Source: a virus (lineage: Duplodnaviria > Heunggongvirae > Uroviricota > Caudoviricetes). From it: a DNA stretch of 64,000 nt. Shown here in pieces: positions 1-64,000 of the stretch. The notes below the pieces were generated by a model, which was not told the origin of the DNA, ran no database searches, and was given only the letters and a program-made list of their open reading frames with translations. The stretch lies in the IMG/VR virus record IMGVR_UViG_3300037418_003161, positions 108,420 through 172,419 of that record; one strand, given 5' to 3'. The translations under genes and the position numbers were made by a program. The number at the start of each line of letters is the position of its first letter. Within the stretch, counting starts at the first letter, position 1.

Positions 1-227
1 TACATAAGTTCTACCCGCTGTTTAAAATCGTCAAGGTGGCTAATTGCATCCGATAGCATATCTTCCATGTGCGACTTATGTCTTTCGATAATAGCAGCCA
101 GTTCTTTTTTGGAGGTTGCCTTTTCTATTTCCGAAACGTCCAAGAAGTCACCACCGTAGAAGTCTCGGTAGGCTTTCATTTTCTCTTTAATTTCCTCTAT
201 CGTCAACTGTTGGGTTGTTAGTTCCAT
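1..227 (-). CDS. hypothetical protein (75 aa; stop codon cut by window edge)
   Basis: Manual translation from ATG 227: MELTTQQLTIEEIKEKMKAYRDFYGGDFLD...RVELM; not in ORF track. Confidence 0.6.
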   Translation of the reverse strand, partial: MELTTQQLTIEEIKEKMKAYRDFYGGDFLDVSEIEKATSKKELAAIIERHKSHMEDMLSDAISHLDDFKQRVELM

Positions 228-259
228 AAACTGTTTTATTTTATTGATTAGTATTTTGA

Positions 260-1024
260 TTATTGAGGCTCACTAAACCCTTCTGCTTTTTGAATAGTTA
301 TTCCGCAAAGACTCATTTTGCGTTTAATCTTTTCTACTATTTCAAGTGCATCCTGAACAGGTATTTCTCTTGGAAGTGCGTGTAAAATCATTCCCTCAAA
401 TGCTCCCAGTAATCTCTGATTAATCGGCAAGGCGTTTGGGCTGACTCCCCGCTCCCCTTCCTCTTTTCCTCCACGGCTGGCTAACTGCTGTTTAAGTTGC
501 TCGATTTCTTTTTCTAATGGCTGTACCCGCTTTTGCTCATAAAACTTAATCACATCATAGACAGGGTAATCCCCGAATTGCTCTTGCCACACATCGTAAG
601 CAGATTGTTCTTCTACATCTGTTTCGGGGATAGCTTGCGGGGCTTCCCGAAAATCTTGTGGACGCTCCAACATATAAAGCAGCGTATTCACACATTGTTC
701 AAACATTTGCGCCTCGACATTGATGCCTAATGCCCTCATACGCTCTATCTGATGGTTGTATTCTGTTCGTAGATAGGTCAGAGAATAATTGTCTTCTCTT
801 ACTAATTGTTCATAACCGGGAACCACTAAGGGCTTTTTAGTTAAATGACCGTACTTGGTTTGCGGGGAGGCAGCGGCGGCTTTTTGAAGAATCTCTTTAG
901 ACAATAGCAGGCCCTCTATAATACCTAATCTCCTGTTTTTAAAATCGTCGGCTTGTGCCTTTTTATATTTTTCCATTTCCTTATCAATTTCTTCGGCTAA
1001 CTGTTGGATTGCTTTAGTGTCCAT
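260..1024 (-). CDS. hypothetical protein
   Basis: 254 aa ORF, co-oriented with neighbours, coiled-coil segment (LEKEIEQLKQQL). Confidence 0.6.
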   Translation of the reverse strand: MDTKAIQQLAEEIDKEMEKYKKAQADDFKNRRLGIIEGLLLSKEILQKAAAASPQTKYGHLTKKPLVVPGYEQLVREDNYSLTYLRTEYNHQIERMRALGINVEAQMFEQCVNTLLYMLERPQDFREAPQAIPETDVEEQSAYDVWQEQFGDYPVYDVIKFYEQKRVQPLEKEIEQLKQQLASRGGKEEGERGVSPNALPINQRLLGAFEGMILHALPREIPVQDALEIVEKIKRKMSLCGITIQKAEGFSEPQ

Positions 1025-1045
1025 TGTGTTTGCTTTTTAAGGTTA

Positions 1046-1234
1046 TTAACAAGATTCATCACATTTGCCTGTTACTCGGCAATAATTTGAACAATAGCCT
1101 GTCTCATTAGGATAATACTCTACACAATCATTGCATACATCTAAATCAGGGTCACACCGTTTTGTTATCGGCAATCCTTTCTTACAATCATCACAGGTAA
1201 AAGTTTCTACTGTGTGAGTTGGTTTATTGTCCAT
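1046..1234 (-). CDS. small Cys-rich (putative Zn-binding) protein
   Basis: CDDC, CNDC, CSNYC and C-x3-C motifs in 62 aa. Confidence 0.55.
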   Translation of the reverse strand: MDNKPTHTVETFTCDDCKKGLPITKRCDPDLDVCNDCVEYYPNETGYCSNYCRVTGKCDESC

Positions 1235-1237
1235 TGT

Positions 1238-1573
1238 TTAAGTTTTGTTCGTATGCCATTTAATGAAGTCAACGACTGCCAACCATACGGCTTCGATAAG
1301 TGTAGGGGCTGTATGTACTGAGTTTGCATTGAACCGTACCATATAATTACCTTCCTCGTTCCGCATTCCAAACGTTCGGGGCCAAGCGTAATCCTGATAC
1401 GGTTCACTTCCTATCCAGCTATCATCAGTAAACTGAATGGTTGAAATCTTTTCTACTACGGGCATAAGCCAATTCCAGCTTATTTTATACATATACTGCA
1501 AACCACCTTTGTATTCCATAAATTCAGCGATTAGTTGGTTGCCTACTATCCGCTCAATTTCTTCTTTGGTCAT
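1238..1573 (-). CDS. phage ABA-sandwich-like protein, paralog 1
   Basis: SWNWLMPVVEKI and IEAVWLAVVDFIKW motifs shared with next ORF. Confidence 0.6.
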   Translation of the reverse strand: MTKEEIERIVGNQLIAEFMEYKGGLQYMYKISWNWLMPVVEKISTIQFTDDSWIGSEPYQDYAWPRTFGMRNEEGNYMVRFNANSVHTAPTLIEAVWLAVVDFIKWHTNKT

Positions 1574-2016
1574 AACAAACTTGTTTGAGTTTGGTTAAAC
1601 CATTTGATAAAGTCCACAACGGCCAGCCATACAGCCTCAATTTTAGATTTGCTTTGGGTTCGTATGTAATGCCATGTGCTATTAAACCCATCTGAATTGG
1701 TGCAGATACTGATAAACACACGACATTCTCTATCTGGATAACGACGAGTCCATTTGATTTCAAAAACGTCAACTGTGAAAAAAGGCTTGTCTTTTTCGTA
1801 GTTATACATACTTTCTATCTTTTCCACTACGGGCATAAGCCAATCCCAAGAGGTATGATAAGCCGTTTTATATTCAGGGCAAACTGCGCCATTGGGGAAC
1901 TGCCAGTAATAAATATTTACATGACTTATGTTGCCTGTTGGGATTAGTTTACCGCCCATAAAGGCGGCTATCAGTCGGTCGCCTTCTTCTATCTGCTCGA
2001 TTTGTTCTTTGGTCAT
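1570..2016 (-). CDS. phage ABA-sandwich-like protein, paralog 2
   Basis: SWDWLMPVVEKI and IEAVWLAVVDFIKW; ATGA overlaps with both neighbours. Confidence 0.6.
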   Translation of the reverse strand: MTKEQIEQIEEGDRLIAAFMGGKLIPTGNISHVNIYYWQFPNGAVCPEYKTAYHTSWDWLMPVVEKIESMYNYEKDKPFFTVDVFEIKWTRRYPDRECRVFISICTNSDGFNSTWHYIRTQSKSKIEAVWLAVVDFIKWFNQTQTSLL

Positions 2017-2195
2017 AGCTGCTTAGGTTTTAGGATTTGTAGTAATTCGTCATACCGCTTTCTTTCTTCAGGGGTCAGGCTGTCAATGTGCTTCATACAT
2101 AACACCCCTAATTCCTGTTTGAGTTCAAACTGCGGGTCTTGCTTTAGTTTGTTAAGCAATCTTTCAAAATCCCTTTCTGTTGGTTCTTTGGTCAT
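2013..2195 (-). CDS. hypothetical protein
   Basis: 60 aa, same ATGACCAAAGAA start as the two downstream genes. Confidence 0.5.
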   Translation of the reverse strand: MTKEPTERDFERLLNKLKQDPQFELKQELGVLCMKHIDSLTPEERKRYDELLQILKPKQL

Positions 2196-2214
2196 AACAT
2201 AAACTATTTAAAAG

Positions 2215-2454
2215 TTAATCTTCAAAAAAGGAGTCAGGGATAAATTGATTTTTAAATTTTTGATAAACCAAACTTATATGCATAGCCTTAAGTGCAGTGT
2301 TGTATGCTGCAATGGCCGCAAGGCCATGCTTAAGGGACTTGGTGGTTTCGAACTCTGTTAAAAGTTCGTCTCCCACTTTTTGTACTTGCTTGCGGATATC
2401 AGTTAATGTTTTAGTCTGTATCGGTACTATTACCTTGTTGTGTTCTTTTGACAT
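2215..2454 (-). CDS. hypothetical protein
   Basis: 79 aa ORF in operon. Confidence 0.55.
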   Translation of the reverse strand: MSKEHNKVIVPIQTKTLTDIRKQVQKVGDELLTEFETTKSLKHGLAAIAAYNTALKAMHISLVYQKFKNQFIPDSFFED

Positions 2455-2920
2455 CTCTTCTAATTTTTAAACTTTTACGTTGAAGGTCAATCAACTCCTG
2501 CGGAATGTCTTGACCCTTTAAATCAGGAAACTTTTGCCGTATAAGCCTACGAATATATTTGTCGGATAATCTTTCTTTACCCTTATTATATTTGATGATT
2601 TCTTTTTTCTTTTTGGTCTTCCCTTTACACTCATCACATCTTGTCGCTACGCCCCTCGGAATTTCTTTTCCGCATCCCCGGCAATGCCATATTGGTTTGG
2701 TTTGTGAGTATATCCATATTTCTTTATGAACTTTGCGGTTATTGGCTTGAGCCATTTTTTGCATTTCTTCAGTGGGATATTTGTAGACACATTCAATTTT
2801 CTCCGGGTGCATACAATCAATACATTTAGCCCTTCGTCTTGTACCCTGAACTATTTCAAAACGGGTAATAGGCTGTTCATACCCACAACTTACACAAATC
2901 TTATGAAGTACCTCTGTCAT
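2411..2920 (-). CDS. Zn-finger DNA-binding protein (homing-endonuclease-associated type)
   Basis: CxxC pairs (CVSC/CIDC, CRGC/CDEC), basic C-terminus; ATG 5 nt after TATCTTTG. Confidence 0.55.
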   Translation of the reverse strand: MTEVLHKICVSCGYEQPITRFEIVQGTRRRAKCIDCMHPEKIECVYKYPTEEMQKMAQANNRKVHKEIWIYSQTKPIWHCRGCGKEIPRGVATRCDECKGKTKKKKEIIKYNKGKERLSDKYIRRLIRQKFPDLKGQDIPQELIDLQRKSLKIRRDVKRTQQGNSTDTD

Positions 2921-2925
2921 TAAAA

Positions 2926-2933
2926 CAAAGATA
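2926..2933 (-). promoter_or_regulatory. Bacteroidota-type sigma70 -7 box TATCTTTG (exemplar of a recurrent early promoter)
   Basis: Same box on - strand at 5281, 8312, 9761, 11836, 29520, 39814, 43170, 43734, 47467, 55648, 60627, 63369 (start of CAAAGATA on +), variants at 5592 and 61437, and on + strand at 58726 and 61481; TTG about 20 nt upstream where checked; matches known TAnnTTTG consensus. Confidence 0.85.
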
Positions 2934-2950
2934 AAATAATTTATTGAAAT

Positions 2951-2980
2951 AAAAAAATCCTGAGCAGAGATGCTCAGGAT
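2951..2980 (-). terminator. intrinsic terminator after TerD-like gene
   Basis: ATCCTGAGCA-gaga-TGCTCAGGAT stem followed by U-tract on - strand. Confidence 0.8.
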
Positions 2981-3010
2981 GTACCAATGGATTGTCGTCC
3001 CTGCTAAGTG

Positions 3011-5161
3011 TTATTTCAAAAGCTCATTCAAATCTAATTGTTTGAACTTATTGTTTTCATTCAAGGGCTTGAACACGTAGGCTGTTACCTCTTTAGGTTC
3101 TTCCCCTTCCACAACTGGTTGCAATTCTGAAAAGTTAAGATTCTTATCATCATAACAAACCGGAATAACAACCTTGTTGTTTAGTTCTACCAATTCTTGG
3201 ATGGTCACATCTTGGAACAAGTCATGCACACTTGGGATGGTCGCCAAATATTCCACAATGCCCGGCATTAGCTCTACCAGTTTCTTTGCGTTTCTTACAG
3301 CCGAATTTACTTCAGCCTTCAGGTTGGCATCCATGTAAACAAGCTTTCTTTCTGCAATATCCACATAGGCGATGAACTTAGCGTAGTTATCATCCTTCAG
3401 AGGGAAGGCGATTTGGCTACGGCTTGGTTCAAACAGTTTACCCTTATTGGCATCTGTACCCCATTGTAGGGCTGCAAATACGTCCGTTGCATCCTTAAAT
3501 TTGATTTTGCTGTAACATAATACACTCCATACGGCGTAACGCACTCCTGCTCTTGCCAATTTATCCAAATACAGGTCAATTAATTGACATGCTTTACCAT
3601 CTGTGGTCTTGGAATTGGTTGGGTCGCCGGAGAACAGGGCCGCATCACCGAATTTAGGCTGATTCCATGCCACATCCCCAACACTTTCCCAATTCTGATT
3701 ATAGAAATTCCAACCATTGTCAAACCAGTTGTTACCAAAGGTTTTATTCTCCCAATAGCTTGCCGTTCTGATGAATTTAACATCATCGGGAATTGGAAAT
3801 ACAGTTCCACGACCATAGGCGGTTGAATCAGAAGCATTCAACTTAATATTGGTGGTTCTTTCATCTAAAAGAACAGGAACGTTCAATTTGGTCTGAACCT
3901 TTGTTTTGACTGTTATATTAATCATAGCAATTAAAGACAGCCTTATAGCTTCAGGAAACTTCTTACCGGAATTTTCAACCACCCTCACTTTTGTCCAGTT
4001 GCCCTTGGGTGGAAACAGTCTGTACTTACGGCTGTTGCACGTTTCAAGATATTTCTTCAGCTTCAGGAGTTGACCAACGGTCAATCTCTCTGCCACACTA
4101 CCAAATTCATTCAAAACCTCGCTACCGAAAAGAATTGACAATTGTTTAATTCTTCTCATAAATTCTCCGGGTCTCTTGGCCGCATATGTAACCGCCACGA
4201 CAGTATTGGATTTGATGAGCATATCCAATTTGCTGTTGAAGGAGTGTATATCATCCACATACAGCTTGCTTGCTGCCGTTACAGTTTTTGGGAATCTGTT
4301 TTTATAATCCCCGGCGTGTAGGTTGTGCATGAAACGCTTCCATACTTCCACATCTCTTGCCATATCTTCTTCAAGTGCCGTAGATTTCTCTAACAGACCC
4401 AAAAAGAAACGTCTTTCCTTCTTTTTAAAATTTCTGAACTTGGTTGGCTTGGTGGAGTTCAGGTCGCCATCGGACAGGACAATTGCCAAACGCAAAACGT
4501 CCGTAGCAGATTTCATGGTGATATCCGTTCCCTTTACCATCATATATTCCACCACCTTTACCAAATTCTCCTTGAAAGGAATGGCAGTAGCGGTAAGCTG
4601 AGGTTTCAGCGTATCAATCAACCAATACACCGTACCCAAGATGTGTCTGTTCCATCTTGTTGTTTGTTTTAACAAAGAATCCAAAATAGAAGACAAAGAG
4701 TTTTCGTTGGCAAGGTGAAGCACCTTCAGGGAATCTTTAGGGAAAATAGGCTCTCTGTCCTTAGCCTCAGTGGTGAACCATTCGTTGGGAAGGCCCACGT
4801 ACATCAGCACTTGGTTGAACCAATATTCAGCCTCGCTCATTTCCAATACTTCCTGTGGAAAGTTTTTGTAAACAACATATTCACCCATGTTGCGGTTGTC
4901 CCCGGTAATTTCCTTCAGGGCCGCATCAATGTTGTTCCACCACAATTGGATTGAGGTTCTGTCCAATGCGGTCAGGGTTTCTATAGAGGCTTTCGACAAA
5001 GTATAACCGTAATAAGCCAAATTGGTAAAAATTGTGGCAACAACGTCTTTGGAAGCCTGTCGCTTACCTGTTGCTTTGGGAATCTCAATGAGATTATTGC
5101 TAATAAGAATGACATCCTTAACTGTGCTTGTAGCAACATTGGTTTCCATAACGTGTTCCAT
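3011..5161 (-). CDS. large protein: helical N-terminal region plus C-terminal TerD-like domain
   Basis: 716 aa; FSGDPTN..G...QLIDLYL..L...GVRYAVWSVLCY resembles TerD; N-terminal SATDVLRL and RPGEFMRR motifs. Confidence 0.6.
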   Translation of the reverse strand: MEHVMETNVATSTVKDVILISNNLIEIPKATGKRQASKDVVATIFTNLAYYGYTLSKASIETLTALDRTSIQLWWNNIDAALKEITGDNRNMGEYVVYKNFPQEVLEMSEAEYWFNQVLMYVGLPNEWFTTEAKDREPIFPKDSLKVLHLANENSLSSILDSLLKQTTRWNRHILGTVYWLIDTLKPQLTATAIPFKENLVKVVEYMMVKGTDITMKSATDVLRLAIVLSDGDLNSTKPTKFRNFKKKERRFFLGLLEKSTALEEDMARDVEVWKRFMHNLHAGDYKNRFPKTVTAASKLYVDDIHSFNSKLDMLIKSNTVVAVTYAAKRPGEFMRRIKQLSILFGSEVLNEFGSVAERLTVGQLLKLKKYLETCNSRKYRLFPPKGNWTKVRVVENSGKKFPEAIRLSLIAMINITVKTKVQTKLNVPVLLDERTTNIKLNASDSTAYGRGTVFPIPDDVKFIRTASYWENKTFGNNWFDNGWNFYNQNWESVGDVAWNQPKFGDAALFSGDPTNSKTTDGKACQLIDLYLDKLARAGVRYAVWSVLCYSKIKFKDATDVFAALQWGTDANKGKLFEPSRSQIAFPLKDDNYAKFIAYVDIAERKLVYMDANLKAEVNSAVRNAKKLVELMPGIVEYLATIPSVHDLFQDVTIQELVELNNKVVIPVCYDDKNLNFSELQPVVEGEEPKEVTAYVFKPLNENNKFKQLDLNELLK

Positions 5162-5198
5162 AAATCGTGATTTTTAGCTTAGGTTATTCCAATAAAAA

Positions 5199-5269
5199 AG
5201 TGGGAAAGCAATTTGTCTGTTTTTAACTCCAATTGTTGATTTAGAAGGAAGACAAATTATAGCCCACTA
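5199..5269 (-). ncRNA. structured repeat unit D (last transcribed; 5' leader of TerD-like gene)
   Basis: UAGUGGG-CUAU-AAUUUGUCU-UCCUUCUAA..loop..-AGACAAAUU-GCUUU-CCCACU-UUUUU. Confidence 0.75.
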
Positions 5270-5280
5270 ATAATTTAAAA

Positions 5281-5311
5281 CAAAGATAATACAAGATTTT
5301 TACAATATCAA
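5281..5311 (-). promoter_or_regulatory. internal promoter P2 driving unit D and TerD-like gene
   Basis: TTG-N20-TATCTTTG. Confidence 0.75.
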
Positions 5312-5334
5312 GTACTTCTTAAATAATTTTTAAA

Positions 5335-5396
5335 AAGGGGAAGCAAGTTCACTACAGTTACAAATTGCTTTAGAAGGAAGCGAACTTATGGCCCTT
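5335..5396 (-). ncRNA. structured repeat unit C
   Basis: AAGGG-CCAU-AAGUUC-GCU-UCCUUCUAA..-GAACUU-GCUUC-CCCUU-UUU. Confidence 0.75.
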
Positions 5397-5403
5397 AAAA
5401 AAA

Positions 5404-5482
5404 TTGGGGGAAGCCGAAGGTCTGTTGCTTTTAATTTTCAAGTTTAAAATGATTAGAAGGAAGACCGAACGATAGCCCCAAA
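5404..5482 (-). ncRNA. structured repeat unit B
   Basis: UUGGGG-CUAU-CG-UUC-GGUCU-UCCUUCUAA..-AGACC-UU-CG-GCUUC-CCCCAA then U-tract. Confidence 0.75.
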
Positions 5483-5510
5483 TATGTTGAGAAAAGAACT
5501 TTCCAAAAAA

Positions 5511-5586
5511 TAGTGGGAAAGCCGAACCTCTAATTTTACGTTTTAAAAGTTGTTTTATTAGAAGGAAGACATTCGATGGCCCACTA
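5511..5586 (-). ncRNA. structured repeat unit A (first transcribed)
   Basis: UAGUGGG-CCAU-CGAAU-GUCU-UCCUUCUAA..-AGAG-GUUCG-GCUUU-CCCACUA-UUUUUU. Confidence 0.75.
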
Positions 5587-5591
5587 GAAAA

Positions 5592-5622
5592 CAAACATAA
5601 AAAAAGATTTTTAAATTGTCAA
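5592..5622 (-). promoter_or_regulatory. promoter P1 driving the repeat array
   Basis: TTG-N20-TATGTTTG ending 5 nt before unit A. Confidence 0.75.
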
Positions 5623-5643
5623 GTACTTTTCAAAAAATATTTT

Positions 5644-5946
5644 TCAAAGGTCAAATACATATTCGAATACATATAACCGATTAACACCAAATCCCTCCAA
5701 AAATTCGGTTTTCAGCCATTTGGCCGGGGGAAATCCAGATTGCATCTGTGGGTCACAATAAATCGTGTATAAATATTCATCATCTTCATCCACAATCTGA
5801 TAGAGTTGAAGGTCGGCTCTTGGAGTGGTGTAATAATCACCCTTCTTGGGTTTCCAGTAGCGTTGGCTGTAGTTGCCGGGCAACTGACCATAGAAATTGG
5901 TGGCAAGCACATGAAGTTTTTGGGTTTCCGTAAGTCCTGTATGCAT
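5644..5946 (-). CDS. hypothetical protein
   Basis: 100 aa ORF, ATG start, phage-like composition. Confidence 0.6.
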   Translation of the reverse strand: MHTGLTETQKLHVLATNFYGQLPGNYSQRYWKPKKGDYYTTPRADLQLYQIVDEDDEYLYTIYCDPQMQSGFPPAKWLKTEFLEGFGVNRLYVFEYVFDL

Positions 5947-5982
5947 GTAAAATAATAAACAAGCAAATGGTATTTGTAAAGT

Positions 5983-6516
5983 CTACAAAAGCCCAAGTGC
6001 CATCACCAGTTTGGCAATCACGATTTGGCTGCGGTTTCGAATGTCGTTTTCCCAAAACCGAAGCATTTGAATACCCCTTTCTTCACAAAGCTTATTCTTC
6101 TTATGGTCATTGACAATGGCTTTTCGCTGCAACTTATATTGGGGCTTTTTATATATCTCCGGGTTGCAATGATGGTAGTCCCCATCCACCTCAATGATGA
6201 TGTTTTGTTTGGGAATGTAAAAGTCAAAGAACTTTGTTCCAATTTGATACTGGCTTTGGTATTCAATACCCAAGGTGTCCAATATGCTCATGAAGTCTTT
6301 TTCCAGTTGGCTCATATTCTTTATCAGGTCTTCCCGAATTTGAGCCATGGACTTTCCTTTGACGGAAGCCTTTTTATTAACCGTCTTATTGGTTTTTATT
6401 CGGCTGACAGGTTTCTTTGTGGGGGATTTCCTGCCGTGAGCAATTTGCTTGTGTTTGCGGAGTCCTGCTAAGGTTTTATACGCCTTTTTGCATTGGGAGC
6501 ATCTATATGAATCCAT
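5983..6516 (-). CDS. C2H2 Zn-finger + Vsr/DUF559-type endonuclease
   Basis: YRCSQCKK..GLRKHKQIAH; FDFYIP..IIIEVDGDYHH..LRFWE; start moved to ATG 6516 just after ATATTTAT. Confidence 0.8.
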   Translation of the reverse strand: MDSYRCSQCKKAYKTLAGLRKHKQIAHGRKSPTKKPVSRIKTNKTVNKKASVKGKSMAQIREDLIKNMSQLEKDFMSILDTLGIEYQSQYQIGTKFFDFYIPKQNIIIEVDGDYHHCNPEIYKKPQYKLQRKAIVNDHKKNKLCEERGIQMLRFWENDIRNRSQIVIAKLVMALGLL

Positions 6517-6580
6517 ATAGATAAATATCTCACACCTACACAGTATTGGATTGGAATTACCTTGTTTTACCACCTGTTGA

Positions 6581-7150
6581 CTAAGCGAACAACCGTTTTC
6601 TCATATTACCAATGAAGATGTTGGCTATCGTGGAATAGTTATTGTTCAAATACGCTTCAAAAGATTGATAATAACTAAAACATTTATCACTTAAGTCCCT
6701 GTCTGTTTGAAATAATTGAAACCTTGTTTCGTTCAACAGCGTCATCATTAAACTGTGTGAAGTGCTTTTAATTTTATTGACAACCTCATTGGTGTTGTTT
6801 TCAAATTCTTCTTTGGAGGCCATTCGTTTAATGACCCACCCTTTGACTCCCGCTAATTTGTTTGCCGCAAGAGCATCAAAATCACGAATGAGGTTGTCAA
6901 AAAAAAGATTGAAGTTTTTCTTTTCATTTCGAATACCATCTATAAAAATCGGGAGCGATTTTTCGAACGCACCGTTAGCAACTCTTTTGATTTCATCCTG
7001 TGTAACTACAATTTTTGGAACGTCTTTGATTTCGGTAAGCAACTCATTAAGTGCTGTTTGAAAATTATTCCGCAACAGTTGTGTAAGTTGAGTGTCGGTT
7101 GTCGCCTCGGTAAGATACCGATGAAGGGTTTCTTTTATCAAGCTTCGCAT
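6581..7150 (-). CDS. hypothetical protein with capsid-targeting-like N-terminus
   Basis: MRSLIKETLHRYLTE; ATATTTAT at 7156-7163. Confidence 0.65.
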   Translation of the reverse strand: MRSLIKETLHRYLTEATTDTQLTQLLRNNFQTALNELLTEIKDVPKIVVTQDEIKRVANGAFEKSLPIFIDGIRNEKKNFNLFFDNLIRDFDALAANKLAGVKGWVIKRMASKEEFENNTNEVVNKIKSTSHSLMMTLLNETRFQLFQTDRDLSDKCFSYYQSFEAYLNNNYSTIANIFIGNMRKRLFA

Positions 7151-7177
7151 ATCAGATAAATATTCCCCTGAAAAAAG

Positions 7178-7200
7178 AAACCCCGGAATTTTCCGGGGTT
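7178..7200. terminator. CCCGGAAA-family palindrome / bidirectional terminator
   Basis: AAACCCCGGAATTTTCCGGGGTT. Confidence 0.75.
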
Positions 7201-7204
7201 GTTG

Positions 7205-8296
7205 TTATTGAACAGAAAGCGTATATTGTCCTATCATAAATCGCTGTGGCGTATAAGGGGAAGTCGTGGATGCCATAACCTTTAAGTAAATGGGTCGGCT
7301 ACCTGTTGATATGGTTGTTAACCCAATATTGGTGGTCAAGGGGTCATCTACTACCTTTACCAAGTTTTTTTGTTTGTCGTAAACCTCAACCCTCGCATCA
7401 ATATTACCAAAGGTTGTCACACTAAAAGAAAGATTGGGGGAGTTCACCACATACATATCCTCATCATTTTGGGCTTCTAAATACCCTTTGGTTGAGGAAG
7501 GTTGTGTAATTTTTTTACCGTCAGTAAAAGTGGCCGGACAATCATCAACTTTGTAGGGCAGTATTTGAGCAATTATAGCAAAACAGTTTTGGGTGGCATT
7601 ATATTTGGTTTTACCATCACTAAAAGTGGTAATGCTATTGGTATAACTCTGACCCATAATTGGCGACCAACTAAGCTCTCCGCTGCCGCTACCAGTATTG
7701 TATTCATTAAGAAAATTTCCGGCAGAATCCAATAAAGCTTCATGTTTTAAACCCAACGTATGACCCGTTTCGTGGGAACAGGCTTCACCAATTTTTTTTT
7801 CATTGTTACCCAAAAGACCACTGAACACAAAACAAGGTGTGTTGCCCCCCCATGTGAATGAACCATTATAAGATGTTCCTCCGGCAGCACCAAACCATTC
7901 ATAGGTCGGAGTAACAACAACTTCAATTCTTTTATAAGGATTGGCGGCAAGATAATCACTCTTATTACGTGTCACCCTTACTTGGAAAGGTGAATAGTCT
8001 TCTGTCACCCTATCCAAAATAGCTTGTTTTTGTGCTTCCGTCAAGGTGGGAGCGGCACATACAATATCACCGGAAATATTCCAAACAGTATTGGAAACGG
8101 TTTCTCCTTCCATATTCAACCAAATAACGGATTCCAATGTTAAAGTTGAGGTACTTCCACCATGCTGATTAAGATTTTTGCTCTGCGCAACGTTTTCAAT
8201 ACAATCAGGTGCAGAAAGTTTTGGGGAAGTCAGTTCCGTTTTTTTGCAACTAACCAATAAGACCAAGGCTAAAATTAAGACATTAAACGATTTCAT
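7205..8296 (-). CDS. lipoprotein zinc metalloprotease (metzincin-like)
   Basis: Lipobox LLVSC after hydrophobic signal; HETGHTLGLKH zinc motif; downstream Met-turn-like SPIMG. Confidence 0.8.
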   Translation of the reverse strand: MKSFNVLILALVLLVSCKKTELTSPKLSAPDCIENVAQSKNLNQHGGSTSTLTLESVIWLNMEGETVSNTVWNISGDIVCAAPTLTEAQKQAILDRVTEDYSPFQVRVTRNKSDYLAANPYKRIEVVVTPTYEWFGAAGGTSYNGSFTWGGNTPCFVFSGLLGNNEKKIGEACSHETGHTLGLKHEALLDSAGNFLNEYNTGSGSGELSWSPIMGQSYTNSITTFSDGKTKYNATQNCFAIIAQILPYKVDDCPATFTDGKKITQPSSTKGYLEAQNDEDMYVVNSPNLSFSVTTFGNIDARVEVYDKQKNLVKVVDDPLTTNIGLTTISTGSRPIYLKVMASTTSPYTPQRFMIGQYTLSVQ

Positions 8297-8345
8297 ATGT
8301 TTTATTTAAAACAAAGATAAAACAACATTTTAAAAGTTGCAAATA

Positions 8346-8372
8346 AAAACCCGGAAATATTTCCGGGTTTTT
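8346..8372. terminator. CCCGGAAA-family palindrome
   Basis: AAAAACCCGGAAATATTTCCGGGTTTTT. Confidence 0.75.
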
Positions 8373-8394
8373 GAGATGTATATATACAAAGCAA

Positions 8395-9411
8395 TCAGCG
8401 AACAACCACGTTAAATCGGCTAACCGCTTCCTCCCGGATTTGGTCTTGGATAACGTTGATTTCATCATGGGTAAGAGTGCGCTCGTTGGAACGATAAACA
8501 ATACGGTAACAGCGGGATTCCTTCTCACCCTTTTTGAAGGTATCGATGCAAGCCAATTCTTCCACAAGGTCTTTACCATATTCCCGCACCATTTCTGAAA
8601 AGTCGTTGGGGGTGAAACCTTCACCAATCCAAAAGGCAATGTCCCGGCTAATTGGGGGAAAGTTGGAATAGGGTTTAAAATCCACCACCTTGCCGGAAGC
8701 AAACTGCTTGTGGAAGCGTTCATCTTCTGTCCAGAACAGCCGGATATCAGGAATTTTGAACAATATCATTGCCAACCGCTCAAGACCAAGACCAAAGGCC
8801 CAACCCTTGGCATGAGAAAGGTTGTTATTTTTCATAATTTCTTTATGAACCACACCACAACCAAGCACCTCCAACCACTTACCCTCGAATTTCACCTCCA
8901 CTTCGTAGCTTGGTTCAGTGAAAGGGAAAAAATCGGAACTGAACCTCCATTCGCAATTGGGGAACAGGGTCTCAATCAATCCACCCAATACAGACTTTAG
9001 GTTGGCTTCGATATCCACATCCTCAGTGGTGATGAACACACCCTCCATTTGGTGGAATATGGGGTAGTGGGTGGCATCAATATCGTCTTTGCGGTACACA
9101 TCCCCGGTAACGAGGAATTTGCGATGTCCGGTACTCATAAGCTGATTTTGGTGGGCAGAGGTATGGGTGCGCAAAACCTTATCTTCTTGGACATAATAGG
9201 TATCGGACAGGCTTCGGGCAGGATGGTCTTTGGGAATTAACAGCAAATCAAAATTGTCCTTGGTGGAAACCACCGGGTCAAGGCTGTCAAATTTTTCAAA
9301 ACTATCACCAAAGTAGTTGTAGATGATTTCTTTGATGATACTCAAAGGATGGTTTGGTGTGTTGTGCAGATTGCGGCCAATACGAAGCCGAATCGATTGA
9401 GGAATGTTCAT
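8395..9411 (-). CDS. pheS: monomeric (mitochondrial/organelle-type) phenylalanyl-tRNA synthetase
   Basis: NFDLLLIPKDHPARSLSDTYY, LRTHTSAHQ, GDVYRKDDIDATHYPIFHQMEG, FPFTEPS, WLEVLGCG, GWAFGLGLERLAM, then RDIAFW...CYRIVYRSNERTLT FDX-ACB domain in one 338 aa chain. Confidence 0.93.
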   Translation of the reverse strand: MNIPQSIRLRIGRNLHNTPNHPLSIIKEIIYNYFGDSFEKFDSLDPVVSTKDNFDLLLIPKDHPARSLSDTYYVQEDKVLRTHTSAHQNQLMSTGHRKFLVTGDVYRKDDIDATHYPIFHQMEGVFITTEDVDIEANLKSVLGGLIETLFPNCEWRFSSDFFPFTEPSYEVEVKFEGKWLEVLGCGVVHKEIMKNNNLSHAKGWAFGLGLERLAMILFKIPDIRLFWTEDERFHKQFASGKVVDFKPYSNFPPISRDIAFWIGEGFTPNDFSEMVREYGKDLVEELACIDTFKKGEKESRCYRIVYRSNERTLTHDEINVIQDQIREEAVSRFNVVVR

Positions 9412-9501
9412 AATGTTTATTTTTTTAGGATTGGGTAAACGACTATGAGAATAATAAATAAAAAAAATTAAAAAGTCAAATAAGGGGGTTACAATACCCC
9501 T

Positions 9502-9756
9502 TTAGTAAGTTTGTATATATTGAGAGGGAGGTTCCCTTTTGGCTTGCTGTCGCTTTTCTTTAAGTTTTTTATCATAATTGCGAATGTCTTCTTCCAACTG
9601 ATTGATACTCACGTTAAACCTTTTCAGGTCATCCCTGTATTGGTCATTGAGTTTGACCCTTAATTCATCGATGGGTTGAACAATTTTTTCCTGAACGAAT
9701 TTCCGCTTGGCCTCTTCAATTCTTTTAAGTGCTTCCTGCAAGAATTTTTTGCTCAT
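9502..9756 (-). CDS. hypothetical coiled-coil protein
   Basis: Start moved to ATG 9756; track start MFYLC is the promoter sequence. Confidence 0.6.
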   Translation of the reverse strand: MSKKFLQEALKRIEEAKRKFVQEKIVQPIDELRVKLNDQYRDDLKRFNVSINQLEEDIRNYDKKLKEKRQQAKREPPSQYIQTY

Positions 9757-9798
9757 GGAACAAAGATAAAACAATTATTTTAAAAACAAAATTAAAAT

Positions 9799-9825
9799 AA
9801 AAACCACGGAAATCCGGGGTTTTTT
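9799..9825. repeat. CCCGGAAA-family palindrome (one mismatch) in a divergent intergenic region
   Basis: AAAAACCACGGAAATCCGGGGTTTTT. Confidence 0.7.
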
Positions 9826-9829
9826 ATTG

Positions 9830-9837
9830 ATATTTAT
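9830..9837 (+). promoter_or_regulatory. putative late promoter ATATTTAT (exemplar)
   Basis: Sense-strand ATATTTAT upstream of late-type genes: - strand 6521, 7156, 12547, 16935, 17314, 19851, 33599; + strand 27368, 33620, 46417, 56149, 57875. Confidence 0.65.
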
Positions 9838-9841
9838 AAAC

Positions 9842-10126
9842 ATGAAAATGTTTCCACTTTTAATGGAGATGGGCCGCATGAATAATGAAAGAAGAAAACT
9901 TTTAGACCACGCCAAAAAAACCTTTGTTGGTGATTATGGTGAGTTTAAGATAAAAGACATAAAGTGGCAGAAAGAAAAATTCTACCTCATTATAGATTGG
10001 AATTTTAAGGGAGCTACTGGTGGATTTACTGAAGAAGGACTATCAACTTTTGAGGATATGATTGATGATATAGCGACATTATACGGCAGAAAAGCAACTT
10101 GGTATAGAAGACCATTCCAACATTAA
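9842..10126 (+). CDS. small YFG-family protein
   Basis: ATG 9842; MKMFPLLME..KKTFVG..FKIKDI..IATLYGRKATWY. Confidence 0.65.
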   Translation: MKMFPLLMEMGRMNNERRKLLDHAKKTFVGDYGEFKIKDIKWQKEKFYLIIDWNFKGATGGFTEEGLSTFEDMIDDIATLYGRKATWYRRPFQH

Positions 10127-10160
10127 ACCTTACTGGTGATTATGCTGAATATGAAATAAA

Positions 10161-10182
10161 AAAACCCCGGAAATCCGGGGTC
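10161..10182. terminator. CCCGGAAA-family palindrome between convergent genes
   Basis: AAAACCCCGGAAATCCGGGGTC. Confidence 0.8.
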
Positions 10183-10218
10183 TATTGTGAAAGTCGCATG
10201 TGTCTATTAATAAATAGC

Positions 10219-11829
10219 TCAAACTTCCAAAGACCACACATATTTTATCACACCACAATCATATATCCTATAAATTTTCCGTTCGAACATAATTTCTTTT
10301 TCAGTTTTCCCGTTGACATCAAATCCCTCTTTTTTCAACTGCGCCTTGGTGAAGTTTAAACGATGGAATCTTCGCCCATTTATAACATACCAATAATTGG
10401 GAAGTGAATGGCTTACCTTTTTAAAACCCAATCGTAGATAGGCATCCCCATTAAATATTCTTCTGTCGGCCATGGTGATAACTTTGGTTGGCTTATAGGT
10501 TTCCAAAAAATATTGGAATAATTTGTTTGCTGCACCATGCACAGTGGTAAATATTTTATTTGCAAATCTGACCATTTCATAAACATTTCTCTCATACTTC
10601 CCGATTCCCTTTCTTACCATACCAAACGACATTACAGATATCAATTCACCATTTGAAAATAATCCCAACCGGATACTTGCTTTGGCATATCCCTGAATGT
10701 GGTTGGCTTCAATAAACGCCTTATATGTTTTATTATCAAGTTCCTGAAGAACGGTTTTTCTACCAAACACCTTATTGGGTGTGAGACCAATTTTATTTAA
10801 AATGATGGATTCAACGATGGATGGTTTCAAAATAATTTCATCATCAAAAAAATGTATGAGATGCACATCGTTCTGTTCTGCCGCCAGCGTTTTATTTAAA
10901 TGAAAATCAGGCTCAACAAACAATTCATTGTGGTGGTATACACCATTGCATTCAATACCCAATTTCTGTTGGGGGAGATATGCATCGATTTCTTGTTTTC
11001 CTTTTAACAACCCCCTTTTGTTTTTTTCAAAGGCTACTTGGTGTCTTTCCAATATATCAAATATCATTCGTTGGGGGCTACTGTCATTTGCAACACCCAA
11101 TGGGAAGCAAATAATACAGGGGTTGTTGTTTACTGCATGTCTTTCTCTGAACACCTGTTTGTGAACTACTACTTCGTTGCCGCAGGAAGCACAGATAAAC
11201 GTACAAAAATGTTTGGTATCTTTTTCTTTTATAAAATTATACACATCAAATCCTTCTCTACTATAAAACACTTCCTTCATTTGGTCTTTAAACCTATCGG
11301 ATTGTGCATATTGTTCCACACCATATCTTTCTTTGTTGGTCTTTTTTCTTTTATCAAGGTTATTATAAGTGGGGTTGCCATATTTTTTCCGTTTTGTCTG
11401 CATCATCTTTTTAGGGTTATTGAAGGTCTCCGACCCGTACCGTTCCTTTTTGGTTGTTTTGGTCTTGTCTTCCCATAACTTATGTTGAGAGAAGAAATCA
11501 ACCCCGTATTTTTCCTGATTTGTTTTTTTTACACGCTTGGTGTTTTCTTCTATCTTACCATTGAAACAGGACTGTGAGCAAAACTCATTAAACCCTTTTT
11601 GGAGTGTTCCTCGAAAATTCACAGACTTTCCACAAATACACCTTTTTTGTGTTTTAATGTCATTTATGAAATACCACACCTTTTCTTTGAAAGAAAGACC
11701 CTCCATTTTATGTTGGAGCGCAAATGTTTGAATTGCAGCATAAACTTCAGGAAAATTCTTATGAAGCAAACGTTCATTGGTTTTCCATCCGCTTTTATTA
11801 TCTGAAATAAAAAATTCTTTATAGTCCAT
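10219..11829 (-). CDS. free-standing homing-endonuclease-like protein (Zn finger + KYG repeats + Vsr-like nuclease + GNAT-like C-terminus), copy 1
   Basis: CICG..FCSQSC; KTNQEKYGV repeats; EIDAYLP..LGIECNGVYHH..LIHFFDDE; HIQG..MVRFA..GAANKLF..TMADRR. Confidence 0.8.
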   Translation of the reverse strand: MDYKEFFISDNKSGWKTNERLLHKNFPEVYAAIQTFALQHKMEGLSFKEKVWYFINDIKTQKRCICGKSVNFRGTLQKGFNEFCSQSCFNGKIEENTKRVKKTNQEKYGVDFFSQHKLWEDKTKTTKKERYGSETFNNPKKMMQTKRKKYGNPTYNNLDKRKKTNKERYGVEQYAQSDRFKDQMKEVFYSREGFDVYNFIKEKDTKHFCTFICASCGNEVVVHKQVFRERHAVNNNPCIICFPLGVANDSSPQRMIFDILERHQVAFEKNKRGLLKGKQEIDAYLPQQKLGIECNGVYHHNELFVEPDFHLNKTLAAEQNDVHLIHFFDDEIILKPSIVESIILNKIGLTPNKVFGRKTVLQELDNKTYKAFIEANHIQGYAKASIRLGLFSNGELISVMSFGMVRKGIGKYERNVYEMVRFANKIFTTVHGAANKLFQYFLETYKPTKVITMADRRIFNGDAYLRLGFKKVSHSLPNYWYVINGRRFHRLNFTKAQLKKEGFDVNGKTEKEIMFERKIYRIYDCGVIKYVWSLEV

Positions 11830-11850
11830 TTAAAACAAAGATAAATAAAA

Positions 11851-11871
11851 ATACCGGATTTTACCGGGATT
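11851..11871. repeat. degenerate CCGG palindrome
   Basis: ATACCGGATTTTACCGGGATT. Confidence 0.45.
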
Positions 11872-11918
11872 TCCAAGTGAATCAATATTCTCATATTGTT
11901 GTTCACAATGGGTACAAA

Positions 11919-11952
11919 TAAAAAATTCCATGCAGAAATATGCATGGAATTT
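11919..11952 (-). terminator. intrinsic terminator after tail tube gene
   Basis: AAATTCCATGCA-gaaata-TGCATGGAATTT. Confidence 0.75.
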
Positions 11953-12007
11953 GAAGTAATATAAATACTTGATAGATGTTATAACATATATAAATTTTAT
12001 ATAATAA

Positions 12008-12496
12008 CTAAAACACCTGAATGCACCTATCCGGCTGAATCGTAACCTGAATCTCGGCTAGTCCTTCTTCCGCATAGCTCAGGTCTTGGAAGTTCATATC
12101 GGTAATCATTGCGCCTTGGATAATCCAACGTTCAACAACAACACCACTTGGGTCAAGCATGTCGAGTTCAATGTCTTTCTTATAAGATACTGCATACCCC
12201 ATTCTACCAGTTACAGATTCGGCATGTTCTCTAAACCACTCCATCAAGGCTTGAGAAGCTGAAGGCCCAATTGGGTCACGGAACGTGATAGAAATAGCGT
12301 CCCATTTAAATCTACCCGCAACAAAGGTTGACGTGTTTAAGAATGGAATTTCAACCGCACCGATTGTTGCTTTCGGACGTGCCGCAGTTGAGACATACCA
12401 CTCGTTGATACCCATCGTTGATGGGAAACGAACCACGAACCTGTTTTTCTTCTTAGGCTCAAATGGAATTGGTAATTTTGAAAGAAGTGTTGCCAT
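12008..12496 (-). CDS. tail tube protein (T4 gp19-like)
   Basis: FEPKKKNRFVVRF..IPFLNTSTFVAGRFKWDAISITFRD..WFREH..YKKDIELDMLDP..ERWIIQGA..LSY..IQVTIQPD. Confidence 0.9.
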   Translation of the reverse strand: MATLLSKLPIPFEPKKKNRFVVRFPSTMGINEWYVSTAARPKATIGAVEIPFLNTSTFVAGRFKWDAISITFRDPIGPSASQALMEWFREHAESVTGRMGYAVSYKKDIELDMLDPSGVVVERWIIQGAMITDMNFQDLSYAEEGLAEIQVTIQPDRCIQVF

Positions 12497-12578
12497 ATTT
12501 ATATTTATGTTTTATATTTTATTACGGTAATCATTAACCGTTAGATATAAATATGTTGCACTTAAAAAAATTTAAAGA

Positions 12579-14192
12579 ATGGAGAAAGAATTATTTACTT
12601 TTTTTACAACTGACAATAAAAGCGGGTGGAAAACGAGGGAAGACAGACTGAGGAACTACGATAATAAATTATGTGAAGCCATTCTTTTGTATACAAACCA
12701 TTTAACTCTTTCATTTAAAGAAAGGATATATCACTACATATATCAAATCAAAGAAATCCCCAAATGTAAAAACTGTAATAAGGAATTAGTATTTGGAAGG
12801 TCGATTCAGGAAGGATATGGAACGTATTGTTCCATGTTGTGTATGAACAAATGTGATGAACATAAAAAGAAGGCGAGAGAAGCAATGGACTACGACACCA
12901 CTTTTGAAAAAATAAAAAAAACAAATTTAGAAAGGTATGGGGTTGAGAATATTTTTTCAAAAACTGATTTTATTAAAAATAAAATGATTGAAAAATATGG
13001 GGTGTCGCACCCAACACATATCAATGGTATCATTGAAAAAAGAACGCAAACAAATAAAAAGAAATACGGAGCAGTTGTAGCGGTAGCTAATAAAGAATAC
13101 CTTAAAAACAAAAAAGAAGTCCATTTAAAATCCTTGTCTGAAAAATATTCTGTTCAAATTAAAGACAGGTATAATGATAATATTTTAGCGTTATGTACAT
13201 ACCATGTGGTGTGTGATAGGTGTAACAATGAATACTTAATAAAAAAACCAACATTCGATTATAGAATCAAAAGAAGAATTAACCCTTGTATATTTTGTAA
13301 TCCTCTCAACGAAAACGATTCTCTCATTCAAAAGGAACTTTTTGCACAAATTTCCGGCCTAACCCAAAATGTTCTTTATAACACAAAAGAGATTATACCC
13401 CCAAAAGAATTAGACATATATTTTCCCAATGAAAAATTTGCGGTTGAGTTTAACGGGCTTTATTGGCACTCTGATAAATTGAAAGAAAAAACCTATCATT
13501 TGAATAAACTTAAACTGTGTGAAGAGCGTGGAATAAGGTTAATACAAATTTTCGAAGATGAATGGTTAGGAAAATCAAATATTGTTATTTCACTAATAAA
13601 GGCAAAATTAGGAGCATTGTCACATAAAATATATGCCCGGAAATGCACCATAAAAGAGGTTTCGTTTGTTGATGCTAAAGAATTCCTTGATAGCAGTCAC
13701 CTCCAAGGCAATTGTGTATCCAAATATCGGTATGGTTTATATTTTAAAGATGAACTTATGATGATAATGACGTTTGGTAAAAAAAGAAAAAACTTGGGGG
13801 AAAACCATGTTGAAGGGGAATATGAACTACTTAGGCTCTGTAGTAAAACAGATACATCAATAATTGGTGGCGCAAGCAAACTCCTTAATCATTTTATTGA
13901 GAAACACAACCCCAAAAAAATTATTTCATATGCCGATAAACGGTATTCAGATGGAAAAGTATATGATAGTTTAAACTTCAAATATGAACATGATTCACCA
14001 CCAAACTATTATTATTTGGATAAAACAAACTTCAAACGCATCAACAGATTCAACTTTCGCAAAGACGTATTGGTGAGAGAGGGATATGACATAAATAAAA
14101 CTGAAAAAGAGATAATGGAAGAGAGGGGTTATTCAAGAATTTATGATTGTGGAAACAAAAAATACGTTTTAGAATGTGGAAAACTTTTTTAG
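12579..14192 (+). CDS. homing-endonuclease-like protein, copy 2 (paralog of 10219-11829)
   Basis: Same FF.DNKSGWKT.E N-terminus; ELDIYFP..AVEFNGLYWH..IQIFEDEW; HLQG..LLRLC..GGASKLL..SYADKR. Confidence 0.8.
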   Translation: MEKELFTFFTTDNKSGWKTREDRLRNYDNKLCEAILLYTNHLTLSFKERIYHYIYQIKEIPKCKNCNKELVFGRSIQEGYGTYCSMLCMNKCDEHKKKAREAMDYDTTFEKIKKTNLERYGVENIFSKTDFIKNKMIEKYGVSHPTHINGIIEKRTQTNKKKYGAVVAVANKEYLKNKKEVHLKSLSEKYSVQIKDRYNDNILALCTYHVVCDRCNNEYLIKKPTFDYRIKRRINPCIFCNPLNENDSLIQKELFAQISGLTQNVLYNTKEIIPPKELDIYFPNEKFAVEFNGLYWHSDKLKEKTYHLNKLKLCEERGIRLIQIFEDEWLGKSNIVISLIKAKLGALSHKIYARKCTIKEVSFVDAKEFLDSSHLQGNCVSKYRYGLYFKDELMMIMTFGKKRKNLGENHVEGEYELLRLCSKTDTSIIGGASKLLNHFIEKHNPKKIISYADKRYSDGKVYDSLNFKYEHDSPPNYYYLDKTNFKRINRFNFRKDVLVREGYDINKTEKEIMEERGYSRIYDCGNKKYVLECGKLF

Positions 14193-14326
14193 GCCAATGG
14201 ACTTGACTTATTGAATTTTATTTACAATATTTAATAAGGATATATTATATAGTATATATTAATATAATATATTGGTATTAATATTATTAATATATAGTTT
14301 CTACTCAGCAAATAAAAACCAACTCT

Positions 14327-14512
14327 ATGAAAATAGAAATCCAAAGGAATGAGACAAGTTATCCAATCGTGTATGATAATGTAGAAAACGCATACACTAA
14401 AGGGTCGATGTATTGTGTCATGTTTATTAAGGATGGTGAAAGGGTAACACATAAATACCCGTTATGCAGCATCTTTAGAGTGGTTGAAGATTATAATAAG
14501 TCTAAACAATAA
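14327..14512 (+). CDS. hypothetical protein
   Basis: 61 aa, ATG with A-rich upstream. Confidence 0.55.
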   Translation: MKIEIQRNETSYPIVYDNVENAYTKGSMYCVMFIKDGERVTHKYPLCSIFRVVEDYNKSKQ

Positions 14513-14641
14513 TGCTGATTAGAGTCAAAATCTTTAAAAACCAATACACATAAAGATTATGGAACAGATTATTATTCCTCAAGAATGGTTAGAAAACTTC
14601 ACTAGAGAAGAAATCCAAAATGATTTATTTGAAAGACAGGG

Positions 14642-14989
14642 ATGAATCTTAAGAACACTATTAAATTTATACAAGGGAAAACTTTTAGTTTCGAGACATC
14701 AGGTCTTTATTCTTATAAAGAAATGATGCATACTGCTAAGATTCATTATGTTTCTTTAAAAAATAAAAAACAATTAATTGTTGGAGTAAGTTCAAATACC
14801 TCTCAACGAAGAATGGATTTGATAAGAGGTGTTGAATGTTTTTTATTGAAATATTATGGTCTTAAAGGGACTTATTCCACTTACAGAAACCATAAGAAAG
14901 GAAAAATCGATGATGTCCACCGTATAAGTGGTTTTGTAATATATGTTAACCCAAAAGAGGTCTTCAACATATTAGTCAAGTTAACTTAA
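14642..14989 (+). CDS. small YFG-family protein
   Basis: AT-rich; IKFIQGKTF..KIHYVSL..LLKYYGLKG. Confidence 0.55.
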   Translation: MNLKNTIKFIQGKTFSFETSGLYSYKEMMHTAKIHYVSLKNKKQLIVGVSSNTSQRRMDLIRGVECFLLKYYGLKGTYSTYRNHKKGKIDDVHRISGFVIYVNPKEVFNILVKLT

Positions 14990-16906
14990 CTCTCCAACTC
15001 TGTCATGAAAAATATCATTAAGGACATTAGAATCAACCGATGGCCCATAACGGTCATCTATGAATAATTTTGGTTTTTCAATACTACCATCTCCAACGGC
15101 CTCGTTATACATACACTTAGGGTCATCATCACACCGTTCAGCATACTCTTCCAAATAATCAGCATCAAGATTGAAATTATTTAAATCAATTTCAATAACA
15201 GCGTGTTCATAGTCCCATTCTTTGAGAGTTCCAAGTTCTTCAATTGCTGATTTTATTGATTCAACTACGGTATCAGTATAATCAGATTGTAATGCATCTG
15301 CAACACAACTATTAATGATATTCGTTAATTCATCCAAATCATCCTCATTATCATCTATAATTTCTTCCAAATCATCATATTCTTCCAAAAGCTCATCTTT
15401 GGTTCTCCCCAAAGTTTTTTCTATATATGCCCAAACAGCAGCTATGTTATTTTCATTTAAGTAATCGATATAATGTTTCCAATCATTATTATCATAATAA
15501 TTGTCGTAAATACCACTATCAAATCCACCATTTTCAATATAATCAACACAGATATCATAATGTACTCTCTCGCCTTTATGATTTTTTCTTGTATAGTTGT
15601 AGTTTGAACAATCTATATAATCAGAATATTCACTTACATTAAGATTGAGCGTGAATTTTGTTTGTGGTGGTTGATAATTTGGAATAAGTCCCATTTCCCC
15701 GGCTATTTTTTTAGCGGCTCTATTGTTAAATAGTTCGGGTTTAATCTGATAAAGAGTTTTTATTTGTTCAGCAGTCATATCACTCCAATTATAATCCTTG
15801 GAACTTTCATATTCACTACCAAAACCGGAGAATGGTTCCATGTCGATTTCTTCAAATATTGGAGTTGTAAGAGAGGTTAAGATTAAATCATAGATATAGG
15901 GGAAATATTCTGCTTTTGGTTTGCTGTTTGATTTTCCTTTTGATTGGTACATTATGCCGTCTCTTCTGTCCCAAGCCACCGTTACATGAGAATCTGTTAA
16001 TGTGTGGTTTCCATGAGGCTTAATTGACCTCAACGAAAAAAGCCTGTTTGAATATCCGGTTCTCCCACAATGTCCCATACGTTCACTTTCCCGGCTACAA
16101 TAATTGTTGTCAATGAAGGCCCAATAAAATTCTACACCGTTTTCGGTTTTGGGATACCGTTTGATGACCGTATCTGTTTCTTTATAATCAAAGGAAGCTC
16201 CGGCAAACTGTTTAAGATATTCATGAAATTGTTCTGCTTTATCGATTGCGGTTTCATAGGTTAATTGACTCAGGTCTTGCCTTCCTGACAATGGGTGTTG
16301 CAACCAATCCATAATCATCCTGATATTATTTCGTATATGACTACTCAAACCTTGTTTATTCCAAGCTTTAATAACTTCTTCTTTTTTATAGTTAAATTTA
16401 TTAATGTGAAATTGTATAAACGCATTAACAAACCATATGGCACGTTTACCCAACATTTGAATTAAATCATCTGCAAGAGTGGATGTAAGACCAATTTTTT
16501 CGGTTAAGACTTTAAATATTTTGCTGTTTTGATTATTTATGTGGTCTCTATTACTGGCATATTCTTGTTCCCGGAGCAGTCGTTTGATAAGTGAAGGGAT
16601 ATTAAATTCACGCAAATATCTTTGTTTTCTTCTTTCAAATTTCTCCTCATCCGTATAGGCCCACACAGAAACCTTCTCACTAAAATAGGTGTTCAAATAT
16701 TCATTTAAATCTAATTCAATGTGGTTCAACAAAATATTTTCATAGTTGTCATTTGGTTTTTGAATAAATTCAATCAAACAAATCAAAACACTCTCATAAT
16801 CTTCACTTTCAAGTGGGTGGACTTGTTCAATTTTGGTAATTTTGAACAGATATTTTTTACTCCGAAAAGTTTTAGACAGTAAATAATCAACAATCTTTTT
16901 ATTCAT
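14981..16906 (-). CDS. PcfJ-like domain protein with N-terminal YFG-like module and acidic C-terminus
   Basis: ESERMGHCG..LFSLR..SHVTVA..QSKGKSNSKP. Confidence 0.6.
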   Translation of the reverse strand: MNKKIVDYLLSKTFRSKKYLFKITKIEQVHPLESEDYESVLICLIEFIQKPNDNYENILLNHIELDLNEYLNTYFSEKVSVWAYTDEEKFERRKQRYLREFNIPSLIKRLLREQEYASNRDHINNQNSKIFKVLTEKIGLTSTLADDLIQMLGKRAIWFVNAFIQFHINKFNYKKEEVIKAWNKQGLSSHIRNNIRMIMDWLQHPLSGRQDLSQLTYETAIDKAEQFHEYLKQFAGASFDYKETDTVIKRYPKTENGVEFYWAFIDNNYCSRESERMGHCGRTGYSNRLFSLRSIKPHGNHTLTDSHVTVAWDRRDGIMYQSKGKSNSKPKAEYFPYIYDLILTSLTTPIFEEIDMEPFSGFGSEYESSKDYNWSDMTAEQIKTLYQIKPELFNNRAAKKIAGEMGLIPNYQPPQTKFTLNLNVSEYSDYIDCSNYNYTRKNHKGERVHYDICVDYIENGGFDSGIYDNYYDNNDWKHYIDYLNENNIAAVWAYIEKTLGRTKDELLEEYDDLEEIIDDNEDDLDELTNIINSCVADALQSDYTDTVVESIKSAIEELGTLKEWDYEHAVIEIDLNNFNLDADYLEEYAERCDDDPKCMYNEAVGDGSIEKPKLFIDDRYGPSVDSNVLNDIFHDRVGELS

Positions 16907-16961
16907 AAAAAAAAATGGTGGGATGACCCACCATATAAATATCCTTACAACCCCGGAAAAT

Positions 16962-17312
16962 TTAGGTTGTAGTTTCTTCCGTCACAGGAGTTTCCACCTT
17001 GTCGGTCATGCCAAGTGTTGTTGCCAAGACCACGGAAACAATTGAGACAATTGCATCGATGGTATCAGGTGTAATTACAAACTTTGCAGAAAGATATCCA
17101 CTTAATGCAGTCAAAATTTGTCTTGCTGCACCACTCACCATGCTAACTGTAGCTGTTTTGTCGATGATTGAAAATACAACCCCGGCAACGCTCATTGCAA
17201 GACCTATCAACTCAGTAAATAACCCCGGATTCCCAATGCCTATGGCAATAAGGATACCCCCAATAGCGGATAAGCTGTGTCGAATCAACGATAGTTTTTG
17301 TTCTTTCGTCAT
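16962..17312 (-). CDS. putative holin-like membrane protein, internally duplicated
   Basis: LIRHSLSAIGGILIAIG..ELIGLAMSVAGVVFSI repeated as AARQILTALSGYLSAKF..AIVSIVSVV. Confidence 0.55.
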   Translation of the reverse strand: MTKEQKLSLIRHSLSAIGGILIAIGIGNPGLFTELIGLAMSVAGVVFSIIDKTATVSMVSGAARQILTALSGYLSAKFVITPDTIDAIVSIVSVVLATTLGMTDKVETPVTEETTT

Positions 17313-17346
17313 AATAAATATTTTTATATAAATATTTTGATAGAAT

Positions 17347-17373
17347 AAAAAACCCCCAACATTTGGGGGTTTT
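17347..17373. terminator. terminator after sheath gene
   Basis: AAAAACCCCCAACATTTGGGGGTTTT. Confidence 0.8.
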
Positions 17374-17392
17374 ATTGTTATTGTGTTGAATA

Positions 17393-19810
17393 TTATACGT
17401 TTTCGAACGATGCTCCGGTAGGCGTCACAACAAATTCTACTTCAATATATTCAAGTGATTTTGTTGGTTTGATGAAAATCCTACCCTTCAAAGTGTTCTT
17501 TTCAATGTCTTCAGGCGCATAGGACACCACAACACGGAAGTCGGTTAAACCTCTTTCATTTTGAATGGATGCCAAAATCGGGTTTACCAATCTTTCAAAC
17601 TCGTTTCTTACCACATCATCGTTTTGTTCAAACAATAAACGCAGGGAAACAGCAGCGATTAATTTACGTGCCTGAATCAGCAAACGTCTTACGTTCAGCC
17701 TATCCAATGGAGATTCCTTAACCTGAAGCGTTTTGTTACCCCAAATCAATGTACCCTCGTTGGCGAAAGTGGCGATTGGGTTGATACGGCTCTTGTATAG
17801 GTCGTCTCTTTGGTCAAGTGTCAACTTCTCTTTTGCTTTGATAGAATTAACCTTACCTCTTGTCACACCCGCAGGAGCGAACCAAGGATGGGCAACGTTA
17901 TCGGTATAAGCAATGTTCTTTAACACCTCACCAGTTGGAGGAATGTAAAGCTGTGTACCATTGTCTGTATCTCGTACCTGAATCCATGGGTGGTAAGTAG
18001 CGGTATAGCTAGAGTCAATACCCACTTCATCCAAATAATCGATTACATTTTCCATCGTATCATTTGGAGCGTTCACAATATACAAACAGTCGGCCCTGTC
18101 AATTTCCACAATATCGATGGCTTCTTGAACCAGTGAAGAGTGGTCGTAGAAGTTGATACCCGGAGTGGAAAGCACATTGATGTTGACAGCTTCAGGGTTG
18201 TTGTAAACAGTGATACCCTGCAAGTATGCGTAGTAATCGGAGTTACCGTTGGTTGGGTTAAACACACCACCGTTGTCGGTGTTACCACCAGTATAGGTAG
18301 ATTTACCCACGATGTAGGAATTGGTGTTGGTTCTTTCAGAACGGTAAATATCCCATCCATCGAAACCACCAAACATGGCAACTGTAAACTTAGCAGCATT
18401 TAGGTTTGCGTAATCACCCTCAGATGTTTCAAAGTTGATGGTGTTAGTATCAAACACAATTGCACCTGTAGTTGAATCGGTAATAGCAGCCGCTTGGCTT
18501 GACAGGTGATAACCTTTTGTTACACCTGATAGTACCTCACCTTTGTAGTCTAACAAAGAGTCATCAGCAGCTTTGGCAGAAGAGAAACCAAGATAGGTTT
18601 TTCTAATTTTATCACCGTTGGAAATTACAGAAGTTGGGTTAACGGCAATGATGTCACCCGCTTTGTCGTATTTTTTCTTATAAACAACCGCACCTACGGT
18701 TTTACCACTTACAGATTTGGCAGGATAACCTTTGAAACCCGCAGGAACAGCATCAGTGGGGTGGTCTTGCTGAAGTTCAATCATGATGAAACGAGACTTC
18801 AGTTCGTAGTCACCATCAGAAGAACCAATCTTCTTACCGATGTAACCGGGAAGGGTTGGGTTCATGGAACACCTTGCATATTTTTCCAGTACAATTGGCG
18901 AATCGTCGGTGTCGTTGAAGTCACGAACAATTACATCAAACTCCAAATTATCCAAGGAAATGTTAGCGATAGAGACCTTCACTTCTTTGTTTGAAGAGTT
19001 ACCGTCCGATACAGTGATGAAGCGGAACAGGTCTGCCACCTTACCACCACGTACCTCAGAAACAATCCATGGAGAACGTGCAGTTGACCATTCGGCTACA
19101 TAATTAGTGCCTTCGTCAGCAGAACCAAGGCTTACGTTTAAACCTGTAACATTACCCTGCTTCCAAGCTTCAGCCAGCCAGTTGCTATATTCTTCAGAAA
19201 CAAAAACCGGGAATTCGGAACTGTCTTTATCGAAAATATCACTACCCAAAACTTTTGTAATGAACGTTTTGGAAGTTTTATCCAAACTAATTGTAAATGA
19301 CTTCCCCCCTGCGGTTAATGTGAAATCAGCCAAAGGATTAGTCGAAACTGCGGTAGTGTTAGAAAGTGTAACACCGCTTGCAGCACTTACAGAGTAGTTC
19401 AGGGTATTACCTGAATAAGAACCTCTTGAGCGAATCATAGCTACGGCCACATTATTATAAGTGGTAGCGGTAGATGAAGTGGTGATTACCCATGAGTTAT
19501 TCGGCTTGTAACCTGTCAAACCAAGTATTCTTGTTACGAATAATTGACTAGATTGTTGCAAATAGGATTTTGCAAAAAATGGTAATTCATATTTAGGATT
19601 ACCGTTAGCGAATTTTTCAGTAGATGTACCACCGAAGTAGGTTCTGTACTCATCGAAGCTACCGATAAGAACAGGCTCAAAAGCAGGGCCTTTCAATGTC
19701 TCACCAACTAAGCCAAGCGTGGTGATACCCACACTCTGTGCAACATATGTAAGGTCTTTTTCTGAGGTATATACACCGGGAGACACAATTACTCTGTTTG
19801 TTCTTGCCAT
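17393..19810 (-). CDS. contractile tail sheath protein (T4 gp18-like)
   Basis: SPGVYTSEKD..GLVGETLKGP; WFAPAGVTRG..RINPIATF..IWGNKTL..RLNVRRL..IKPTKSLEYI. Confidence 0.95.
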   Translation of the reverse strand: MARTNRVIVSPGVYTSEKDLTYVAQSVGITTLGLVGETLKGPAFEPVLIGSFDEYRTYFGGTSTEKFANGNPKYELPFFAKSYLQQSSQLFVTRILGLTGYKPNNSWVITTSSTATTYNNVAVAMIRSRGSYSGNTLNYSVSAASGVTLSNTTAVSTNPLADFTLTAGGKSFTISLDKTSKTFITKVLGSDIFDKDSSEFPVFVSEEYSNWLAEAWKQGNVTGLNVSLGSADEGTNYVAEWSTARSPWIVSEVRGGKVADLFRFITVSDGNSSNKEVKVSIANISLDNLEFDVIVRDFNDTDDSPIVLEKYARCSMNPTLPGYIGKKIGSSDGDYELKSRFIMIELQQDHPTDAVPAGFKGYPAKSVSGKTVGAVVYKKKYDKAGDIIAVNPTSVISNGDKIRKTYLGFSSAKAADDSLLDYKGEVLSGVTKGYHLSSQAAAITDSTTGAIVFDTNTINFETSEGDYANLNAAKFTVAMFGGFDGWDIYRSERTNTNSYIVGKSTYTGGNTDNGGVFNPTNGNSDYYAYLQGITVYNNPEAVNINVLSTPGINFYDHSSLVQEAIDIVEIDRADCLYIVNAPNDTMENVIDYLDEVGIDSSYTATYHPWIQVRDTDNGTQLYIPPTGEVLKNIAYTDNVAHPWFAPAGVTRGKVNSIKAKEKLTLDQRDDLYKSRINPIATFANEGTLIWGNKTLQVKESPLDRLNVRRLLIQARKLIAAVSLRLLFEQNDDVVRNEFERLVNPILASIQNERGLTDFRVVVSYAPEDIEKNTLKGRIFIKPTKSLEYIEVEFVVTPTGASFENV

Positions 19811-19936
19811 TTTTTAATGTGTTTTTTTTAGTTTTCTTTTATTCTTTTCAATAAATATTTTGAGTTCGTCTAAAAGCAAGAAAGTTTTCCAGAGTATTTA
19901 TATTTAGTGTGAAAAAATTCGCAACATGTTCTCACC

Positions 19937-20113
19937 ATGAAAACCGAGAAAAGAAGAGCAGAAACAAAAAATTTGAAAATATCACCCAAGCACCACCTAC
20001 TGCTAAAACGCTATTGCGATAGCAAGGGCTTAAAAATGTTTAAGTTCGTAGAGAAGCTTATAGAGGAAAAATGCAAAAAGGAAGTAGACCTCTACGGAGA
20101 TGATTACAAATAA
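19937..20113 (+). CDS. small ribbon-helix-helix-like DNA-binding protein (58 aa)
   Basis: Manual translation MKTEKRRAETKNLKISPKHHLLLKRYCDSKGLKMFKFVEKLIEEKCKKEVDLYGDDYK; below ORF track cutoff. Confidence 0.65.
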   Translation: MKTEKRRAETKNLKISPKHHLLLKRYCDSKGLKMFKFVEKLIEEKCKKEVDLYGDDYK

Positions 20114-21321
20114 TAAACATCCACGTTGTCTCCATCAGTAAGTGGTGTAGAAACGGTGAGTTCCTTGGTCTGCGCATTGAAAGAAAATTCTTCAAAAAAT
20201 ATCTGGCCATTGATTATTACATACAACACACCAGTGGCGTCTGGAATGATGATTGTGGCTGACCCCGAATAAATGAATTCCGTCTTTTTGAGTTCCACCA
20301 TTACATTTTCTGTATACAGCTTGACGGCGTGTGCTGAAATGTAAAGAATGGTAATATGTCTTCCGTTCGCCGGGGGAGTGGTAAAAATGATATTGGGGGT
20401 GGTTTCGTTGTGGAAGTAGTCTTGTCCCCTTGTTTGTATGTAACCATTAACCGATACCGCCAGAAGCATTCCGATTTTTTCTCCTGTACTGAACAGGGTT
20501 TTCGTACCATCTCCCACAAAGTCACGCTTGGTAACTTCCACATCGTTGAAAAAGAACTTGGTCTTTTTATTCTCCTCTTTCATGATGTCGGTTACAATTA
20601 CCGAACGATTGATTGCGGGTTTGATTTCAAATTCATTTTCATCAATTAAAAAGCCTTCCATCCTGATTTTATAAACCTGTTTGAAAAAACGCTTTTCTTC
20701 TATGCTGCCAATTTCCGATTCATCGGATACGTTGTCCAATACCAACGGGATGTAGTGCCCCTTGATTTTGGTATAGGCTTGTCGGGAAGCAAATTTTTGA
20801 AGTACCACCCGGTTGAAGCGGTTCAGTGTGCGTAGTTTGTCACAAAGGATGACCACCTCATATTCGATATCAATGGGAACGGGTTGTGGGATTTTATATA
20901 CGGTTGCCCCATACTGTTGCCCATCCCAAGTTGGTTGGGTGGTGTAGGTAAAGGTCTTCCTGTCCGGGATGGTGTATTGAAGGGATGGATGTGTGCCGGG
21001 TTGAGGGTCGGGTTGACGGATGACAATAATAAAAGGAAATTCAATGTTGTTGTCGGAATCCACGTTCTGCCACGTTTGGGAAAACTCTGCCCAACGTTGT
21101 AGGGTGAACAAAATTTTATTTACCGGGATAATCTTTCCTTCGGCTTCCGTTTTCAGTTGCTCCCGTACAAACTCCATCATGCCCTTATCCATATCTTCAT
21201 GCAGAATACTTTCAGGGAGATTGGTATCCTTGTTGGTGATTTCGTCCAACATTTCCTGTCTTCTCGCCTTCCCAATCTTCTTTTGATAAAGGTCGATTTC
21301 TGTTTTACTTTTCTTTGCCAT
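20104..21321 (-). CDS. tail completion / sheath-stabiliser-like virion protein with C-terminal beta-repeat modules
   Basis: Position upstream of sheath; PQPVPIDIEYEV; C-terminal GDG.KT.F..VSVNG.IQ..DY modules. Confidence 0.6.
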   Translation of the reverse strand: MAKKSKTEIDLYQKKIGKARRQEMLDEITNKDTNLPESILHEDMDKGMMEFVREQLKTEAEGKIIPVNKILFTLQRWAEFSQTWQNVDSDNNIEFPFIIVIRQPDPQPGTHPSLQYTIPDRKTFTYTTQPTWDGQQYGATVYKIPQPVPIDIEYEVVILCDKLRTLNRFNRVVLQKFASRQAYTKIKGHYIPLVLDNVSDESEIGSIEEKRFFKQVYKIRMEGFLIDENEFEIKPAINRSVIVTDIMKEENKKTKFFFNDVEVTKRDFVGDGTKTLFSTGEKIGMLLAVSVNGYIQTRGQDYFHNETTPNIIFTTPPANGRHITILYISAHAVKLYTENVMVELKKTEFIYSGSATIIIPDATGVLYVIINGQIFFEEFSFNAQTKELTVSTPLTDGDNVDVYYL

Positions 21322-21342
21322 CCATTATAAATAATACGATAA

Positions 21343-21588
21343 CTAACTTATATCATCAGAAATGTAAAAAACATAACCCACCCCATAATGGTCTTTAATG
21401 TCATGCATTATGGGGTGAATTCCAATAGGAATACCGCTTGTATTCCTAACTAACAAAATGATGTTATCACCATTCGCTTCGATATCGGAAATCCACCATC
21501 CACCTTCTCCCCCATACCCAACGTATTTATTTTTTAGGTGTTGAAGAACCCGTTTTTTAATTTCTTCTTTTATGATTCTTCTTATCAT
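21343..21588 (-). CDS. small YFG-family protein with capsid-targeting-like N-terminus
   Basis: MIRRIIKEEIK..LKNKYVG..ISDIE..IKDHYGVGYVF. Confidence 0.6.
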   Translation of the reverse strand: MIRRIIKEEIKKRVLQHLKNKYVGYGGEGGWWISDIEANGDNIILLVRNTSGIPIGIHPIMHDIKDHYGVGYVFYISDDIS

Positions 21589-21980
21589 TTTTTAAAAATT
21601 ACATAAATGCAGCTAAGACAAAGAGTAAGTCCAAAATTTTCAGACAAACTTCTGAAATATTCTTCCACTAATTGGAACATAGAAGATTTATGCATCGGGC
21701 GTGACATATTCAATGGAATATCACCGTCACCATGTAAATAATTTACAGTTCCGCTAACTTGACTTACACCAAGGACGAAGATGTTTTCCTGTTCTTTATT
21801 TTTTTGGAGTTCTACTGCATATAAAGTGAAAACAACATCCTTAAGAATCTCATCCTCACTCCAATACTGTTCTTTATATGGAATATGTATAGGTACACCA
21901 ATAAATTTTTTTTCTATGTAGCGTAGAAAGGTGTCGTAATCCTTGTTGTTTTCTGCAAACAAATCGGCTAATTTTATCAT
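21585..21980 (-). CDS. small YFG-family protein
   Basis: MIKLADLFAE..IEKKFIG..SENFGLTL. Confidence 0.6.
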   Translation of the reverse strand: MIKLADLFAENNKDYDTFLRYIEKKFIGVPIHIPYKEQYWSEDEILKDVVFTLYAVELQKNKEQENIFVLGVSQVSGTVNYLHGDGDIPLNMSRPMHKSSMFQLVEEYFRSLSENFGLTLCLSCIYVIFKK

Positions 21981-22496
21981 TTATAAGGCTTTACCAAATT
22001 CTGAATCCTGAACAGGTGTGCAGATTATGGTACGATAAAAAGCTTTGAAGCCTCCATATGTGTGTTCGTTGTCGGAAGTAACCTTACCATCGTTAACCAC
22101 CGTATAATATCTTATTTTTGATTCGCTTTCAATATAGCCTATGTAATCGCCGTACATGACATCCACCCCCAATTCTTCCAAATGGTGTTTATAAACCGAT
22201 ACGGTCATATTCCCCGGTTGTAGATAACGGAGCATTCCCCCCTTCATGTCCTTGTTTTTGGGTTCTTCAATCTCAACCAATCCATAGAATTCCACTGGTG
22301 GATGAAATTTAATTTCATCCTTTTGGGCTTCCCCATAGACATCATCGGTTTGGGAAGCGGCTCTGTCCACTCGGAATAAAACCAGTTTGAAACCCAAATC
22401 ACCGTGGAGGTATTCCTGCCCCATTTTCATTTCTAAGTCGTAGTCCTCATCGGAAAAAAACTTGTTTAATCTTGTAATTGGTATTTTGTTGCTCAT
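21981..22496 (-). CDS. head completion / neck protein (gp14-like)
   Basis: LFRVDR..TDDVYGEA..F.PPVE..YLQPGNMTVSVY..GDY; position in neck module. Confidence 0.65.
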   Translation of the reverse strand: MSNKIPITRLNKFFSDEDYDLEMKMGQEYLHGDLGFKLVLFRVDRAASQTDDVYGEAQKDEIKFHPPVEFYGLVEIEEPKNKDMKGGMLRYLQPGNMTVSVYKHHLEELGVDVMYGDYIGYIESESKIRYYTVVNDGKVTSDNEHTYGGFKAFYRTIICTPVQDSEFGKAL

Positions 22497-22984
22497 TGAA
22501 TTTGTACGGTATATATAATTTTGCGTTCTTGTTTAGGTTCTTCAACCTGTGACTGATTCCACGCATTTTTAGCCCAAACAGAACCCATATTACCCAATCT
22601 TTTATCATAACGTCCATGTATTTCAAAATCACTTAAAGGTTTTAATGAGTAGATATAAAATACATCTTCATCCATTCTCCAACCTCGCTTTTTCGAAAGA
22701 TAATTTTTCATTGTATAAAGTTTGGTTACATAGAGACTTCTATTTTCATAATTGCGTACACGCTTCATAATTCTGTCAAATAGGTCTAAAATTTTATCAT
22801 CATAAGTTTCAAACTCAATTCCCAATTCACTCATAGCCATTCGAAAATAAAGATGCATGAATGCACCGTGATGTTGGTTGGTTTTCGCAAACCAAACATA
22901 TTGTTTCCATAAAACCTTAATAGCCTTTTCTTCTTGGTTTGTAAAAACGTAGTCGTGAAGCATCTGTTCAATCAAAAGTTTCAT
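22493..22984 (-). CDS. hypothetical AT-rich protein
   Basis: MKLLIEQ start after ATATTTAT (alternative ATG 22990). Confidence 0.55.
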   Translation of the reverse strand: MKLLIEQMLHDYVFTNQEEKAIKVLWKQYVWFAKTNQHHGAFMHLYFRMAMSELGIEFETYDDKILDLFDRIMKRVRNYENRSLYVTKLYTMKNYLSKKRGWRMDEDVFYIYSLKPLSDFEIHGRYDKRLGNMGSVWAKNAWNQSQVEEPKQERKIIYTVQIQ

Positions 22985-23029
22985 ATCCATAAATATTGAC
23001 TTATCCCGCATATTTTTTTATGCTGTAAA

Positions 23030-25783
23030 ATGTTACCGCAATTGAAAGCCTTGGAAATATTACAGACCTATGAAGGAAAGAACAATCAGATTCTTTATTG
23101 GCGACATAAGATTTTTGAGGAGAAAGCAACGATTACCCGTTCACAGGCTGATTATATTCTCCAATATCACAACAAACCACCGAAGGTTGCCAAGAAACCT
23201 ATTAAAATCGAAGCATACTTCGGTGAAAGGTTGCAGGAAGAAAGAAACTTACCGAATGTCCCGGAGACAATTTGGTGTGAAAAATTATTGGCTGAAAGTG
23301 ATAAGGCTTTTCACATAATGGGGAGGGTTGTGGATGGCGCAAAATTGGAGTTCATGTGGATTCCCAAATGTTTTATCATCAGAGAGAAGAAGTGTAATGT
23401 TTGTGTTGATTATTCAAAATATGACCACAGACCTCCAATGGCACACCAAAAGGTTGCCATTGAAAAATTATTGTGTAACGATAAGTTTATTTTGGCTGAC
23501 GATATGGGGCTTGGAAAAACGGCCTCGGCAGTTTTAGCTTCAATAGAATCCAATTCAGAAAAAATTTTAATCATTTGTCCCGCAAGCCTAAAAATAAATT
23601 GGAAGCGTGAGATAGAAATGTATACAAATGCTTCAGTATCTATTGTTGAGGGTAAGGAGTGGGAAGACGGCCATAAATATTATATCATCAACTATGACAT
23701 TATTAAAAATTTCCATAATGTTCCGGGTAAAAAGAAAACAAAGAAAGTGGAAGATGTAGTGATTGAGTTGGAATATACGGATGAAGAAAAGGAATTGATG
23801 AAACGTATTGATGAAACAAAATTTGATTTGATGATGATAGATGAGTGTTTTACTTATAATACATTAATACAAACCAATAAAGGTATGATTCCAATAGGCG
23901 AAATAGTAGATAATACTATGGACGTTCAAATATTATCATACAATAAGGAGGAAGAAAAACTTGAATATAAAAATATAAACAGGTGGATAAAAAAAACCAC
24001 TAATAAAAAATTGGTTGGGGTCAGACTTAAAAACGGAAAAACAATTGAATGTACTGACAACCATAAATTTTATGTAAAAAATAAAGGTTATGTCCCCGCA
24101 GGAAAACTTGAAAAAAACGACCAATTGTATGTGGTGTCTGAAAGAACTGACAAAGAAACAAATTATAAAAAAGACAATTTATTGTTCAAAGGGTTGTGCA
24201 ACACTCAAAAGAAATTCAGACAGGCGAGCAAAAAAAGAACCTATAAAAAAAACATGCCCGGAATGTGGCAAAGAAAAAATCTTCAAAAACAAATCGGAAA
24301 TGATGAGGCAGGAATGTTGCGGCAAAACGTGTATGATGAAACGGAGACACAGGTTAGACAAAACAGTTCACGAAAAAATGAGGAAAAGTTTACAAGGCCG
24401 CACGTTTCTTGCAAGGGGTGGCAACTCAAAGACAACGAGACAACAAAAATCACTATACGAAAGCCTTGGGGATGGATGGATATTAGAATTACCAATCAAA
24501 ACAAAAGAAGTGAAAGAATTATTCAAATCACTCCCACATTCATACAAAGTGGATATTGGAAACGAACACATGAAAATTGCGGTGGAGGTAGATGGAAAAA
24601 CACACAAACAACACAAGTGGAGGTTTTTGGACAAGAGGAAAACGGAAGTATTGAATTCGTTGGGGTGGAGAGTGTTACGGTTTTGGAACGAAGAAGTGGA
24701 AAACAGTTTGGAAGACTGTCTGAAAAAAATACAAGAGTTTATGACCTTGAGATAGAAGATAATCACAATTATTTTGCTAATCAAACCCTTGTAAGTAATT
24801 GTCATTTTATCAGTAATCCAAAGGCTCAACGCACCCAATTAATCAACAATATTGCGGAGAAAACCAAAAAGTTGTGGCTTTTGACCGGGACACCCATGAC
24901 TTCTCGCCCGATAAATTATTTTAATCTTCTGAAGTTGATTGATTGTCCCATTGCCCACAACTGGCAAGTCTATGTGAGACGATATTGTAAGGGATACCAA
25001 TTCAAAGTTAGGGGGAAAAGGATATGGAACGTGAATGGGGCAAGCAACTTAGATGAACTTCGGGAGCGCACCAAACCTTATCTGCTTCGCAGACTAAAAA
25101 CCGATATTTTGGATTTGCCGGAGAAGATTATTACCCCGGTTTATTTGGAACTCAAATCCAAGGAATATGAAGACGAGATGGAAGAATATTTGGATTGGAG
25201 TGAATTGGAAGGCAAAGAGGCTTCTTTATCAATCCATATTAATAAATTAATGAAGGTGCGTACCCTGATTGCAAGGGAGAAAGTACCATACACAATTGAG
25301 ATGGTGGAGCGTTTGTTGGAGCAGGAAAAAAAGGTGATTGTATTTACCAACTTCACGGAAACACTGGAATCCATTGCCCGGCATTTTGGAAAACAGGCAG
25401 TTACGCTTGATGGGAGAATGAACAAACTAAAACGGCAACATTCAGTTGACCAATTTCAGGAAAACCCTAACATTAAGGTATTCGTGAGCAATCTGAAAGC
25501 CGGGGGTGTAGGGATTACACTTACGGAAGCGGAAGCGGTGGTGATGAATGACCTCTCGTTTGTTCCGGTGGAACATGCACAGGCTGAAGATAGAAGTTAT
25601 AGATATGGTCAAAAGAAATCAGTATCGGTTTATTATCCTCTTTTTGAAAATACCATGGAAATGATAATGTATGATATTTTATGTCGGAAAAAGGTTGTCA
25701 TTAATACCGTAATGGGGGACGAAGAGTTTAATGAAGATTTTGGACTCAGCTTTTTGGAGAAACTGAGTGAAGGTCAGGAATAG
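23030..25783 (+). CDS. SNF2/SWI2-family helicase (intein-containing)
   Basis: LADDMGLGKT, ICPASLKINW, IDE/CH, LLTGTP, LLRRLK, GGVGITLT, QAEDRSYRYGQ. Confidence 0.92.
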   Translation: MLPQLKALEILQTYEGKNNQILYWRHKIFEEKATITRSQADYILQYHNKPPKVAKKPIKIEAYFGERLQEERNLPNVPETIWCEKLLAESDKAFHIMGRVVDGAKLEFMWIPKCFIIREKKCNVCVDYSKYDHRPPMAHQKVAIEKLLCNDKFILADDMGLGKTASAVLASIESNSEKILIICPASLKINWKREIEMYTNASVSIVEGKEWEDGHKYYIINYDIIKNFHNVPGKKKTKKVEDVVIELEYTDEEKELMKRIDETKFDLMMIDECFTYNTLIQTNKGMIPIGEIVDNTMDVQILSYNKEEEKLEYKNINRWIKKTTNKKLVGVRLKNGKTIECTDNHKFYVKNKGYVPAGKLEKNDQLYVVSERTDKETNYKKDNLLFKGLCNTQKKFRQASKKRTYKKNMPGMWQRKNLQKQIGNDEAGMLRQNVYDETETQVRQNSSRKNEEKFTRPHVSCKGWQLKDNETTKITIRKPWGWMDIRITNQNKRSERIIQITPTFIQSGYWKRTHENCGGGRWKNTQTTQVEVFGQEENGSIEFVGVESVTVLERRSGKQFGRLSEKNTRVYDLEIEDNHNYFANQTLVSNCHFISNPKAQRTQLINNIAEKTKKLWLLTGTPMTSRPINYFNLLKLIDCPIAHNWQVYVRRYCKGYQFKVRGKRIWNVNGASNLDELRERTKPYLLRRLKTDILDLPEKIITPVYLELKSKEYEDEMEEYLDWSELEGKEASLSIHINKLMKVRTLIAREKVPYTIEMVERLLEQEKKVIVFTNFTETLESIARHFGKQAVTLDGRMNKLKRQHSVDQFQENPNIKVFVSNLKAGGVGITLTEAEAVVMNDLSFVPVEHAQAEDRSYRYGQKKSVSVYYPLFENTMEMIMYDILCRKKVVINTVMGDEEFNEDFGLSFLEKLSEGQE
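23846..24799 (+). mobile_element. intein (318 aa) inserted in helicase DExH motif
   Basis: Starts CFTYNTLI after IDE; block B ECTDNHKF; block F VYDLEIEDNHNYFAN; ends VSN then Cys; splicing restores IDECH. Confidence 0.93.
24090..24755 (+). CDS. Vsr/DUF559-type homing endonuclease in +1 frame inside the intein
   Basis: CMWC..YCSKGC, CPEC..CCGKTC; YKVDIG..IAVEVDGKTH..DKRKTEVLNSLGWRVLRFWNEEV. Confidence 0.88.
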   Translation: MSPQENLKKTTNCMWCLKELTKKQIIKKTIYCSKGCATLKRNSDRRAKKEPIKKTCPECGKEKIFKNKSEMMRQECCGKTCMMKRRHRLDKTVHEKMRKSLQGRTFLARGGNSKTTRQQKSLYESLGDGWILELPIKTKEVKELFKSLPHSYKVDIGNEHMKIAVEVDGKTHKQHKWRFLDKRKTEVLNSLGWRVLRFWNEEVENSLEDCLKKIQEFMTLR

Positions 25784-26183
25784 CCCTCCAATCCCGGTTG
25801 CTTCTATCAAAGTCACGTACCAGTACGGCATCTTCTAGGTATTGTTTTTCCGGTTCGATAAACGTGCGGGTGATTTCCAAGCCATAGTAATACCCCAACG
25901 CTTTTATCGTTTCATCGTGTTGACTTATCAAATAATCGGTTTTGGTAGTGGGGCCGTACCGCCCACTTTTCCACTTGGTTTTTTTCAACCCTTTGAAATA
26001 TAGGGCTACTTCCCACTGGTTGGGTGGGTGGGCTATTCGAGCGACTTCCAACAAAATGACAGCAAAGGGTTTTTCTGCCTTCCGCACAAACTGAAAGTCG
26101 GTATTGAGCAGTTTGGTCATAAAGCCATTGAGAACCTTGTCCTCCACCGCTTCAGCCAGTACTTTTTTAATACTTTCTCTCAT
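25746..26183 (-). CDS. small YFG-family protein with capsid-targeting-like N-terminus
   Basis: MRESIKKVLAEAVE..LGYYYGLEI. Confidence 0.6.
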   Translation of the reverse strand: MRESIKKVLAEAVEDKVLNGFMTKLLNTDFQFVRKAEKPFAVILLEVARIAHPPNQWEVALYFKGLKKTKWKSGRYGPTTKTDYLISQHDETIKALGYYYGLEITRTFIEPEKQYLEDAVLVRDFDRSNRDWRAIPDLHSVSPKS

Positions 26184-26488
26184 ATACCCAATTCTTGTTT
26201 TTTGGATTCGAATAGTTGCAACATATCACGAACACCCTTTCCAAGTATGTTCAATTGGTTGGCGTCTTCTTCATGAAGATAAACAGCCTTCTTCAATTCC
26301 TTATTATTTGCAACAGGAACATATTGGTAGTCCTGAAAAGCATATGGCTTTTTCCCCAACTTTTTGTTGAGTTGATAATCAGCCGACCAGTTGGTGTTAC
26401 CCATCTCATCTTTTGTATCGATGTCGCTTTTCTTTACAATTGCGTGTAACATTTCCTGTAAATTTTGTTTAATTATGTTGTTTTTCAT
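26180..26488 (-). CDS. hypothetical protein
   Basis: 102 aa ORF in operon. Confidence 0.6.
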   Translation of the reverse strand: MKNNIIKQNLQEMLHAIVKKSDIDTKDEMGNTNWSADYQLNKKLGKKPYAFQDYQYVPVANNKELKKAVYLHEEDANQLNILGKGVRDMLQLFESKKQELGI

Positions 26489-26495
26489 AACAAAG

Positions 26496-27353
26496 TTAAA
26501 ACAATTTTTTGTAATTCATTAATGTGTCGGTGTGTAACAAAAAAGAAAGCCCGGCTTGTGAGGTTCTGTTGTGGAGCGTATCCCCGGCAAGGTCACGGAA
26601 CTTGGTTTTGTCGTTCTCAAAAACATATACATAATTATTGGGTAATGTGAAAACAATGAAGTCCACTTTTTGCATATCAGGATGAAAGTCTGACCATATT
26701 TTATAATATTCTCCATCCCGTTCAATTCTTTGGGAGGGAACAACCTTGGCTTTAAAAAGATTCCCCCGGAAATTAAATTCCACGTCCAGCCCCCCTTGTA
26801 CACTGCCAAAGGTCTCTTCCGCTTTCACGTCAATGGCTTTGGGGAAGAATTGATGAATATTTTTTAAAAATATATTTTGTTCTTTTTGGATGGGTGTGCT
26901 ATGGCTGAGGATGTTGATGATTTCCTCGTAGGTCTTTGAACCGGGTGCAAGAATGAGTTCCTTAAAATGTTTCAACAATTCATGAAACCTTTCATATTCC
27001 ATTTCAAATCCCACCTTGTTGTTGGGGTGATTGGTCATAAAATTCAATTGTTCGGTGGACACCAATCCGTTTTCTCCCTCCACATAATCCGTTCCTTTCC
27101 TTCTTAAAAACAAGAGCAAGTTGTTCAAACGGTTCAGGACAATTGTCATAGCAAGAAAGTTGGTGGAAATGCGACTCAACGGAGATTCTTTTTCTCCTGC
27201 GCCCTCACTACCAATTTTTTTCCAATTGGGCTGTTCCTGTTCCAAATCTTTTATACAACCATTCAAAACCACAACGTTCTTGGTCTTGTACGCCGGGTAG
27301 GACAGTATATTTTGGAACAAGCTTGTATCATAACTAATTGCTTCGGCTACCAT
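26496..27353 (-). CDS. hypothetical protein, possible degenerate PD-(D/E)xK fold at C-terminus
   Basis: GGLDVEF..FKAKVVP..VDFIVF pattern. Confidence 0.5.
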   Translation of the reverse strand: MVAEAISYDTSLFQNILSYPAYKTKNVVVLNGCIKDLEQEQPNWKKIGSEGAGEKESPLSRISTNFLAMTIVLNRLNNLLLFLRRKGTDYVEGENGLVSTEQLNFMTNHPNNKVGFEMEYERFHELLKHFKELILAPGSKTYEEIINILSHSTPIQKEQNIFLKNIHQFFPKAIDVKAEETFGSVQGGLDVEFNFRGNLFKAKVVPSQRIERDGEYYKIWSDFHPDMQKVDFIVFTLPNNYVYVFENDKTKFRDLAGDTLHNRTSQAGLSFLLHTDTLMNYKKLF

Positions 27354-27396
27354 ATAAGGTGAATAAGATATTTATAATAAATAGTCAACAAAACAC

Positions 27397-28497
27397 ATGG
27401 ATATTATCAAACAGGCAGACAAAGAAAAGCTATATACTCAGGTGCTACACCTATTGGGTGCGCCCATTCGTTCGGTAGAGTTAAAGGAGGAGATGATGGA
27501 TTCTTATTTGGAGCTTGCTCTATCAGAGTATGAGCAGTACGTCCAAGATTGGCTGATTGAAAGCCAGTGGTCTGCCCTGTATGGTTTGAACGTTGACGAA
27601 CAATCCTTGAGCCGGGCCTTTACCACAAGAAGCTTGGATTATGAATCCCAATACACCTATGCGTATTCCAAAATTGTCGGTCTTCAAACAAGAGGCCCAT
27701 GGGAGCTTAAAAAAGACTACATTACCCTTGTGAGTGGACAACAGATGTATGAAATTCCTGCCGGAAGAGAACTCAATGAACTGCTTTGGTTTTCCAGAGC
27801 CGAACTTAACGAAACCATGCTTGACCCCTTTATGAGTGGAGGGTTTAACGGCATGGGTATTGGAGGCGGTATTGGTATGGCGCAAATTGGAGGTGGTGGT
27901 TCGTATTTTATGATGCCAGCCTTTGACCTGTTGCTTCGTATGCAGGATAGAAACATAAAAAACCGTCTGATTGGTGGAGACCTCACTTACCGGGTAACGG
28001 CTGCACCGGACGGAAAAAAATACATCCATCTTTATAATGTTCCGGGAGGAAAATTTGATTTTGCTTCCACCCACGATGCCAAGGTGTGGTACTGGTATTA
28101 CGACACCAATGACCGGGAAGCCTGTCTGAAAGAAAATCCTGATGTGGTAAAATTACCTTCCGATGTACAACTGGACGGTTTGACGTGGGATGAGCTAAAC
28201 GCCCCAAGTAAAACTTGGGTAAGGAAATATTTTATTGCTCTTTGTAAAGAAGGTCTTGGTCGTACAAGGGGTAAGTTTAGCGGCGAACTGAAAACGCCAA
28301 ATTCAGAAATTAAATTGGATTACGATTCTCTTCTCACGGAAGGAAAGGACGAGAGGTCAAAGCTGATAGAAGAATTGATGCAAAGGCTTGAAAGATTGCG
28401 CCCGGACAAAATGTTGGAAAGAAAGGGAAATGAAGCGGAAAACCTTAATAAATCATTAAAATACCGTCCGTTCCAATCACCCTTTAATCCCATCTAA
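27397..28497 (+). CDS. neck protein (T4 gp13-like head-tail adaptor)
   Basis: LHLLGAPIRSVEL.EE..DSYLE.AL; WVRKY..ALCKE..G..RGKF.G..LD...L..EG..E..KL.EEL. Confidence 0.75.
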   Translation: MDIIKQADKEKLYTQVLHLLGAPIRSVELKEEMMDSYLELALSEYEQYVQDWLIESQWSALYGLNVDEQSLSRAFTTRSLDYESQYTYAYSKIVGLQTRGPWELKKDYITLVSGQQMYEIPAGRELNELLWFSRAELNETMLDPFMSGGFNGMGIGGGIGMAQIGGGGSYFMMPAFDLLLRMQDRNIKNRLIGGDLTYRVTAAPDGKKYIHLYNVPGGKFDFASTHDAKVWYWYYDTNDREACLKENPDVVKLPSDVQLDGLTWDELNAPSKTWVRKYFIALCKEGLGRTRGKFSGELKTPNSEIKLDYDSLLTEGKDERSKLIEELMQRLERLRPDKMLERKGNEAENLNKSLKYRPFQSPFNPI

Positions 28498-28713
28498 CAG
28501 ACCGGGGGATAAAATCTCAGGGGAAACACTTAATGAAAAGTATTTTTTTAGTTCAACTTCCATGGAACTGAAATTTGGTGTGGAAATAAGGGTTGTGCTA
28601 CCAATATAAAATAGAAACATTACACAACCCCCACCTTTAAGTTCAATGTCGTATATTATATAGACACTATCAAAAAGGCCGGATACCAGTTTACGTAAAT
28701 ACCTTGTTCGCAA
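28477..28713 (-). CDS. small YFG-family protein, no ATG (TTG start or pseudogene)
   Basis: LRTRYLRK..IIYDIEL..ELKKYFSLSV. Confidence 0.45.
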   Translation of the reverse strand: MRTRYLRKLVSGLFDSVYIIYDIELKGGGCVMFLFYIGSTTLISTPNFSSMEVELKKYFSLSVSPEILSPGLLDGIKG

Positions 28714-28729
28714 TATTGTTAACAGGGTA

Positions 28730-29104
28730 TTATTTGAACTTATCGTCAAACCGTTCGTTGGCTGCAATTCTTTTTTCTTTTTTAGCTTTTTTTGTTTTAA
28801 CACGCTGCTCAATGTTGTTACGGTTGACTTCAGGAAGCTTAAGTCCACGAAATATGGCCTCGTCAATAAAGCGTTGAATCCAAATGAGGGCCTGTTCATA
28901 GGTCAAAGGACTTTGGGTAAGGGGAGTAAAGGTGCTGCCACCCATACTGAAGTTGGGCTTATTGTGTTTTTTCAGTTTGTCCATTACGTCATGTGCAATT
29001 ACTACTTCCCAACACCGGGCATAAGCGTTTTGCAAATGTTCGTCATCCATGAGTTCAATGGGGATTGACCCCTTATTTGATTTCCATAAATATGTTTTCT
29101 TCAT
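28730..29104 (-). CDS. hypothetical protein
   Basis: 124 aa; IPIELMDDEHLQNA motif. Confidence 0.6.
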   Translation of the reverse strand: MKKTYLWKSNKGSIPIELMDDEHLQNAYARCWEVVIAHDVMDKLKKHNKPNFSMGGSTFTPLTQSPLTYEQALIWIQRFIDEAIFRGLKLPEVNRNNIEQRVKTKKAKKEKRIAANERFDDKFK

Positions 29105-29179
29105 AGTTGTAATACCTAAAAGCGTTAGGTCTCCTACTATTATATGCTATTCAAACCGAGAGTTTGACAGGGAATATTT

Positions 29180-29503
29180 CTAAGTTAACACAAGTTTAAC
29201 ATTATTATCCTCAAAAGGTTTAAAATATTCGAATTGGATGTTGCTTTCCCAAATCCATTGTTTGTTAATCCAGTAACAGAGTATTCCTAATTTCTCCACC
29301 CGTTCCAACGTACCTGTTTTCCAATTACCGATGTGGGTCTTGTAGCGTACCGTAGCTCCCATCTCCTTATTGGGCTGAAACCCCATGGCAAGTATGTTGG
29401 TGGTGTAATTGGGTTGATTTTTATCATCATAGTTTATCCACGTAGCCCTTAAGAGACCGCCTTCCAGATGCATCGGGAGACCCCGGTAATTGATTAACTC
29501 CAT
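29180..29503 (-). CDS. hypothetical protein
   Basis: 107 aa after early promoter at 29520. Confidence 0.6.
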   Translation of the reverse strand: MELINYRGLPMHLEGGLLRATWINYDDKNQPNYTTNILAMGFQPNKEMGATVRYKTHIGNWKTGTLERVEKLGILCYWINKQWIWESNIQFEYFKPFEDNNVKLVLT

Positions 29504-29615
29504 ATTTTACGTTTAAAAACAAAGATAAAACAAATTTTTAGTTTTTGATAAATTAAATTGGGCCAATATTTTTCTTCCCGGAAGGCAACCCGGTATTTAT
29601 AATAAAATCTTCCCC

Positions 29616-30449
29616 ATGAAGCTAGAATGTGTAGTCATTTGCATACAGTATGCAGATTTTCTTCGGGTGACGCTACCCAATAACAAGAATTTTTTCGATA
29701 GAATGGTGGTTGTAACCGACACCAAGGACGAAGAAACTGCAAGGGTTTGTGAGTTTAATAATGTGCAGTGTGTGAAAACCGATGTTTTTTATGATGACCC
29801 CAATGTGCGGGAAAAACCCAATAAGGCGAGAGGCATTAACGAAGGGCTGAAGCAGCTTTCCAAAGATGGGTGGGTACTACACATGGATTCGGATATTTGG
29901 TTGCCGTGTCTTACAAGACACATTATTGAGAACTATCCCCTGAACGACAAATCAATTTATGGGATTGACCGTTTGATGTGTAATACCTATTCTGATTGGG
30001 TGCGCTATGTTTATCACGGTAAACCCTTGAACGAAGGATGGTGTTATGTTCATACCGACCAATTTCCCATGGGTGTTCGGATTGTAAAATACCATTCCGA
30101 AGGCTACCTTCCCATTGGTTATTTCCAACTTTGGAATCCCAACGGTAGTGGAGTGTATGACTATCCCGAAGTTCAGGCATCCTTTGATAGAACCGATGTT
30201 CTCCATGCCCAACAATTTGACAGGGAACAAAGAAAGTTCATACCGGATGTAATTTGTATTCACCTTGCATCGGAAAACCACAAACAAGGGCAGAATTGGT
30301 TTGGGCGAAAAACACGCCCCTTTAGACCCATGACGTTTAAAGAGAAATTCGCCTTTTATTGGTATCGCTTCACCTTTAATGCTGCCAATGTGCTTGGCAG
30401 TATATTTCCGGCATTGAAAAAGAAAAAGAACCACGTCTATGAAATATAA
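29616..30449 (+). CDS. GT-A fold glycosyltransferase (GT2-like)
   Basis: VVICIQYADFL..VVVTD..NKARGIN..WVLHMDSDI..GYFQLW..D. Confidence 0.8.
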   Translation: MKLECVVICIQYADFLRVTLPNNKNFFDRMVVVTDTKDEETARVCEFNNVQCVKTDVFYDDPNVREKPNKARGINEGLKQLSKDGWVLHMDSDIWLPCLTRHIIENYPLNDKSIYGIDRLMCNTYSDWVRYVYHGKPLNEGWCYVHTDQFPMGVRIVKYHSEGYLPIGYFQLWNPNGSGVYDYPEVQASFDRTDVLHAQQFDREQRKFIPDVICIHLASENHKQGQNWFGRKTRPFRPMTFKEKFAFYWYRFTFNAANVLGSIFPALKKKKNHVYEI

Positions 30450-30470
30450 AAACCCCGGAAATCCGGGGTC
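30448..30470. terminator. CCCGGAAA-family palindrome between convergent genes
   Basis: AAAAACCCCGGAAATCCGGGGTC; core identical to 10161. Confidence 0.8.
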
Positions 30471-30519
30471 TTTTGGGCTTTGTTGAGTTGCTTGAAGAAT
30501 TACGAAACAAATATAGGGA

Positions 30520-31206
30520 TTAATCTATAAAATCTTTTTCTCCAAGGGTATATTGGTTTGGTTTTTCAATCAAATCTTTTTTGGTCATGATACGGTCTTC
30601 CTCGTCTTCATAGATTCGCTTTTCGCCGTTAATGACCACCTCACCCCGGAATTTTAATGCCATTTCAAATGCATTGGACTTGTGGTGTCCCACGAACCCT
30701 TGAATTGTATAGGCAAATTTTGACCTGTTCTCCGTTACTTCAAAATACGTCAGATTGGCCAGCCTGTGGTAATTGGCAATTATAGCCGGATATTCTTGTG
30801 TATTGATAAAAAAGGTAAGCTCTTTTTGTTTGCCGTGGTTTTTTATATGGACACTATTGGCAAAGCGAAAGATGGCGTTATCGGTCTTGAATTTATAGTC
30901 TACTCCACCTTCAAAAGTTGAATAGGTTTTGTTGGTAAAGGTTTGTTCCACATCATTAAACCCCCTTTGTTCCATTAGTACAGCAAGCCGCTCCCGGTCT
31001 TTTTGGGTGATAAAATTGTCTGCCCTGTCCAATATTTCATAGAACCGTTTGCGGGAAATAAGCTTGATTTCACTTTTGCGAACCTGTTCTTCCTGTCTTA
31101 AAGTATCACTGTCCATATTGTTCAAGACATCCTTGAACACCTGTTGTTCGACCTTACTCAAAGACAAGTATCCTGAAATAATCAGGTCTTTTAGATTTTT
31201 AACCAT
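30520..31206 (-). CDS. hypothetical protein
   Basis: 228 aa ORF. Confidence 0.65.
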   Translation of the reverse strand: MVKNLKDLIISGYLSLSKVEQQVFKDVLNNMDSDTLRQEEQVRKSEIKLISRKRFYEILDRADNFITQKDRERLAVLMEQRGFNDVEQTFTNKTYSTFEGGVDYKFKTDNAIFRFANSVHIKNHGKQKELTFFINTQEYPAIIANYHRLANLTYFEVTENRSKFAYTIQGFVGHHKSNAFEMALKFRGEVVINGEKRIYEDEEDRIMTKKDLIEKPNQYTLGEKDFID

Positions 31207-31209
31207 ACA

Positions 31210-31848
31210 TTATTTTTTTGCTTCTTTAACCTCAACCAGTTTGCCGACAAAAATGGAGTTCCCTACCTTTATTTGGAGGCTTTCATTGATTTTGGTGGTT
31301 TTTTCAATTTTGTTCAGTTTCTCATTGAGAACCTTTTCAATGGTCGCCTCAAGGGTGGATTGGATAATCTCTTTAATGAGGGGTTTCATTTCATTGATAA
31401 GGAGTTCATTGAAGCTACCATTGCTGCTTCGTCCCACATTGCCAGTTTCATAATCTTCATTCACGGCTCTGCGTTGGGGTTGAGGAGCGGGTTGCTTTTT
31501 GGGGGACTGTTTAAGGTTTAATCGTTCCATTTGTTTTGCAACCTTGTCGGTGAATTCCAAACTCAAGCTGTTTCCAAAATTAATTTCCGCTTGTGGGATG
31601 GGTTTTTCAATCATCGCCATTTTGATTGCATCAGGAAGCTTGGATTCGCTGACCCGGTTCTTATACTCTCCCTGCGAAAGCTGTGGGGGAAGTTGGGGTT
31701 CTTGCGGAACAGGCATCATGTTAGCCATTACGTCCTCCGGGGCTTCTTTAATGATGTCCCGATTAATATTACCTTTGGAGTAGTCTCCACTTTCTACCTT
31801 ATTCATCACCTTTTTGGCTTGAATGAGGTTTTGCATTAATTTATCCAT
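31210..31848 (-). CDS. hypothetical protein
   Basis: 212 aa ORF; SKLPDAIK.AMIE.PI motif. Confidence 0.65.
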   Translation of the reverse strand: MDKLMQNLIQAKKVMNKVESGDYSKGNINRDIIKEAPEDVMANMMPVPQEPQLPPQLSQGEYKNRVSESKLPDAIKMAMIEKPIPQAEINFGNSLSLEFTDKVAKQMERLNLKQSPKKQPAPQPQRRAVNEDYETGNVGRSSNGSFNELLINEMKPLIKEIIQSTLEATIEKVLNEKLNKIEKTTKINESLQIKVGNSIFVGKLVEVKEAKK

Positions 31849-31869
31849 ATGCAGTTTTTCAAATTATAA

Positions 31870-32244
31870 TTAAAACTTAGCGATAAGTAAAACCTGTCGC
31901 ATCGTTCTGTCACCACTTTTATTGAATTTAGGTCTCGCTTGTGTAAATGGTATTTTATTGGTTTTGACCTGAGCCACTCTATCCAAGCGGAATAGTCGCC
32001 AAAAAGGAAGGTTGTGGGGGGTTTTGGAATCCCCCTGTTTTTGCCAAGCCCGAACCGCTAGGTTTCCAGCCTTGGTAAACCCCAAGCAAACAGGCTCAAT
32101 GTCACGCCAACCACCCGGAACTTGCTCATCTCCAAGATAGCGGATGGTACACACCCACTTATTACGGATGGCTTGGGTAATCAGCATGACTTTGGCCTCT
32201 TCTTCGGTTAATAATTCTCTATATGACTCGCTGAGAGATATCAT
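31870..32244 (-). CDS. stand-alone WYL-domain protein
   Basis: AIRNKWVCTIRY..WRDIEPVCLG..VRAWQ..WRLFRLDRV. Confidence 0.85.
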   Translation of the reverse strand: MISLSESYRELLTEEEAKVMLITQAIRNKWVCTIRYLGDEQVPGGWRDIEPVCLGFTKAGNLAVRAWQKQGDSKTPHNLPFWRLFRLDRVAQVKTNKIPFTQARPKFNKSGDRTMRQVLLIAKF

Positions 32245-32477
32245 TAGAAATTAGGGTACTTGTTTTTTTCGTTGTACTTATTGAACTTTAAATTTTGCTG
32301 TCTTGTAGCAATGTCGGTTTTGCTGCCTTCTGCACCAATTCCATTGGGGTCTTTGTTAGCCGAGGCTTCATCCAAGGGTTCGGTCTTCTTTTCGTTATAC
32401 TTGTTCTTAGGAAGCAACTGGTCTCTGTTAATCTTACCTTGAATTTCCAAGGGGGATTGTTTGTTTGTTTCTGCCAT
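32244..32477 (-). CDS. hypothetical protein
   Basis: 77 aa; repeated NKYNEK. Confidence 0.6.
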   Translation of the reverse strand: MAETNKQSPLEIQGKINRDQLLPKNKYNEKKTEPLDEASANKDPNGIGAEGSKTDIATRQQNLKFNKYNEKNKYPNF

Positions 32478-32478
32478 T

Positions 32479-33012
32479 TTATTTGGTTGTTTTGTTTATT
32501 ATGGTTTTTATTCGGTTGACCGCTTCGGAAATCATTGGAGTTAGAGAGCCTTTGTCACCCGTTCCGAATATTATTCCGTCAAGCGGTTCACCATTCTTTT
32601 CGTGTTTAGATAAATATGCGTTTTTGCGTAGTCCGTTCAGCCCTCCAATATTATTGGCATTCATCCGGGAGTTTTTTTGTGCGTCCACATCCCGCCTCGC
32701 CTTGTCCAATACCCGAACCGCCCACTTGTACATATCGATACCCCCGTTCAGCGCATAGGCGATAGGGTCTTGGTAACGATTGATGTGTTCCATATCGTGA
32801 ATCATGCGCTTGATTTGATAATAGGTCAATTGCCGTTCTTTTAACAGTCGTTCACACCGCTTCAATCCTTCCGTAGCCGAGGACTTGCTGCCGTGAACTT
32901 TTGCTCCCCACTTATCATATGCCGCCTGAAGCACTTCTATGAGTTCATCAGGAATTTCAAAAATTTTACCCACCAACGCACTGTTGGCTTCAAAGAGGCT
33001 ACTCAGTTGCAT
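32479..33012 (-). CDS. hypothetical protein
   Basis: 177 aa; MQLSSLFEAN start. Confidence 0.65.
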   Translation of the reverse strand: MQLSSLFEANSALVGKIFEIPDELIEVLQAAYDKWGAKVHGSKSSATEGLKRCERLLKERQLTYYQIKRMIHDMEHINRYQDPIAYALNGGIDMYKWAVRVLDKARRDVDAQKNSRMNANNIGGLNGLRKNAYLSKHEKNGEPLDGIIFGTGDKGSLTPMISEAVNRIKTIINKTTK

Positions 33013-33586
33013 TCAAATAAGGAATTATGTCGTCAATTGTCAGGTTATTGGCACGAAGAGTCTCCCTAAGTGCGGCAAGTTGTCTTAAGATGATAGGATT
33101 GATTTCTTTTTTGGTTCGGTTGATAGCCGCATCCACCAATTGCTCAAGCAGGGCCGGATTTTCAATCAATCGAACCTTGTCCTCGGCTTTTTTTACATAA
33201 CCAAGGGCCTTTAAGCGTTCTTCTGCTTCGACTTCATCAAACCCCAAGTCATCCATGAAATATTTTTTCGCCTCTTCGTAACTTAAATCCTTACCAAGCG
33301 TATCCTCGTAGCCAAGGGTGGCTGTCATATCAGATTCTCCCCAATAGCGTATCCGCACATCCCCACCGTTTTTCACCGAAGGAAGCTGCCGGGTAGCATC
33401 CACCACATCGTCTGTGGTTTTTTGGGAGGTGGTGTTGGCTACATTCACATCCAGCGGTATTTTAGACCCCATGATTGAACCATCGTAATCCACAATTTCT
33501 TCTACGTCTTGCTCCTTGGTTTTCTTTTTTTTCTTCAGTCCCTTTTTAATACCCGCTTCAATGAGGTTTTGTAAATACGAATCCAT
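32999..33586 (-). CDS. hypothetical acidic protein (probably late/virion)
   Basis: 195 aa after ATATTTAT 33599. Confidence 0.65.
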   Translation of the reverse strand: MDSYLQNLIEAGIKKGLKKKKKTKEQDVEEIVDYDGSIMGSKIPLDVNVANTTSQKTTDDVVDATRQLPSVKNGGDVRIRYWGESDMTATLGYEDTLGKDLSYEEAKKYFMDDLGFDEVEAEERLKALGYVKKAEDKVRLIENPALLEQLVDAAINRTKKEINPIILRQLAALRETLRANNLTIDDIIPYLNATE

Positions 33587-33653
33587 TTGCGTTTTACTAT
33601 AAATATCCGCTTTGGAGACATATTTATTAGAAACTTAGATTCTTAAAAAAATA

Positions 33654-34655
33654 ATGAGAAGTACGAACATCAATAAGGGAAGTGAAGGCTCATTCGATTT
33701 AGTTATTGATGGTTCTTCCTTGTATGATTTAACCATTGATTATAATTTAAACGATATCAACATGAATTCAATCTATAATAAAACCCTGTCCGACCATTGT
33801 TTGATGGTGGATGCCAACGTTGCAACCAAAACCTTCAATTATATTCGTCAGGTAGAAGATTATGATGATGTGGCTTCTCTTGTTCCAACAACTGATGTAC
33901 CCCCGGCAAATTATTTTCAATACCAATATGCCACCTCTGGCTATACCATGTTTGAAGACAGAATGGAACAGGGATGGACGGCAGAATTTATAACCAATTT
34001 TGCCACAACAGGACAAACCGCTCCCCTACAAGACATTTTGTTTTATATGGGAAAGACCCAAAACCTTTCCGGGCAGACAAGCAGTTTTACAGATAATAAC
34101 TTTGTTGTGGTGTTATCAAACGGAAGAATTGTGGTGAAACAAATAAAATACAGAAGAGATTGTGAATGTGAAGATGCTACCGATGTGCCTGAGAGCCTTG
34201 TTTATAAAACCAATTTAACCCTACCCACAGGTTCGACCCTACATCACTTGGTCTTAGTTTTTCAAAGAGACTTGAAATTAACCGGGGAAGACCTCATTTA
34301 TAAGGGAAACAACATCAGTTGTGATACCTTTCCCAACAACCATTGGTATGACGGACTGAAATACAGAATGGGAACACTCAAAATTTATTTGGATGGATTG
34401 CTCCGGGAGGTGTTGACCATAGAAGAACCTATATTCCGCAAAACCCCGGAAGCCTTACCGCAAGTTCAGGGATGGGCTTTGGGGGACGAATCCATTTATC
34501 CGCTGAGTGTGGATTTTGGTGTGGCCGGGTCTTATACAGGTTCGCTTGTTCGTGGAAGGTATTATTCTTGTCCATTAAGAGGTGATGAAATCAGAATCAA
34601 CTTTGAGCTATTCGCTGAAGAATATAATATGACAAACAATTTAACTGGCTGTTAA
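33654..34655 (+). CDS. virion structural protein, LamG/ConA-like
   Basis: HHLVLVF..LKIYLDG..GSYTGS..RYY..L..DEIRINF. Confidence 0.55.
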   Translation: MRSTNINKGSEGSFDLVIDGSSLYDLTIDYNLNDINMNSIYNKTLSDHCLMVDANVATKTFNYIRQVEDYDDVASLVPTTDVPPANYFQYQYATSGYTMFEDRMEQGWTAEFITNFATTGQTAPLQDILFYMGKTQNLSGQTSSFTDNNFVVVLSNGRIVVKQIKYRRDCECEDATDVPESLVYKTNLTLPTGSTLHHLVLVFQRDLKLTGEDLIYKGNNISCDTFPNNHWYDGLKYRMGTLKIYLDGLLREVLTIEEPIFRKTPEALPQVQGWALGDESIYPLSVDFGVAGSYTGSLVRGRYYSCPLRGDEIRINFELFAEEYNMTNNLTGC

Positions 34656-35023
34656 TGGAATTTTTTATACGCAAGGGTTCAACTGAGCCAATCCTTAAAA
34701 TGGCGGTAGTGGAAGACGGAAGGGGTTTTCATAAAAATGATATCCAACAACGATTGGAAAATAGTGTCATTACCTTTTCCATGAAAGACCAAAATGGTGT
34801 TTATAAAATTTATAAAAAACCATGTGGTATTATAGCAAAGGAAAACGCTTCTGACATCAACCCGGAAGTTTATTACATTTATTATAAGTGGGAGAGTGAA
34901 GATTTGGATGAGGCGGGAACTTACGAAGGTTTGTTTGATATAAAATTTTACGGGTTAAACGGTGAGGCCGAATCCAACCTCATTGCACCCATTCGTGAAT
35001 CCCTGTGGATTAATGTAATATGA
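34655..35023 (+). CDS. BppU-N-like Ig-fold virion protein
   Basis: FFIRKGST.P.LKM..ITFSM..YKW..D.DEAG.YEG.F.I..P. Confidence 0.6.
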   Translation: MEFFIRKGSTEPILKMAVVEDGRGFHKNDIQQRLENSVITFSMKDQNGVYKIYKKPCGIIAKENASDINPEVYYIYYKWESEDLDEAGTYEGLFDIKFYGLNGEAESNLIAPIRESLWINVI

Positions 35024-35442
35024 AAAAAATAATCAAGGAAGCGGTTAATAAGCACTTAATACATAAAAGGTTCGACTTTTTATTTAAAAAGGGTATCAAT
35101 GTTTATTGTGATTATTCTAATGAACCTATCCTATTACATCCATATGCTATAGCATTATTCAAATTTTCTGATAATGCCTCTGAAGTTAGGTGTAATATTT
35201 TTATTCATGGTGTGTCGCCGTGTCACATGGAAACAACAATTCCCATTGATGAATTAAAAGATGTGTTTGAGAAACTTGGGCTTCCAATTTATATAAACCA
35301 TACAGTTCCGATGTTTGATGAACGGGCGTGGTACTTGTCTCATTATATGCAAACAAATTCTCCTAATAAATTTGTTTATGATTCACAAACAAATGAATCC
35401 GTTGGGAATATAGAAAATTTATTTGATGAAACAGTTAATTAA
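35020..35442 (+). CDS. small AT-rich protein (YFG-like)
   Basis: MKKIIKEAV..FEKLGLPIYI. Confidence 0.55.
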   Translation: MKKIIKEAVNKHLIHKRFDFLFKKGINVYCDYSNEPILLHPYAIALFKFSDNASEVRCNIFIHGVSPCHMETTIPIDELKDVFEKLGLPIYINHTVPMFDERAWYLSHYMQTNSPNKFVYDSQTNESVGNIENLFDETVN

Positions 35443-35869
35443 AGAAGCCATACGGGAAGAAAGAAATAAGCGGTTGATGAAACACTTGATTGCACGAATT
35501 ATGTCACAGCAGTTTGTGGTTAATTGCACAACAGGTGAGAAAGAAACAACTCGTCCTTATGGGGTTAGTTTTTTTATTTACAAGGGGAATGCGATTTATT
35601 CGAGCATCTTCATTAAATCGGATTGTGAAGATTGGCGAATAGGGACTACTCCTGATGTATCAATTATTAAAGAAATGGCTGAATATTACGGTATTAAAGT
35701 AGATACAGTCCATATGTTAAATTTTAAAAAAGAAATGGATGTAATTGAGTGGTTTAAGGAGGAAGTTCAAAAAAACCCGGATATCATCTCCAAACATTTT
35801 CTTTTTGTAAGACCCAATCGAAAGGTGGGCGATTTCAATTTTCTTTTTGATTCCGGCTTGACTTCCTAA
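35426..35869 (+). CDS. small YFG-family protein, paralog of previous ORF
   Basis: MKQLIKEAIREE..RPYGVSFF..AEYYGIKV. Confidence 0.55.
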   Translation: MKQLIKEAIREERNKRLMKHLIARIMSQQFVVNCTTGEKETTRPYGVSFFIYKGNAIYSSIFIKSDCEDWRIGTTPDVSIIKEMAEYYGIKVDTVHMLNFKKEMDVIEWFKEEVQKNPDIISKHFLFVRPNRKVGDFNFLFDSGLTS

Positions 35870-35949
35870 AATATTTTTCGTATTGTTTGGCACTTAAGGA
35901 TAACTGGTAAGACGTGTTCTTATCATGATAATGTTCCAACCAATACCCT

Positions 35950-38691
35950 ATGATTAGTCAAGAAATTATTGAGCAGTTCCTTCAAGGGGCTGACCCCGAA
36001 AAACACATTGTATCATTAGAATACAATTTTGCGGATGGTAAAATCTACAAAATCATCCAAGACCCCGAAAGGGGTAAACGAGCAATACCCGACCAGTTTA
36101 TAGCCTTTGCATGGGTTGGTGATTTATCTCAGAAAAACTTTTACAAAAAAGACAAGTCGGCACAGAAAAAGGCTATGGCCGAAGCCGGAATTTTCATTAA
36201 AAAACTCAAAACCAATGGCAACGCCCGGCTGGAACAAGGACTCAAATACCTTGTTCAATCCACCAAATCGTATCAGGCTCTTGTTAACTTTTTTAAACAA
36301 GGCGGGATTGACCCTTGGGCAAGAGAAAATGGGGACGTTATTACCATTCTCTCCCCGGTAGAACAATACCTCATCTCCAAAAAGAAACGGCTCTTTAAGG
36401 GCTATGAGGAATACGACGACATCCATCGCTTCGTATTCGATATTGAGACCACGTCACTTGACCCCAATCAGGGCAGCATCTTCCTGTTGGGAATGCGGGA
36501 CAACAAGGGGTTTGAAAAGGTGGTACACGCTTCCACTGAAGAAGAAGAACGCACCCTGATTAAAGAGTTTTTTAAATCCCTGCAACTTCGCAAACCCACC
36601 ATTGTTGGTGGGTATAATTCAGCCTTCTTTGATTTCCCCTTTATTGTGCGCAGGGCCGAACTCCTTGGCCTGAACATGCGTGAAATATCTACCATTCTTC
36701 GGGAAGGTGAACACCTTAAAATGAAAGAAGGGGTATTAAAGCTTGGTGGCGAAGTGGAAGACTTCAACCAGTTTAGAATGTGGGGATTCAACATTGTGGA
36801 TATTGCCCACTCGGTACGCAGAGCGCAAGCTATTAATTCTAACATCAAAAGTTGGGGTCTAAAGTATATCACCAAATTCATTGATAAGGAAAAACCCAAC
36901 CGTATCTATGTTGAAGGTTCTAAAATCAACCAAATCTATCAGGAGAATAAAAACTATTACGTTAATCCGAAGACCGGGAAATACAAAGAAGTTGGTACGC
37001 CCGGAACGGAAGATTTGATGGAGCGATACCCCGGAGTGTATGAAATATGGAATGGGGAAAAAATCATCCGGCACTATCTATACGATGACTTGTGGGAAAC
37101 CCAAGTGGTGGATGATTCCTTCAATCAGGCCACATTCCTTCTATCCAAATTGGTTCCCACAACCTATGAACGTGCAGCCACAATGGGAACGGCCACCCTT
37201 TGGAAACTCATCATGCAAGCGTGGTCGTATGAGAACGACCTTGCCATCCCTGCCAAAGCACCGACAAGGGAAATTACTGGCGGTCTTTCCCGGTTGATAC
37301 GTGTGGGGTATTCCAAGAACGTTGTGAAGTTTGACTTCTCATCCCTATATCCCTCAATTCAATTGGTTTATGATGTATTTCCCGAGTGTGATATTACCGG
37401 GGCAATGAAGAGTATGTTGAAGTACTTCCGCAGCACTCGTATATTTTATAAGCGGGAGGCTGAGAGACTTAAAAACAGTGACCCTAAATTGTCAGAAGCC
37501 TATGACCGTAAGCAGCTTCCGATTAAAATCTTCATTAACGCCTTTTTCGGTTCATTGTCTGCCCCCAATGTGTTTCCATGGGGTGATATGGATATGGGTG
37601 AACAAATCACTTGTACTGGCCGACAATCATTACGCATGATGATTATGTTCTTCCAACAAAAAGGATATCGTGCCTTGGTTATGGACACCGATGGAGTTAA
37701 TTTTGAATATGATGAATCGGTGTTGGAGGCAAAATATGTGGGTAAGGGATTGAACGAATTGGTTGAGGCCGGGAAGGAATATACGGGTGTAAAGGCCCAC
37801 GTTGCAGAATTTAATGACACCTTCATGCGGGGAGAGATGGGCTTGGATATTGACTACTTCGCTCCTTCTACCATTAATATCGCCCGGAAGAATTATGCAG
37901 TACTGAGTGAAAAAGGGAAGGTGAAACTAACCGGGAATTCCATTAAATCCAAAAAGATTCAGGATTATATTGCTGAGTTTTTAGACAAGGGCATCAAACT
38001 CCTATTGGATGGTAAGGGTTGTGATTTTGTGGAATACTATTATGATTATGTGAGCAAGATTTATAATAAACAAATTCCACTTGCCAAGATTGCCAACAAA
38101 GCAAGAGTAAAACAATCAATAGCCGACTATAAAAAACATGTAAAGAAAACCACCAAGTCCGGCAATTTTATGTCACGTCAGGCGCACATGGAACTTATTA
38201 TGCTGAATGAATACCCGGCCAATCTTGGTAATACCATTTATTATGTGAATAGCGGCACACGAAAATCCCATGGGGATGTAATGAAGAAGGGTGATGATAT
38301 TATCCTGAATTGTTACATGCTCACAGAAAGCGAAATAAGCCTCAATCCTGACCTCACCGGAGAGTATAATGTACCACGTTACCTTAATGCCTTTAACAAG
38401 CGTATTGAGCCGCTATTGGTGTGTTTCCACCCGGAGGTGCGGGACTCAATCTTGGTGGAAGACCCACAGAAGAGAGCCTTCTTTACCAACAAAGAATGTG
38501 AATTGGTGTCCGGGTTTCCGTTTGAAGAAGGAGACCAAGACAGTCTGGAAGAGGTGATGAAGCTGAGTGAATCTGAGATTGCCTTTTACAAAAGAACAGG
38601 TATTGACCCGTATTACCTATATATGGATGATACGGTCAAACTGGTTGACCCTAAGTGGGTGGAATATAATACAGTCCTTGTAAATGTTTAA
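35950..38691 (+). CDS. polB: family B DNA polymerase
   Basis: FDIETT, GYNSAFFDF, YLYDD exonuclease motifs; FDFSSLYPSI, KIFINAFFG, MDTDG polymerase motifs. Confidence 0.95.
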   Translation: MISQEIIEQFLQGADPEKHIVSLEYNFADGKIYKIIQDPERGKRAIPDQFIAFAWVGDLSQKNFYKKDKSAQKKAMAEAGIFIKKLKTNGNARLEQGLKYLVQSTKSYQALVNFFKQGGIDPWARENGDVITILSPVEQYLISKKKRLFKGYEEYDDIHRFVFDIETTSLDPNQGSIFLLGMRDNKGFEKVVHASTEEEERTLIKEFFKSLQLRKPTIVGGYNSAFFDFPFIVRRAELLGLNMREISTILREGEHLKMKEGVLKLGGEVEDFNQFRMWGFNIVDIAHSVRRAQAINSNIKSWGLKYITKFIDKEKPNRIYVEGSKINQIYQENKNYYVNPKTGKYKEVGTPGTEDLMERYPGVYEIWNGEKIIRHYLYDDLWETQVVDDSFNQATFLLSKLVPTTYERAATMGTATLWKLIMQAWSYENDLAIPAKAPTREITGGLSRLIRVGYSKNVVKFDFSSLYPSIQLVYDVFPECDITGAMKSMLKYFRSTRIFYKREAERLKNSDPKLSEAYDRKQLPIKIFINAFFGSLSAPNVFPWGDMDMGEQITCTGRQSLRMMIMFFQQKGYRALVMDTDGVNFEYDESVLEAKYVGKGLNELVEAGKEYTGVKAHVAEFNDTFMRGEMGLDIDYFAPSTINIARKNYAVLSEKGKVKLTGNSIKSKKIQDYIAEFLDKGIKLLLDGKGCDFVEYYYDYVSKIYNKQIPLAKIANKARVKQSIADYKKHVKKTTKSGNFMSRQAHMELIMLNEYPANLGNTIYYVNSGTRKSHGDVMKKGDDIILNCYMLTESEISLNPDLTGEYNVPRYLNAFNKRIEPLLVCFHPEVRDSILVEDPQKRAFFTNKECELVSGFPFEEGDQDSLEEVMKLSESEIAFYKRTGIDPYYLYMDDTVKLVDPKWVEYNTVLVNV

Positions 38692-38694
38692 AAT

Positions 38695-38720
38695 AAAACC
38701 CCCCGCTTAGTCGGGGGTTT
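38695..38720. terminator. bidirectional terminator between convergent genes
   Basis: AAAACCCCCCGCTTAGTCGGGGGTTT. Confidence 0.75.
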
Positions 38721-39237
38721 CTTCTAGTATTTCCAAGGGGTCTATGGTATATTTATTTTCATCAGGAACGAATGTCCAATCTTCTACACCGGGGTCTAAA
38801 ACCCGACCAAGGACTTTTACATATTCATTCGTGTGACCAAAGCCTTTATCTGTACGGATGCGATACGGCTCATAATCGCTGTGGTTTAAATCTTCGATTG
38901 TGTGGGGTTCATTGGGCCAACCACACAACAGGGGGTCTACACTCCATGTGGAACTATTGTTTTCCTGACCATGTACACCACCTCGAACAAAGGGAAATGT
39001 TTTGTCTCCTACTTGAACCTCCATGGTACAAAGAAAGGGTGCAGCCATTCGTATCGGATAATCCCACAATTTATATTCCTTGTCCGTTCCATCCACTTCT
39101 TTTTTCAGGTTGACCCACTTACGAACCTCATCCACGGTGAGTGTAAATAAGGTTGGGTTGTCTTCTTCAACATTTAATGCCAATTGCCCAACAACCAACA
39201 TGTCTGTATCAATTGGTAAGAATTTTATGAATTTCAT
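38707..39237 (-). CDS. hypothetical protein
   Basis: 176 aa ORF. Confidence 0.6.
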   Translation of the reverse strand: MKFIKFLPIDTDMLVVGQLALNVEEDNPTLFTLTVDEVRKWVNLKKEVDGTDKEYKLWDYPIRMAAPFLCTMEVQVGDKTFPFVRGGVHGQENNSSTWSVDPLLCGWPNEPHTIEDLNHSDYEPYRIRTDKGFGHTNEYVKVLGRVLDPGVEDWTFVPDENKYTIDPLEILEETPD

Positions 39238-39791
39238 TTGGGTGTGACATTGAAGTGTATCAACAATTGGTGTAATTCATAAGAAGGAATCTTAACCCCC
39301 TTGGCCTCAAGCATGGCTTTGACACTATTGATTTCACTTTGAAAGGGTTTGTCCACCGAACGGGAGACGGTTGGTGCGGTAAAGGTAATGGTACGAAGAG
39401 AGGGTTCTGTTTGGTCTCTCCATGTACACAACAGGTCAACGGAGTATTGTTTGATATAAGAAGTGTGGGTATACGTATCGTAAGCCACCACCTCACCCAA
39501 TTGTTTGAAATTCACAAGGTCAGCATGAATGTAGAGGTTGTATTTGGTTTCACGCTCATATCTTTCCTGTGGGGCTTTCACGTAGAATGCCTGTTTGGTC
39601 TGAAGGTCAACCTTCAATTTCTTTTGAATGGGAAAATCGAAAATGACCTTGGGGGTTTCGTTGTTGGAATAGAACCACCTCGTCTCACCCAATACATTTC
39701 CGTCTTTAAAAAAGAGAATCCTGTTAATTTCTTTATTCCCAAAATAGAAAGGGTTATAACAGGCAATTGATTTTTCTATTACTGTTTCCAT
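39234..39791 (-). CDS. hypothetical protein
   Basis: Start moved to ATG 39791, downstream of promoter 39814. Confidence 0.6.
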   Translation of the reverse strand: METVIEKSIACYNPFYFGNKEINRILFFKDGNVLGETRWFYSNNETPKVIFDFPIQKKLKVDLQTKQAFYVKAPQERYERETKYNLYIHADLVNFKQLGEVVAYDTYTHTSYIKQYSVDLLCTWRDQTEPSLRTITFTAPTVSRSVDKPFQSEINSVKAMLEAKGVKIPSYELHQLLIHFNVTPK

Positions 39792-39845
39792 GTTGTTTGT
39801 TTTTGTTTCAAAACAAAGATAAAACAACTTTTTATTCCGGCCAAA

Positions 39846-40145
39846 TTATTTTTCTTTTTTCTTTGTTTCAGTCTGACCGTAGGTGTTGTCATGGGCTGTT
39901 AGAATCCGGTATGCATAGTTCTTCTGACCTGAGAGGTAGTGGTACTTGGGCCAGTATGCCCAACCGGGATGTGGAAAAAGCAACCCCCCGGAATCTTTTT
40001 CCAAGAGGGTTGTATTGATATCAGCTTCAATTTGTTTGAGGCTCTTGAGGATGTAGCTTTCATGAGTCGGTCTACGTTTTTTCCCAATTGCTCTTGCTCT
40101 TGAAGCCATGGCTTTATCACGATACTGGATTTTTCTTATTCTCAT
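39846..40145 (-). CDS. hypothetical basic protein
   Basis: 99 aa ORF in operon. Confidence 0.5.
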   Translation of the reverse strand: MRIRKIQYRDKAMASRARAIGKKRRPTHESYILKSLKQIEADINTTLLEKDSGGLLFPHPGWAYWPKYHYLSGQKNYAYRILTAHDNTYGQTETKKKEK

Positions 40146-40581
40146 TTGTTGTGCTTAAATAATTATAAATTCTTGGTTTTAAGGGTTGGTTGTACTGATT
40201 AACTTCGTATTTGATGTTTGTTCCCTTGATAAGCCCGTTGATAATGTCCTTAAGTAAGGAGAATTTATGACCATCGGAAACCACGGTTACACCACCCCGG
40301 AGATAAGGTGGGTATCTATCGTTCAAAATAACCTTGTTCCCCATCTTTATTTCTCCAACATGGGCCATGACAATTGATTCGTCGGATGATTTTGAAAATG
40401 CGCCAAGGATTTTAAGTATCAGTGTTTCTCTGAAAAAAGACTCTTCCCCAACGTCCATCACCAAACTATATGTCTTCAGACTTCCTACAATTTTCCATTC
40501 TTCAAACATATCACAATACTGCATCCATTTGGTCATTTGAATGTTTTGAAAAATCAAATATAATGATGCAGTTATTTTCAT
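40117..40581 (-). CDS. hypothetical protein
   Basis: 154 aa ORF in operon. Confidence 0.55.
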   Translation of the reverse strand: MKITASLYLIFQNIQMTKWMQYCDMFEEWKIVGSLKTYSLVMDVGEESFFRETLILKILGAFSKSSDESIVMAHVGEIKMGNKVILNDRYPPYLRGGVTVVSDGHKFSLLKDIINGLIKGTNIKYEVNQYNQPLKPRIYNYLSTTNENKKNPVS

Positions 40582-41492
40582 GTTGTAGAATATGTTTTAG
40601 GTTGTTCTTCCATGGTTGGGGTTCCAATTCTCCGGTGAACTTTTTGTGGTGCAATTGGGCGCAACACCTTAACCTTGCCTTCAACGGTTTGGCTGTCCCA
40701 AAGGATTTCGCCCCCGCAGCGTTCAGCGATGAGTTCTGCATTCTCCACATTGACCCAACGTGAGGCCCGGTGTCCACTCCTATCCCATTCCGATTCTATG
40801 TAGTTTACATCGAACCTTCTTGGTTTGTAGTCTTCCGGGATTTCCACCTCATATCGGTACAGGGGGTTGATTTTCTTATTACCATGTCCTTTCTTTTCTG
40901 AAGGTGTCATCGTCCGGGTTTGGGTAATCCGGGAGACAAGAATCTCCTTTTCATGTAAGACCAAATAGGCATTGACACAGGTCACAATCAAAGACTGCAC
41001 ATTAAGGATGTGTTCAAAATAATTTGAACGGCCAATCACTCTTCTGTCTCTGACCATATCACTATAATGTCTATTGTACAGGTCTTCATTGAACGCTTCT
41101 TTTTGGTAGACCTTAATATTGAACCCATCTTTTGTCATGGTGGGGGCAATCAGGATTTTACCTAACGTTTTTAACTGGTTATCATCCGGGTCAGTTATCA
41201 CGACACTAATAACTAATCCTTCATCGATGAATTCAAACGGATAGTATCTGCAATATCCCTCACCTTTATCAGCATCTTTGCTAATGATAACACCCTTATT
41301 GAGAAATTTTATAAAACCATTGTGGGTCTTTATCAGGGACATTAATTTTTGACCAAACGCTTCTTCCCAATACATCACGTTCCCTATGATTGTGCCAGTA
41401 ACCCACTCGATGGATTTTTTTATGTCCGATAATTTAATTTCAATTAAATTCCAGTTATGGTACTTGGCTCTGATTTTTTCCAACTCGCTCAT
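40578..41492 (-). CDS. hypothetical protein
   Basis: 304 aa; C-terminal WDRSGHRASRW motif. Confidence 0.65.
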   Translation of the reverse strand: MSELEKIRAKYHNWNLIEIKLSDIKKSIEWVTGTIIGNVMYWEEAFGQKLMSLIKTHNGFIKFLNKGVIISKDADKGEGYCRYYPFEFIDEGLVISVVITDPDDNQLKTLGKILIAPTMTKDGFNIKVYQKEAFNEDLYNRHYSDMVRDRRVIGRSNYFEHILNVQSLIVTCVNAYLVLHEKEILVSRITQTRTMTPSEKKGHGNKKINPLYRYEVEIPEDYKPRRFDVNYIESEWDRSGHRASRWVNVENAELIAERCGGEILWDSQTVEGKVKVLRPIAPQKVHRRIGTPTMEEQPKTYSTT

Positions 41493-41501
41493 AGAAAAAG
41501 T

Positions 41502-42947
41502 TTAGAGTTTGAAATATTGAGGATTGTTCAATGCCTTCTTGGTCAACCATGCACCCATCTTGGTGATACACTCATGATAAGCGTGTTCTGTATGATTGCC
41601 CTTTTTGTGTGCCAGTTCATGGATTACCAAATCCAACATTCTTTCACCAATGGTATTGTCATCATCCACCCATTTGTATGAAGCCATTTTAGGAATGTTG
41701 AAACGTAGTAGATTGTCACCAAAGTCGGCCACGGTTGATGCCTTCGGTGCGGAAATGTAAGCCACATTCAAGGTGCTGCCAAAGAAGTCTTTAAAAAACT
41801 TCACACACCAATTTCCAACCCTTTCCTGTTTGTTGGAGGGCTTTAGGGTGATATGGTTGGTCAACCCCTTCCCAAACAAGGCAGTAGTCGATTGTATCAA
41901 ACCAAAGCCTTTAACATTGCTCCACTCATCCCCGCTTAATTCGCTACCGTGGATAACCCGGAAGCCTTTGCTAATTGCCTCATCATTGGCGTTGGGGTCA
42001 CTAGGACTGAATATGGCCACCTTATCACCGAAGCGTTTTTCAACCACCACATCCACAGCCTCTTTAACGATGCGGTCACTTGCGGTTGCTTCCCGAACCC
42101 ACAGGTTAGAAGAGGAGTGTTCTGTAATCTCCTCAAAGGTGTGGTTCAACACTTCAGCATAAAGGTCTTTTAAAAACGAGGGCGTGACGGATTCCCGGTC
42201 AGCCGACATGGGAACTTTTTGTTGTACATCAATCGAGTAATCGCACTCAATTTCACAAATAGGCAGACCCAATTCGTACAGGTATTTTTTACCGATGGTT
42301 TTGTGGACGTGTACATTGGTTTTACGAACCGTTGGACGGAACGAACCATCAAAATCCAGTTCGGTTTTCAAAGAAGCCTCAAAGACCTTGTGCGGCTCAT
42401 TATATGTGGGGGTACGGGTTTCATAATCCAACCCACCGTTAAAGGAATAGTTGATGGTGAAATCAATGTTTTTTGGAAACAAAATGTTTTGAGCATAATC
42501 GAAACACTCTTCAATTTCTTCCTTCGACATTTTCAAGGTAACAGTAATGATACTACCCCGGTCACGTTTTTTGCGCAGGGATTTCCGTCCTTCTTCATCA
42601 AAGATAACACCACCCACCGTGGTTAGAATTTCAGCATATTCACAGATAGCAAACACCTGTTTTTCACCAAGATTGAATCGGCCCCGTTTGGTTGCATCCT
42701 TGCGCTTATGGGTTTCTTTGTAAAGAGTATAAGCATCGGTCAGGTCACGGAATCCGATGGGAGAATCATCTTCAACAATAATGGTTGCTTTGTTGTAACC
42801 ATTATAAATCAGGAAGAGAGTACATTTGGTAATATCCTCATCAAACGCATTTTGAAGCAACTCCCGAACCACAAAGGTTTTGGATTTTCCTTCCTGTAAT
42901 TGTTTAAGACCCTTACGGTCAACCTCGAACCAGTTTTTTGTTGCCAT
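41502..42947 (-). CDS. GHKL (HATPase_c) ATPase with C-terminal HExxH motif
   Basis: RELLQNAFD, VEDD..GF, RGRFNLGEK; IHELAHKKGNH. Confidence 0.8.
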   Translation of the reverse strand: MATKNWFEVDRKGLKQLQEGKSKTFVVRELLQNAFDEDITKCTLFLIYNGYNKATIIVEDDSPIGFRDLTDAYTLYKETHKRKDATKRGRFNLGEKQVFAICEYAEILTTVGGVIFDEEGRKSLRKKRDRGSIITVTLKMSKEEIEECFDYAQNILFPKNIDFTINYSFNGGLDYETRTPTYNEPHKVFEASLKTELDFDGSFRPTVRKTNVHVHKTIGKKYLYELGLPICEIECDYSIDVQQKVPMSADRESVTPSFLKDLYAEVLNHTFEEITEHSSSNLWVREATASDRIVKEAVDVVVEKRFGDKVAIFSPSDPNANDEAISKGFRVIHGSELSGDEWSNVKGFGLIQSTTALFGKGLTNHITLKPSNKQERVGNWCVKFFKDFFGSTLNVAYISAPKASTVADFGDNLLRFNIPKMASYKWVDDDNTIGERMLDLVIHELAHKKGNHTEHAYHECITKMGAWLTKKALNNPQYFKL

Positions 42948-42965
42948 GTTTAGTTTCTTTAAAGG

Positions 42966-43136
42966 TTAGGCAATTTGTTTGTTTTTTGTGTCAACCTTTT
43001 TTTGAATGTCGGTAATTTCACGGCAGTTTTTAATGTTCTTGATTGCCGCCTTGGGGTTGTATCCCTTGACTTCTTGAGTCAGTTGCTTACCGCAGTAAGT
43101 CATGTAAGTTGCTACATAAGTGTGTTGTGTGTACAT
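42966..43136 (-). CDS. small hypothetical protein (56 aa) with perfect Shine-Dalgarno
   Basis: Manual translation MYTQHTYVATYMTYCGKQLTQEVKGYNPKAAIKNIKNCREITDIQKKVDTKNKQIA; AAGGAGG at 43141-43147; promoter 43170. Confidence 0.6.
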   Translation of the reverse strand: MYTQHTYVATYMTYCGKQLTQEVKGYNPKAAIKNIKNCREITDIQKKVDTKNKQIA

Positions 43137-43202
43137 AAGACCTCCTTAATTTTTTATCGATTCCAAAAACAAAGATAAAACAAGTTTTTGAATTTACCAA
43201 AT

Positions 43203-43343
43203 TTATTTTTCCAAGCTCTTTAGTCGGAGAAGCGAGTCCAGTATGGATTCCAGCCACTTGACTATCTTGGGGGAAGAGTACTTGTTTTCCCGGTAGGCAG
43301 TCAATTCTTCTTCCGTATATTTTATTTGTTCATCCAGCGTCAT
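43203..43343 (-). CDS. small hypothetical protein (46 aa)
   Basis: Manual translation MTLDEQIKYTEEELTAYRENKYSSPKIVKWLESILDSLLRLKSLEK. Confidence 0.55.
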   Translation of the reverse strand: MTLDEQIKYTEEELTAYRENKYSSPKIVKWLESILDSLLRLKSLEK

Positions 43344-43347
43344 ATAA

Positions 43348-43686
43348 TTATTTGTAATATGAAAGTAGGGTTTCAGACAATAGTCTCATCTTGTCAAGAA
43401 GAGGAATGGTTTGATGTGGGTTAGCCATGCTCAATTCATTAAATTCCTTTTTCCAACGGTTTAACGTTCGCACCATATCATTAATTTTATCCACCCTCTC
43501 ATTACCCGTAAATAACCCTTTTTCCGCAAGCCTCGCCCGAACAACGGTCTTGGCCTCTTCGCTATTTGGGGGAAGATGGTTGATGTATTCGTATAAGCCC
43601 CGCTTGATTACATCCTGAAGCAAGAGGGGGTGAACAAACACGATGCTGTGTTCACAATACTTGTCCAATAATTCCAAATCAGTCAT
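43348..43686 (-). CDS. hypothetical protein
   Basis: ORF after promoter 43734. Confidence 0.6.
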   Translation of the reverse strand: MTDLELLDKYCEHSIVFVHPLLLQDVIKRGLYEYINHLPPNSEEAKTVVRARLAEKGLFTGNERVDKINDMVRTLNRWKKEFNELSMANPHQTIPLLDKMRLLSETLLSYYK

Positions 43687-43833
43687 GATTAGCAATTTGA
43701 TTTATTCTACAATATAAGAATATTTTCTTAAAACAAAGATAAATCAACATTTTGAAAATTTAAATATTTTTTTCTTGGCTATTGACTTCCCGCCATTTTT
43801 TTCTTATGTTTTTACATAATCCGTATCCTAGAA

Positions 43834-45069
43834 ATGGCTAAAATTAAAGTATTGGTAATTCCATCCGATAGGTATGGTGTTGGAAAGTACCGTTCTGTAG
43901 ACCCCCACACGTATTTACAGAATAAGTACAAGGACGACTACCACATCGATTTGGAATTCGACCCTCCCACAGAGGATGATTTTTATAAAGACTATCAAAT
44001 AATTCATTTTCATAGTTTCTTACACAAAACAAATGATGTCATTAGTAGTAGTGAACTAACTGTAAAGCGGTTACAGTGGTGTAAGGAACGAGGCATTGTA
44101 ACCATTGCCGACATCGATGACTATTGGATGCCCGACCAATACCATCCTTTGTTTCAAATGGTGCGGGAACGCAAGGACAATGAATATAAAATCAAGGTTT
44201 TACGAGCGGTGGATTGGATAACCACAACCACTCCGATTTTTGCTGACGAAATTAAAAAAAGATTGGGTCTGAAAAACGTTGTGGTCTTACCCAATGCCAT
44301 CAATGAAGAAGAAGAGCAATACATCCCCAAGCCTGAACCCTCAGCCTTGGTACGATTCGGGTGGTTGGGTGGTTCATCCCACCTCCATGACATTGAATTG
44401 TTGAAAGACGGTATATCATCAATACAGTACGGTTTCAAAGACAAAGTACAATTTGTGTTGTGTGGCTTTGACTTGCGTGGACAAGTTACAGAAATCGACC
44501 CGGAAACCGGGCAAATGAACCGAAGGGACATAAAACCCCAAGAAACCTCTTGGTATGTTTATGAGCAGTTCTTTACCGACAACTATAAGGTATTGCCGGA
44601 AGGGTATAGGAACTTTTTACAAACCTTCAAAAACGAGCCTTTTGATGATGTAACGATGCCGTATAGACGAGTATGGACAAAACCCATTAACTCCTATGCG
44701 GAAAATTACAACAAATTCGATGTAACCCTTGCTCCACTCAAGGATACGCTGTTCAATTCAGTGAAATCCCAATTAAAGGTGATTGAAGCCGGGTTTCACA
44801 AAAAACCCATCATTGCAAGTGCCGTTGCACCGTATTTGATTGACGTGGTGAGTGCCGTGGAAAAGGGCGGTAAAATCAACCCCAAGGGCAATGGACTATT
44901 GGTGGACGTTAATAAAAATCACAAGCAGTGGCAACAGCACATGACCAAGCTGCTCAACCCTGCGCTGCGGGAAGATTTGGGCAACAAGCTGTACGAGACC
45001 GTTAAGGACAAATATTCTTTGAAAACGGTGAGCAAAACCCGAAATGATTTTTATAAATCCATTATATAA
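43834..45069 (+). CDS. GT-B fold glycosyltransferase (GT4-like)
   Basis: DIDDYW, VVVLPNAI, FGWLGGSSH..D, LAPL..FN..KSQLK.IEAG..PIIAS. Confidence 0.88.
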   Translation: MAKIKVLVIPSDRYGVGKYRSVDPHTYLQNKYKDDYHIDLEFDPPTEDDFYKDYQIIHFHSFLHKTNDVISSSELTVKRLQWCKERGIVTIADIDDYWMPDQYHPLFQMVRERKDNEYKIKVLRAVDWITTTTPIFADEIKKRLGLKNVVVLPNAINEEEEQYIPKPEPSALVRFGWLGGSSHLHDIELLKDGISSIQYGFKDKVQFVLCGFDLRGQVTEIDPETGQMNRRDIKPQETSWYVYEQFFTDNYKVLPEGYRNFLQTFKNEPFDDVTMPYRRVWTKPINSYAENYNKFDVTLAPLKDTLFNSVKSQLKVIEAGFHKKPIIASAVAPYLIDVVSAVEKGGKINPKGNGLLVDVNKNHKQWQQHMTKLLNPALREDLGNKLYETVKDKYSLKTVSKTRNDFYKSII

Positions 45070-45099
45070 CCCTGTTTAAAACTTTAAATATTATATCCT

Positions 45100-45345
45100 A
45101 TGTATTATTCAATTACTGTTGGTTACGAACTGGAAACCATGGACAAAGAAGGCAACCCCAAAATTAAAAAAGTAAAATACTTAGTGGAAGCCGAATCCGT
45201 GGAAGAAGCATCAATTGTCATGGGTCATTATCTTGCTGAAGACAGGCGTGGCAGTAAAGTTATCTCTGTTGTAGAAGATAAAACTGAAGACGTTATCTCA
45301 CAAGAACTGAAACCTAAATATTATAAAAAATTAGCCACAACCTAA
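45100..45345 (+). CDS. DUF4494-like small protein
   Basis: G..KIKKVKYLVEAESVEEA. Confidence 0.55.
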   Translation: MYYSITVGYELETMDKEGNPKIKKVKYLVEAESVEEASIVMGHYLAEDRRGSKVISVVEDKTEDVISQELKPKYYKKLATT

Positions 45346-45347
45346 GT

Positions 45348-45929
45348 ATGTTATCAAAAGAACAAATAACGTGGAATCAGGAGAAGTTCAAAGAGTTGAA
45401 CGAAAAGCACAACATCTTTACCGAATCCCTGAGCAATTTTTTGGGTGAGGGGTTTTTCCTTGCTCCGGCATCAACGATGCTAAGTTTACACAATGCCTGT
45501 CCCGGTGGATTGCTTGACCATCTGATAAAGACGTGTCGCTACATGATTCACCTCAATCGTGCCTTGCCGCAGAGTCTACAGGTAGCAGAGGCAAGCGTTT
45601 ACAAGGTGGCCTTTCTATCAGAAATCGGTAAAACGTTCCTGTACACGCCTTGTCAAAGTAAGTGGCACAGGGAAAACCAAGGCAAAATGTACGAATTCAA
45701 AGAAGACATGACCCATATGCGTGTCGGTGAACGGAGTGCCTATTATGCCTTGAGAAACGGTGTGGAACTTTCTGAAGAAGAATACCAAGCGATTGTTAAC
45801 ATCGATAAACCGCTTGATGACAAACAAGCAAAATGGTATGGTTCAACGCTGTCGCAACTTTTACGTCAGGCCACAGAACTAGCCATCATGGTAGAAAAAC
45901 ATGAAGCAGAAGCAGTCACGATTGAGTGA
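45348..45929 (+). CDS. HD-domain-like protein lacking HD residues
   Basis: APAS..HNACPGGLLDH; FLSEIGK where LLHDIGK is expected. Confidence 0.7.
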   Translation: MLSKEQITWNQEKFKELNEKHNIFTESLSNFLGEGFFLAPASTMLSLHNACPGGLLDHLIKTCRYMIHLNRALPQSLQVAEASVYKVAFLSEIGKTFLYTPCQSKWHRENQGKMYEFKEDMTHMRVGERSAYYALRNGVELSEEEYQAIVNIDKPLDDKQAKWYGSTLSQLLRQATELAIMVEKHEAEAVTIE

Positions 45930-46413
45930 ACTTCAAGAAACCATTAAGGAACTACACAAGTTAGGTGTGTTCTCAGAAGAAGAATTGGCCTATTTACAAT
46001 CCATCGATAAATCGGTGGATGAATTGTCCAAAGAATTTCAGGATAAACTGGTCGTAGGATTTATAAACCACAGCGACAATCCTGACCCCACTTTAGATGG
46101 GAACAAAATTCTTCTGAGAACAAACCTTTCTGATTCCGTTATTATCAGTCCCAACAATCTACAGACAGTTAAGACTGAAATTGCTTTTTCTCTGCCGGAC
46201 AACGTAGTTCTTTCTGTAACTACACCCCGCACATTATTGTTCCGGGGAATTTCGGTTGTTGGTTATTATTTTTACAACGACTACCTCATGGTAAGTCTTG
46301 TCAATCACAACAATTCTCACGTTATTATTACCCATGGTGAAGAATTAGTGGAAATATACTTCACTTATTGTCTTTCAAATGATACTGTTGTTTTAGAACG
46401 ATTCGAATCCTGA
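45901..46413 (+). CDS. degenerate dUTPase-like protein
   Basis: I.P....VKTEIAFSLP..V.PR..; SLVNHN..I.HGEELVE; catalytic motifs 2, 3 and 5 not recognisable. Confidence 0.55.
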   Translation: MKQKQSRLSELQETIKELHKLGVFSEEELAYLQSIDKSVDELSKEFQDKLVVGFINHSDNPDPTLDGNKILLRTNLSDSVIISPNNLQTVKTEIAFSLPDNVVLSVTTPRTLLFRGISVVGYYFYNDYLMVSLVNHNNSHVIITHGEELVEIYFTYCLSNDTVVLERFES

Positions 46414-46460
46414 GAGATATTTATCTCAAAGAAATAAACCGTTTTTCAAAACAATGTACA

Positions 46461-47177
46461 TTGAAAAAACCAAAAATAGCCGCTCCTGAAGCTCCAATTG
46501 AGAGGAAGTTCACCAACAAAGACAAGATTAAAGCCATTATAAAAAAATCCCCCAAATCTAAATTTTTAACCAAATCCCAAGAAGAGTATTGGGATATGTT
46601 AGAAAAAAATGAAATAACCCTATGTTTCGGCCCGGCAGGGGTGGGAAAATCCTTCATTGCCATGAAACGTGCGGTGGATTTGTTGTTCGGGGACAACAAA
46701 TATGAAAAAATTCTAATTGTGCGCCCTGCTGTGGAAGCTGAAGAAAAATTGGGTTCGCTTCCGGGGGGCTTGGAAGAAAAGCTTGACCCCTATACCTCCC
46801 CCTCCTTTTACCTGTTACATAAAATCATTGGAAAGGAAGCCACTGAAAACCTTAAGCTGATGGGATTTATAGAAGTGGCAGCGTTGGCTTATATGCGAGG
46901 ATGGAACGTAGACAACACCATTTTGATTTTTGAAGAGGCTCAGAATGCTTCTCCCAAACAAATGAAACTGTTATTAACCCGTATTGGTTTTAATTCTAAG
47001 TTCTTTATTTCCGGGGATTTGGAACAGACGGACAGGTTCAAAAAAAGTGAACAAACAGGCTTATACGATGCCAAAAAACGATTAGAAGGACTGCCCAACA
47101 TCGGCATTTTTGAGTTTGGAAAGGAAGACATCGTGCGGAATCCTTTGATTACTGAAATACTGAAACGTTATGAATAA
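46461..47177 (+). CDS. phoH: PhoH family ATPase
   Basis: GPAGVGKS, RPAVEAEEKLGSLPG, AYMRG, EEAQN, LLTRIG, GDLEQTD, IVRNPL. Confidence 0.95.
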   Translation: MKKPKIAAPEAPIERKFTNKDKIKAIIKKSPKSKFLTKSQEEYWDMLEKNEITLCFGPAGVGKSFIAMKRAVDLLFGDNKYEKILIVRPAVEAEEKLGSLPGGLEEKLDPYTSPSFYLLHKIIGKEATENLKLMGFIEVAALAYMRGWNVDNTILIFEEAQNASPKQMKLLLTRIGFNSKFFISGDLEQTDRFKKSEQTGLYDAKKRLEGLPNIGIFEFGKEDIVRNPLITEILKRYE

Positions 47178-47180
47178 AAG

Positions 47181-47206
47181 AAACCCCGGAAAAATTCCGG
47201 GGTTTT
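47181..47206. terminator. CCCGGAAA-family palindrome between convergent genes
   Basis: AAACCCCGGAAAAATTCCGGGGTTTT. Confidence 0.8.
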
Positions 47207-47207
47207 G

Positions 47208-47444
47208 CTATAAAAGGACGGTTTGTGTTGGTTGATGATTTTTTTTAAGGGTAAGCCGTTCCATTTCCTTTTCCCACCACTGCCCCGCTTCCTTGTCATC
47301 ATCAAATACCAAAAGCTGATACCCGGTAGCCCAACGGTGAATGTAAACCCTGCCGCTTTTGCGGTCTTTGTCGGCTGTGCAATCCTTTTGGGGGTTGAAG
47401 TTTCTTAAAAAGCTAAGCGTGGTTGAACCGTAAGTCCGTGTCAT
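47208..47444 (-). CDS. hypothetical protein
   Basis: Start moved to ATG 47444 after promoter 47467. Confidence 0.55.
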   Translation of the reverse strand: MTRTYGSTTLSFLRNFNPQKDCTADKDRKSGRVYIHRWATGYQLLVFDDDKEAGQWWEKEMERLTLKKNHQPTQTVLL

Positions 47445-47538
47445 TACTTGTATGTTTATTTCGAAACAAAGATAAAACAAGTTCTAAATATCTTCCAAAA
47501 CTATTTACAAATATTTTTTTTCGGGATATAATTTCACC

Positions 47539-48153
47539 ATGACAGTACATGTAAGCATAAATGGTGTTCTCAGGGATTTTTGGTCGAAACTGAAGCAGGA
47601 GTACCGAAAATTCTATATTGAAACAGACTCCGCAACGGAAGAAGACTTTGAATATAAAATCAACGATGCTGCCACAAATGAAATTTTACAAAAATTTTCG
47701 TTTCAAAGCGAAGAAGAAATGAAATATTTTCTTTATGTGGAATTCCCTATGGAAATATTCGGTCATGCCGCCCCTGTCTATAAAAATGTTATGTTGGATT
47801 TGCTGACGTACCGTAGTCAACAACCCACCCCTGCCAAACTTGTCTTGGTCTCTCAGGAATTGGGTAGAGCCATACCTTCCACGTTGTTTTTTCTATCCAA
47901 GACCACCGCACAGGTCAACCACATCCGCTTCTTTCAGGATGATTCCGAAATCGAACAAATCTGGAATGAGTGTGATGTGTGGATAACCGATGACCCCAAG
48001 ATAATTGAACGGAAGCCGGAAGGAAAAACGGTCATTAAAGTGTTGACCGACTTCAACGAACAGTACCAAACCGACCTAACAATAAACAATTTATCTGATT
48101 TAATTCAAAGCAATGAGCAGATTGAGAAACCAAGAATCGAACAACTTGACTGA
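47539..48153 (+). CDS. HAD 5'(3')-nucleotidase-like protein with altered motif I
   Basis: VSINGVLRD for DxDGV; TLFFLSK; DVWITDDP. Confidence 0.7.
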   Translation: MTVHVSINGVLRDFWSKLKQEYRKFYIETDSATEEDFEYKINDAATNEILQKFSFQSEEEMKYFLYVEFPMEIFGHAAPVYKNVMLDLLTYRSQQPTPAKLVLVSQELGRAIPSTLFFLSKTTAQVNHIRFFQDDSEIEQIWNECDVWITDDPKIIERKPEGKTVIKVLTDFNEQYQTDLTINNLSDLIQSNEQIEKPRIEQLD

Positions 48154-48433
48154 CAATTTATTGGAGTATTGTGGTAAAAAATACGCCTTTGATGTGGAGG
48201 TCTTTTCCGAAAAAATTACCCTATACAATGAAAAGGGAATACAGGAAATCCATCTTCCCAAATATGAACTGTATAAGTCCTTAATTGAGGTGGTCATCTC
48301 TCCACCGCCAGAAGAAACCGACAGTGAAGATTATGTCCTAAAAAACATCAAGATGGCATCCAACACGCCGTTTGACTTCAAGCTGGCCTTCAACACCCTA
48401 ATCAAAGACCAAATTATTAAAGAGTATGAGTGA
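48113..48433 (+). CDS. hypothetical protein
   Basis: 106 aa; FKLAFNTL motif. Confidence 0.6.
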   Translation: MSRLRNQESNNLTDNLLEYCGKKYAFDVEVFSEKITLYNEKGIQEIHLPKYELYKSLIEVVISPPPEETDSEDYVLKNIKMASNTPFDFKLAFNTLIKDQIIKEYE

Positions 48434-49511
48434 CATTCAGAAAAAAATAGATTCAGTGGTCGCTTCCATTGAAAAAATAAAAGCCAAGGAAAACAATCTT
48501 TTCTTCTTTGTACAAGACACCAAGAACAACGCCAAAGGGTCGGTAGCCTTTGTCTACGAACTGGTGAAAATCCTACACGAAGAAGGGTATAAAGCTGCCA
48601 TCTTGCACGACGATGAGTTCAAACCCATGACATGGTTGGGAGAAGCCTATACCTCCCTGCCCCATCGCAGCATCAAACAGGATTTTGTGGTAGGGTCACA
48701 CGACATGATTGTACTGCCGGAGATTCTTTCCTACATCATGCCGCAATTGGAAACCATTCCCTGCATCAAGGTGGTGTTGTGTCAGGCGTATGATTATATA
48801 TTTGAAACCCTTGACCCCGGCGCATCTTGGACGGACTATGGATTCAATCTCTGCATCACCGTTTCCCAAAGCCTTGTGGAGTTTATTAATTCCTTTTTCC
48901 CCAACGTGAAAATAGACGTAGTTAATCCCTTCATTTCAGAGGTGTTCCAACCCTCGAAGTTTCCAAGCAAACCACTGATTGCGATTCATTCAAGAGAGCA
49001 AAGGGATTCCATGAACATCGTCAAATCGTTTTATACCAAATACCCAAACTTTCGTTGGTTTGGTTTTCGTGACCTTCGGGGACTACCAAGAGAAACCTTT
49101 GCACAATCCTTAAGCGAATGCTGTTTAAGTGTGTGGGTGGATGATGCGGCCAGTTTCGGAACATTTCCTTTGGAATCTATGAAGCTCGGTATCCCGGTTA
49201 TCGGCAAAATCCCCAATAAAGTGCCAGAATGGATGACCGAAGAAAATGGTATTTGGATTGGGGATTCCACTGAACTGATTGACCATATCGCCAAATTCAT
49301 CCAACACTGGTTGGAGGATACCATCCCGGATACCTTCACCAATAAATTGAGTGAAACCCTACAGCCGTATAGTGTAGAAAAAACCAAGGAACAGGTACTT
49401 AAAACCATCAATTTGTATTTGGACAAACGAGTGGAAGCTTTGGAAGAAGCATTAACCAAATTAAAAGCAAAATTAGAAAATGAAGCATTCAGTGATAATT
49501 CCAATTCATGA
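48426..49511 (+). CDS. GT-B fold glycosyltransferase-like protein
   Basis: IVLPE..; FGTFPLESMKLG.PVIG. Confidence 0.75.
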   Translation: MSDIQKKIDSVVASIEKIKAKENNLFFFVQDTKNNAKGSVAFVYELVKILHEEGYKAAILHDDEFKPMTWLGEAYTSLPHRSIKQDFVVGSHDMIVLPEILSYIMPQLETIPCIKVVLCQAYDYIFETLDPGASWTDYGFNLCITVSQSLVEFINSFFPNVKIDVVNPFISEVFQPSKFPSKPLIAIHSREQRDSMNIVKSFYTKYPNFRWFGFRDLRGLPRETFAQSLSECCLSVWVDDAASFGTFPLESMKLGIPVIGKIPNKVPEWMTEENGIWIGDSTELIDHIAKFIQHWLEDTIPDTFTNKLSETLQPYSVEKTKEQVLKTINLYLDKRVEALEEALTKLKAKLENEAFSDNSNS

Positions 49512-50262
49512 AATGAATGAAACAGTTAAGGGGTATTTAGCCAAAGCGTTCAAGTCGGTAGACCGTGATAAAGCGGAGGTTTTGATTGTCTACACCCCAA
49601 ACGTAACCATTGAGCAGATACAAGAAGTAATTGGAATGGACGATACCAACCTGTGGTTTATTTTAAACCCGGAAACCAGTGACTTCTGTTCCCAAGTCAA
49701 TTATGGGGCCAAGCACGTCACCACGGATTGGTTTTCCATCTTGGAGTACGATGATTCCTATGCGCCCAAGTGGTTTGACAATGTTGATACCTACATTGCA
49801 GCCTATGGTGATGTAGATGTATTTCTGCCCATCGTAGCCGATGTGGACGAACACGATAAATTTATTTCCTTCACCAACGAAACCCTGTGGGCGTTGGGAT
49901 TTTCAGAAGTACAGGGTTACTTGGATAACGCTAGTTTATTGGAGTATCAAAACTTCCAAATCTCAGGAGCGGTGTACAATACCGGAAAATTTTTAAAATT
50001 CGGTGGATTGAAATCCAATATCAAACTCTCCTTTGGTTATGAATTGCTGCTGCGCCTGACCCACAACAACTTAAAGGTAATGACCATCCCCAAAATCGGA
50101 TATAAACATACAAATATGCGAACCGACTCTTTGTTTTGGAAATACAAAAACGACGAGCAGCAAAAACTCTCTTCACAAGAAGGAAAGTTTTGGATGGATG
50201 CTGCCCGTAAGGAATATTATTTCACCGAACAAAGAGACATCAGCTACAGTGAACCCCAATAG
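49480..50262 (+). CDS. GT2 family glycosyltransferase
   Basis: SVIIPIH..QVNYG..WFSILEYDD..GGLK..ELLLRL. Confidence 0.82.
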   Translation: MKHSVIIPIHEMNETVKGYLAKAFKSVDRDKAEVLIVYTPNVTIEQIQEVIGMDDTNLWFILNPETSDFCSQVNYGAKHVTTDWFSILEYDDSYAPKWFDNVDTYIAAYGDVDVFLPIVADVDEHDKFISFTNETLWALGFSEVQGYLDNASLLEYQNFQISGAVYNTGKFLKFGGLKSNIKLSFGYELLLRLTHNNLKVMTIPKIGYKHTNMRTDSLFWKYKNDEQQKLSSQEGKFWMDAARKEYYFTEQRDISYSEPQ

Positions 50263-50265
50263 TGA

Positions 50266-50967
50266 ATGCCTCGCACAAAGAAAAGTAAAAAGTACTTTGA
50301 CGAAGCGGAGGAAAAAGCGGTTATCAAGTATTTAAAAGCAAAAACCGAAGAACAGAAAAACGAAATATTTAATACATATTTACGTCTCCCTTTAAGCAAA
50401 ATGGTAGAAAGTATTATCCGTAGGTACAAACTGTATCGTAAGGACATACCATTTGAAAATCAACACGCCGATGTAATGTCTTTTTTGATAACAAAGGTGG
50501 ATAAGTTTGACCCCAAGCAAAACAAAAAAGCCTATTCCTATTTTGGTACAATATGTAAGCACTACCAAATGGGAATGATTCAAAAAGACCAAAAGGAGCA
50601 AAACCGTTCTATTTCGTATGAGGACATCTCCTCCAATTTGGAGAACCGGGCCGACATGGTTTATTACATTGACAAAACTGAAGTGGACTATTCCACCATC
50701 ATCACCAAATATGTAATCGAACTGGAAGATTTTATCGAACAGGAAGAGCTTACCGAAAATGAAATCAAATTGGGGTATGCCCTTATTGAAATCTTCACCA
50801 ACTATGAAAAAATATTCCAGATTGGGGATGGTAATAAGTTTAATAAAAATCTTATTCTTCTTTCGCTCCGGGAAATGACTTCCCTCACAACCAAAGAGAT
50901 AAGAGCCTCAATGAAACGGTACAAATCCATGTATAGTCTTATGGTTAACGATTTTTTGGATGAATAA
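50266..50967 (+). CDS. sigma-factor-like protein (region 2; T4 gp55-like late sigma candidate)
   Basis: LSKMVESII..DVMSFLITKVDKFDP..KAYSYFGTICKHY. Confidence 0.6.
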   Translation: MPRTKKSKKYFDEAEEKAVIKYLKAKTEEQKNEIFNTYLRLPLSKMVESIIRRYKLYRKDIPFENQHADVMSFLITKVDKFDPKQNKKAYSYFGTICKHYQMGMIQKDQKEQNRSISYEDISSNLENRADMVYYIDKTEVDYSTIITKYVIELEDFIEQEELTENEIKLGYALIEIFTNYEKIFQIGDGNKFNKNLILLSLREMTSLTTKEIRASMKRYKSMYSLMVNDFLDE

Positions 50968-51289
50968 CAATACCACTATAGAAAAGTTTATTAAGGTGTT
51001 GTCGCCAACGTTGGAAATCAACCATGGTGATGACACCTTCTTATTTACCTTATGTAATATAGAATTTGTATCCCACCGACTCCACATACTTTACTACCAC
51101 GAACATAATGATATTTCTCCGTTGTTGGTTGATTACATTGAAGCGTATGTTACCCAAACAGTTAATCACTACCTGACAACATACTGTGGTTTGTCATTGA
51201 TAAGTAGGGTTATAATATTTAAAAAAGACCGAGAACCTATTTATAATATATGGACAGAAGAAAAAAACGTTCAATCGAATACACGGTAG
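50960..51289 (+). CDS. small YFG-family protein
   Basis: AT-rich; FTLCNIEF..YLTTYCGLSL. Confidence 0.5.
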   Translation: MNNNTTIEKFIKVLSPTLEINHGDDTFLFTLCNIEFVSHRLHILYYHEHNDISPLLVDYIEAYVTQTVNHYLTTYCGLSLISRVIIFKKDREPIYNIWTEEKNVQSNTR

Positions 51290-51606
51290 ATTCGGCATTG
51301 GCTCTGATGCAGGAAATTTACCATGAACTCAATGAGAACCGGGCGACTGCCCTGCTCATCCAAAAGAAAATGCTTTCATTTATGAAGGATGCTAATGATT
51401 TGGAGACTCTTGGCCCAATCATCAAAGACCAACAGAAAATCCTCAACGATACGGTGGATAAAAAAATTCAGTTGTCCAAATTGCAAACCACCATCCTTCT
51501 AAAACAAAACGAAGGGAAGGGTGGCTTGCAAAAGATGTCCATCACTTCAAGTGAAAGAGAAATGTTGGAGCAATTACTGGAAAACCGGGATGAAAACAAC
51601 CAATAA
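51250..51606 (+). CDS. hypothetical coiled-coil protein
   Basis: 118 aa after TATTTAT. Confidence 0.65.
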   Translation: MDRRKKRSIEYTVDSALALMQEIYHELNENRATALLIQKKMLSFMKDANDLETLGPIIKDQQKILNDTVDKKIQLSKLQTTILLKQNEGKGGLQKMSITSSEREMLEQLLENRDENNQ

Positions 51607-53483
51607 TGGGAACAGATTTTAAAGACGATAAGAAGAAATTGACCGCCCGGCTCAATGCCGTGAAAGGGTATTTGGAAAACAAGGAACGTAACATCAAACA
51701 GGATGTCAATAACCTTGGAGATAATTTTTTTGACAAGACCAATATGACCACCCAAAAGTTGGGGTCTGTGTTAAACGATAGTGCCAAGAATCTGCCTTCA
51801 GCCAACGTCTTTGAAGAACTGGTTAATTTGTTAAGCACCTCTATTACCAACGACAACCTGAAGGTTTCCAACACCCCACAGAAATTTCACCACAAAAGTG
51901 CAGCCCTGCAAGCCGCTGCCTTTGTGGGTAGAAAAATGAACGAAATTGTGCGGGATGAATTTCTGCGAGGGTTGTATGTGTCCACCCAACTTGGGTGTGG
52001 CGTGGATTCCCAAATCACCCAAACCTCCATTCACATCAAACCTTCTGAGTTTGATTTATTTGAAATGCTCAAGATTGACCCCGCTTCCTCTGTGGGAAAA
52101 TCCCTGTATGAAACCAATGATTTTCTGAATGACCCCACTTCCCTCAATCGTATGTTTTATACGACATTCAACGGCACAACTGCCGATATCTTTTCCTTAA
52201 ACAACACTTTGATGTTTTCAGTAGTATGGGAAGAGACCTCACAATCTTATCTTATCTCCAATATCATGAACCGTAATGTGTACAACTTAATTGTTGAATA
52301 CTTTTTAACGGTAACACTCTTTGACCAAAAAAATCTTTACGCCATTATAGTTGCGCTATTAACTGGGGTGATTTCCCTTGACAACCACACGGTTTACATG
52401 AACCACATGAACCTTCTCAACCGCCTGATAACAAAAATTTTCTCACACTGTCAGGAAGGTAAGAACGACAACCTCAAAAGTGACAACCTCAAAGAATTTG
52501 ACGACCTACCGTTTGACGTTGTGGACTTGTTTGATTTCGATGAGGTAGAAGGTCTGATATTGGAAGAAGAAGAACTTCGCCGCAACCGGGTGATGAAATT
52601 TGCTGATTGCGGTAATTTGGAAGTCCCGGTGGATGCCGCCAGAGTACAAGAGTTCTTGGAAGACTTTGACCGTAACAACAACAACGGCAACCACGAATAC
52701 ATTAATAATTTCCTCAACGACATTGCTTACCACTCCTTTGTTCACAGCAATGGTTCAATTCCATTGGAGTTGTTGAAAATCAACACCAATAAAAATTTTA
52801 TCAAGACCCTACCCAAAGCCCTTGCGTTGTTGCTTTTGACTCCCAAAGCCATCTTCCCTTTTGTGCTTATCCGGCGCATCTTCGGGGCTGCGGCTCAAGA
52901 GGGAACAACGCTTCTCAAAAGCATTTTTAAAATTATTTTCCGTATCATTCGTAAGGTGTTTGAAGAATTTGTTGCCGAATTTTTTCGGCTGATTAAAAAG
53001 GAACTCCTCCGTATGATTGGGGTTATTATAGCTGATGCTCTTCAGGAATTGGGTATCAAGCGCACTGCCATTATCAAACAACTTCTCTCGATGTTTAGGG
53101 GAACAAGCAGCGGTAGCAACCTCACCCAATGTGGTAATATGACCAAGACCATTCTTGGGTTGTTGTCTACCGCTACCCGCACCGCTTTTGGTGTTCCCAC
53201 CCCGCTTTTGATTGGCGCAGCCCAACGCTCCGGGTTTTCCAATATTCGAGCCTTCATCAATGTGGTGGAAGAACTGGATAAAGTAGGAATTCCAACGGGC
53301 GACATCTATGGTCAACCCAACAAGCACGTCATCCAACATCTGGCTCACATCAAAGGCGTGGAAAGAGAAAGAGATGAAAATGGGGTGGTTCATGCCACCA
53401 TAATTTCCGGGACAGTTCCCACTCCGGCAGGGCCGGGCGTAATCGTTCCGGGGACAATAAAAATTGTAGGCATCAATGGATAA
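51606..53483 (+). CDS. putative virion structural protein
   Basis: 625 aa; operon with baseplate-hub-like gene. Confidence 0.55.
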   Translation: MGTDFKDDKKKLTARLNAVKGYLENKERNIKQDVNNLGDNFFDKTNMTTQKLGSVLNDSAKNLPSANVFEELVNLLSTSITNDNLKVSNTPQKFHHKSAALQAAAFVGRKMNEIVRDEFLRGLYVSTQLGCGVDSQITQTSIHIKPSEFDLFEMLKIDPASSVGKSLYETNDFLNDPTSLNRMFYTTFNGTTADIFSLNNTLMFSVVWEETSQSYLISNIMNRNVYNLIVEYFLTVTLFDQKNLYAIIVALLTGVISLDNHTVYMNHMNLLNRLITKIFSHCQEGKNDNLKSDNLKEFDDLPFDVVDLFDFDEVEGLILEEEELRRNRVMKFADCGNLEVPVDAARVQEFLEDFDRNNNNGNHEYINNFLNDIAYHSFVHSNGSIPLELLKINTNKNFIKTLPKALALLLLTPKAIFPFVLIRRIFGAAAQEGTTLLKSIFKIIFRIIRKVFEEFVAEFFRLIKKELLRMIGVIIADALQELGIKRTAIIKQLLSMFRGTSSGSNLTQCGNMTKTILGLLSTATRTAFGVPTPLLIGAAQRSGFSNIRAFINVVEELDKVGIPTGDIYGQPNKHVIQHLAHIKGVERERDENGVVHATIISGTVPTPAGPGVIVPGTIKIVGING

Positions 53484-53676
53484 GGCCAACCTAATCAACA
53501 TTATTGAAAATTGTGAAAGTAAACCCAATGCCGACCTCACTGCCGTACTGGAACTGTTGGGTAATGAGTTTGAAGAAACCAAAAGCCTGTTATTAAAACT
53601 TTCGGAGCATTTGGATAAGGTAGAGGAAAGCTACAATAAAGTCAATGAAGAACTTAAAAAACGCAAAGGGGGATGA
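53476..53676 (+). CDS. small coiled-coil protein
   Basis: 66 aa; overlapping start/stop junctions. Confidence 0.6.
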   Translation: MDKANLINIIENCESKPNADLTAVLELLGNEFEETKSLLLKLSEHLDKVEESYNKVNEELKKRKGG

Positions 53677-55130
53677 AGTTAATTGAAATTGGTCGGTGCG
53701 TAAACAACAAAGACCCGCTTGGTCTTGGCCGCATCCGGGTTGAACATATTGAAAAAATTAATTCTTCCATAGAAAGAAGTGTGGAGTACAAGGAGTGGGA
53801 TGTGAACGACCCCTTTGTGTACAACCCCTTTCTACCCGTTCAGATTAATGTTGTTCCCAAGGAAAATCAGGTTGTTAAAATGTTTGTGTGGGATACCGCC
53901 AACCAATCCCAAAACCGGGAATACATCAGCGGCCCGTTCATCAACGCCTACGACTTTGACGGACAGGGTATTGACCGCCAGTTGCAAAACACCACAAGGG
54001 GAATACGTATTAAAAAAGAACCCCACCTTTATAAAGAAACCGGGGAAATCATTGATGCCCAAACCAAGGGTGTTGTGGGCAATCCTGCCGACCATGTGCA
54101 GTACGGAAACTATGGTACGGATATCATCTATACCCGCAACGGCGTGACCATCCGGGCCGGGAAACTGGATGATGAAAAATACCGCCAAACCCAAAAACCC
54201 ATCGCCTACAACAAGCTTGCTAGGTTTTCGGTTAAAAAATACGACAGCACCATCGAACTAAAAGAGAAGGACGTGGTGGTGGACGAGTTGCAACACAAAC
54301 CACTCACAACCCTTGTGGAGTATGAGGTTTACAACATCGGTTCGGTGGACACGCTCTTTAGTGGGGTGATTAATTGTTACAAGATTAAAAATCATGTGTA
54401 CAACCTGACCGATACTTTTTATTTTGACCAAAACAAAGAGGTCGGCGACGACAACAAGGCTCTTATTTACAGCAAATCCTTTTCCGGGGCAACCCTTGAA
54501 CAAATTGGTCGGGACATCTCCCAAGAACTCAGAAAGATTGATGTATCAGAAACCCAATTTGATTTAAACCCGGAGTTTTTTAAGGTCAACACCCACCCGT
54601 TTTATTATAAGCCTTCCAAGTCGTTTTTTGATTCTTTGACCACCGACCAAGCAACCCTTAATGCCCAAAAGCTGTACTCATACATCAACCTTGGCACAAC
54701 CAACGCCTTTGGGCTTTCGTATTCCACCTTGGAAAAATATGTACCCTCCAAAAAAGTCAATAAGACCATCAAGGAGCAAAATAAGGTCAACAAACCAACC
54801 ACCATCGGTTCAATGATATCGGATATGATTTATCTTTTGTCGTATGAGGCCAATGTTCCCAATGATGCCGATAAAATCAATTTTGCCAAACTTAATAACT
54901 ACGAACTCACCCAAGAGGAGATATTAGAGGAAATCCTACCAAAGACCTTTAGCGGAGTGCGGGGCGAACCCCTGTTGTATCTATTGGAACTGATGGTTAA
55001 ATGGATGATAACCCACATTCACAACCCGGCAGAAGTGGGGATTGGGCCGGAGGGCCTCAAAGACGAGATGCTGAAGGAACTGCAATCGGCCAAGGATAAA
55101 ATTATCAACCAAAAACTCCGCATCAACTAA
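53673..55130 (+). CDS. baseplate hub/spike protein (gp5/VgrG OB-fold N-terminus)
   Basis: GRCVNNKDPLGLGRIRV..PFLP..VVPK..V; C-terminal THIHNP. Confidence 0.75.
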   Translation: MKLIEIGRCVNNKDPLGLGRIRVEHIEKINSSIERSVEYKEWDVNDPFVYNPFLPVQINVVPKENQVVKMFVWDTANQSQNREYISGPFINAYDFDGQGIDRQLQNTTRGIRIKKEPHLYKETGEIIDAQTKGVVGNPADHVQYGNYGTDIIYTRNGVTIRAGKLDDEKYRQTQKPIAYNKLARFSVKKYDSTIELKEKDVVVDELQHKPLTTLVEYEVYNIGSVDTLFSGVINCYKIKNHVYNLTDTFYFDQNKEVGDDNKALIYSKSFSGATLEQIGRDISQELRKIDVSETQFDLNPEFFKVNTHPFYYKPSKSFFDSLTTDQATLNAQKLYSYINLGTTNAFGLSYSTLEKYVPSKKVNKTIKEQNKVNKPTTIGSMISDMIYLLSYEANVPNDADKINFAKLNNYELTQEEILEEILPKTFSGVRGEPLLYLLELMVKWMITHIHNPAEVGIGPEGLKDEMLKELQSAKDKIINQKLRIN

Positions 55131-55366
55131 TGTCCAACGAAGCCGTTTACAACCTAGTGGTAAAACATTTTTTGGGTCGAAAATATGAATGTCCTTGGCA
55201 TGGGGTGATGACCATTGTGGAGATTACACAGAAAAAACACATGATTGAGGTTCGAATGAGTTATAAACCCAACCACTACGAAGGGACGTGGATTGCTTCT
55301 ATGCTTCTGCGGGTGGAGAACTCCATCCAGCAATACTTTGGGTTTACCGTTTTCGCACGTTTGTAA
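55130..55366 (+). CDS. small YFG-family protein
   Basis: VKHFLGRKY..TIVEI..IEV..IQQYFGFTV. Confidence 0.55.
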   Translation: MSNEAVYNLVVKHFLGRKYECPWHGVMTIVEITQKKHMIEVRMSYKPNHYEGTWIASMLLRVENSIQQYFGFTVFARL

Positions 55367-55642
55367 CTATTCAAATTGCTGCAAGGCGTTTTCCAAGGAT
55401 TCGGATTCAAACCGATAGCAGGGAGTGACATCAAAATAGGTTTTGAGTTCAGTTCTAAGTTTGTCAAATTCCCGGATGGTTTCGGTAGCCATCCCAACCG
55501 TTTCCTCGGTTTTCATTTGATACACAACTTCAACAACCTCAAATTTATATTTGGATGGAAATGTATTGACAGCCACTACATTAAAGAAGGCGAACTCCCG
55601 GTTAAGGTAGCGTTTGCGGATGGCATTAATTTTTTTATCCAT
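55367..55642 (-). CDS. small YFG-family protein
   Basis: IRKRYLNREF..VVEVVY..LKTYFDVTP; ATG 5 nt after promoter 55648. Confidence 0.55.
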   Translation of the reverse strand: MDKKINAIRKRYLNREFAFFNVVAVNTFPSKYKFEVVEVVYQMKTEETVGMATETIREFDKLRTELKTYFDVTPCYRFESESLENALQQFE

Positions 55643-55694
55643 TTAAACAAAGATAAGTCTTGATTTTGTAAAAGGAAATGCTTATGGTTGGGCT

Positions 55695-56078
55695 ATGAAA
55701 CCAATACCGTTTGCTGTTGATTTTGACGGCACTTGCTGTACCCACGATTACCCCGAAATTGGAAAAGACATTGGCGCACAAGCTGTCCTAAAGGAAATGG
55801 TGGCAAAAGGACACCAACTCATTTTATTTACTATGCGTTCCGGTAAACAACTGGAAGAAGCGGTGGATTGGTTTTCAAAAAACGACATTGAACTGTTCGG
55901 GGTACAATTTCATCCTACCCAACACACATGGACAGACTCCAATAAATGCTACGCCAAATATTTTATTGACGATGCAGCGTTGGGCGTTCCCCTCACAACA
56001 GACCTGTCAAGGAGTCCCCGGCCATTTGTGGATTGGTTGAAAATACGGGAAATGTTGGTAGACTTGGAATTGTTATAA
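55695..56078 (+). CDS. HAD-superfamily hydrolase (BT0820-like)
   Basis: AVDFDGTC..ILFTMR..YFIDDAALG. Confidence 0.85.
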   Translation: MKPIPFAVDFDGTCCTHDYPEIGKDIGAQAVLKEMVAKGHQLILFTMRSGKQLEEAVDWFSKNDIELFGVQFHPTQHTWTDSNKCYAKYFIDDAALGVPLTTDLSRSPRPFVDWLKIREMLVDLELL

Positions 56079-56160
56079 CTATATTTTACTGCAACCTTGC
56101 CGACTTAAACAGGTTTGTAATTAGTAAAGATATATCTTGCTTCCGCAGATATTTATTGGT

Positions 56161-57543
56161 ATGTCAATATATCGTTCTTATTTCTCAAAAAATAATACCA
56201 TTCTGCGTAATTCCAAGGTGAATACTGCGAAGTCACCCGTTACGCAGCTTTCATACGGGAACAATTTCTCCAAATATCTTCTTCAAATAGATTTAGATGT
56301 TTTGAAGACCAAGGTTCAAAATGGTGACATTTCCCTTAATGGTTCAACCAAACATTACCTTCACCTAACCAACTGCATTTTTGGAGATGAAGATTTGTTG
56401 GGAGAAATTGCCGACACCCAAAGAGCCAGTTCTTTTGACCTGATTGTATTTAAAATTGGTCAACAGTGGGACGAGGGTGTGGGGTACGAGTTAGATGAAG
56501 ACTACTATAGCAACACCAAGCAAAAATTATTCAGCGAAACCGCTTCCAACTGGTATAATGCCACCACTGCATCCGGGTGGACACAGGCCGGGGTTTATAC
56601 AACCAATATCTCCGGGACGACCACTGCACAAATTATCGCCACCCAACACTTCGACAATGGAAATGAAGACCTTCATGTGGACATCACCACTTATGTAAAT
56701 GGAATTCTTACAGGACAGACGGATTATGGTATTGGGGTGGCTTTTGCGTCAGCCTATGAGATAATTGCAGCCTCCGAATACGACCAAACCGTTTCCTTCT
56801 TCAGTAAGTACACCCAAAGCTTTTTTGAACCCTATTTGGAGACCGTTTACGACGATTTGGTACAGGATGACAGGAACACCTTCACCCTTGGCGAAAGCCA
56901 AAATTTGATGCTCTACGTGAGCCATAACAACCAACGAGCGAACCTTGATGCGCTGCCTACCGTAGACATTCTTGACCAAAGCAAAAATCCCATTTCGGGA
57001 TACACTGGAATTACGACAACCAAGATAGCCAAAGGGGTTTATAAGGTCAACCTTGCGCTTACGGGTGTAACCATGTGTGATAACAAGCTTTATTTTTTCG
57101 ATAAATGGAATGGGCTTATCCTAAATGGGGTCAACATCACTCCTGTTACCCAAAAATTTGTCCCGGTGCAAATGGATGATTTGGTGGATTTTGGCAACGG
57201 ACAACCCACGCAATTTGTTCCGTTTATTTACGGTATCAAAAAGGGGGAGAAAATCAATCGGGGAGACGTTAGAAAAGTCATTGTGGAAGCCAAAGAAATT
57301 ATTACTGCAAGAAAATCCATTCTTTCCGATATCTATTATCGAATTTATGTTAAGGAGGGAAAGGGTCAGGTTGAAGTGCAGGGTTGGACACAAGTGAACA
57401 AGACCAACAAGGAAAACAATTTCTTTTTGGACACCAGTTTCCTGATTCCCAAAGAATATTTCATTGATATCAAAATCAATTATAACTCAGAAATCACAAC
57501 ACTGAATAATGTGGTTAACTTTCAAATCGTAAGTGAAAAATGA
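56161..57543 (+). CDS. virion structural protein
   Basis: Start moved to ATG 56161 after ATATTTAT; W.EG.G, FFSKYT..PYLE. Confidence 0.6.
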   Translation: MSIYRSYFSKNNTILRNSKVNTAKSPVTQLSYGNNFSKYLLQIDLDVLKTKVQNGDISLNGSTKHYLHLTNCIFGDEDLLGEIADTQRASSFDLIVFKIGQQWDEGVGYELDEDYYSNTKQKLFSETASNWYNATTASGWTQAGVYTTNISGTTTAQIIATQHFDNGNEDLHVDITTYVNGILTGQTDYGIGVAFASAYEIIAASEYDQTVSFFSKYTQSFFEPYLETVYDDLVQDDRNTFTLGESQNLMLYVSHNNQRANLDALPTVDILDQSKNPISGYTGITTTKIAKGVYKVNLALTGVTMCDNKLYFFDKWNGLILNGVNITPVTQKFVPVQMDDLVDFGNGQPTQFVPFIYGIKKGEKINRGDVRKVIVEAKEIITARKSILSDIYYRIYVKEGKGQVEVQGWTQVNKTNKENNFFLDTSFLIPKEYFIDIKINYNSEITTLNNVVNFQIVSEK

Positions 57544-57875
57544 AGTTAGTACCGCTCTTTGAACAGATAAGCAGAAGGGAACGAAAAGATAGAAAACTAA
57601 AACAGATTTTTAGATTTTTCGATGAAAATATTAAACGCAGACCAACAAAAAATCCGTTTTATATTAGTTTTAGAATGTACGATGAACCATATGGTAGTGT
57701 CACAAATGATTTGATATTTTATGTTAGCTTAAAAAAGTTATGTGTAACACCAAGAATTTATACGACTACCAAAGACTATTTTTCAATAAGTAAAAAATTG
57801 TTTGAAGAGGCATTAAAAAAATGGTTTGAAGAAAGAAGCGGTAATGAAGTAACAGAAATTGCGTTTTGGAGCTAA
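57540..57875 (+). CDS. small AT-rich hypothetical protein
   Basis: MKLVPLFEQ; ALKKWFEE. Confidence 0.55.
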   Translation: MKLVPLFEQISRRERKDRKLKQIFRFFDENIKRRPTKNPFYISFRMYDEPYGSVTNDLIFYVSLKKLCVTPRIYTTTKDYFSISKKLFEEALKKWFEERSGNEVTEIAFWS

Positions 57876-57886
57876 TATTTATAATA

Positions 57887-58270
57887 ATGAAAAAGATTAA
57901 CGAACAACAATTAAATAAACTCATCGAACAAAGTGTCAAAAAACACCTGAAAGAAAATTTTGATACAGAGGGTGGAGACGATAACGCCATTTTGATACAT
58001 GAATATATCAATGTTACCATCAAATATTTGGAACGCATCAAAAAATTCATCAATCACCCGGATGCCAACTTCTTCCTTCAGGATGATATTGAAACCTTCA
58101 ATAAAGCCAAGGATGCTTTGGTATGTGCCAAAGATTTGTATGAATATCTAAAGACAGATTTGGGTGGGCCTCAACCAAAACAAGAACCAACCTACAACGA
58201 AAAAGAATTCAAAGAACCCGTTAAGCCAAAAAGAAGTGAGTTGCCAGTTAATGAACAAAGAAGAAAATGA
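57887..58270 (+). CDS. hypothetical protein with capsid-targeting-like N-terminus
   Basis: MKKINEQQLNKLIEQSVKKHLKE after ATATTTAT 57875. Confidence 0.65.
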   Translation: MKKINEQQLNKLIEQSVKKHLKENFDTEGGDDNAILIHEYINVTIKYLERIKKFINHPDANFFLQDDIETFNKAKDALVCAKDLYEYLKTDLGGPQPKQEPTYNEKEFKEPVKPKRSELPVNEQRRK

Positions 58271-58581
58271 GCCTACAAGAAGTTTATTCAGAGATATTAA
58301 ATGAGCAATGGAAGAATCCAAATAAAAGGAAAGCTTTACTTAGGGTTATTAAAAAAAGATATATAAGAAAATACAAAGTACGTAATGTTGACGTTTCAAT
58401 TGTGGAAGTAAAATTAGAACGTAGTATATATGGACAAGAGTGGCAAGTTAATATGGTATACAAAATGAGTGACAAAGATTATATTCATATTGGTGGCCCT
58501 ATAAGTTATTGGAAAAGATGCATAAATAGTGAAATTTATGAATATTTTGGTCTTGTTGTAAATTTTACTAGAATCGAATGA
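58267..58581 (+). CDS. small YFG-family protein
   Basis: MSLQEVYSEILNE..IKKRYI..SIVEV..IYEYFGLVV. Confidence 0.6.
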   Translation: MSLQEVYSEILNEQWKNPNKRKALLRVIKKRYIRKYKVRNVDVSIVEVKLERSIYGQEWQVNMVYKMSDKDYIHIGGPISYWKRCINSEIYEYFGLVVNFTRIE

Positions 58582-58750
58582 GCCTCTATGTAGAGATACT
58601 GATGCATGACAAAAGATTTTTTGTCGGTCTGATATTTCTATTATTTTTCTTATATATGTTTGTAAAAGACAGGGCCGGGAAAAAATGACCCGGCCTTTTT
58701 ATTTGATTAAAACAATAAATTGTTTTATCTTTGTTGTAGAAACTTGCAGC

Positions 58751-59101
58751 ATGTCTAAATTTAAGCGACAATTAAAACCGGAATTTCAGGAAAAACGAAA
58801 AGATTTGGAAGATATGAAGACTTCTGAACTCAAAGCCATTTGTGAGGAATATGACATTCCTACAAGCGGCAGCAAAGATGAGGTGGTCAACCGCATCAAA
58901 TTGTATGAAAGCGGTAAGTATGTAAAACCAGTGATATATGAAACCACCGCAGATAAGCGGCATCTCATTGGGGTTCACTTAAAAGACCGGGAGACCCTTT
59001 TAAAACTCAATAAATTTGTTCTTTCGGGTGAGGCCCGGTTCCACCACTACGCAAGCGATTTTTATTATTACAGAACCCAAGACAAAATCAAATTGATATG
59101 A
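58751..59101 (+). CDS. SAP-domain protein
   Basis: MKTSELKAICEEYDIPTSGSKDEVVNRI; start moved to ATG 58751 after promoter 58726. Confidence 0.7.
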   Translation: MSKFKRQLKPEFQEKRKDLEDMKTSELKAICEEYDIPTSGSKDEVVNRIKLYESGKYVKPVIYETTADKRHLIGVHLKDRETLLKLNKFVLSGEARFHHYASDFYYYRTQDKIKLI

Positions 59102-59304
59102 ACATAGAAGCTTTTGATAAGGATGCCATGGAAGCCCTCATGAAGCGTTTTTTTCAGGAAAAAGATGCTGAGGGAAATAAGAAGGTAACTTCCATGAAAG
59201 AATATTTGGAATCATTGGATTTGCGTACCCGCAATATTATTATGTTTTATTATGAAATAGGATTTATTGCCGGACGTGACCACGAAAAAAATAAAAATTT
59301 ATGA
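59098..59304 (+). CDS. hypothetical protein
   Basis: 68 aa; ATGA overlap. Confidence 0.55.
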   Translation: MNIEAFDKDAMEALMKRFFQEKDAEGNKKVTSMKEYLESLDLRTRNIIMFYYEIGFIAGRDHEKNKNL

Positions 59305-59507
59305 CTACCAAAAAACGTAAAGACTCTGTAAGTGAAATTTTTATCCATTCTACTCAGACAATTGACCGAATGGAAAGAGCCATTGCAAATATTATCAATA
59401 ACACAATCAGGTTAGAAGATTCGGTCTACAAATCCGGGGTACTTGGCAATTGTGAAATGGCTCTTGGGAAAGAAAAGTATCAGTACTACGTGGATTATTA
59501 TTCTTAA
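59301..59507 (+). CDS. hypothetical protein
   Basis: 68 aa; ATGA overlap. Confidence 0.55.
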   Translation: MTTKKRKDSVSEIFIHSTQTIDRMERAIANIINNTIRLEDSVYKSGVLGNCEMALGKEKYQYYVDYYS

Positions 59508-59508
59508 T

Positions 59509-60621
59509 TTACCAATTAACCCTAAAGTCATCTGTCCCCCACACTTCCTGTTCTTTCATCACATTTTCCCTTGCCAAAAAGTGTGGATTCTGTTCACAAA
59601 ACAAGTTAATTTTCTCATTCACTTCTTCCCGAAGTTCATCTGACGCTTTTTCATTAAGATAACCATTCAGTTGTCCCAAATACGGCTTTCCGTCAACTCG
59701 ATTGGAATAGTGCCGTATTTCTGCTGTATATCCCTTGTATTGATAGATAGCACACACACCACTATCAATCGTATAGGTGTACGTTCCAACACAATGTTTT
59801 TGTTTTAAACCTTCCATCGCCAATGTTTTTGTATCGGTGATGAGACCGCCAATGTAATCGTTTAACCGAACAAACAAGGGTTTAATTTTCAAGGGTCGAT
59901 TGATTTCACTGTATAACAATTCGGTTATAATTCTGCTCCATTCGTTGTGTTCATTTTTTAACCTCTGGACGCTCCATGCGGCATTCACTTTTCGATTAAG
60001 CTGTTTTGCCATTTTGGTTGTATCAATTAACATGCCCATATCCTTTAATATCTCAGGGTTGACCTTGTGTGTGTTAATCATATTTTTCTTCATCTCCTTC
60101 CATACAACCGTATGTTGAGATAGAACAAGTGCCCGATGAACATGCAGACATGCCGGAAAGGGAACACCGTAACGGTGTGCAAGAGCTTTTTTGGGGTTGT
60201 ATAATTTGTATTTGAATATGGTGTTGAAAGCCATGGTTAATGAATATTCTTTTAGAAATTTAAGCCATGGATACCGCTGATAAATGATTTCTTCTTCGAA
60301 AGAATGCAGAGTGGTATAATTAATAGGAAAGGGGAATTTGCTTCCGTCCCCCATATAATGAAATTTGCCATTATTGACAAAAACCTTCCTTACTCTTTTG
60401 GTTCTATAGTAAATTTTGTCAGTTATACTAACACCATAATGTTTTTCTTCAGTTATTATCTGAAACTTGTTTTCGTCCTCTTGGAATAACAATATTTCCT
60501 CCGTATAAACTCTCCAATGGTGAGTATAGATACGGGCGGCTGTGGGGTTCTTGGTAAAGATATCCCGAAACTTTTGGACGTTGTATTCTTCGCGGTGTAT
60601 AACTTGAGGCCGTATTTTCAT
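59509..60621 (-). CDS. PcfJ-like domain protein
   Basis: LAMEGLKQKHCVGTY..YTAEI..QLNGYLN; start moved to ATG 60621. Confidence 0.65.
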   Translation of the reverse strand: MKIRPQVIHREEYNVQKFRDIFTKNPTAARIYTHHWRVYTEEILLFQEDENKFQIITEEKHYGVSITDKIYYRTKRVRKVFVNNGKFHYMGDGSKFPFPINYTTLHSFEEEIIYQRYPWLKFLKEYSLTMAFNTIFKYKLYNPKKALAHRYGVPFPACLHVHRALVLSQHTVVWKEMKKNMINTHKVNPEILKDMGMLIDTTKMAKQLNRKVNAAWSVQRLKNEHNEWSRIITELLYSEINRPLKIKPLFVRLNDYIGGLITDTKTLAMEGLKQKHCVGTYTYTIDSGVCAIYQYKGYTAEIRHYSNRVDGKPYLGQLNGYLNEKASDELREEVNEKINLFCEQNPHFLARENVMKEQEVWGTDDFRVNW

Positions 60622-60653
60622 AGAAACAAAGATAAATAAAAAAAAGGTAGCAA

Positions 60654-60977
60654 TCAAGCTACCTTCTGATTTTCTTTTTCTCTCATTTTTTTAAGACCCC
60701 GGAAAATCTTATCATCCGAGTAACACGCTATGGCCGTCAACTGATTGCCAATATCCGGTTCATGGAATTCAATAAAATCATACCCCCGGACTTTTAGCTT
60801 TTCACACCACCTTTTTAAGTGGCTCTCATCGTCAACCACCAAATAGGCCATGGTTTCGTTGTCCCACCAAAGGTGGTCAGGATTGACCCTTGACCACCTT
60901 GATACGGCATGACCCGCTTGAACCCCCTGATAGGGCAGTTCAAGGTCGCTGCGTGTGATTACATACAGCTTGCTCAT
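60654..60977 (-). CDS. peptidyl-tRNA hydrolase 2 (Pth2)-like protein
   Basis: LYVITRSDL..QGVQAGHA..F.EPDIGNQLTAIA. Confidence 0.8.
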   Translation of the reverse strand: MSKLYVITRSDLELPYQGVQAGHAVSRWSRVNPDHLWWDNETMAYLVVDDESHLKRWCEKLKVRGYDFIEFHEPDIGNQLTAIACYSDDKIFRGLKKMREKENQKVA

Positions 60978-61303
60978 GCACTTGTCTGATAAGTTTTAAG
61001 GATGCCTTCAACCTTTATTTGGTTGATAACGGTTTGCTCTTTCTTCGGTGTTACCCCGGTCAGTGGGTCTTTACCCCGCACGATAGCATACGCATAATAC
61101 ATGTGTCGGAGTTCCCACTTATTAAGTTGGCTCTTCCACGTAGCTTCGTAGGCTGACACGGTTCGTTCACCTTTAAAATGAACAGGTTTACGTTGAGGTT
61201 TAAGAGATTTTTGTTCGGCAACCTTTACTTTGATTGCATTTTTAAGAGCGAGGATTTGAGGTTTTGTATATCCTGCTGCATTCGTATTGGTAGTTTGTTC
61301 CAT
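60974..61303 (-). CDS. hypothetical protein upstream of Pth2-like gene
   Basis: ELRHMYYAYAIVRGK motif; ATGA overlap. Confidence 0.65.
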   Translation of the reverse strand: MEQTTNTNAAGYTKPQILALKNAIKVKVAEQKSLKPQRKPVHFKGERTVSAYEATWKSQLNKWELRHMYYAYAIVRGKDPLTGVTPKKEQTVINQIKVEGILKTYQTSA

Positions 61304-61327
61304 GATTTATATAATTTAATTTTAAGA

Positions 61328-61444
61328 ATTGATTATTGTGAAGCAAGGCTGCTTCGGAGCGGAGAATCAATCCCTCATGGACTACCTCGATTTGCTATCT
61401 ACATCATGGTTTTAAAATTTGAAAATGTTTAGGCAACAAATGTA
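61328..61444 (-). promoter_or_regulatory. structured leader with micro-ORF (61375-61407) and promoter
   Basis: TACATTTG at 61437-61444; ATG ATG TAG ATA GCA AAT CGA GGT AGT CCA TGA; downstream ATTGATT/AATCAAT stem enclosing GAAGCA-gcct-TGCTTC. Confidence 0.55.
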
Positions 61445-61537
61445 CCGCTTATTGTGATATGACAAAATGTCTTTTTTACTTATCTTTGTTTTACGATAAT
61501 AGGGTTCTGATTGAGAATGTCCTTAGCCCCATAAAAC

Positions 61538-61819
61538 TTATTTCTTAAACCAATAACCGTTTTTTAAATGAGGAATATCCGATTTTATAAGAATTCCTTG
61601 GTGGGGAAAATAGGTTTTTATAGTTTTAAGCAATCTAGCAAATGATGGTTGCTGTTCGCCCAAATAAATATTGTTCTCAAAAGAACAATGAATAACAATA
61701 GACATATTATCCTCATGTGGAAGGATAGATTTAACATATGTTGCCCCGGCGAGTCCGTTGCTATACCATTTTGATTTAAACTTATTGTTGAGATATTCGA
61801 AATAATTAAACCTTTTCAT
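61538..61819 (-). CDS. small YFG-family-like protein
   Basis: YLNNKF..YVKSI..IKTYFPHQG. Confidence 0.5.
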   Translation of the reverse strand: MKRFNYFEYLNNKFKSKWYSNGLAGATYVKSILPHEDNMSIVIHCSFENNIYLGEQQPSFARLLKTIKTYFPHQGILIKSDIPHLKNGYWFKK

Positions 61820-62055
61820 CGCTTGCCTTCCTGAAATGATTCCTTGGTTGAATTTTTCATTTTAATGATATCGCCCAAAGATAAATTAAAATTGGCTGCA
61901 TAAGCTTCTATTGCCCCCACAAGGTCACACATTTCACAGATGATGAGAACCTTGTTGTCCTGTTTATGGGCATCTTTGAGTTCCTGATATTCTTCCCGGA
62001 TTTTGGAAAACGCCCCCAATTTTCCTTTTTTGATGTTTTTAAGATGATAGCCCAT
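61816..62055 (-). CDS. MazG-like all-alpha NTP pyrophosphatase
   Basis: KIREEYQELKDA..EMCDLVGAI. Confidence 0.7.
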   Translation of the reverse strand: MGYHLKNIKKGKLGAFSKIREEYQELKDAHKQDNKVLIICEMCDLVGAIEAYAANFNLSLGDIIKMKNSTKESFQEGKR

Positions 62056-62590
62056 TGATTAATTTTTTGCAATAACTGGTTCGAGGTTCAGCACACCCGG
62101 TAGCATAGATGTACCGGATAAATTGAAAATCCCGGATGCCATAACTTCCCAATTCAATATCGTTCCACATAAGGTCATAACCATCTTCTGTTTTCACTTG
62201 GAGAATTTTTTGTCCAAGAACCCGGACAAAAAAATCATGACAGATATTGACAACAAATTGAAGTTGGTCTTCTGAGACATCATCGGTCACAATCAATTCG
62301 TTTTTCATGAAATATTTGGTATGGATGATGCTGAACTGTTCATCCCGAAGGCAGGGAGTGATGGTTTGATATTTTCCGGGGGGCAGAAAGCCTTTGATTT
62401 GTAAATACAAAAACGATTGTTCTCCTGAACCCACCAAACATTTTTTGTTGTGTTCCAATTTATAAGCTTGTTTGCCTTCAGGCATGGTCAGGTTGTTGAC
62501 ATATTCGGATACCGTCCACGGAGCTTCAATTCTTCGAAATCTTGGAGCATAATAATCAACACTATCGGCCAGTAATTGATAATCAATCAT
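62039..62590 (-). CDS. stand-alone class II aminoacyl-tRNA-synthetase-like catalytic core
   Basis: IEAPW (motif 1 region), GSGEQ, TPCLRDE..H..F.K.E (motif 2), ELGSYG, ATGCAEPR (motif 3); no anticodon-binding domain. Confidence 0.72.
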   Translation of the reverse strand: MIDYQLLADSVDYYAPRFRRIEAPWTVSEYVNNLTMPEGKQAYKLEHNKKCLVGSGEQSFLYLQIKGFLPPGKYQTITPCLRDEQFSIIHTKYFMKNELIVTDDVSEDQLQFVVNICHDFFVRVLGQKILQVKTEDGYDLMWNDIELGSYGIRDFQFIRYIYATGCAEPRTSYCKKLINGLSS

Positions 62591-62732
62591 GGGAAAAAAA
62601 TACTCTGCTGACGGTGAATCCCAAAACTAATGCAATGGGGCAACCAATATAGGTAAATAAATAATCACTGTTAGAATAAATGGTGAACATACTGACAACC
62701 AATCCTAACATCCAAAGAAGTTTATATTTCAT
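62583..62732 (-). CDS. small membrane protein (49 aa)
   Basis: Manual translation MKYKLLWMLGLVVSMFTIYSNSDYLFTYIGCPIALVLGFTVSRVFFSHD. Confidence 0.5.
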   Translation of the reverse strand: MKYKLLWMLGLVVSMFTIYSNSDYLFTYIGCPIALVLGFTVSRVFFSHD

Positions 62733-62806
62733 AAAAAAAATATAGAAAAAAATAAACACAAAGTCAAATACTGGATTAACCCCGTTACACCCTAAGATGA
62801 AATTTT

Positions 62807-63364
62807 TTATTGTTGTTTCTGTCTTCCTCGACTGCGAATCGGGATGTTTCTGCGTTTTAATACGTCAGTAATCTTTTTGTGTCCAACTTTCATCATTGCG
62901 GCAAGTGCGTGGGTGGAATATTCACCAGTTAAATAAAATGCTTCCACTTCTTCTTCCCAATCCTCACTTCTTTTGGGTTCTTTTTTCACAGCACTTCTTA
63001 CATAGAAATAATCTATATACCAAAGTATGCCGCTTTTAAACAACCTTCTTCTTTGATATTCTGATGGGAAGGTAACATCAGGGTATAGTTCTATCAGGTG
63101 TTTGGTAATACCCCCACCTTTGTTTAAAACATCCTCGATAACCTTTCCGGTCTTTTTACATACCAATATCTTCCCATTCAAGAATGAATAATCTGCTTCG
63201 GCAGATGTGTCGTATTTTTTGCTACGACCCTTACCACGGATTTCTACACCATTATCCTGAAGGATTTGCTTTATTTTATTAGGTCGAACGCTGAACAGGG
63301 AGGAAAGTTCATGTAATGACATTCCACCAATGGTATATAATTTTACAACACCGTTTATCTTCAT
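62807..63364 (-). CDS. HTH-repeat DNA-binding protein
   Basis: Two modules (MSLHELSSLF..IKQIL..GVEIR; YSTHALAAMM..ITDVL..NIPIR); start moved to ATG 63364. Confidence 0.6.
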   Translation of the reverse strand: MKINGVVKLYTIGGMSLHELSSLFSVRPNKIKQILQDNGVEIRGKGRSKKYDTSAEADYSFLNGKILVCKKTGKVIEDVLNKGGGITKHLIELYPDVTFPSEYQRRRLFKSGILWYIDYFYVRSAVKKEPKRSEDWEEEVEAFYLTGEYSTHALAAMMKVGHKKITDVLKRRNIPIRSRGRQKQQ

Positions 63365-63390
63365 AAAACAAAGATAAAACAAAAATTTAT

Positions 63391-63999
63391 TTATAAAAGC
63401 ATTTCATATTTTAATTTACCACAATCCCAAACCCAATCCCAACCAAAACTTTTCATCCAACCCCATTCTGTGTTGGCATCAATATTTTCAACTTTAAATT
63501 TCTTTTTGATATTTCTCTTCCCAAAGTTGAATTTATGGAATCGCTTAAAACGAGAAACTATTTCATTATAGTACCAATAATCAGGTGGGATGGCTTTTAC
63601 CTTGGTGAAGCCAAGTTTAAGATAAATATTGTCGGTTTCATTTGACCATCTTCTATCAGCCATGGAAATTATTTTGGTTGGATTGTATTTCCCAATAAAA
63701 TATTTCAATAGTCTGTGAGCAATTCCGCTACAGATGACATTATTATCCACACAAAACCGGGATAATTCATATTCATGTGATAAATTTTTGATGGTGGTCT
63801 TATTCATTCCCCGGACATTATCAAAACACATTACAGCAATCAACCTATCACCATAAAATGCTCCCAATTTAATTGGTGATTTATTTGCCCCCTGAATATG
63901 GTGTTTCTCCAAAAATAAATTTTTAAGAACTGAATCGATTTCACGAATTTCACATTTACGGGCATGGATAATTTCATTATCTGTTTTCTTATTTATTAT
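63391..63999 (-). CDS. homing-endonuclease-like protein, copy 3 (C-terminal GNAT-like part; 5' truncated by window)
   Basis: Frame open to window edge: IHARKCEIRE..HIQG..ELSRFC..GIAHRLL..SMADRRW..WDCGKLKY. Confidence 0.8.
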   Translation of the reverse strand: MINKKTDNEIIHARKCEIREIDSVLKNLFLEKHHIQGANKSPIKLGAFYGDRLIAVMCFDNVRGMNKTTIKNLSHEYELSRFCVDNNVICSGIAHRLLKYFIGKYNPTKIISMADRRWSNETDNIYLKLGFTKVKAIPPDYWYYNEIVSRFKRFHKFNFGKRNIKKKFKVENIDANTEWGWMKSFGWDWVWDCGKLKYEMLL

Positions 64000-64000
64000 G

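What the first reader, a model, noticed from the sequence alone, without database searches (positions are those of the whole stretch)
5199..5586. Array of four covarying hairpin RNAs with an invariant UCCUUCUAA loop
Seen: four 62-79 nt units on the - strand share GGG-C(C/U)AU-[stem]-UCCUUCUAA-[variable loop]-[stem']-GCUU(U/C)-CCC followed by a U-tract. The inner stem differs in every unit but stays paired (AAUUUGUCU/AGACAAAUU; AAGUUC/GAACUU; GGUCU/AGACC plus CG/CG; CGAAU/GUUCG), which is compensatory change and argues for RNA structure under selection. The conserved single-stranded parts are an asymmetric internal loop and the pyrimidine-rich 9-mer. It is not CRISPR and I recognise no named family. 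Inference: a multi-copy small RNA array processed into closed-stem, oligo-U-tailed RNAs (Y-RNA-like in architecture only, not in sequence) that act as protein ligands or decoys. This is my best candidate for an undescribed system.
Basis: partly seen in the sequence, partly recalled or inferred. Interest (0 to 1): 0.9.

Follow-up and report, generated by a model that had tools for sequence, protein, structure and literature searches.

The report
Y-RNA-like hairpins partnering a TerD-fusion protein
The four hairpins are real members of a widespread folded RNA family, absent from the catalogues searched, that almost always sits beside one uncharacterised ~700-residue protein in bacteria and large phages, so the pair looks like an undescribed RNA-protein particle built on the plan of Ro60 with its Y RNAs.

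Summary
Observation confirmed. Four units on the - strand (5512-5585, 5404-5481, 5334-5397, 5199-5268) share P1 (..GG/CC..), an internal loop CYAU / GCUUY, a variable 9-bp P2 and an apical loop starting UCCUUCUAA. Each is followed by a U-tract. Two duplicated promoters split them 3+1.

A covariance model built only from units of other genomes finds exactly these four, in the window and in the whole 236-kb phage record (E 8e-15 to 4e-8). No Rfam 15 family matches.

The new result is the partner. The array lies directly upstream of a 716-aa gene (3011-5161, -): a helical N-terminal part plus a TerD fold, with no Pfam family. Of loci chosen by protein alone, 75 of 80 bacterial loci (many phyla) and 78 of 80 phage loci carry the RNA. 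It lies on the gene's strand, upstream or downstream. Covariation is strong (93-95% paired against 56-62% shuffled).

Some relatives carry a permuted tRNA-like insert that hits Rfam YrlA below threshold. Half of the phage loci lie in tRNA clusters.

Best reading: Y-RNA-like protein ligands of a TROVE-independent particle; its function is inferred. This scan reached the same reading earlier on other DNA (at least eight notes). I found no paper describing it.

The parts
5594..5622 (-). Promoter A (TTGACA-17-TATGTT; the second box also reads TAtgTTTG). It would start transcription a few bases before unit 1.
   Evidence: Consensus scan, 10 of 12. It lies inside a 55-nt duplicated block, 5588-5642 against 5277-5331, 82% identical. 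Activity is inferred.
5512..5585 (-). RNA unit 1 (74 nt): P1 AGUGGG/CCCACU, loop CCAU/GCUUU, P2 with two mismatches, apical loop UCCUUCUAA plus 26 A/U-rich nt; followed by AUUUUUU.
   Evidence: R1 44.5 bits, E 3.6e-11; own fold -17.8 kcal/mol, z -2.7.
5404..5481 (-). RNA unit 2 (78 nt): P1 UUGGGG/CCCCAA, loop CUAU/GCUUC, P2 interrupted by a UU/UU mismatch and a bulge; the apical loop holds a small A/U hairpin; followed by UUUUUUU.
   Evidence: R1 34.8 bits, E 3.7e-8; fold (z -1.7, the weakest unit).
5334..5397 (-). RNA unit 3 (64 nt): P1 AAGGG/CCCUU, loop CCAU/GCUUC, P2 AAGUUCGCU/AGUGAACUU; followed by UUUUU.
   Evidence: R1 51.2 bits, E 2.8e-13; fold z -2.6.
5283..5311 (-). Promoter B (TTGATA-17-TATCTT; reads TAtcTTTG), a copy of promoter A. 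It would drive unit 4 and probably the protein gene.
   Evidence: Consensus scan, 9 of 12; duplicated block D2; the same TATCTTTGTTTT box stands before four other genes of the phage. Activity is inferred.
5199..5268 (-). RNA unit 4 (70 nt): P1 AGUGGG/CCCACU, loop CUAU/GCUUU, perfect 9-bp P2 AAUUUGUCU/AGACAAAUU; followed by UUUUUU, 37 nt before the ATG of the protein gene.
   Evidence: R1 56.2 bits, E 7.8e-15; fold z -3.1.
3011..5161 (-). Partner protein gene, 716 aa: helical N-terminal part (about 1-445), TerD-fold domain (about 456-635), small alpha/beta C-terminal part.
   Evidence: No Pfam family. phrog_33734, unknown function, E 2e-137. NCBIfam NF041916 'MXAN_6230/SCO0854 family RING domain-containing protein', 204 bits, below the 600-bit cut-off, with the RING part absent. 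AF2 model pLDDT 86, pTM 0.83. TerD structures 2qz7_B Z 14.0, rmsd 2.5, 156 aligned and 3ibz, Foldseek E 1e-5. Homologous to the bacterial neighbours of the RNA (BLASTP E 8e-66 and 6e-62).
2957..2980 (-). Terminator-like hairpin (10 bp, then TTTTTTATTT) that closes the module after the protein gene.
   Evidence: Consensus scan.

Best explanation
The four units are genes for small structured RNAs of one widespread family. I read each RNA as a modular ligand of the protein encoded next to it (716 aa, helical N-terminal part plus TerD fold).

The conserved 'handle' is P1 ending in GG/CC, the CYAU / GCUUY internal loop, P2 closed by C-G and U-A, and the single-stranded UCCUUCU at the start of the apical loop. 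I propose this handle as the protein-binding site.

The rest of the apical loop is free to vary and carries the specific module: short A/U-rich loops here, small hairpins elsewhere, and a permuted tRNA-like domain in some relatives. The result would be a ribonucleoprotein built like Ro60 with its Y RNAs, but with a different protein and a different handle. In phages it is tied to tRNA genes.

In this phage, promoter A would give units 1-3. Promoter B would give unit 4 and, by read-through of its U-tract, the protein mRNA. That makes four RNP variants during infection. My guess for their role is surveillance or protection of tRNA and other structured RNA, or decoying of host nucleases.

Shown: the RNA structure under selection, and the genomic coupling to the protein family. 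Inferred: physical binding, which part binds, processing, and the biological role.
For: (1) Structure under selection. On 98 distinct units from bacterial loci, 94.7% of cells pair against 62.4% in shuffles and 42-52% when partners are slid. 12 of 15 pairs show changes on both sides, and the covariation score is 0.81 against 0.18. On 127 distinct phage units the figures are 92.9% against 55.5%, 14 of 15 pairs, and 0.91 against 0.18.

(2) Coupling, protein to RNA. Loci were fetched by protein similarity only. 75 of 80 bacterial loci have at least one R1 hit within 1.5 kb. These include Myxococcota, Cyanobacteria, Actinomycetota, Bacillota, Planctomycetota, Bacteroidota, Saccharimonadia, Acidobacteriota and Chloroflexota. 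78 of 80 phage loci have 242 hits, all on the gene's strand.

(3) Coupling, RNA to protein. Of 25 loci found by a DNA pattern of the RNA alone, 24 have the protein next door; the 25th is cut at the locus end.

(4) Position. There are 60 hits upstream and 34 downstream on the same strand, and only 3 on the opposite strand. 42 loci have upstream units and 30 have downstream units. The median gap is 63 nt upstream and 11.5 nt downstream. A pure 5' leader would not behave this way.

(5) No other conserved neighbour appears in the four neighbourhoods read, so the module is self-contained.

(6) Y-RNA parallel. Units in L134, L299, L310, L413, L429, L422 and L419 hold a T-arm / closed acceptor / D-arm insert in the apical loop. 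These hit Rfam YrlA at 30-44 bits, E 3e-7 to 6e-3.

(7) tRNA link in phages. 31 of 60 phage loci have tRNA or tmRNA genes within 2 kb, all on the same strand, against 1 of 60 bacterial loci.

(8) The invariant protein residues include many arginines in the helical part: R224, R250, R336, and nearly invariant R136 and R330.
Against: No experiment or RNA data shows that the RNAs exist as discrete species or bind the protein. No RNA run holds the window. RNA-library contigs over a Priestia relative are long and uninformative.

The protein is not demonstrably related to Ro60. hhalign of the N-terminal alignment against six TROVE proteins gives probability 0.14%. The structural matches to Ro60 are weak (9l5y_B Z 7.0, rmsd 6.8, 241 aligned; 1yvp_A Z 5.9, rmsd 8.4, 249 aligned). 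That is within the range common for helical repeats.

The window's own four units have no tRNA-like module, and this phage's module is not inside a tRNA cluster.

Tight linkage on the same strand is also what a cis-acting autoregulatory site would show.
Confidence: 0.68

Rival explanations
1. The units are cis-acting elements of the protein's own mRNA: operators or attenuators bound by the protein to control its synthesis. They would not be free RNAs that act with it.
For: Units are always on the gene's strand and within tens of bases of it. In the window, unit 4 lies between promoter B and the ATG and ends in a U-tract, like an attenuator. Most bacterial loci have a single unit (57 of 75).
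Against: 30 of 75 bacterial loci have the unit only downstream of the stop codon. Arrays reach 6 units, and phages average about 3 per locus. Units 1-3 here have their own promoter and U-tracts and are separated from the gene by a second promoter. Some units carry a tRNA-like domain. In phages they stand among tRNA genes.
Confidence: 0.12
2. They are base-pairing small RNAs. The invariant single-stranded UUCCUUCU would be a seed that pairs with a purine-rich target (AGAAGGAA-like, for example Shine-Dalgarno-like sites or another conserved RNA). The neighbouring protein would be only a chaperone or unrelated.
For: UUCCUUCU is at least 90% conserved in both alignments and is predicted to be unpaired. 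Conserved seeds in loops with covarying stems are typical of regulatory sRNAs (general knowledge).
Against: A seed kept unchanged across some ten phyla and their phages needs a universal target, and none was identified. The near-perfect coupling to one protein family is not a trait of ordinary sRNAs. The internal loop is equally conserved and has no role in pairing.
Confidence: 0.08
3. It is a type III toxin-antitoxin-like pair: a repeated RNA antitoxin array that neutralises the adjacent protein.
For: The window has a tandem RNA array, then a terminator-like U-tract, then a protein gene, and the RNA presumably binds the protein.
Against: The units are not near-identical repeats; only the handle is conserved. 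Most bacterial loci have one unit, and it is often downstream. The protein is about 700 aa with a TerD fold and no recognisable nuclease. PADLOC models were not searched.
Confidence: 0.04
4. They are ordinary intrinsic terminators or decaying local repeats without a function of their own.
For: All four end in U-tracts. The terminator/promoter scans are only consensus matches.
Against: The same handle occurs in more than 340 hits (225 distinct units) across bacteria and phages with compensatory changes. Only about a quarter of units have a U-tract. The long loops and internal loop are unlike terminators; the terminator scan called none of the four units.
Confidence: 0.02

Closest known systems
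Bacterial and phage Ro60 (Rsr, TROVE + vWA) with its Y RNAs YrlA/YrlB (Rfam RF02553; Chen et al. 2014, PMC4201824)
   Same: A small RNA gene lies within a few hundred bases of, and on the same strand as, a large helical RNA-binding protein gene, and often there are several RNAs per locus. The RNA is modular: closed terminal stem, conserved internal-loop 'handle' and a variable apical module. A subset of apical modules is a permuted tRNA mimic (sub-threshold YrlA hits). The pair is present in both bacteria and phages.
   Different: The protein has no TROVE or vWA domain by Pfam or by profile-profile comparison, and carries a TerD fold instead. The handle is GG-CYAU...UCCUUCU...GCUUY-CC, not the GNCGAAN0-1G Rsr site. 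The window's units give no YrlA hit at E up to 10. TROVE genes, where present in the same genomes, lie elsewhere. The phage record has no TROVE or RtcB gene.
TerD proteins of tellurite-resistance / Ter stress systems (PDB 2qz7, 3ibz, 2kxt)
   Same: The fold of residues about 456-635 (Z 14.0 and 13.0). An SGD..T stretch and several aspartates are invariant (S511 G512 D513, D481, D529). From my own knowledge, unchecked here, these resemble the Ca2+-binding motifs of TerD.
   Different: Stand-alone TerD proteins have about 190 aa, sit in ter operons and have no known RNA partner. Here the domain is fused behind a 445-aa helical part and the gene travels with an RNA, not with terC, terB or telA.
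NCBIfam NF041916, MXAN_6230/SCO0854 family RING domain-containing protein
   Same: It is the only curated model that recognises the protein (E 4e-60 for the window's protein, up to 5.5e-153 for bacterial neighbours of the RNA). The predicted folds are the same (Atlas TM 0.79 by query).
   Different: All scores are below the 600-bit cut-off, and the N-terminal Prok-RING_4 part of that family is missing here. No paper on either name was found.
Type III toxin-antitoxin loci (ToxIN-like)
   Same: Tandem RNA units in front of a protein gene, with a terminator-like element between them.
   Different: The units differ in sequence apart from the handle, are often single or downstream of the gene, and the protein is large without a known RNase fold.

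Membership tests
Y RNA / YrlA (Rfam RF02553) | Scores at or above the Rfam gathering score (69 bits) | tested here: not met
   No hit in the window at gathering score, and none at E up to 10 in 4900-5900. Relatives with a tRNA-like insert reach only 30-44 bits.
Y RNA / YrlA (Rfam RF02553) | Rsr-binding motif GNCGAAN0-1G near the 5' end (PMC4201824) | tested here: not met
   The units read GGGCYAU at that place; the family consensus is GGCuAU. The motif was quoted from the paper.
Y RNA / YrlA (Rfam RF02553) | Encoded within about 4 kb of, and on the same strand as, a TROVE (Ro60) gene | tested here: not met
   No TROVE match in the 236-kb record, which is 73% complete. The neighbour is the TerD-fusion gene. 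In two bacterial genomes that have both, the genes are apart; in one they lie about 370 kb apart on the same contig.
Y RNA / YrlA (Rfam RF02553) | Modular build: ends paired in a stem with a conserved internal loop, plus a variable apical module that can be a tRNA mimic | tested here: met
   Structure and covariation; tRNA-like inserts in L134, L299 and L310 and in phage loci. This is a likeness in how it works, not membership.
Ro60 / TROVE protein | Sequence membership in Pfam PF05731 | tested here: not met
   No Pfam hit for the window's protein or for 10 relatives. hhalign of A4 against six TROVE proteins (A5) gives probability 0.14%, E 0.42.
Ro60 / TROVE protein | HEAT-repeat ring fold | tested here: inconclusive
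   For the N-terminal model (pLDDT 85): Ro60 of Thermus phage phiLo, 9l5y_B, Z 7.0, rmsd 6.8, 241 aligned; 1yvp_A Z 5.9, rmsd 8.4, 249 aligned. These are the longest alignments in the list, but they lie in the range common for helical repeats. Foldseek PDB gives no match at E <= 0.001.
TerD domain (PF02342) | TerD beta-sandwich fold | tested here: met
   2qz7_B Z 14.0, rmsd 2.5, 156 of 169 aligned; 2kxt Z 13.0. Foldseek 3ibz E 1.1e-5, TM by target 0.69. Pfam itself is sub-threshold only, in relatives (E 0.001-0.008).
Type III toxin-antitoxin | Array of near-identical direct repeats that the toxin cuts into units | tested here: not met
   Unit-to-unit identity is 63-71% over 52 nt and is carried by the handle. 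57 of 75 bacterial loci have a single unit. Cleavage is not testable here.
Cis-regulatory leader / riboswitch | Always in the 5' untranslated region of the regulated gene | tested here: not met
   34 of 100 bacterial hits and many phage hits lie downstream of the gene.
CRISPR array | Identical repeats of 24-48 nt separated by unique spacers of similar length | tested here: not met
   Only the handle is conserved; the stems differ in every unit, and the spacing is 105, 83 and 129 nt.

The most novel reading that the evidence does not exclude
This is a second, TROVE-independent Ro/Y-type ribonucleoprotein system. A helical-plus-TerD protein is loaded with interchangeable small RNAs through a universal GGCYAU / UCCUUCU / GCUUYCC handle. 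It is present in some ten bacterial phyla and in many large phages. It acts on tRNAs or other structured RNAs (surveillance, repair or protection). Phages carry multi-RNA versions, often inside their tRNA clusters, to keep translation running against host RNA-targeting defences.
Probability: 0.4. Interest if true: 0.88.

Novelty: new variant of a known kind. Interest (0 to 1): 0.8.

Why it matters
Ro60 with its Y RNAs is the best-known small-RNA/protein quality-control particle shared by bacteria, phages and animals, and its bacterial role is still only partly understood.

A second family with the same plan but another protein and another RNA handle would do three things. It would show that the plan evolved or diversified more than once. 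It would assign a partner and a testable activity (RNA binding) to a large family of 'hypothetical' TerD-fusion proteins found in soil, aquatic and gut bacteria, including cultivable Bacillaceae. It would also add a conserved RNA family to the catalogues.

For phage biology, it would explain a recurrent unannotated gap next to tRNA clusters of jumbo phages. It would also point to a possible counter-measure against tRNA-targeting defence. The system is directly testable in Priestia, Niallia, Brevibacillus or Paenibacillus strains.

Tried and rejected
- **Rfam 15.** Nothing at gathering score in the window or in 15 related loci. The Vault hit (18 bits, E 0.58) reflects only a stem, a loop and a U-tail.
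- **SRP RNA on the opposite strand.** I considered this because GAAGGAAGC appears in the reverse complement. I rejected it: there is no SRP hit on either strand, and the promoters and U-tracts fit the - strand.
- **First broad pattern scan**. It gave mostly chance hits. The genome-contig scan was also mostly chance, as expected for about 17 specified bases in 596 Gb. True members were separated by requiring both stems.
- **The search for related loci with the single protein in viral contigs.** It found nothing. The alignment-based scan worked.
- **megablast of 3000-9500 against GenBank phages.** No match.
- **PDB sequence search with the protein profile.** Nothing meaningful.
- **Expression.** No RNA holder is listed for the window; four DNA holders come from soil and rhizosphere metagenomes. 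RNA-library contigs laid on the Priestia megaterium relative L346 span the whole stretch in 5-8 kb pieces, so they cannot show a small RNA. One run has a contig junction at 1282-1305, inside the unit, which I do not interpret.
- **Antisense targets.** blastn-short of the four units against the phage genome gave only chance-level short matches, apart from the promoter-like 14-mer listed under Noticed in passing.
- **Conserved third gene.** None appeared in four neighbourhoods. RtcB next to the module, reported by earlier notes for other genomes, was not seen in these four. A T4-type RNA ligase gene lies about 7 kb away in one huge-phage locus.
- **Literature.** No paper for SCO0854 or MXAN_6230. 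Searches on YrlA, TerD, Ro60, TROVE and RNA repair gave no description of this RNA or pairing. The jumbo-phage survey PMC7824862 mentions ROT/TROVE and stand-alone TerD genes but not this module. Burroughs and Aravind 2016 (NAR, RNA repair systems) and Sim et al. 2020 (Annu Rev Microbiol) are not held, so prior mention there cannot be excluded.
- **Complex prediction.** Not used, because it does not take RNA.
Full report
**1. What is in the window**

The window is part of a 236,419-bp IMG/VR virus record (G000:C1:108420-172419, 73% complete by CheckV). Its DNA is held by soil and rhizosphere metagenomes.

On the - strand between 5586 and 5199 lie four units with one plan:
- a terminal stem P1 whose inner pairs are G-C, G-C;
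- an asymmetric internal loop, CYAU on the 5' side and GCUUY on the 3' side;
- a 9-bp stem P2 that differs in every unit but ends in C-G, U-A;
- an apical loop that starts with UCCUUCUAA and goes on with 16-29 variable, A/U-rich bases.

Each unit is followed by 5-7 U. Each folds alone into this shape. The 9-mer is enriched (6 found, 0.46 expected). The full pattern occurs four times in the record and never in the reversed control.

Two promoter-like sites stand before unit 1 and before unit 4: TTGACA-17-TATGTT at 5622-5594 and TTGATA-17-TATCTT at 5311-5283. They lie in a duplicated 55-nt block that is 82% identical. Unit 4 ends 37 nt before the ATG of a 716-aa gene (5161-3011). That gene is closed by a terminator-like hairpin at 2980-2957.

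**2. The units belong to a large family**

Rfam 15 has no match at gathering score. The best weak hit is Vault, E 0.58.

DNA pattern scans found the same build in other large phage contigs and, unexpectedly, in bacterial genomes of several phyla.

I built covariance model R1 from 15 units of equal length, none from this window. R1 recovers exactly the four units here, at 56.2, 51.2, 44.5 and 34.8 bits, and nothing else in the window or the whole record.

The family consensus is nnnnGGCuAU-(P2)-CUUCCUUCUa-(loop)-AG-(P2')-nnUUuCC-nnnn.

Covariation is strong:

| Set | Distinct units | Cells paired | After shuffling | After sliding partners | Pairs with changes on both sides |
|---|---|---|---|---|---|
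| Bacterial loci | 98 | 94.7% | 62.4% | 42-52% | 12 of 15 |
| Phage loci | 127 | 92.9% | 55.5% | 37-50% | 14 of 15 |

Both alignments were fitted to the model, which favours the structure somewhat. The slid controls on the same alignments are far lower.

**3. The partner protein**

In almost every locus the RNA touches a gene of 680-755 aa. The window's 716-aa protein is homologous to these genes. BLASTP gives E 8e-66 to a Flavobacteriaceae protein and 6e-62 to a Niallia protein.

The family has no Pfam domain. It belongs to phrog_33734, of unknown function. It matches NCBIfam NF041916 only below its cut-off, and without that family's RING part. In the 5.8-billion-protein collection, 752 relatives were scored at E <= 1e-5, and all names given are 'hypothetical protein'.

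I tested the coupling in both directions.
- **Protein to RNA, bacteria.** 80 bacterial loci were fetched by protein similarity alone. 75 have at least one R1 hit within 1.5 kb. At least two of the five without a hit are cut by a contig end.
- **Protein to RNA, phages.** 80 phage loci were fetched the same way. 78 have hits: 242 in all, every one on the gene's strand.
- **RNA to protein.** Of 25 loci found through the RNA pattern, 24 have the protein adjacent, and the last is cut.

In bacteria, 60 hits are upstream and 34 downstream on the same strand, and 3 are on the other strand. 57 of the 75 loci have one unit. Phages have about three per locus.

Four neighbourhoods were read in full: a Gloeocapsa genome, a Flavobacteriaceae MAG, Niallia taxi and a 462-kb phage. 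They share no other gene. RNA plus protein is therefore a self-contained two-part module.

**4. What the protein looks like**

The AF2 model is confident (pLDDT 86, pTM 0.83).

Residues about 456-635 are a TerD fold: 2qz7_B Z 14.0, rmsd 2.5, 156 aligned, and 2kxt Z 13.0. Foldseek gives E 1e-5. An SGD..T stretch and several aspartates are invariant.

The first 445 residues are helical. Folded alone (pLDDT 85), they give no Foldseek match in the PDB.

In the search that does not lean on Foldseek, two Ro60 structures give the longest alignments. These are Thermus phage phiLo 9l5y_B (Z 7.0, rmsd 6.8, 241 residues) and Xenopus 1yvp_A (Z 5.9, rmsd 8.4, 249 residues). Such Z values are ordinary for helical repeats.

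A profile-profile comparison with six TROVE proteins from genomes searched here is negative (probability 0.14%). AlphaFold DB neighbours are named TerD family, ZorC EH-domain, DUF4132 or RING-type. None is named TROVE, and the Atlas agrees.

So a Ro60-like ring is neither shown nor excluded, and membership in TROVE is not supported.

**5. The Y-RNA link**

Some units carry a long apical insert that reads T-arm, closed acceptor stem, D-arm (L134:620-753, L299:108-240, L310:3548-3681). These hit Rfam YrlA, the tRNA-mimicking bacterial Y RNA, at 30-44 bits. That is below the 69-bit cut-off, with E 3e-7 to 6e-3. Four more such hits came from phage loci.

YrlA is defined by its Rsr site GNCGAAN0-1G and by lying next to a TROVE gene (PMC4201824). 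Neither holds here. The phage has no TROVE or RtcB gene. Bacteria with both proteins keep them apart.

The likeness is therefore one of design: a handle for the protein plus an exchangeable module that is sometimes a tRNA mimic.

In phages the module is tied to tRNA genes. 31 of 60 phage loci have tRNA or tmRNA genes within 2 kb, all on the same strand. Only 1 of 60 bacterial loci does.

In this phage the module is not in a cluster. The 18 tRNA genes lie elsewhere. The nearest is a tRNA with anticodon CUA on the same strand, about 3 kb beyond the protein gene.

**6. How it most likely works**

Shown:
- an RNA fold under purifying selection with free variation of stems and apical loops;
- near-obligate, same-strand adjacency to one protein family across very distant hosts.

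Inferred:
- the protein binds the handle, and the arginine-rich helical part is the natural candidate;
- the apical module gives each RNA its specificity;
- the particle acts on tRNA or other structured RNA, as Ro60/Y RNA particles do.

For this phage I propose that promoter A yields units 1-3, each ending at its own U-tract or cut from a read-through transcript. Promoter B would yield unit 4 and, by read-through, the protein mRNA. That arrangement would also let the protein feed back on its own synthesis.

Rivals are scored in their own section: a purely cis-acting operator, a seed-pairing sRNA, a type III toxin-antitoxin pair, and plain terminators. The downstream placement in 30 of 75 bacterial loci, the arrays, the tRNA-like modules and the separate promoter argue against the first. 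The universal coupling to the protein argues against the second. The unit diversity and protein type argue against the third. The comparative data argue against the last.

**7. Novelty**

The pair is absent from Rfam 15, Pfam and PHROGs annotation. No paper in the held library describes the RNA or the pairing. Two relevant reviews could not be read.

Within this scan the same module was noted and followed up before on other genomes, with the same reading. I re-derived the coupling, the covariation, the YrlA link and the tRNA-cluster link independently here. I could not confirm the 'Ro60-shaped' claim beyond an inconclusive structural match, and I did not see RtcB adjacency in the loci I read.

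I file it as a new variant of a known kind (Ro/Y-type RNP). If the helical part proves unrelated to TROVE, it is a new kind.

Noticed in passing
just outside the window: genome C1:108270-108357, - strand (63 nt before window position 1); also L413:424-498 and L429:5235-5311: A tRNA with anticodon CUA (amber suppressor type; ARAGORN labels it tRNA-Pyl) lies about 3 kb beyond the module on the same strand. tRNA(CUA) genes also stand next to the module in two other phage loci. This may point to TAG recoding in these phages.
   Followed up: no
window 39779-39832 (genome 148238) and genome 32160, 80414, 179952: A 23-nt motif, AAAACAAAGATAAAACAACTTTT, occurs four times. Each copy is the reverse complement of a TATCTTTGTTTT box a few tens of bases before an ATG, so it looks like one promoter class of the phage (Bacteroidota-like TAnnTTTG). 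Promoters A and B of the RNA array share the box. Oddly, 14 nt of the motif also form the loop of unit 1 (0.008 expected by chance).
   Followed up: partly
window 8395-9411 (-): A 338-aa single-chain phenylalanyl-tRNA synthetase (tRNA-synt_2d E 2e-60 plus FDX-ACB E 5.5e-20). This is the organelle-type architecture, in a phage that also carries 18 tRNA genes, including tRNA-Phe.
   Followed up: no
window 5983-6573 (-) and 10219-11829 (-): Homing/HNH-type endonuclease genes (DUF559 plus a C2H2 zinc finger; phrog_559/3339). One lies directly upstream of the RNA array. The 100-aa ORF between it and the array (5644-5946) has no match.
   Followed up: no
L134:418-503, 620-825, 6028-6373 (phage contig IMGVR_UViG_3300022697_000186): In this 236-kb phage the module (one tRNA-like unit, plain units on both sides of the gene) lies beside a tRNA-Sec-like gene (47.5 bits). 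A tmRNA gene (156 bits) lies about 3 kb beyond the gene.
   Followed up: no
L318:337-984 (bacterial MAG contig): The largest bacterial array seen: six units in 650 nt upstream of the protein gene. This shows that multi-unit arrays are not limited to phages.
   Followed up: no
AlphaFold DB neighbours of the protein: Eukaryotic entries with RING-type or UBC-core annotation, and bacterial entries named ZorC EH-domain or DUF4132, share the fold of parts of this protein. The family may be linked to ubiquitin-like or Zorya-type modules in other lineages.
   Followed up: no

Follow-up and report, generated by a model that had tools for sequence, protein, structure and literature searches.

A helicase intein of a tailed phage with a probable homing-endonuclease gene in its +1 frame

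How can a helicase reading frame run without a stop through an intein whose only recognizable endonuclease is encoded in another frame, and what does each of the two frames then specify? The question is raised by a 64,000-nucleotide stretch of a Caudoviricetes genome (hereafter the window; positions 108,420 to 172,419 of IMG/VR record IMGVR_UViG_3300037418_003161). We consider it very likely that the locus is a mobile intein inserted at the DE/CH box of a phage SNF2 helicase, and that its homing endonuclease is encoded separately, by a gene lying over the same DNA in the +1 frame. The host gene and the intein are laid out as follows:

23030–25783, plus strand: SNF2-family helicase precursor gene, 917 aa, a single frame running through the intein
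23840–23845, plus strand: motif II (DExH box), its Asp-Glu codons, the final N-extein residues ahead of the insertion point
23846–24799, plus strand: intein, 318 aa, from Cys1 to Ser-Asn, followed by Cys +1 at 24800–24802
23846–24133, plus strand: N-terminal splicing (HINT) part with blocks A and B (ECTDNH), from pLDDT and from PT-HINT and Intein_splicing matches
24134–24640, plus strand: host-frame linker, a K/R/Q/N/T/G-rich read-through of the endonuclease gene, predicted to be disordered (pLDDT 37–54)
24641–24799, plus strand: C-terminal splicing part with blocks F and G, ending ...NHNYFANQTLVSN, with stretches of pLDDT >90
24800–25783, plus strand: C-extein, opening with the Cys-His of the DECH box

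In Pfam searches the exteins match SNF2-rel_dom (4.9e-23) and Helicase_C (5.9e-17) and the whole reading frame matches Intein_splicing (1.7e-13); the translation of 23030–25783 reads ...MMIDE/CFTYNTL...LVSN/CHFISN..., where slashes mark the splice junctions, and the insertion site is the DE/CH box (motif II) of the SNF2 helicase. The intein has Cys1, a TxxH motif in the form T-D-N-H (ECTDNH), a C-terminal Asn318 and Cys +1, and it gives one Intein_splicing match (PF14890; 1.1e-14, 55 bits against a cut-off of 35.8) over residues 14–318, in which profile positions 9–155 are spread across ~300 residues and thereby indicate a large insert. Structure prediction in the host frame returns a beta-rich HINT part with pLDDT 94–97 at model residues 50–140, and both the N- and C-terminal parts of the intein are predicted to have the HINT fold. 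In the host frame of the intein Pfam gave neither a LAGLIDADG nor an HNH match, and no endonuclease family in frame between blocks B and F, where the centre is predicted to be disordered and hydrophobic residues make up 27.8% of the linker versus 37.9% of the exteins. The read-through is HINT-like only at its two ends; the 170–220 codons between them form a hydrophilic, poorly conserved, predicted-disordered linker that is the −1 reading of the endonuclease gene and nothing more. Furthermore, the host gene is not broken into two ORFs at the intein in the manner of fractured genes, there being no host-frame stop. The 236-kb record contains one copy of the endonuclease, and the nine nearest helicase relatives (47–62% identity) have an uninterrupted DEAH/DECH box and no intein; examples of intein-less sites are DECH in L117 and DEAH in L115. 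Block G has no penultimate His and the intein ends in Ser-Asn; inteins without this His are able to splice. In relatives the penultimate residue is Ser in 46 of 86 cases and His in 37 of 86, and the Ser-Asn ending is a family trait.

The second frame contains the following features:

24090–24755, plus strand: putative homing-endonuclease gene, overprinted in the +1 frame, 221 aa, from the DUF559 match, fold and homologues
24090–24092, plus strand: endonuclease ATG, across the Tyr-Val codons of the intein G-Y-V (GGT TAT GTC, 24086–24094)
24126–24332, plus strand: two CxxC...C...C zinc-finger-like modules (residues ~13–81), the presumed DNA-binding part, with weak MYM/FCS-type finger matches
24396–24743, plus strand: Vsr-like/DUF559 nuclease domain (residues ~103–218) with invariant E166, D168, H172 and D181, from profile and fold matches
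24753–24755, plus strand: endonuclease TAG within block F (...YDLEIED...), 16 codons ahead of the +1 extein residue

The +1 ORF matches DUF559 in Pfam (2e-15, 57 bits against a cut-off of 20.6), carries CxxC pairs in its N-terminal half and has 92 homologues; C56, C59, C77 and C81 are the conserved finger cysteines of the family, and the window copy keeps 29 of 29 family-invariant residues. E166, D168, H172 and D181 are invariant across 28 homologues in an alignment made among the homologues, and are candidates for the composite E, D, H, D catalytic motif of I-Bth0305I and Vsr. The predicted model has a pLDDT of 87 overall and 93–98 in the nuclease domain, with 3r3p (target TM 0.69), 3hrl (0.73) and 1vsr (0.53) as top Foldseek matches at E-values of only ~2e-3, and profile searches match 3hrl at 3e-11 and 3r3p at 0.027. 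As modelled, the nuclease domain would have a Vsr-type fold resembling I-Bth0305I, DUF559 proteins and Vsr. An N-terminal NUMOD/HTH region of the I-Bth0305I type was not found in the endonuclease, where Cys-rich zinc-finger-like modules stand in its place. Between the second finger and the nuclease domain, most full-length relatives carry ~40 residues that are missing from the window protein, which therefore need not be active. Vsr-like genes at 10219–14192 and 63391–63999 were considered as close paralogues and set aside, as a search of the whole 236-kb record returned only the endonuclease itself at E ≤ 0.01.

A first-pass annotation, made from the sequence alone, had already described much of this anatomy, and it stands: the 318-aa intein in the DECH box is borne out by the translation and the 55-bit match, its in-frame centre indeed yields no LAGLIDADG or HNH family, the 221-aa zinc-finger and Vsr/DUF559 ORF is confirmed by the DUF559 match and CxxC pairs, the start does straddle Tyr-Val in the tail of block B and the stop does lie in the YDLEIED of block F, and the Ser-Asn ending without the His recurs in relatives. 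Its further claim, that 666 nt are stop-free in both the host and +1 frames, is likewise correct; the third frame has 35 stops over the intein. When the endonuclease codons were permuted synonymously, ~10 host-frame stops appeared on average and a stop-free host frame arose in 0 of 20000 permutations, and the reverse test gave 6 of 20000. The openness of the two frames is not due to chance; selection keeps both of them open. Relatives differ from one another about twice as often at the third position of endonuclease codons, and at each level of divergence the endonuclease is more conserved than the host frame (identity 0.83 versus 0.70 at 80–90% nucleotide identity; 0.47–0.53 versus 0.29–0.39 for most pairs that include the window), both comparisons being drawn from pairs that lack phylogenetic independence. 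It is the +1 frame on which purifying selection acts, and the product of its ORF combines a zinc-finger DNA-binding part with a Vsr-like/DUF559 nuclease.

The host frame stays open through the use of C in place of T at endonuclease wobble positions where AA, AG or GA follows. At such positions T occurs 0 times and C 1704 times, the zero being partly definitional, since it was by the absence of stops that loci were classed as nested, and the excess of C being the informative part; elsewhere the counts are 4677 T and 2592 C, and in the wobble comparison for free-standing relatives 76 T and 106 C. Because NNT and NNC are always synonymous, the exchange comes at no cost to the endonuclease. Unavoidable host-frame stops number 0 in the +1 layout and 4.0 on average in the alternative same-strand layout (5 for the window protein).

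The same organization recurs beyond the window. It is present in three Vibrio phage lineages, and 112 related loci were retrieved from phage records, viral contigs and bacterial genomes; in 107 of them a longer ORF stays open across the endonuclease, which lies in its +1 frame, and in none is the endonuclease in frame. The viral-contig relatives were recovered by alignment-based search, and a search of viral contigs with the endonuclease as a single protein found nothing; IMG/VR contains at least 263 DUF559 relatives. Of 91 host-frame flanks, 87 match Intein_splicing, most of them at the helicase site used in the window; Asp-Glu-Cys hardly varies across the 91 flanks, nor do T114, H117, Y343, L359, V360, N362 and C363, and Cys1, the terminal Asn and Cys +1 occur together in 82 relatives. 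The endonuclease stop falls 5–19 codons ahead of the junction, and the placement of the ATG within G-Y-V recurs in many distant lineages. One relative, L077, is a true fractured version, with this endonuclease encoded by its own gene between the halves of a split intein. The cyanobacterial relative, from Desmonostoc (L090), was considered as a possible dnaX case and rejected, its host gene being an SNF2 helicase. The dual-coding composite parasite put forward in the first-pass annotation is supported by the layout of these 107 loci, purifying selection on the +1 frame, avoidance of host-frame stops and the predicted folds, and the conservation of the +1 ORF that it had singled out for checking is seen in the same loci and in the higher identity of the endonuclease.

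In the mechanism that we propose, ribosomes would start independently at the ATG at 24090, using either the helicase mRNA or an internal transcript, and the free endonuclease would cut intein-less DEAH/DECH alleles of co-infecting relatives, into which repair would then copy the element. Protein splicing, through Cys1, TxxH, the terminal Asn and Cys +1, would rescue the helicase, and the linker would loop out at the place where canonical inteins hold an in-frame endonuclease domain.

Internal initiation appears to fit better than +1 frameshifting as the expression route, since a +1-frame stop lies four codons upstream of the conserved ATG and no notable RNA structure surrounds the start. In several Chloroflexi and viral-contig relatives GGAGG stands 7–10 nt upstream of the ATG, within Thr-Glu-Glu codons; in the window AAAGG is only 2 nt from the ATG, nearer than a classical Shine-Dalgarno site would lie. 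A search of 22800–24200 gave no Bacteroidota-type promoter (TTG-N17-23-TAnnTTTG); the only near-match there, TTG-N14-TAAATTTT ending at 24071, has a shorter spacer than promoters matched elsewhere in the window, and sigma-70-like matches (20 versus 11.9 ± 3.8 in shuffles) indicate nothing specific. Among public sequencing runs, no RNA run was listed as containing the sequence. Programmed +1 frameshifting from the helicase frame would make an N-extein/N-intein/endonuclease fusion, and the overlap of the frames on one strand, an A-rich run (GTAAAAAATAAAGG) ahead of the overlap and the lack of an evident promoter or well-spaced Shine-Dalgarno site in the window all speak for it. We nonetheless regard this route as very improbable: the +1-frame stop, shared by the window and most of its clade, would confine the shift to a tiny interval, the ATG is conserved in distant lineages, some with a well-spaced GGAGG, and L077 has the endonuclease as a gene of its own. 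Furthermore, no convincing frameshift signals were found near the overlap, where RNA structure at the start is weak (MFE −7.2 kcal/mol, z 0.34), a stimulatory structure is absent and the heptamer in the A-run would favour −1 rather than +1 slippage.

The window ORF could instead be inactive or decaying, open only through recent arrival in what would be a mini-intein with a long spacer. Indeed, the window copy is the shortest in its clade (221 aa versus ~267) and is without the segment conserved in most relatives, it is single in the 236-kb record, and the homing cycle predicts loss of the nuclease after fixation. We still judge decay unlikely, as the ORF holds all 29 invariant residues, E166, D168, H172 and D181 included, over 221 codons without a stop, its fold is predicted with confidence, natural members of the family (P0017, P0023 and P0027) also do without that segment, and substitutions in pairs with the window are still concentrated at wobble positions. 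An artefact, be it two compensating indel errors that shift an in-frame endonuclease or a +1 ORF open by chance, is hardly credible. The window is a metagenome assembly with homopolymer runs in A-rich sequence, and compensating errors were a concern of the first-pass annotation; chance, however, would not leave the host frame open over 666 nt, the 107 loci of the same layout were assembled independently, and metagenome contigs from two other studies, covering 23982–24285, 24037–24187 and 24504–24766 and thus both overlap boundaries, show 0 differences and 0 gaps.

Beyond an overprinted, separately translated endonuclease at this locus, it is conceivable, though on balance we doubt it, that the +1 Vsr-like/DUF559 endonuclease defines a large, old and mostly unannotated intein lineage of >100 loci, most of them at helicase motif II, in phages and in Chloroflexi and other bacteria, with the nuclease never in frame. 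The strict +1 register might then be retained because it costs nothing under the genetic code, a synonymous NNT-to-NNC change being able to remove any host-frame stop; conserved intein codons might supply the start (Tyr-Val) and, in some hosts, the ribosome-binding site (Thr-Glu-Glu), and helicase-frame ribosomes might compete with nuclease initiation and keep the nuclease dose low.

Gene callers merge the element into the helicase or call the endonuclease alone (as in L004–L006, where the helicase is omitted), which leaves a whole mobile-element lineage and its nucleases unannotated. Contiguous inteins, overprinted endonucleases and "fractured gene" split inteins are linked here within one endonuclease family, and this linkage supports the gain of endonucleases by inteins through invasion of free-standing genes. 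The locus is also a clean natural case of dual coding over a long stretch of one strand, with one informative frame and another that is simply kept open, and the codon signature (C for T before AA, AG or GA) is usable to find further cases. In practical terms, the family is predicted to offer compact cis-splicing inteins whose loop is tolerant, as well as zinc-finger/Vsr-like nucleases that recognize long, conserved targets within helicase motif II.

An intein endonuclease encoded out of frame is an already described kind of layout, of which the window represents a same-strand +1 Vsr-like variant; we found no published report of that variant. The first-pass annotation had cautioned that alternate-frame intein endonucleases might have been noted before, and published cases do exist, which lowers the novelty. 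Such non-canonical inteins are treated in Gorbalenya 1998 (through papers that cite it), in Gosselin, Arsenault and Gogarten (bioRxiv 10.1101/2025.01.02.630785) and in Phillips, DeSimone and Gogarten (bioRxiv 10.64898/2026.09.14.751524), which describe antisense LAGLIDADG, antisense VSR-like and frame-3 endonuclease VII-like cases in actinophages and a cyanobacterial dnaX case with a +2-frame ORF described as LAGLIDADG-like, and propose invasion of a mini-intein by a free-standing endonuclease as their origin. Like those cases, as presented there, the window combines a host-frame splicing domain, a disordered in-frame centre and a folded endonuclease from an overlapping ORF, with purifying selection on the endonuclease ORF and an open host frame. 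Unlike the published cases, it has its ORF on the same strand in the +1 frame, encoding a Vsr-like/DUF559 protein with zinc fingers; the site is an SF2-helicase motif II, the endonuclease starts and stops inside splicing blocks B and F, and the layout is common to ~100 loci outside actinophages. According to the 2025 preprint (10.1101/2025.01.02.630785), VSR-like endonucleases are otherwise known only with split inteins.

The ShiLan-type HNH insertions in actinophage methylases (PMC11855218) likewise conceal a zinc-finger endonuclease ORF in another frame: the insertion has no stop in the host frame, and its read-through is predicted to loop out. Unlike the window, they have no splicing domain, belong to the HNH family and use the third frame. 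I-Bth0305I, the prototype EDxHD (Vsr-like) homing endonuclease (Taylor et al. 2011, PMC3239194; PDB 3R3P), shares with the window protein an N-terminal DNA-binding part and a C-terminal Vsr-like nuclease fold, as the top Foldseek match (target TM 0.69), and the conserved E, D, H and D of the window protein may be counterparts of its catalytic residues. I-Bth0305I differs in residing in a group I intron and in carrying NUMOD/HTH motifs, where the window protein resides in an intein and has two zinc-finger-like modules; sequence similarity to it is marginal (profile E 0.027), and the window protein is closer to DUF559 (3hrl, 3e-11). Finally, fractured genes (Dassa et al. 2009, PMC2677866) combine a split intein with a free-standing endonuclease gene of the Vsr-like or GIY-YIG type and have in common with the window the endonuclease superfamily, the one-strand order of N-intein, endonuclease and C-intein, an endonuclease 3' end overlapping the C-intein coding region (by 6–69 bp in fractured genes), mostly phage hosts and DNA-metabolism genes as targets (PMC2677866). 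In fractured genes the endonuclease lies between two ORFs with a 27–51 nt spacer (PMC2677866), whereas in the window it is overlapped completely and, with no host-frame stop, the intein is contiguous and predicted to splice in cis. Set against the Dassa invasion model, the window layout would fit either an intermediate stage or another possible outcome.

Within the window, a helicase gene carries an intein whose endonuclease is encoded in an overprinted reading frame:

23030-25783, + strand: helicase precursor ORF, 917 aa, with SNF2-rel_dom and Helicase_C matches
23846-24799, + strand: intein, from Cys (23846) to Ser-Asn (24799), then Cys-His
24090-24755, + strand, +1 frame: endonuclease ORF, 221 aa, with two Cys-rich modules and a DUF559 domain

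Pfam searches place an intein splicing domain between SNF2-rel_dom and Helicase_C, with the beginning and end of the 155-position model spread over 305 residues, and match no in-frame endonuclease family in the 917-aa host-frame product. As the intein runs from Cys to Ser-Asn and is followed by Cys-His, the insertion splits Asp-Glu from Cys-His in the DExH box (helicase motif II), and the first-pass annotation was correct in describing an interrupted DECH box, a Ser-Asn end and no in-frame nuclease. Each detail of its 221-aa zinc-finger and DUF559 ORF holds as well: DUF559 is matched at 2e-15, the ATG is formed across the Tyr-Val codons of the intein's G-Y-V, and the TAG lies inside block F. 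The +1 protein is modelled with a mean pLDDT of 87 (93-98 in the nuclease domain), its best solved-structure matches being the I-Bth0305I catalytic domain, a DUF559 protein and Vsr; in the host-frame precursor segment the HINT parts reach 94-97, and the hydrophilic, low-confidence centre (37-54) covers most of the overlap.

Permutation of synonymous codons in the +1 ORF introduces ~10 host-frame stops on average and at least one in each of 20000 trials, while the reverse test yields zero stops in 6 of 20000. Compensating frameshift errors at both ends, named at first pass as an outcome that would refute the reading, are excluded by contigs of two other studies (soil and rhizosphere) that match both overlap boundaries exactly and without gaps. 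The window belongs to a viral record of 236 kb (CheckV completeness 73%; G000:C1:108420-172419), and near-identical copies of its DNA occur in several soil and rhizosphere metagenomes from different studies.

The arrangement recurs widely. By tblastn the endonuclease matches 40 phage-genome records, mostly of Vibrio phages; among the matches listed, positions fall within annotated helicase or other large ORFs, and in three phage lineages inspected the match lies in frame +1 relative to a helicase ORF that reads DEC...HNCHH through the intein. A protein search returned 92 homologues, and a 28-sequence endonuclease alignment used as query yielded loci from viruses (80) and bacteria (24). In 107 of 112 loci classified by script, the frame relative to which the endonuclease is +1 is stop-free over the entire endonuclease ORF and, at nearly all of these nested loci, open for a further ~200-1100 codons per side or until the contig end; the remaining same-strand frame contains 5-46 stops. 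None of the 112 has an in-frame endonuclease. Intein_splicing is matched by 87 of 91 distinct host-frame flanks, in which Asp-Glu-Cys, T..H and Asn-Cys hardly vary; the host proteins are SNF2, ResIII and methylase-helicase fusions, and six flanks contain a clamp-loader (DNA_pol3_delta2) domain.

Among the five exceptions, one viral contig (L077) bears a true fractured gene, both host pieces lying in the same frame with 26 stops between them:

L077, 2705-5191: N-extein/N-intein ORF to 3538; endonuclease 3438-4223; C-intein/C-extein ORF beginning by 4085

The four remaining exceptions are copies that stand free or have decayed. Free-standing or decayed states are also seen for the bacterial copies L097, L109 and L111 (Massilia, Polaromonas). 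ORFs of transposase-like appearance adjoin the copies in L097 and L111, and in L111 two fragments of the host frame survive with two stops between them. In three T4-like metagenome contigs (L004, 215-2722; L005; L006) the helicase frame is open across a 268-aa endonuclease, and public gene calls give the endonuclease only, with no helicase called. Two helicase genes (L089:152-5695, L046:860-4966) contain at another site a further intein, a canonical one whose LAGLIDADG_3 domain is in frame; L122:1620-4472 is without the DExH-box intein and has an apparent intein-like insert further upstream. The 330-position profile phrog_16259, annotated 'DNA helicase', matches intein residues 1-94 and has an N-intein-like segment at its end; its member sequences may therefore be N-terminal halves of intein-bearing helicases that were fractured or mis-called.

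Selection falls on the endonuclease frame: across pairwise, non-independent contrasts at all levels of divergence, differences at its third codon positions are ~2x as frequent as at the first or second, and its amino-acid identity exceeds that of the host frame in all comparisons. Across 94 distinct endonucleases of the nested type, codons with a third-position pyrimidine before AA, AG or GA have C there in 1704 cases and T in 0, whereas other contexts favour T (4677 vs 2592 C) and free-standing relatives have T 76 vs C 106 before AA/AG/GA. NNT and NNC codons are always synonymous, so in the +1 layout each host-frame stop can be removed with the endonuclease unaffected; the alternative same-strand layout entails a mean of 4.0 unavoidable host-frame stops (5 for the window's endonuclease). 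Stop removal by synonymous wobble change may thus be the reason for the stable +1 register, which shared ancestry of the composite element explains too.

How the endonuclease is expressed can be approached from its start region. The ATG-in-GYV arrangement is found again in distant lineages, a +1-frame stop lies 4 codons 5' of the ATG in the window's clade, and several Chloroflexi and viral-contig relatives carry GGAGG 7-10 nt upstream, within Thr-Glu-Glu codons. No Bacteroidota-type promoter, of the kind present elsewhere in the window, precedes the endonuclease within the intein; a near-promoter, TTG-N14-TAAATTTT (24047-24071, just 5' of the ATG), is one base from the TAnnTTTG box, has a shorter spacer than the window's other matched promoters and is not conserved among relatives. 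Together with the weak RNA structure of the A-rich start region, these features favour internal initiation, our best guess, over frameshifting, which is unlikely.

In viral contigs, the nine helicases most closely related to the window's (C-extein identity 47-62%) have DEAH or DECH without insert, and remoter GenBank phage helicases align in two adjoining pieces, the intein being absent. This patchy distribution is consistent with gain by homing, without proving present-day activity.

Reports of intein endonucleases outside the intein frame or antisense date back to Gorbalenya 1998, as described in papers citing that work, and include antisense LAGLIDADG, antisense VSR-like and frame-3 endonuclease VII-like enzymes in actinophage inteins, as well as a +2 ORF in a cyanobacterial dnaX intein (bioRxiv 10.1101/2025.01.02.630785; bioRxiv 10.64898/2026.09.14.751524); the actinophage cases bear out the earlier guess that alternate-frame intein endonucleases may have been noted in other phages. 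A related case is an HNH insertion that is likewise out of frame but has no splicing domain (PMC11855218). The original description of Vsr-like endonucleases found them together with split inteins of fractured genes (PMC2677866), and I-Bth0305I is a characterised member (PMC3239194). In the literature searched, whose coverage is incomplete, no helicase intein is reported to have a Vsr-like/DUF559 endonuclease in the same-strand +1 layout. The intein with its overprinted +1 endonuclease is genuine, has good support and makes mechanistic sense; out-of-frame intein endonucleases as such are already known, and its novelty is that of a variant rather than a new kind.
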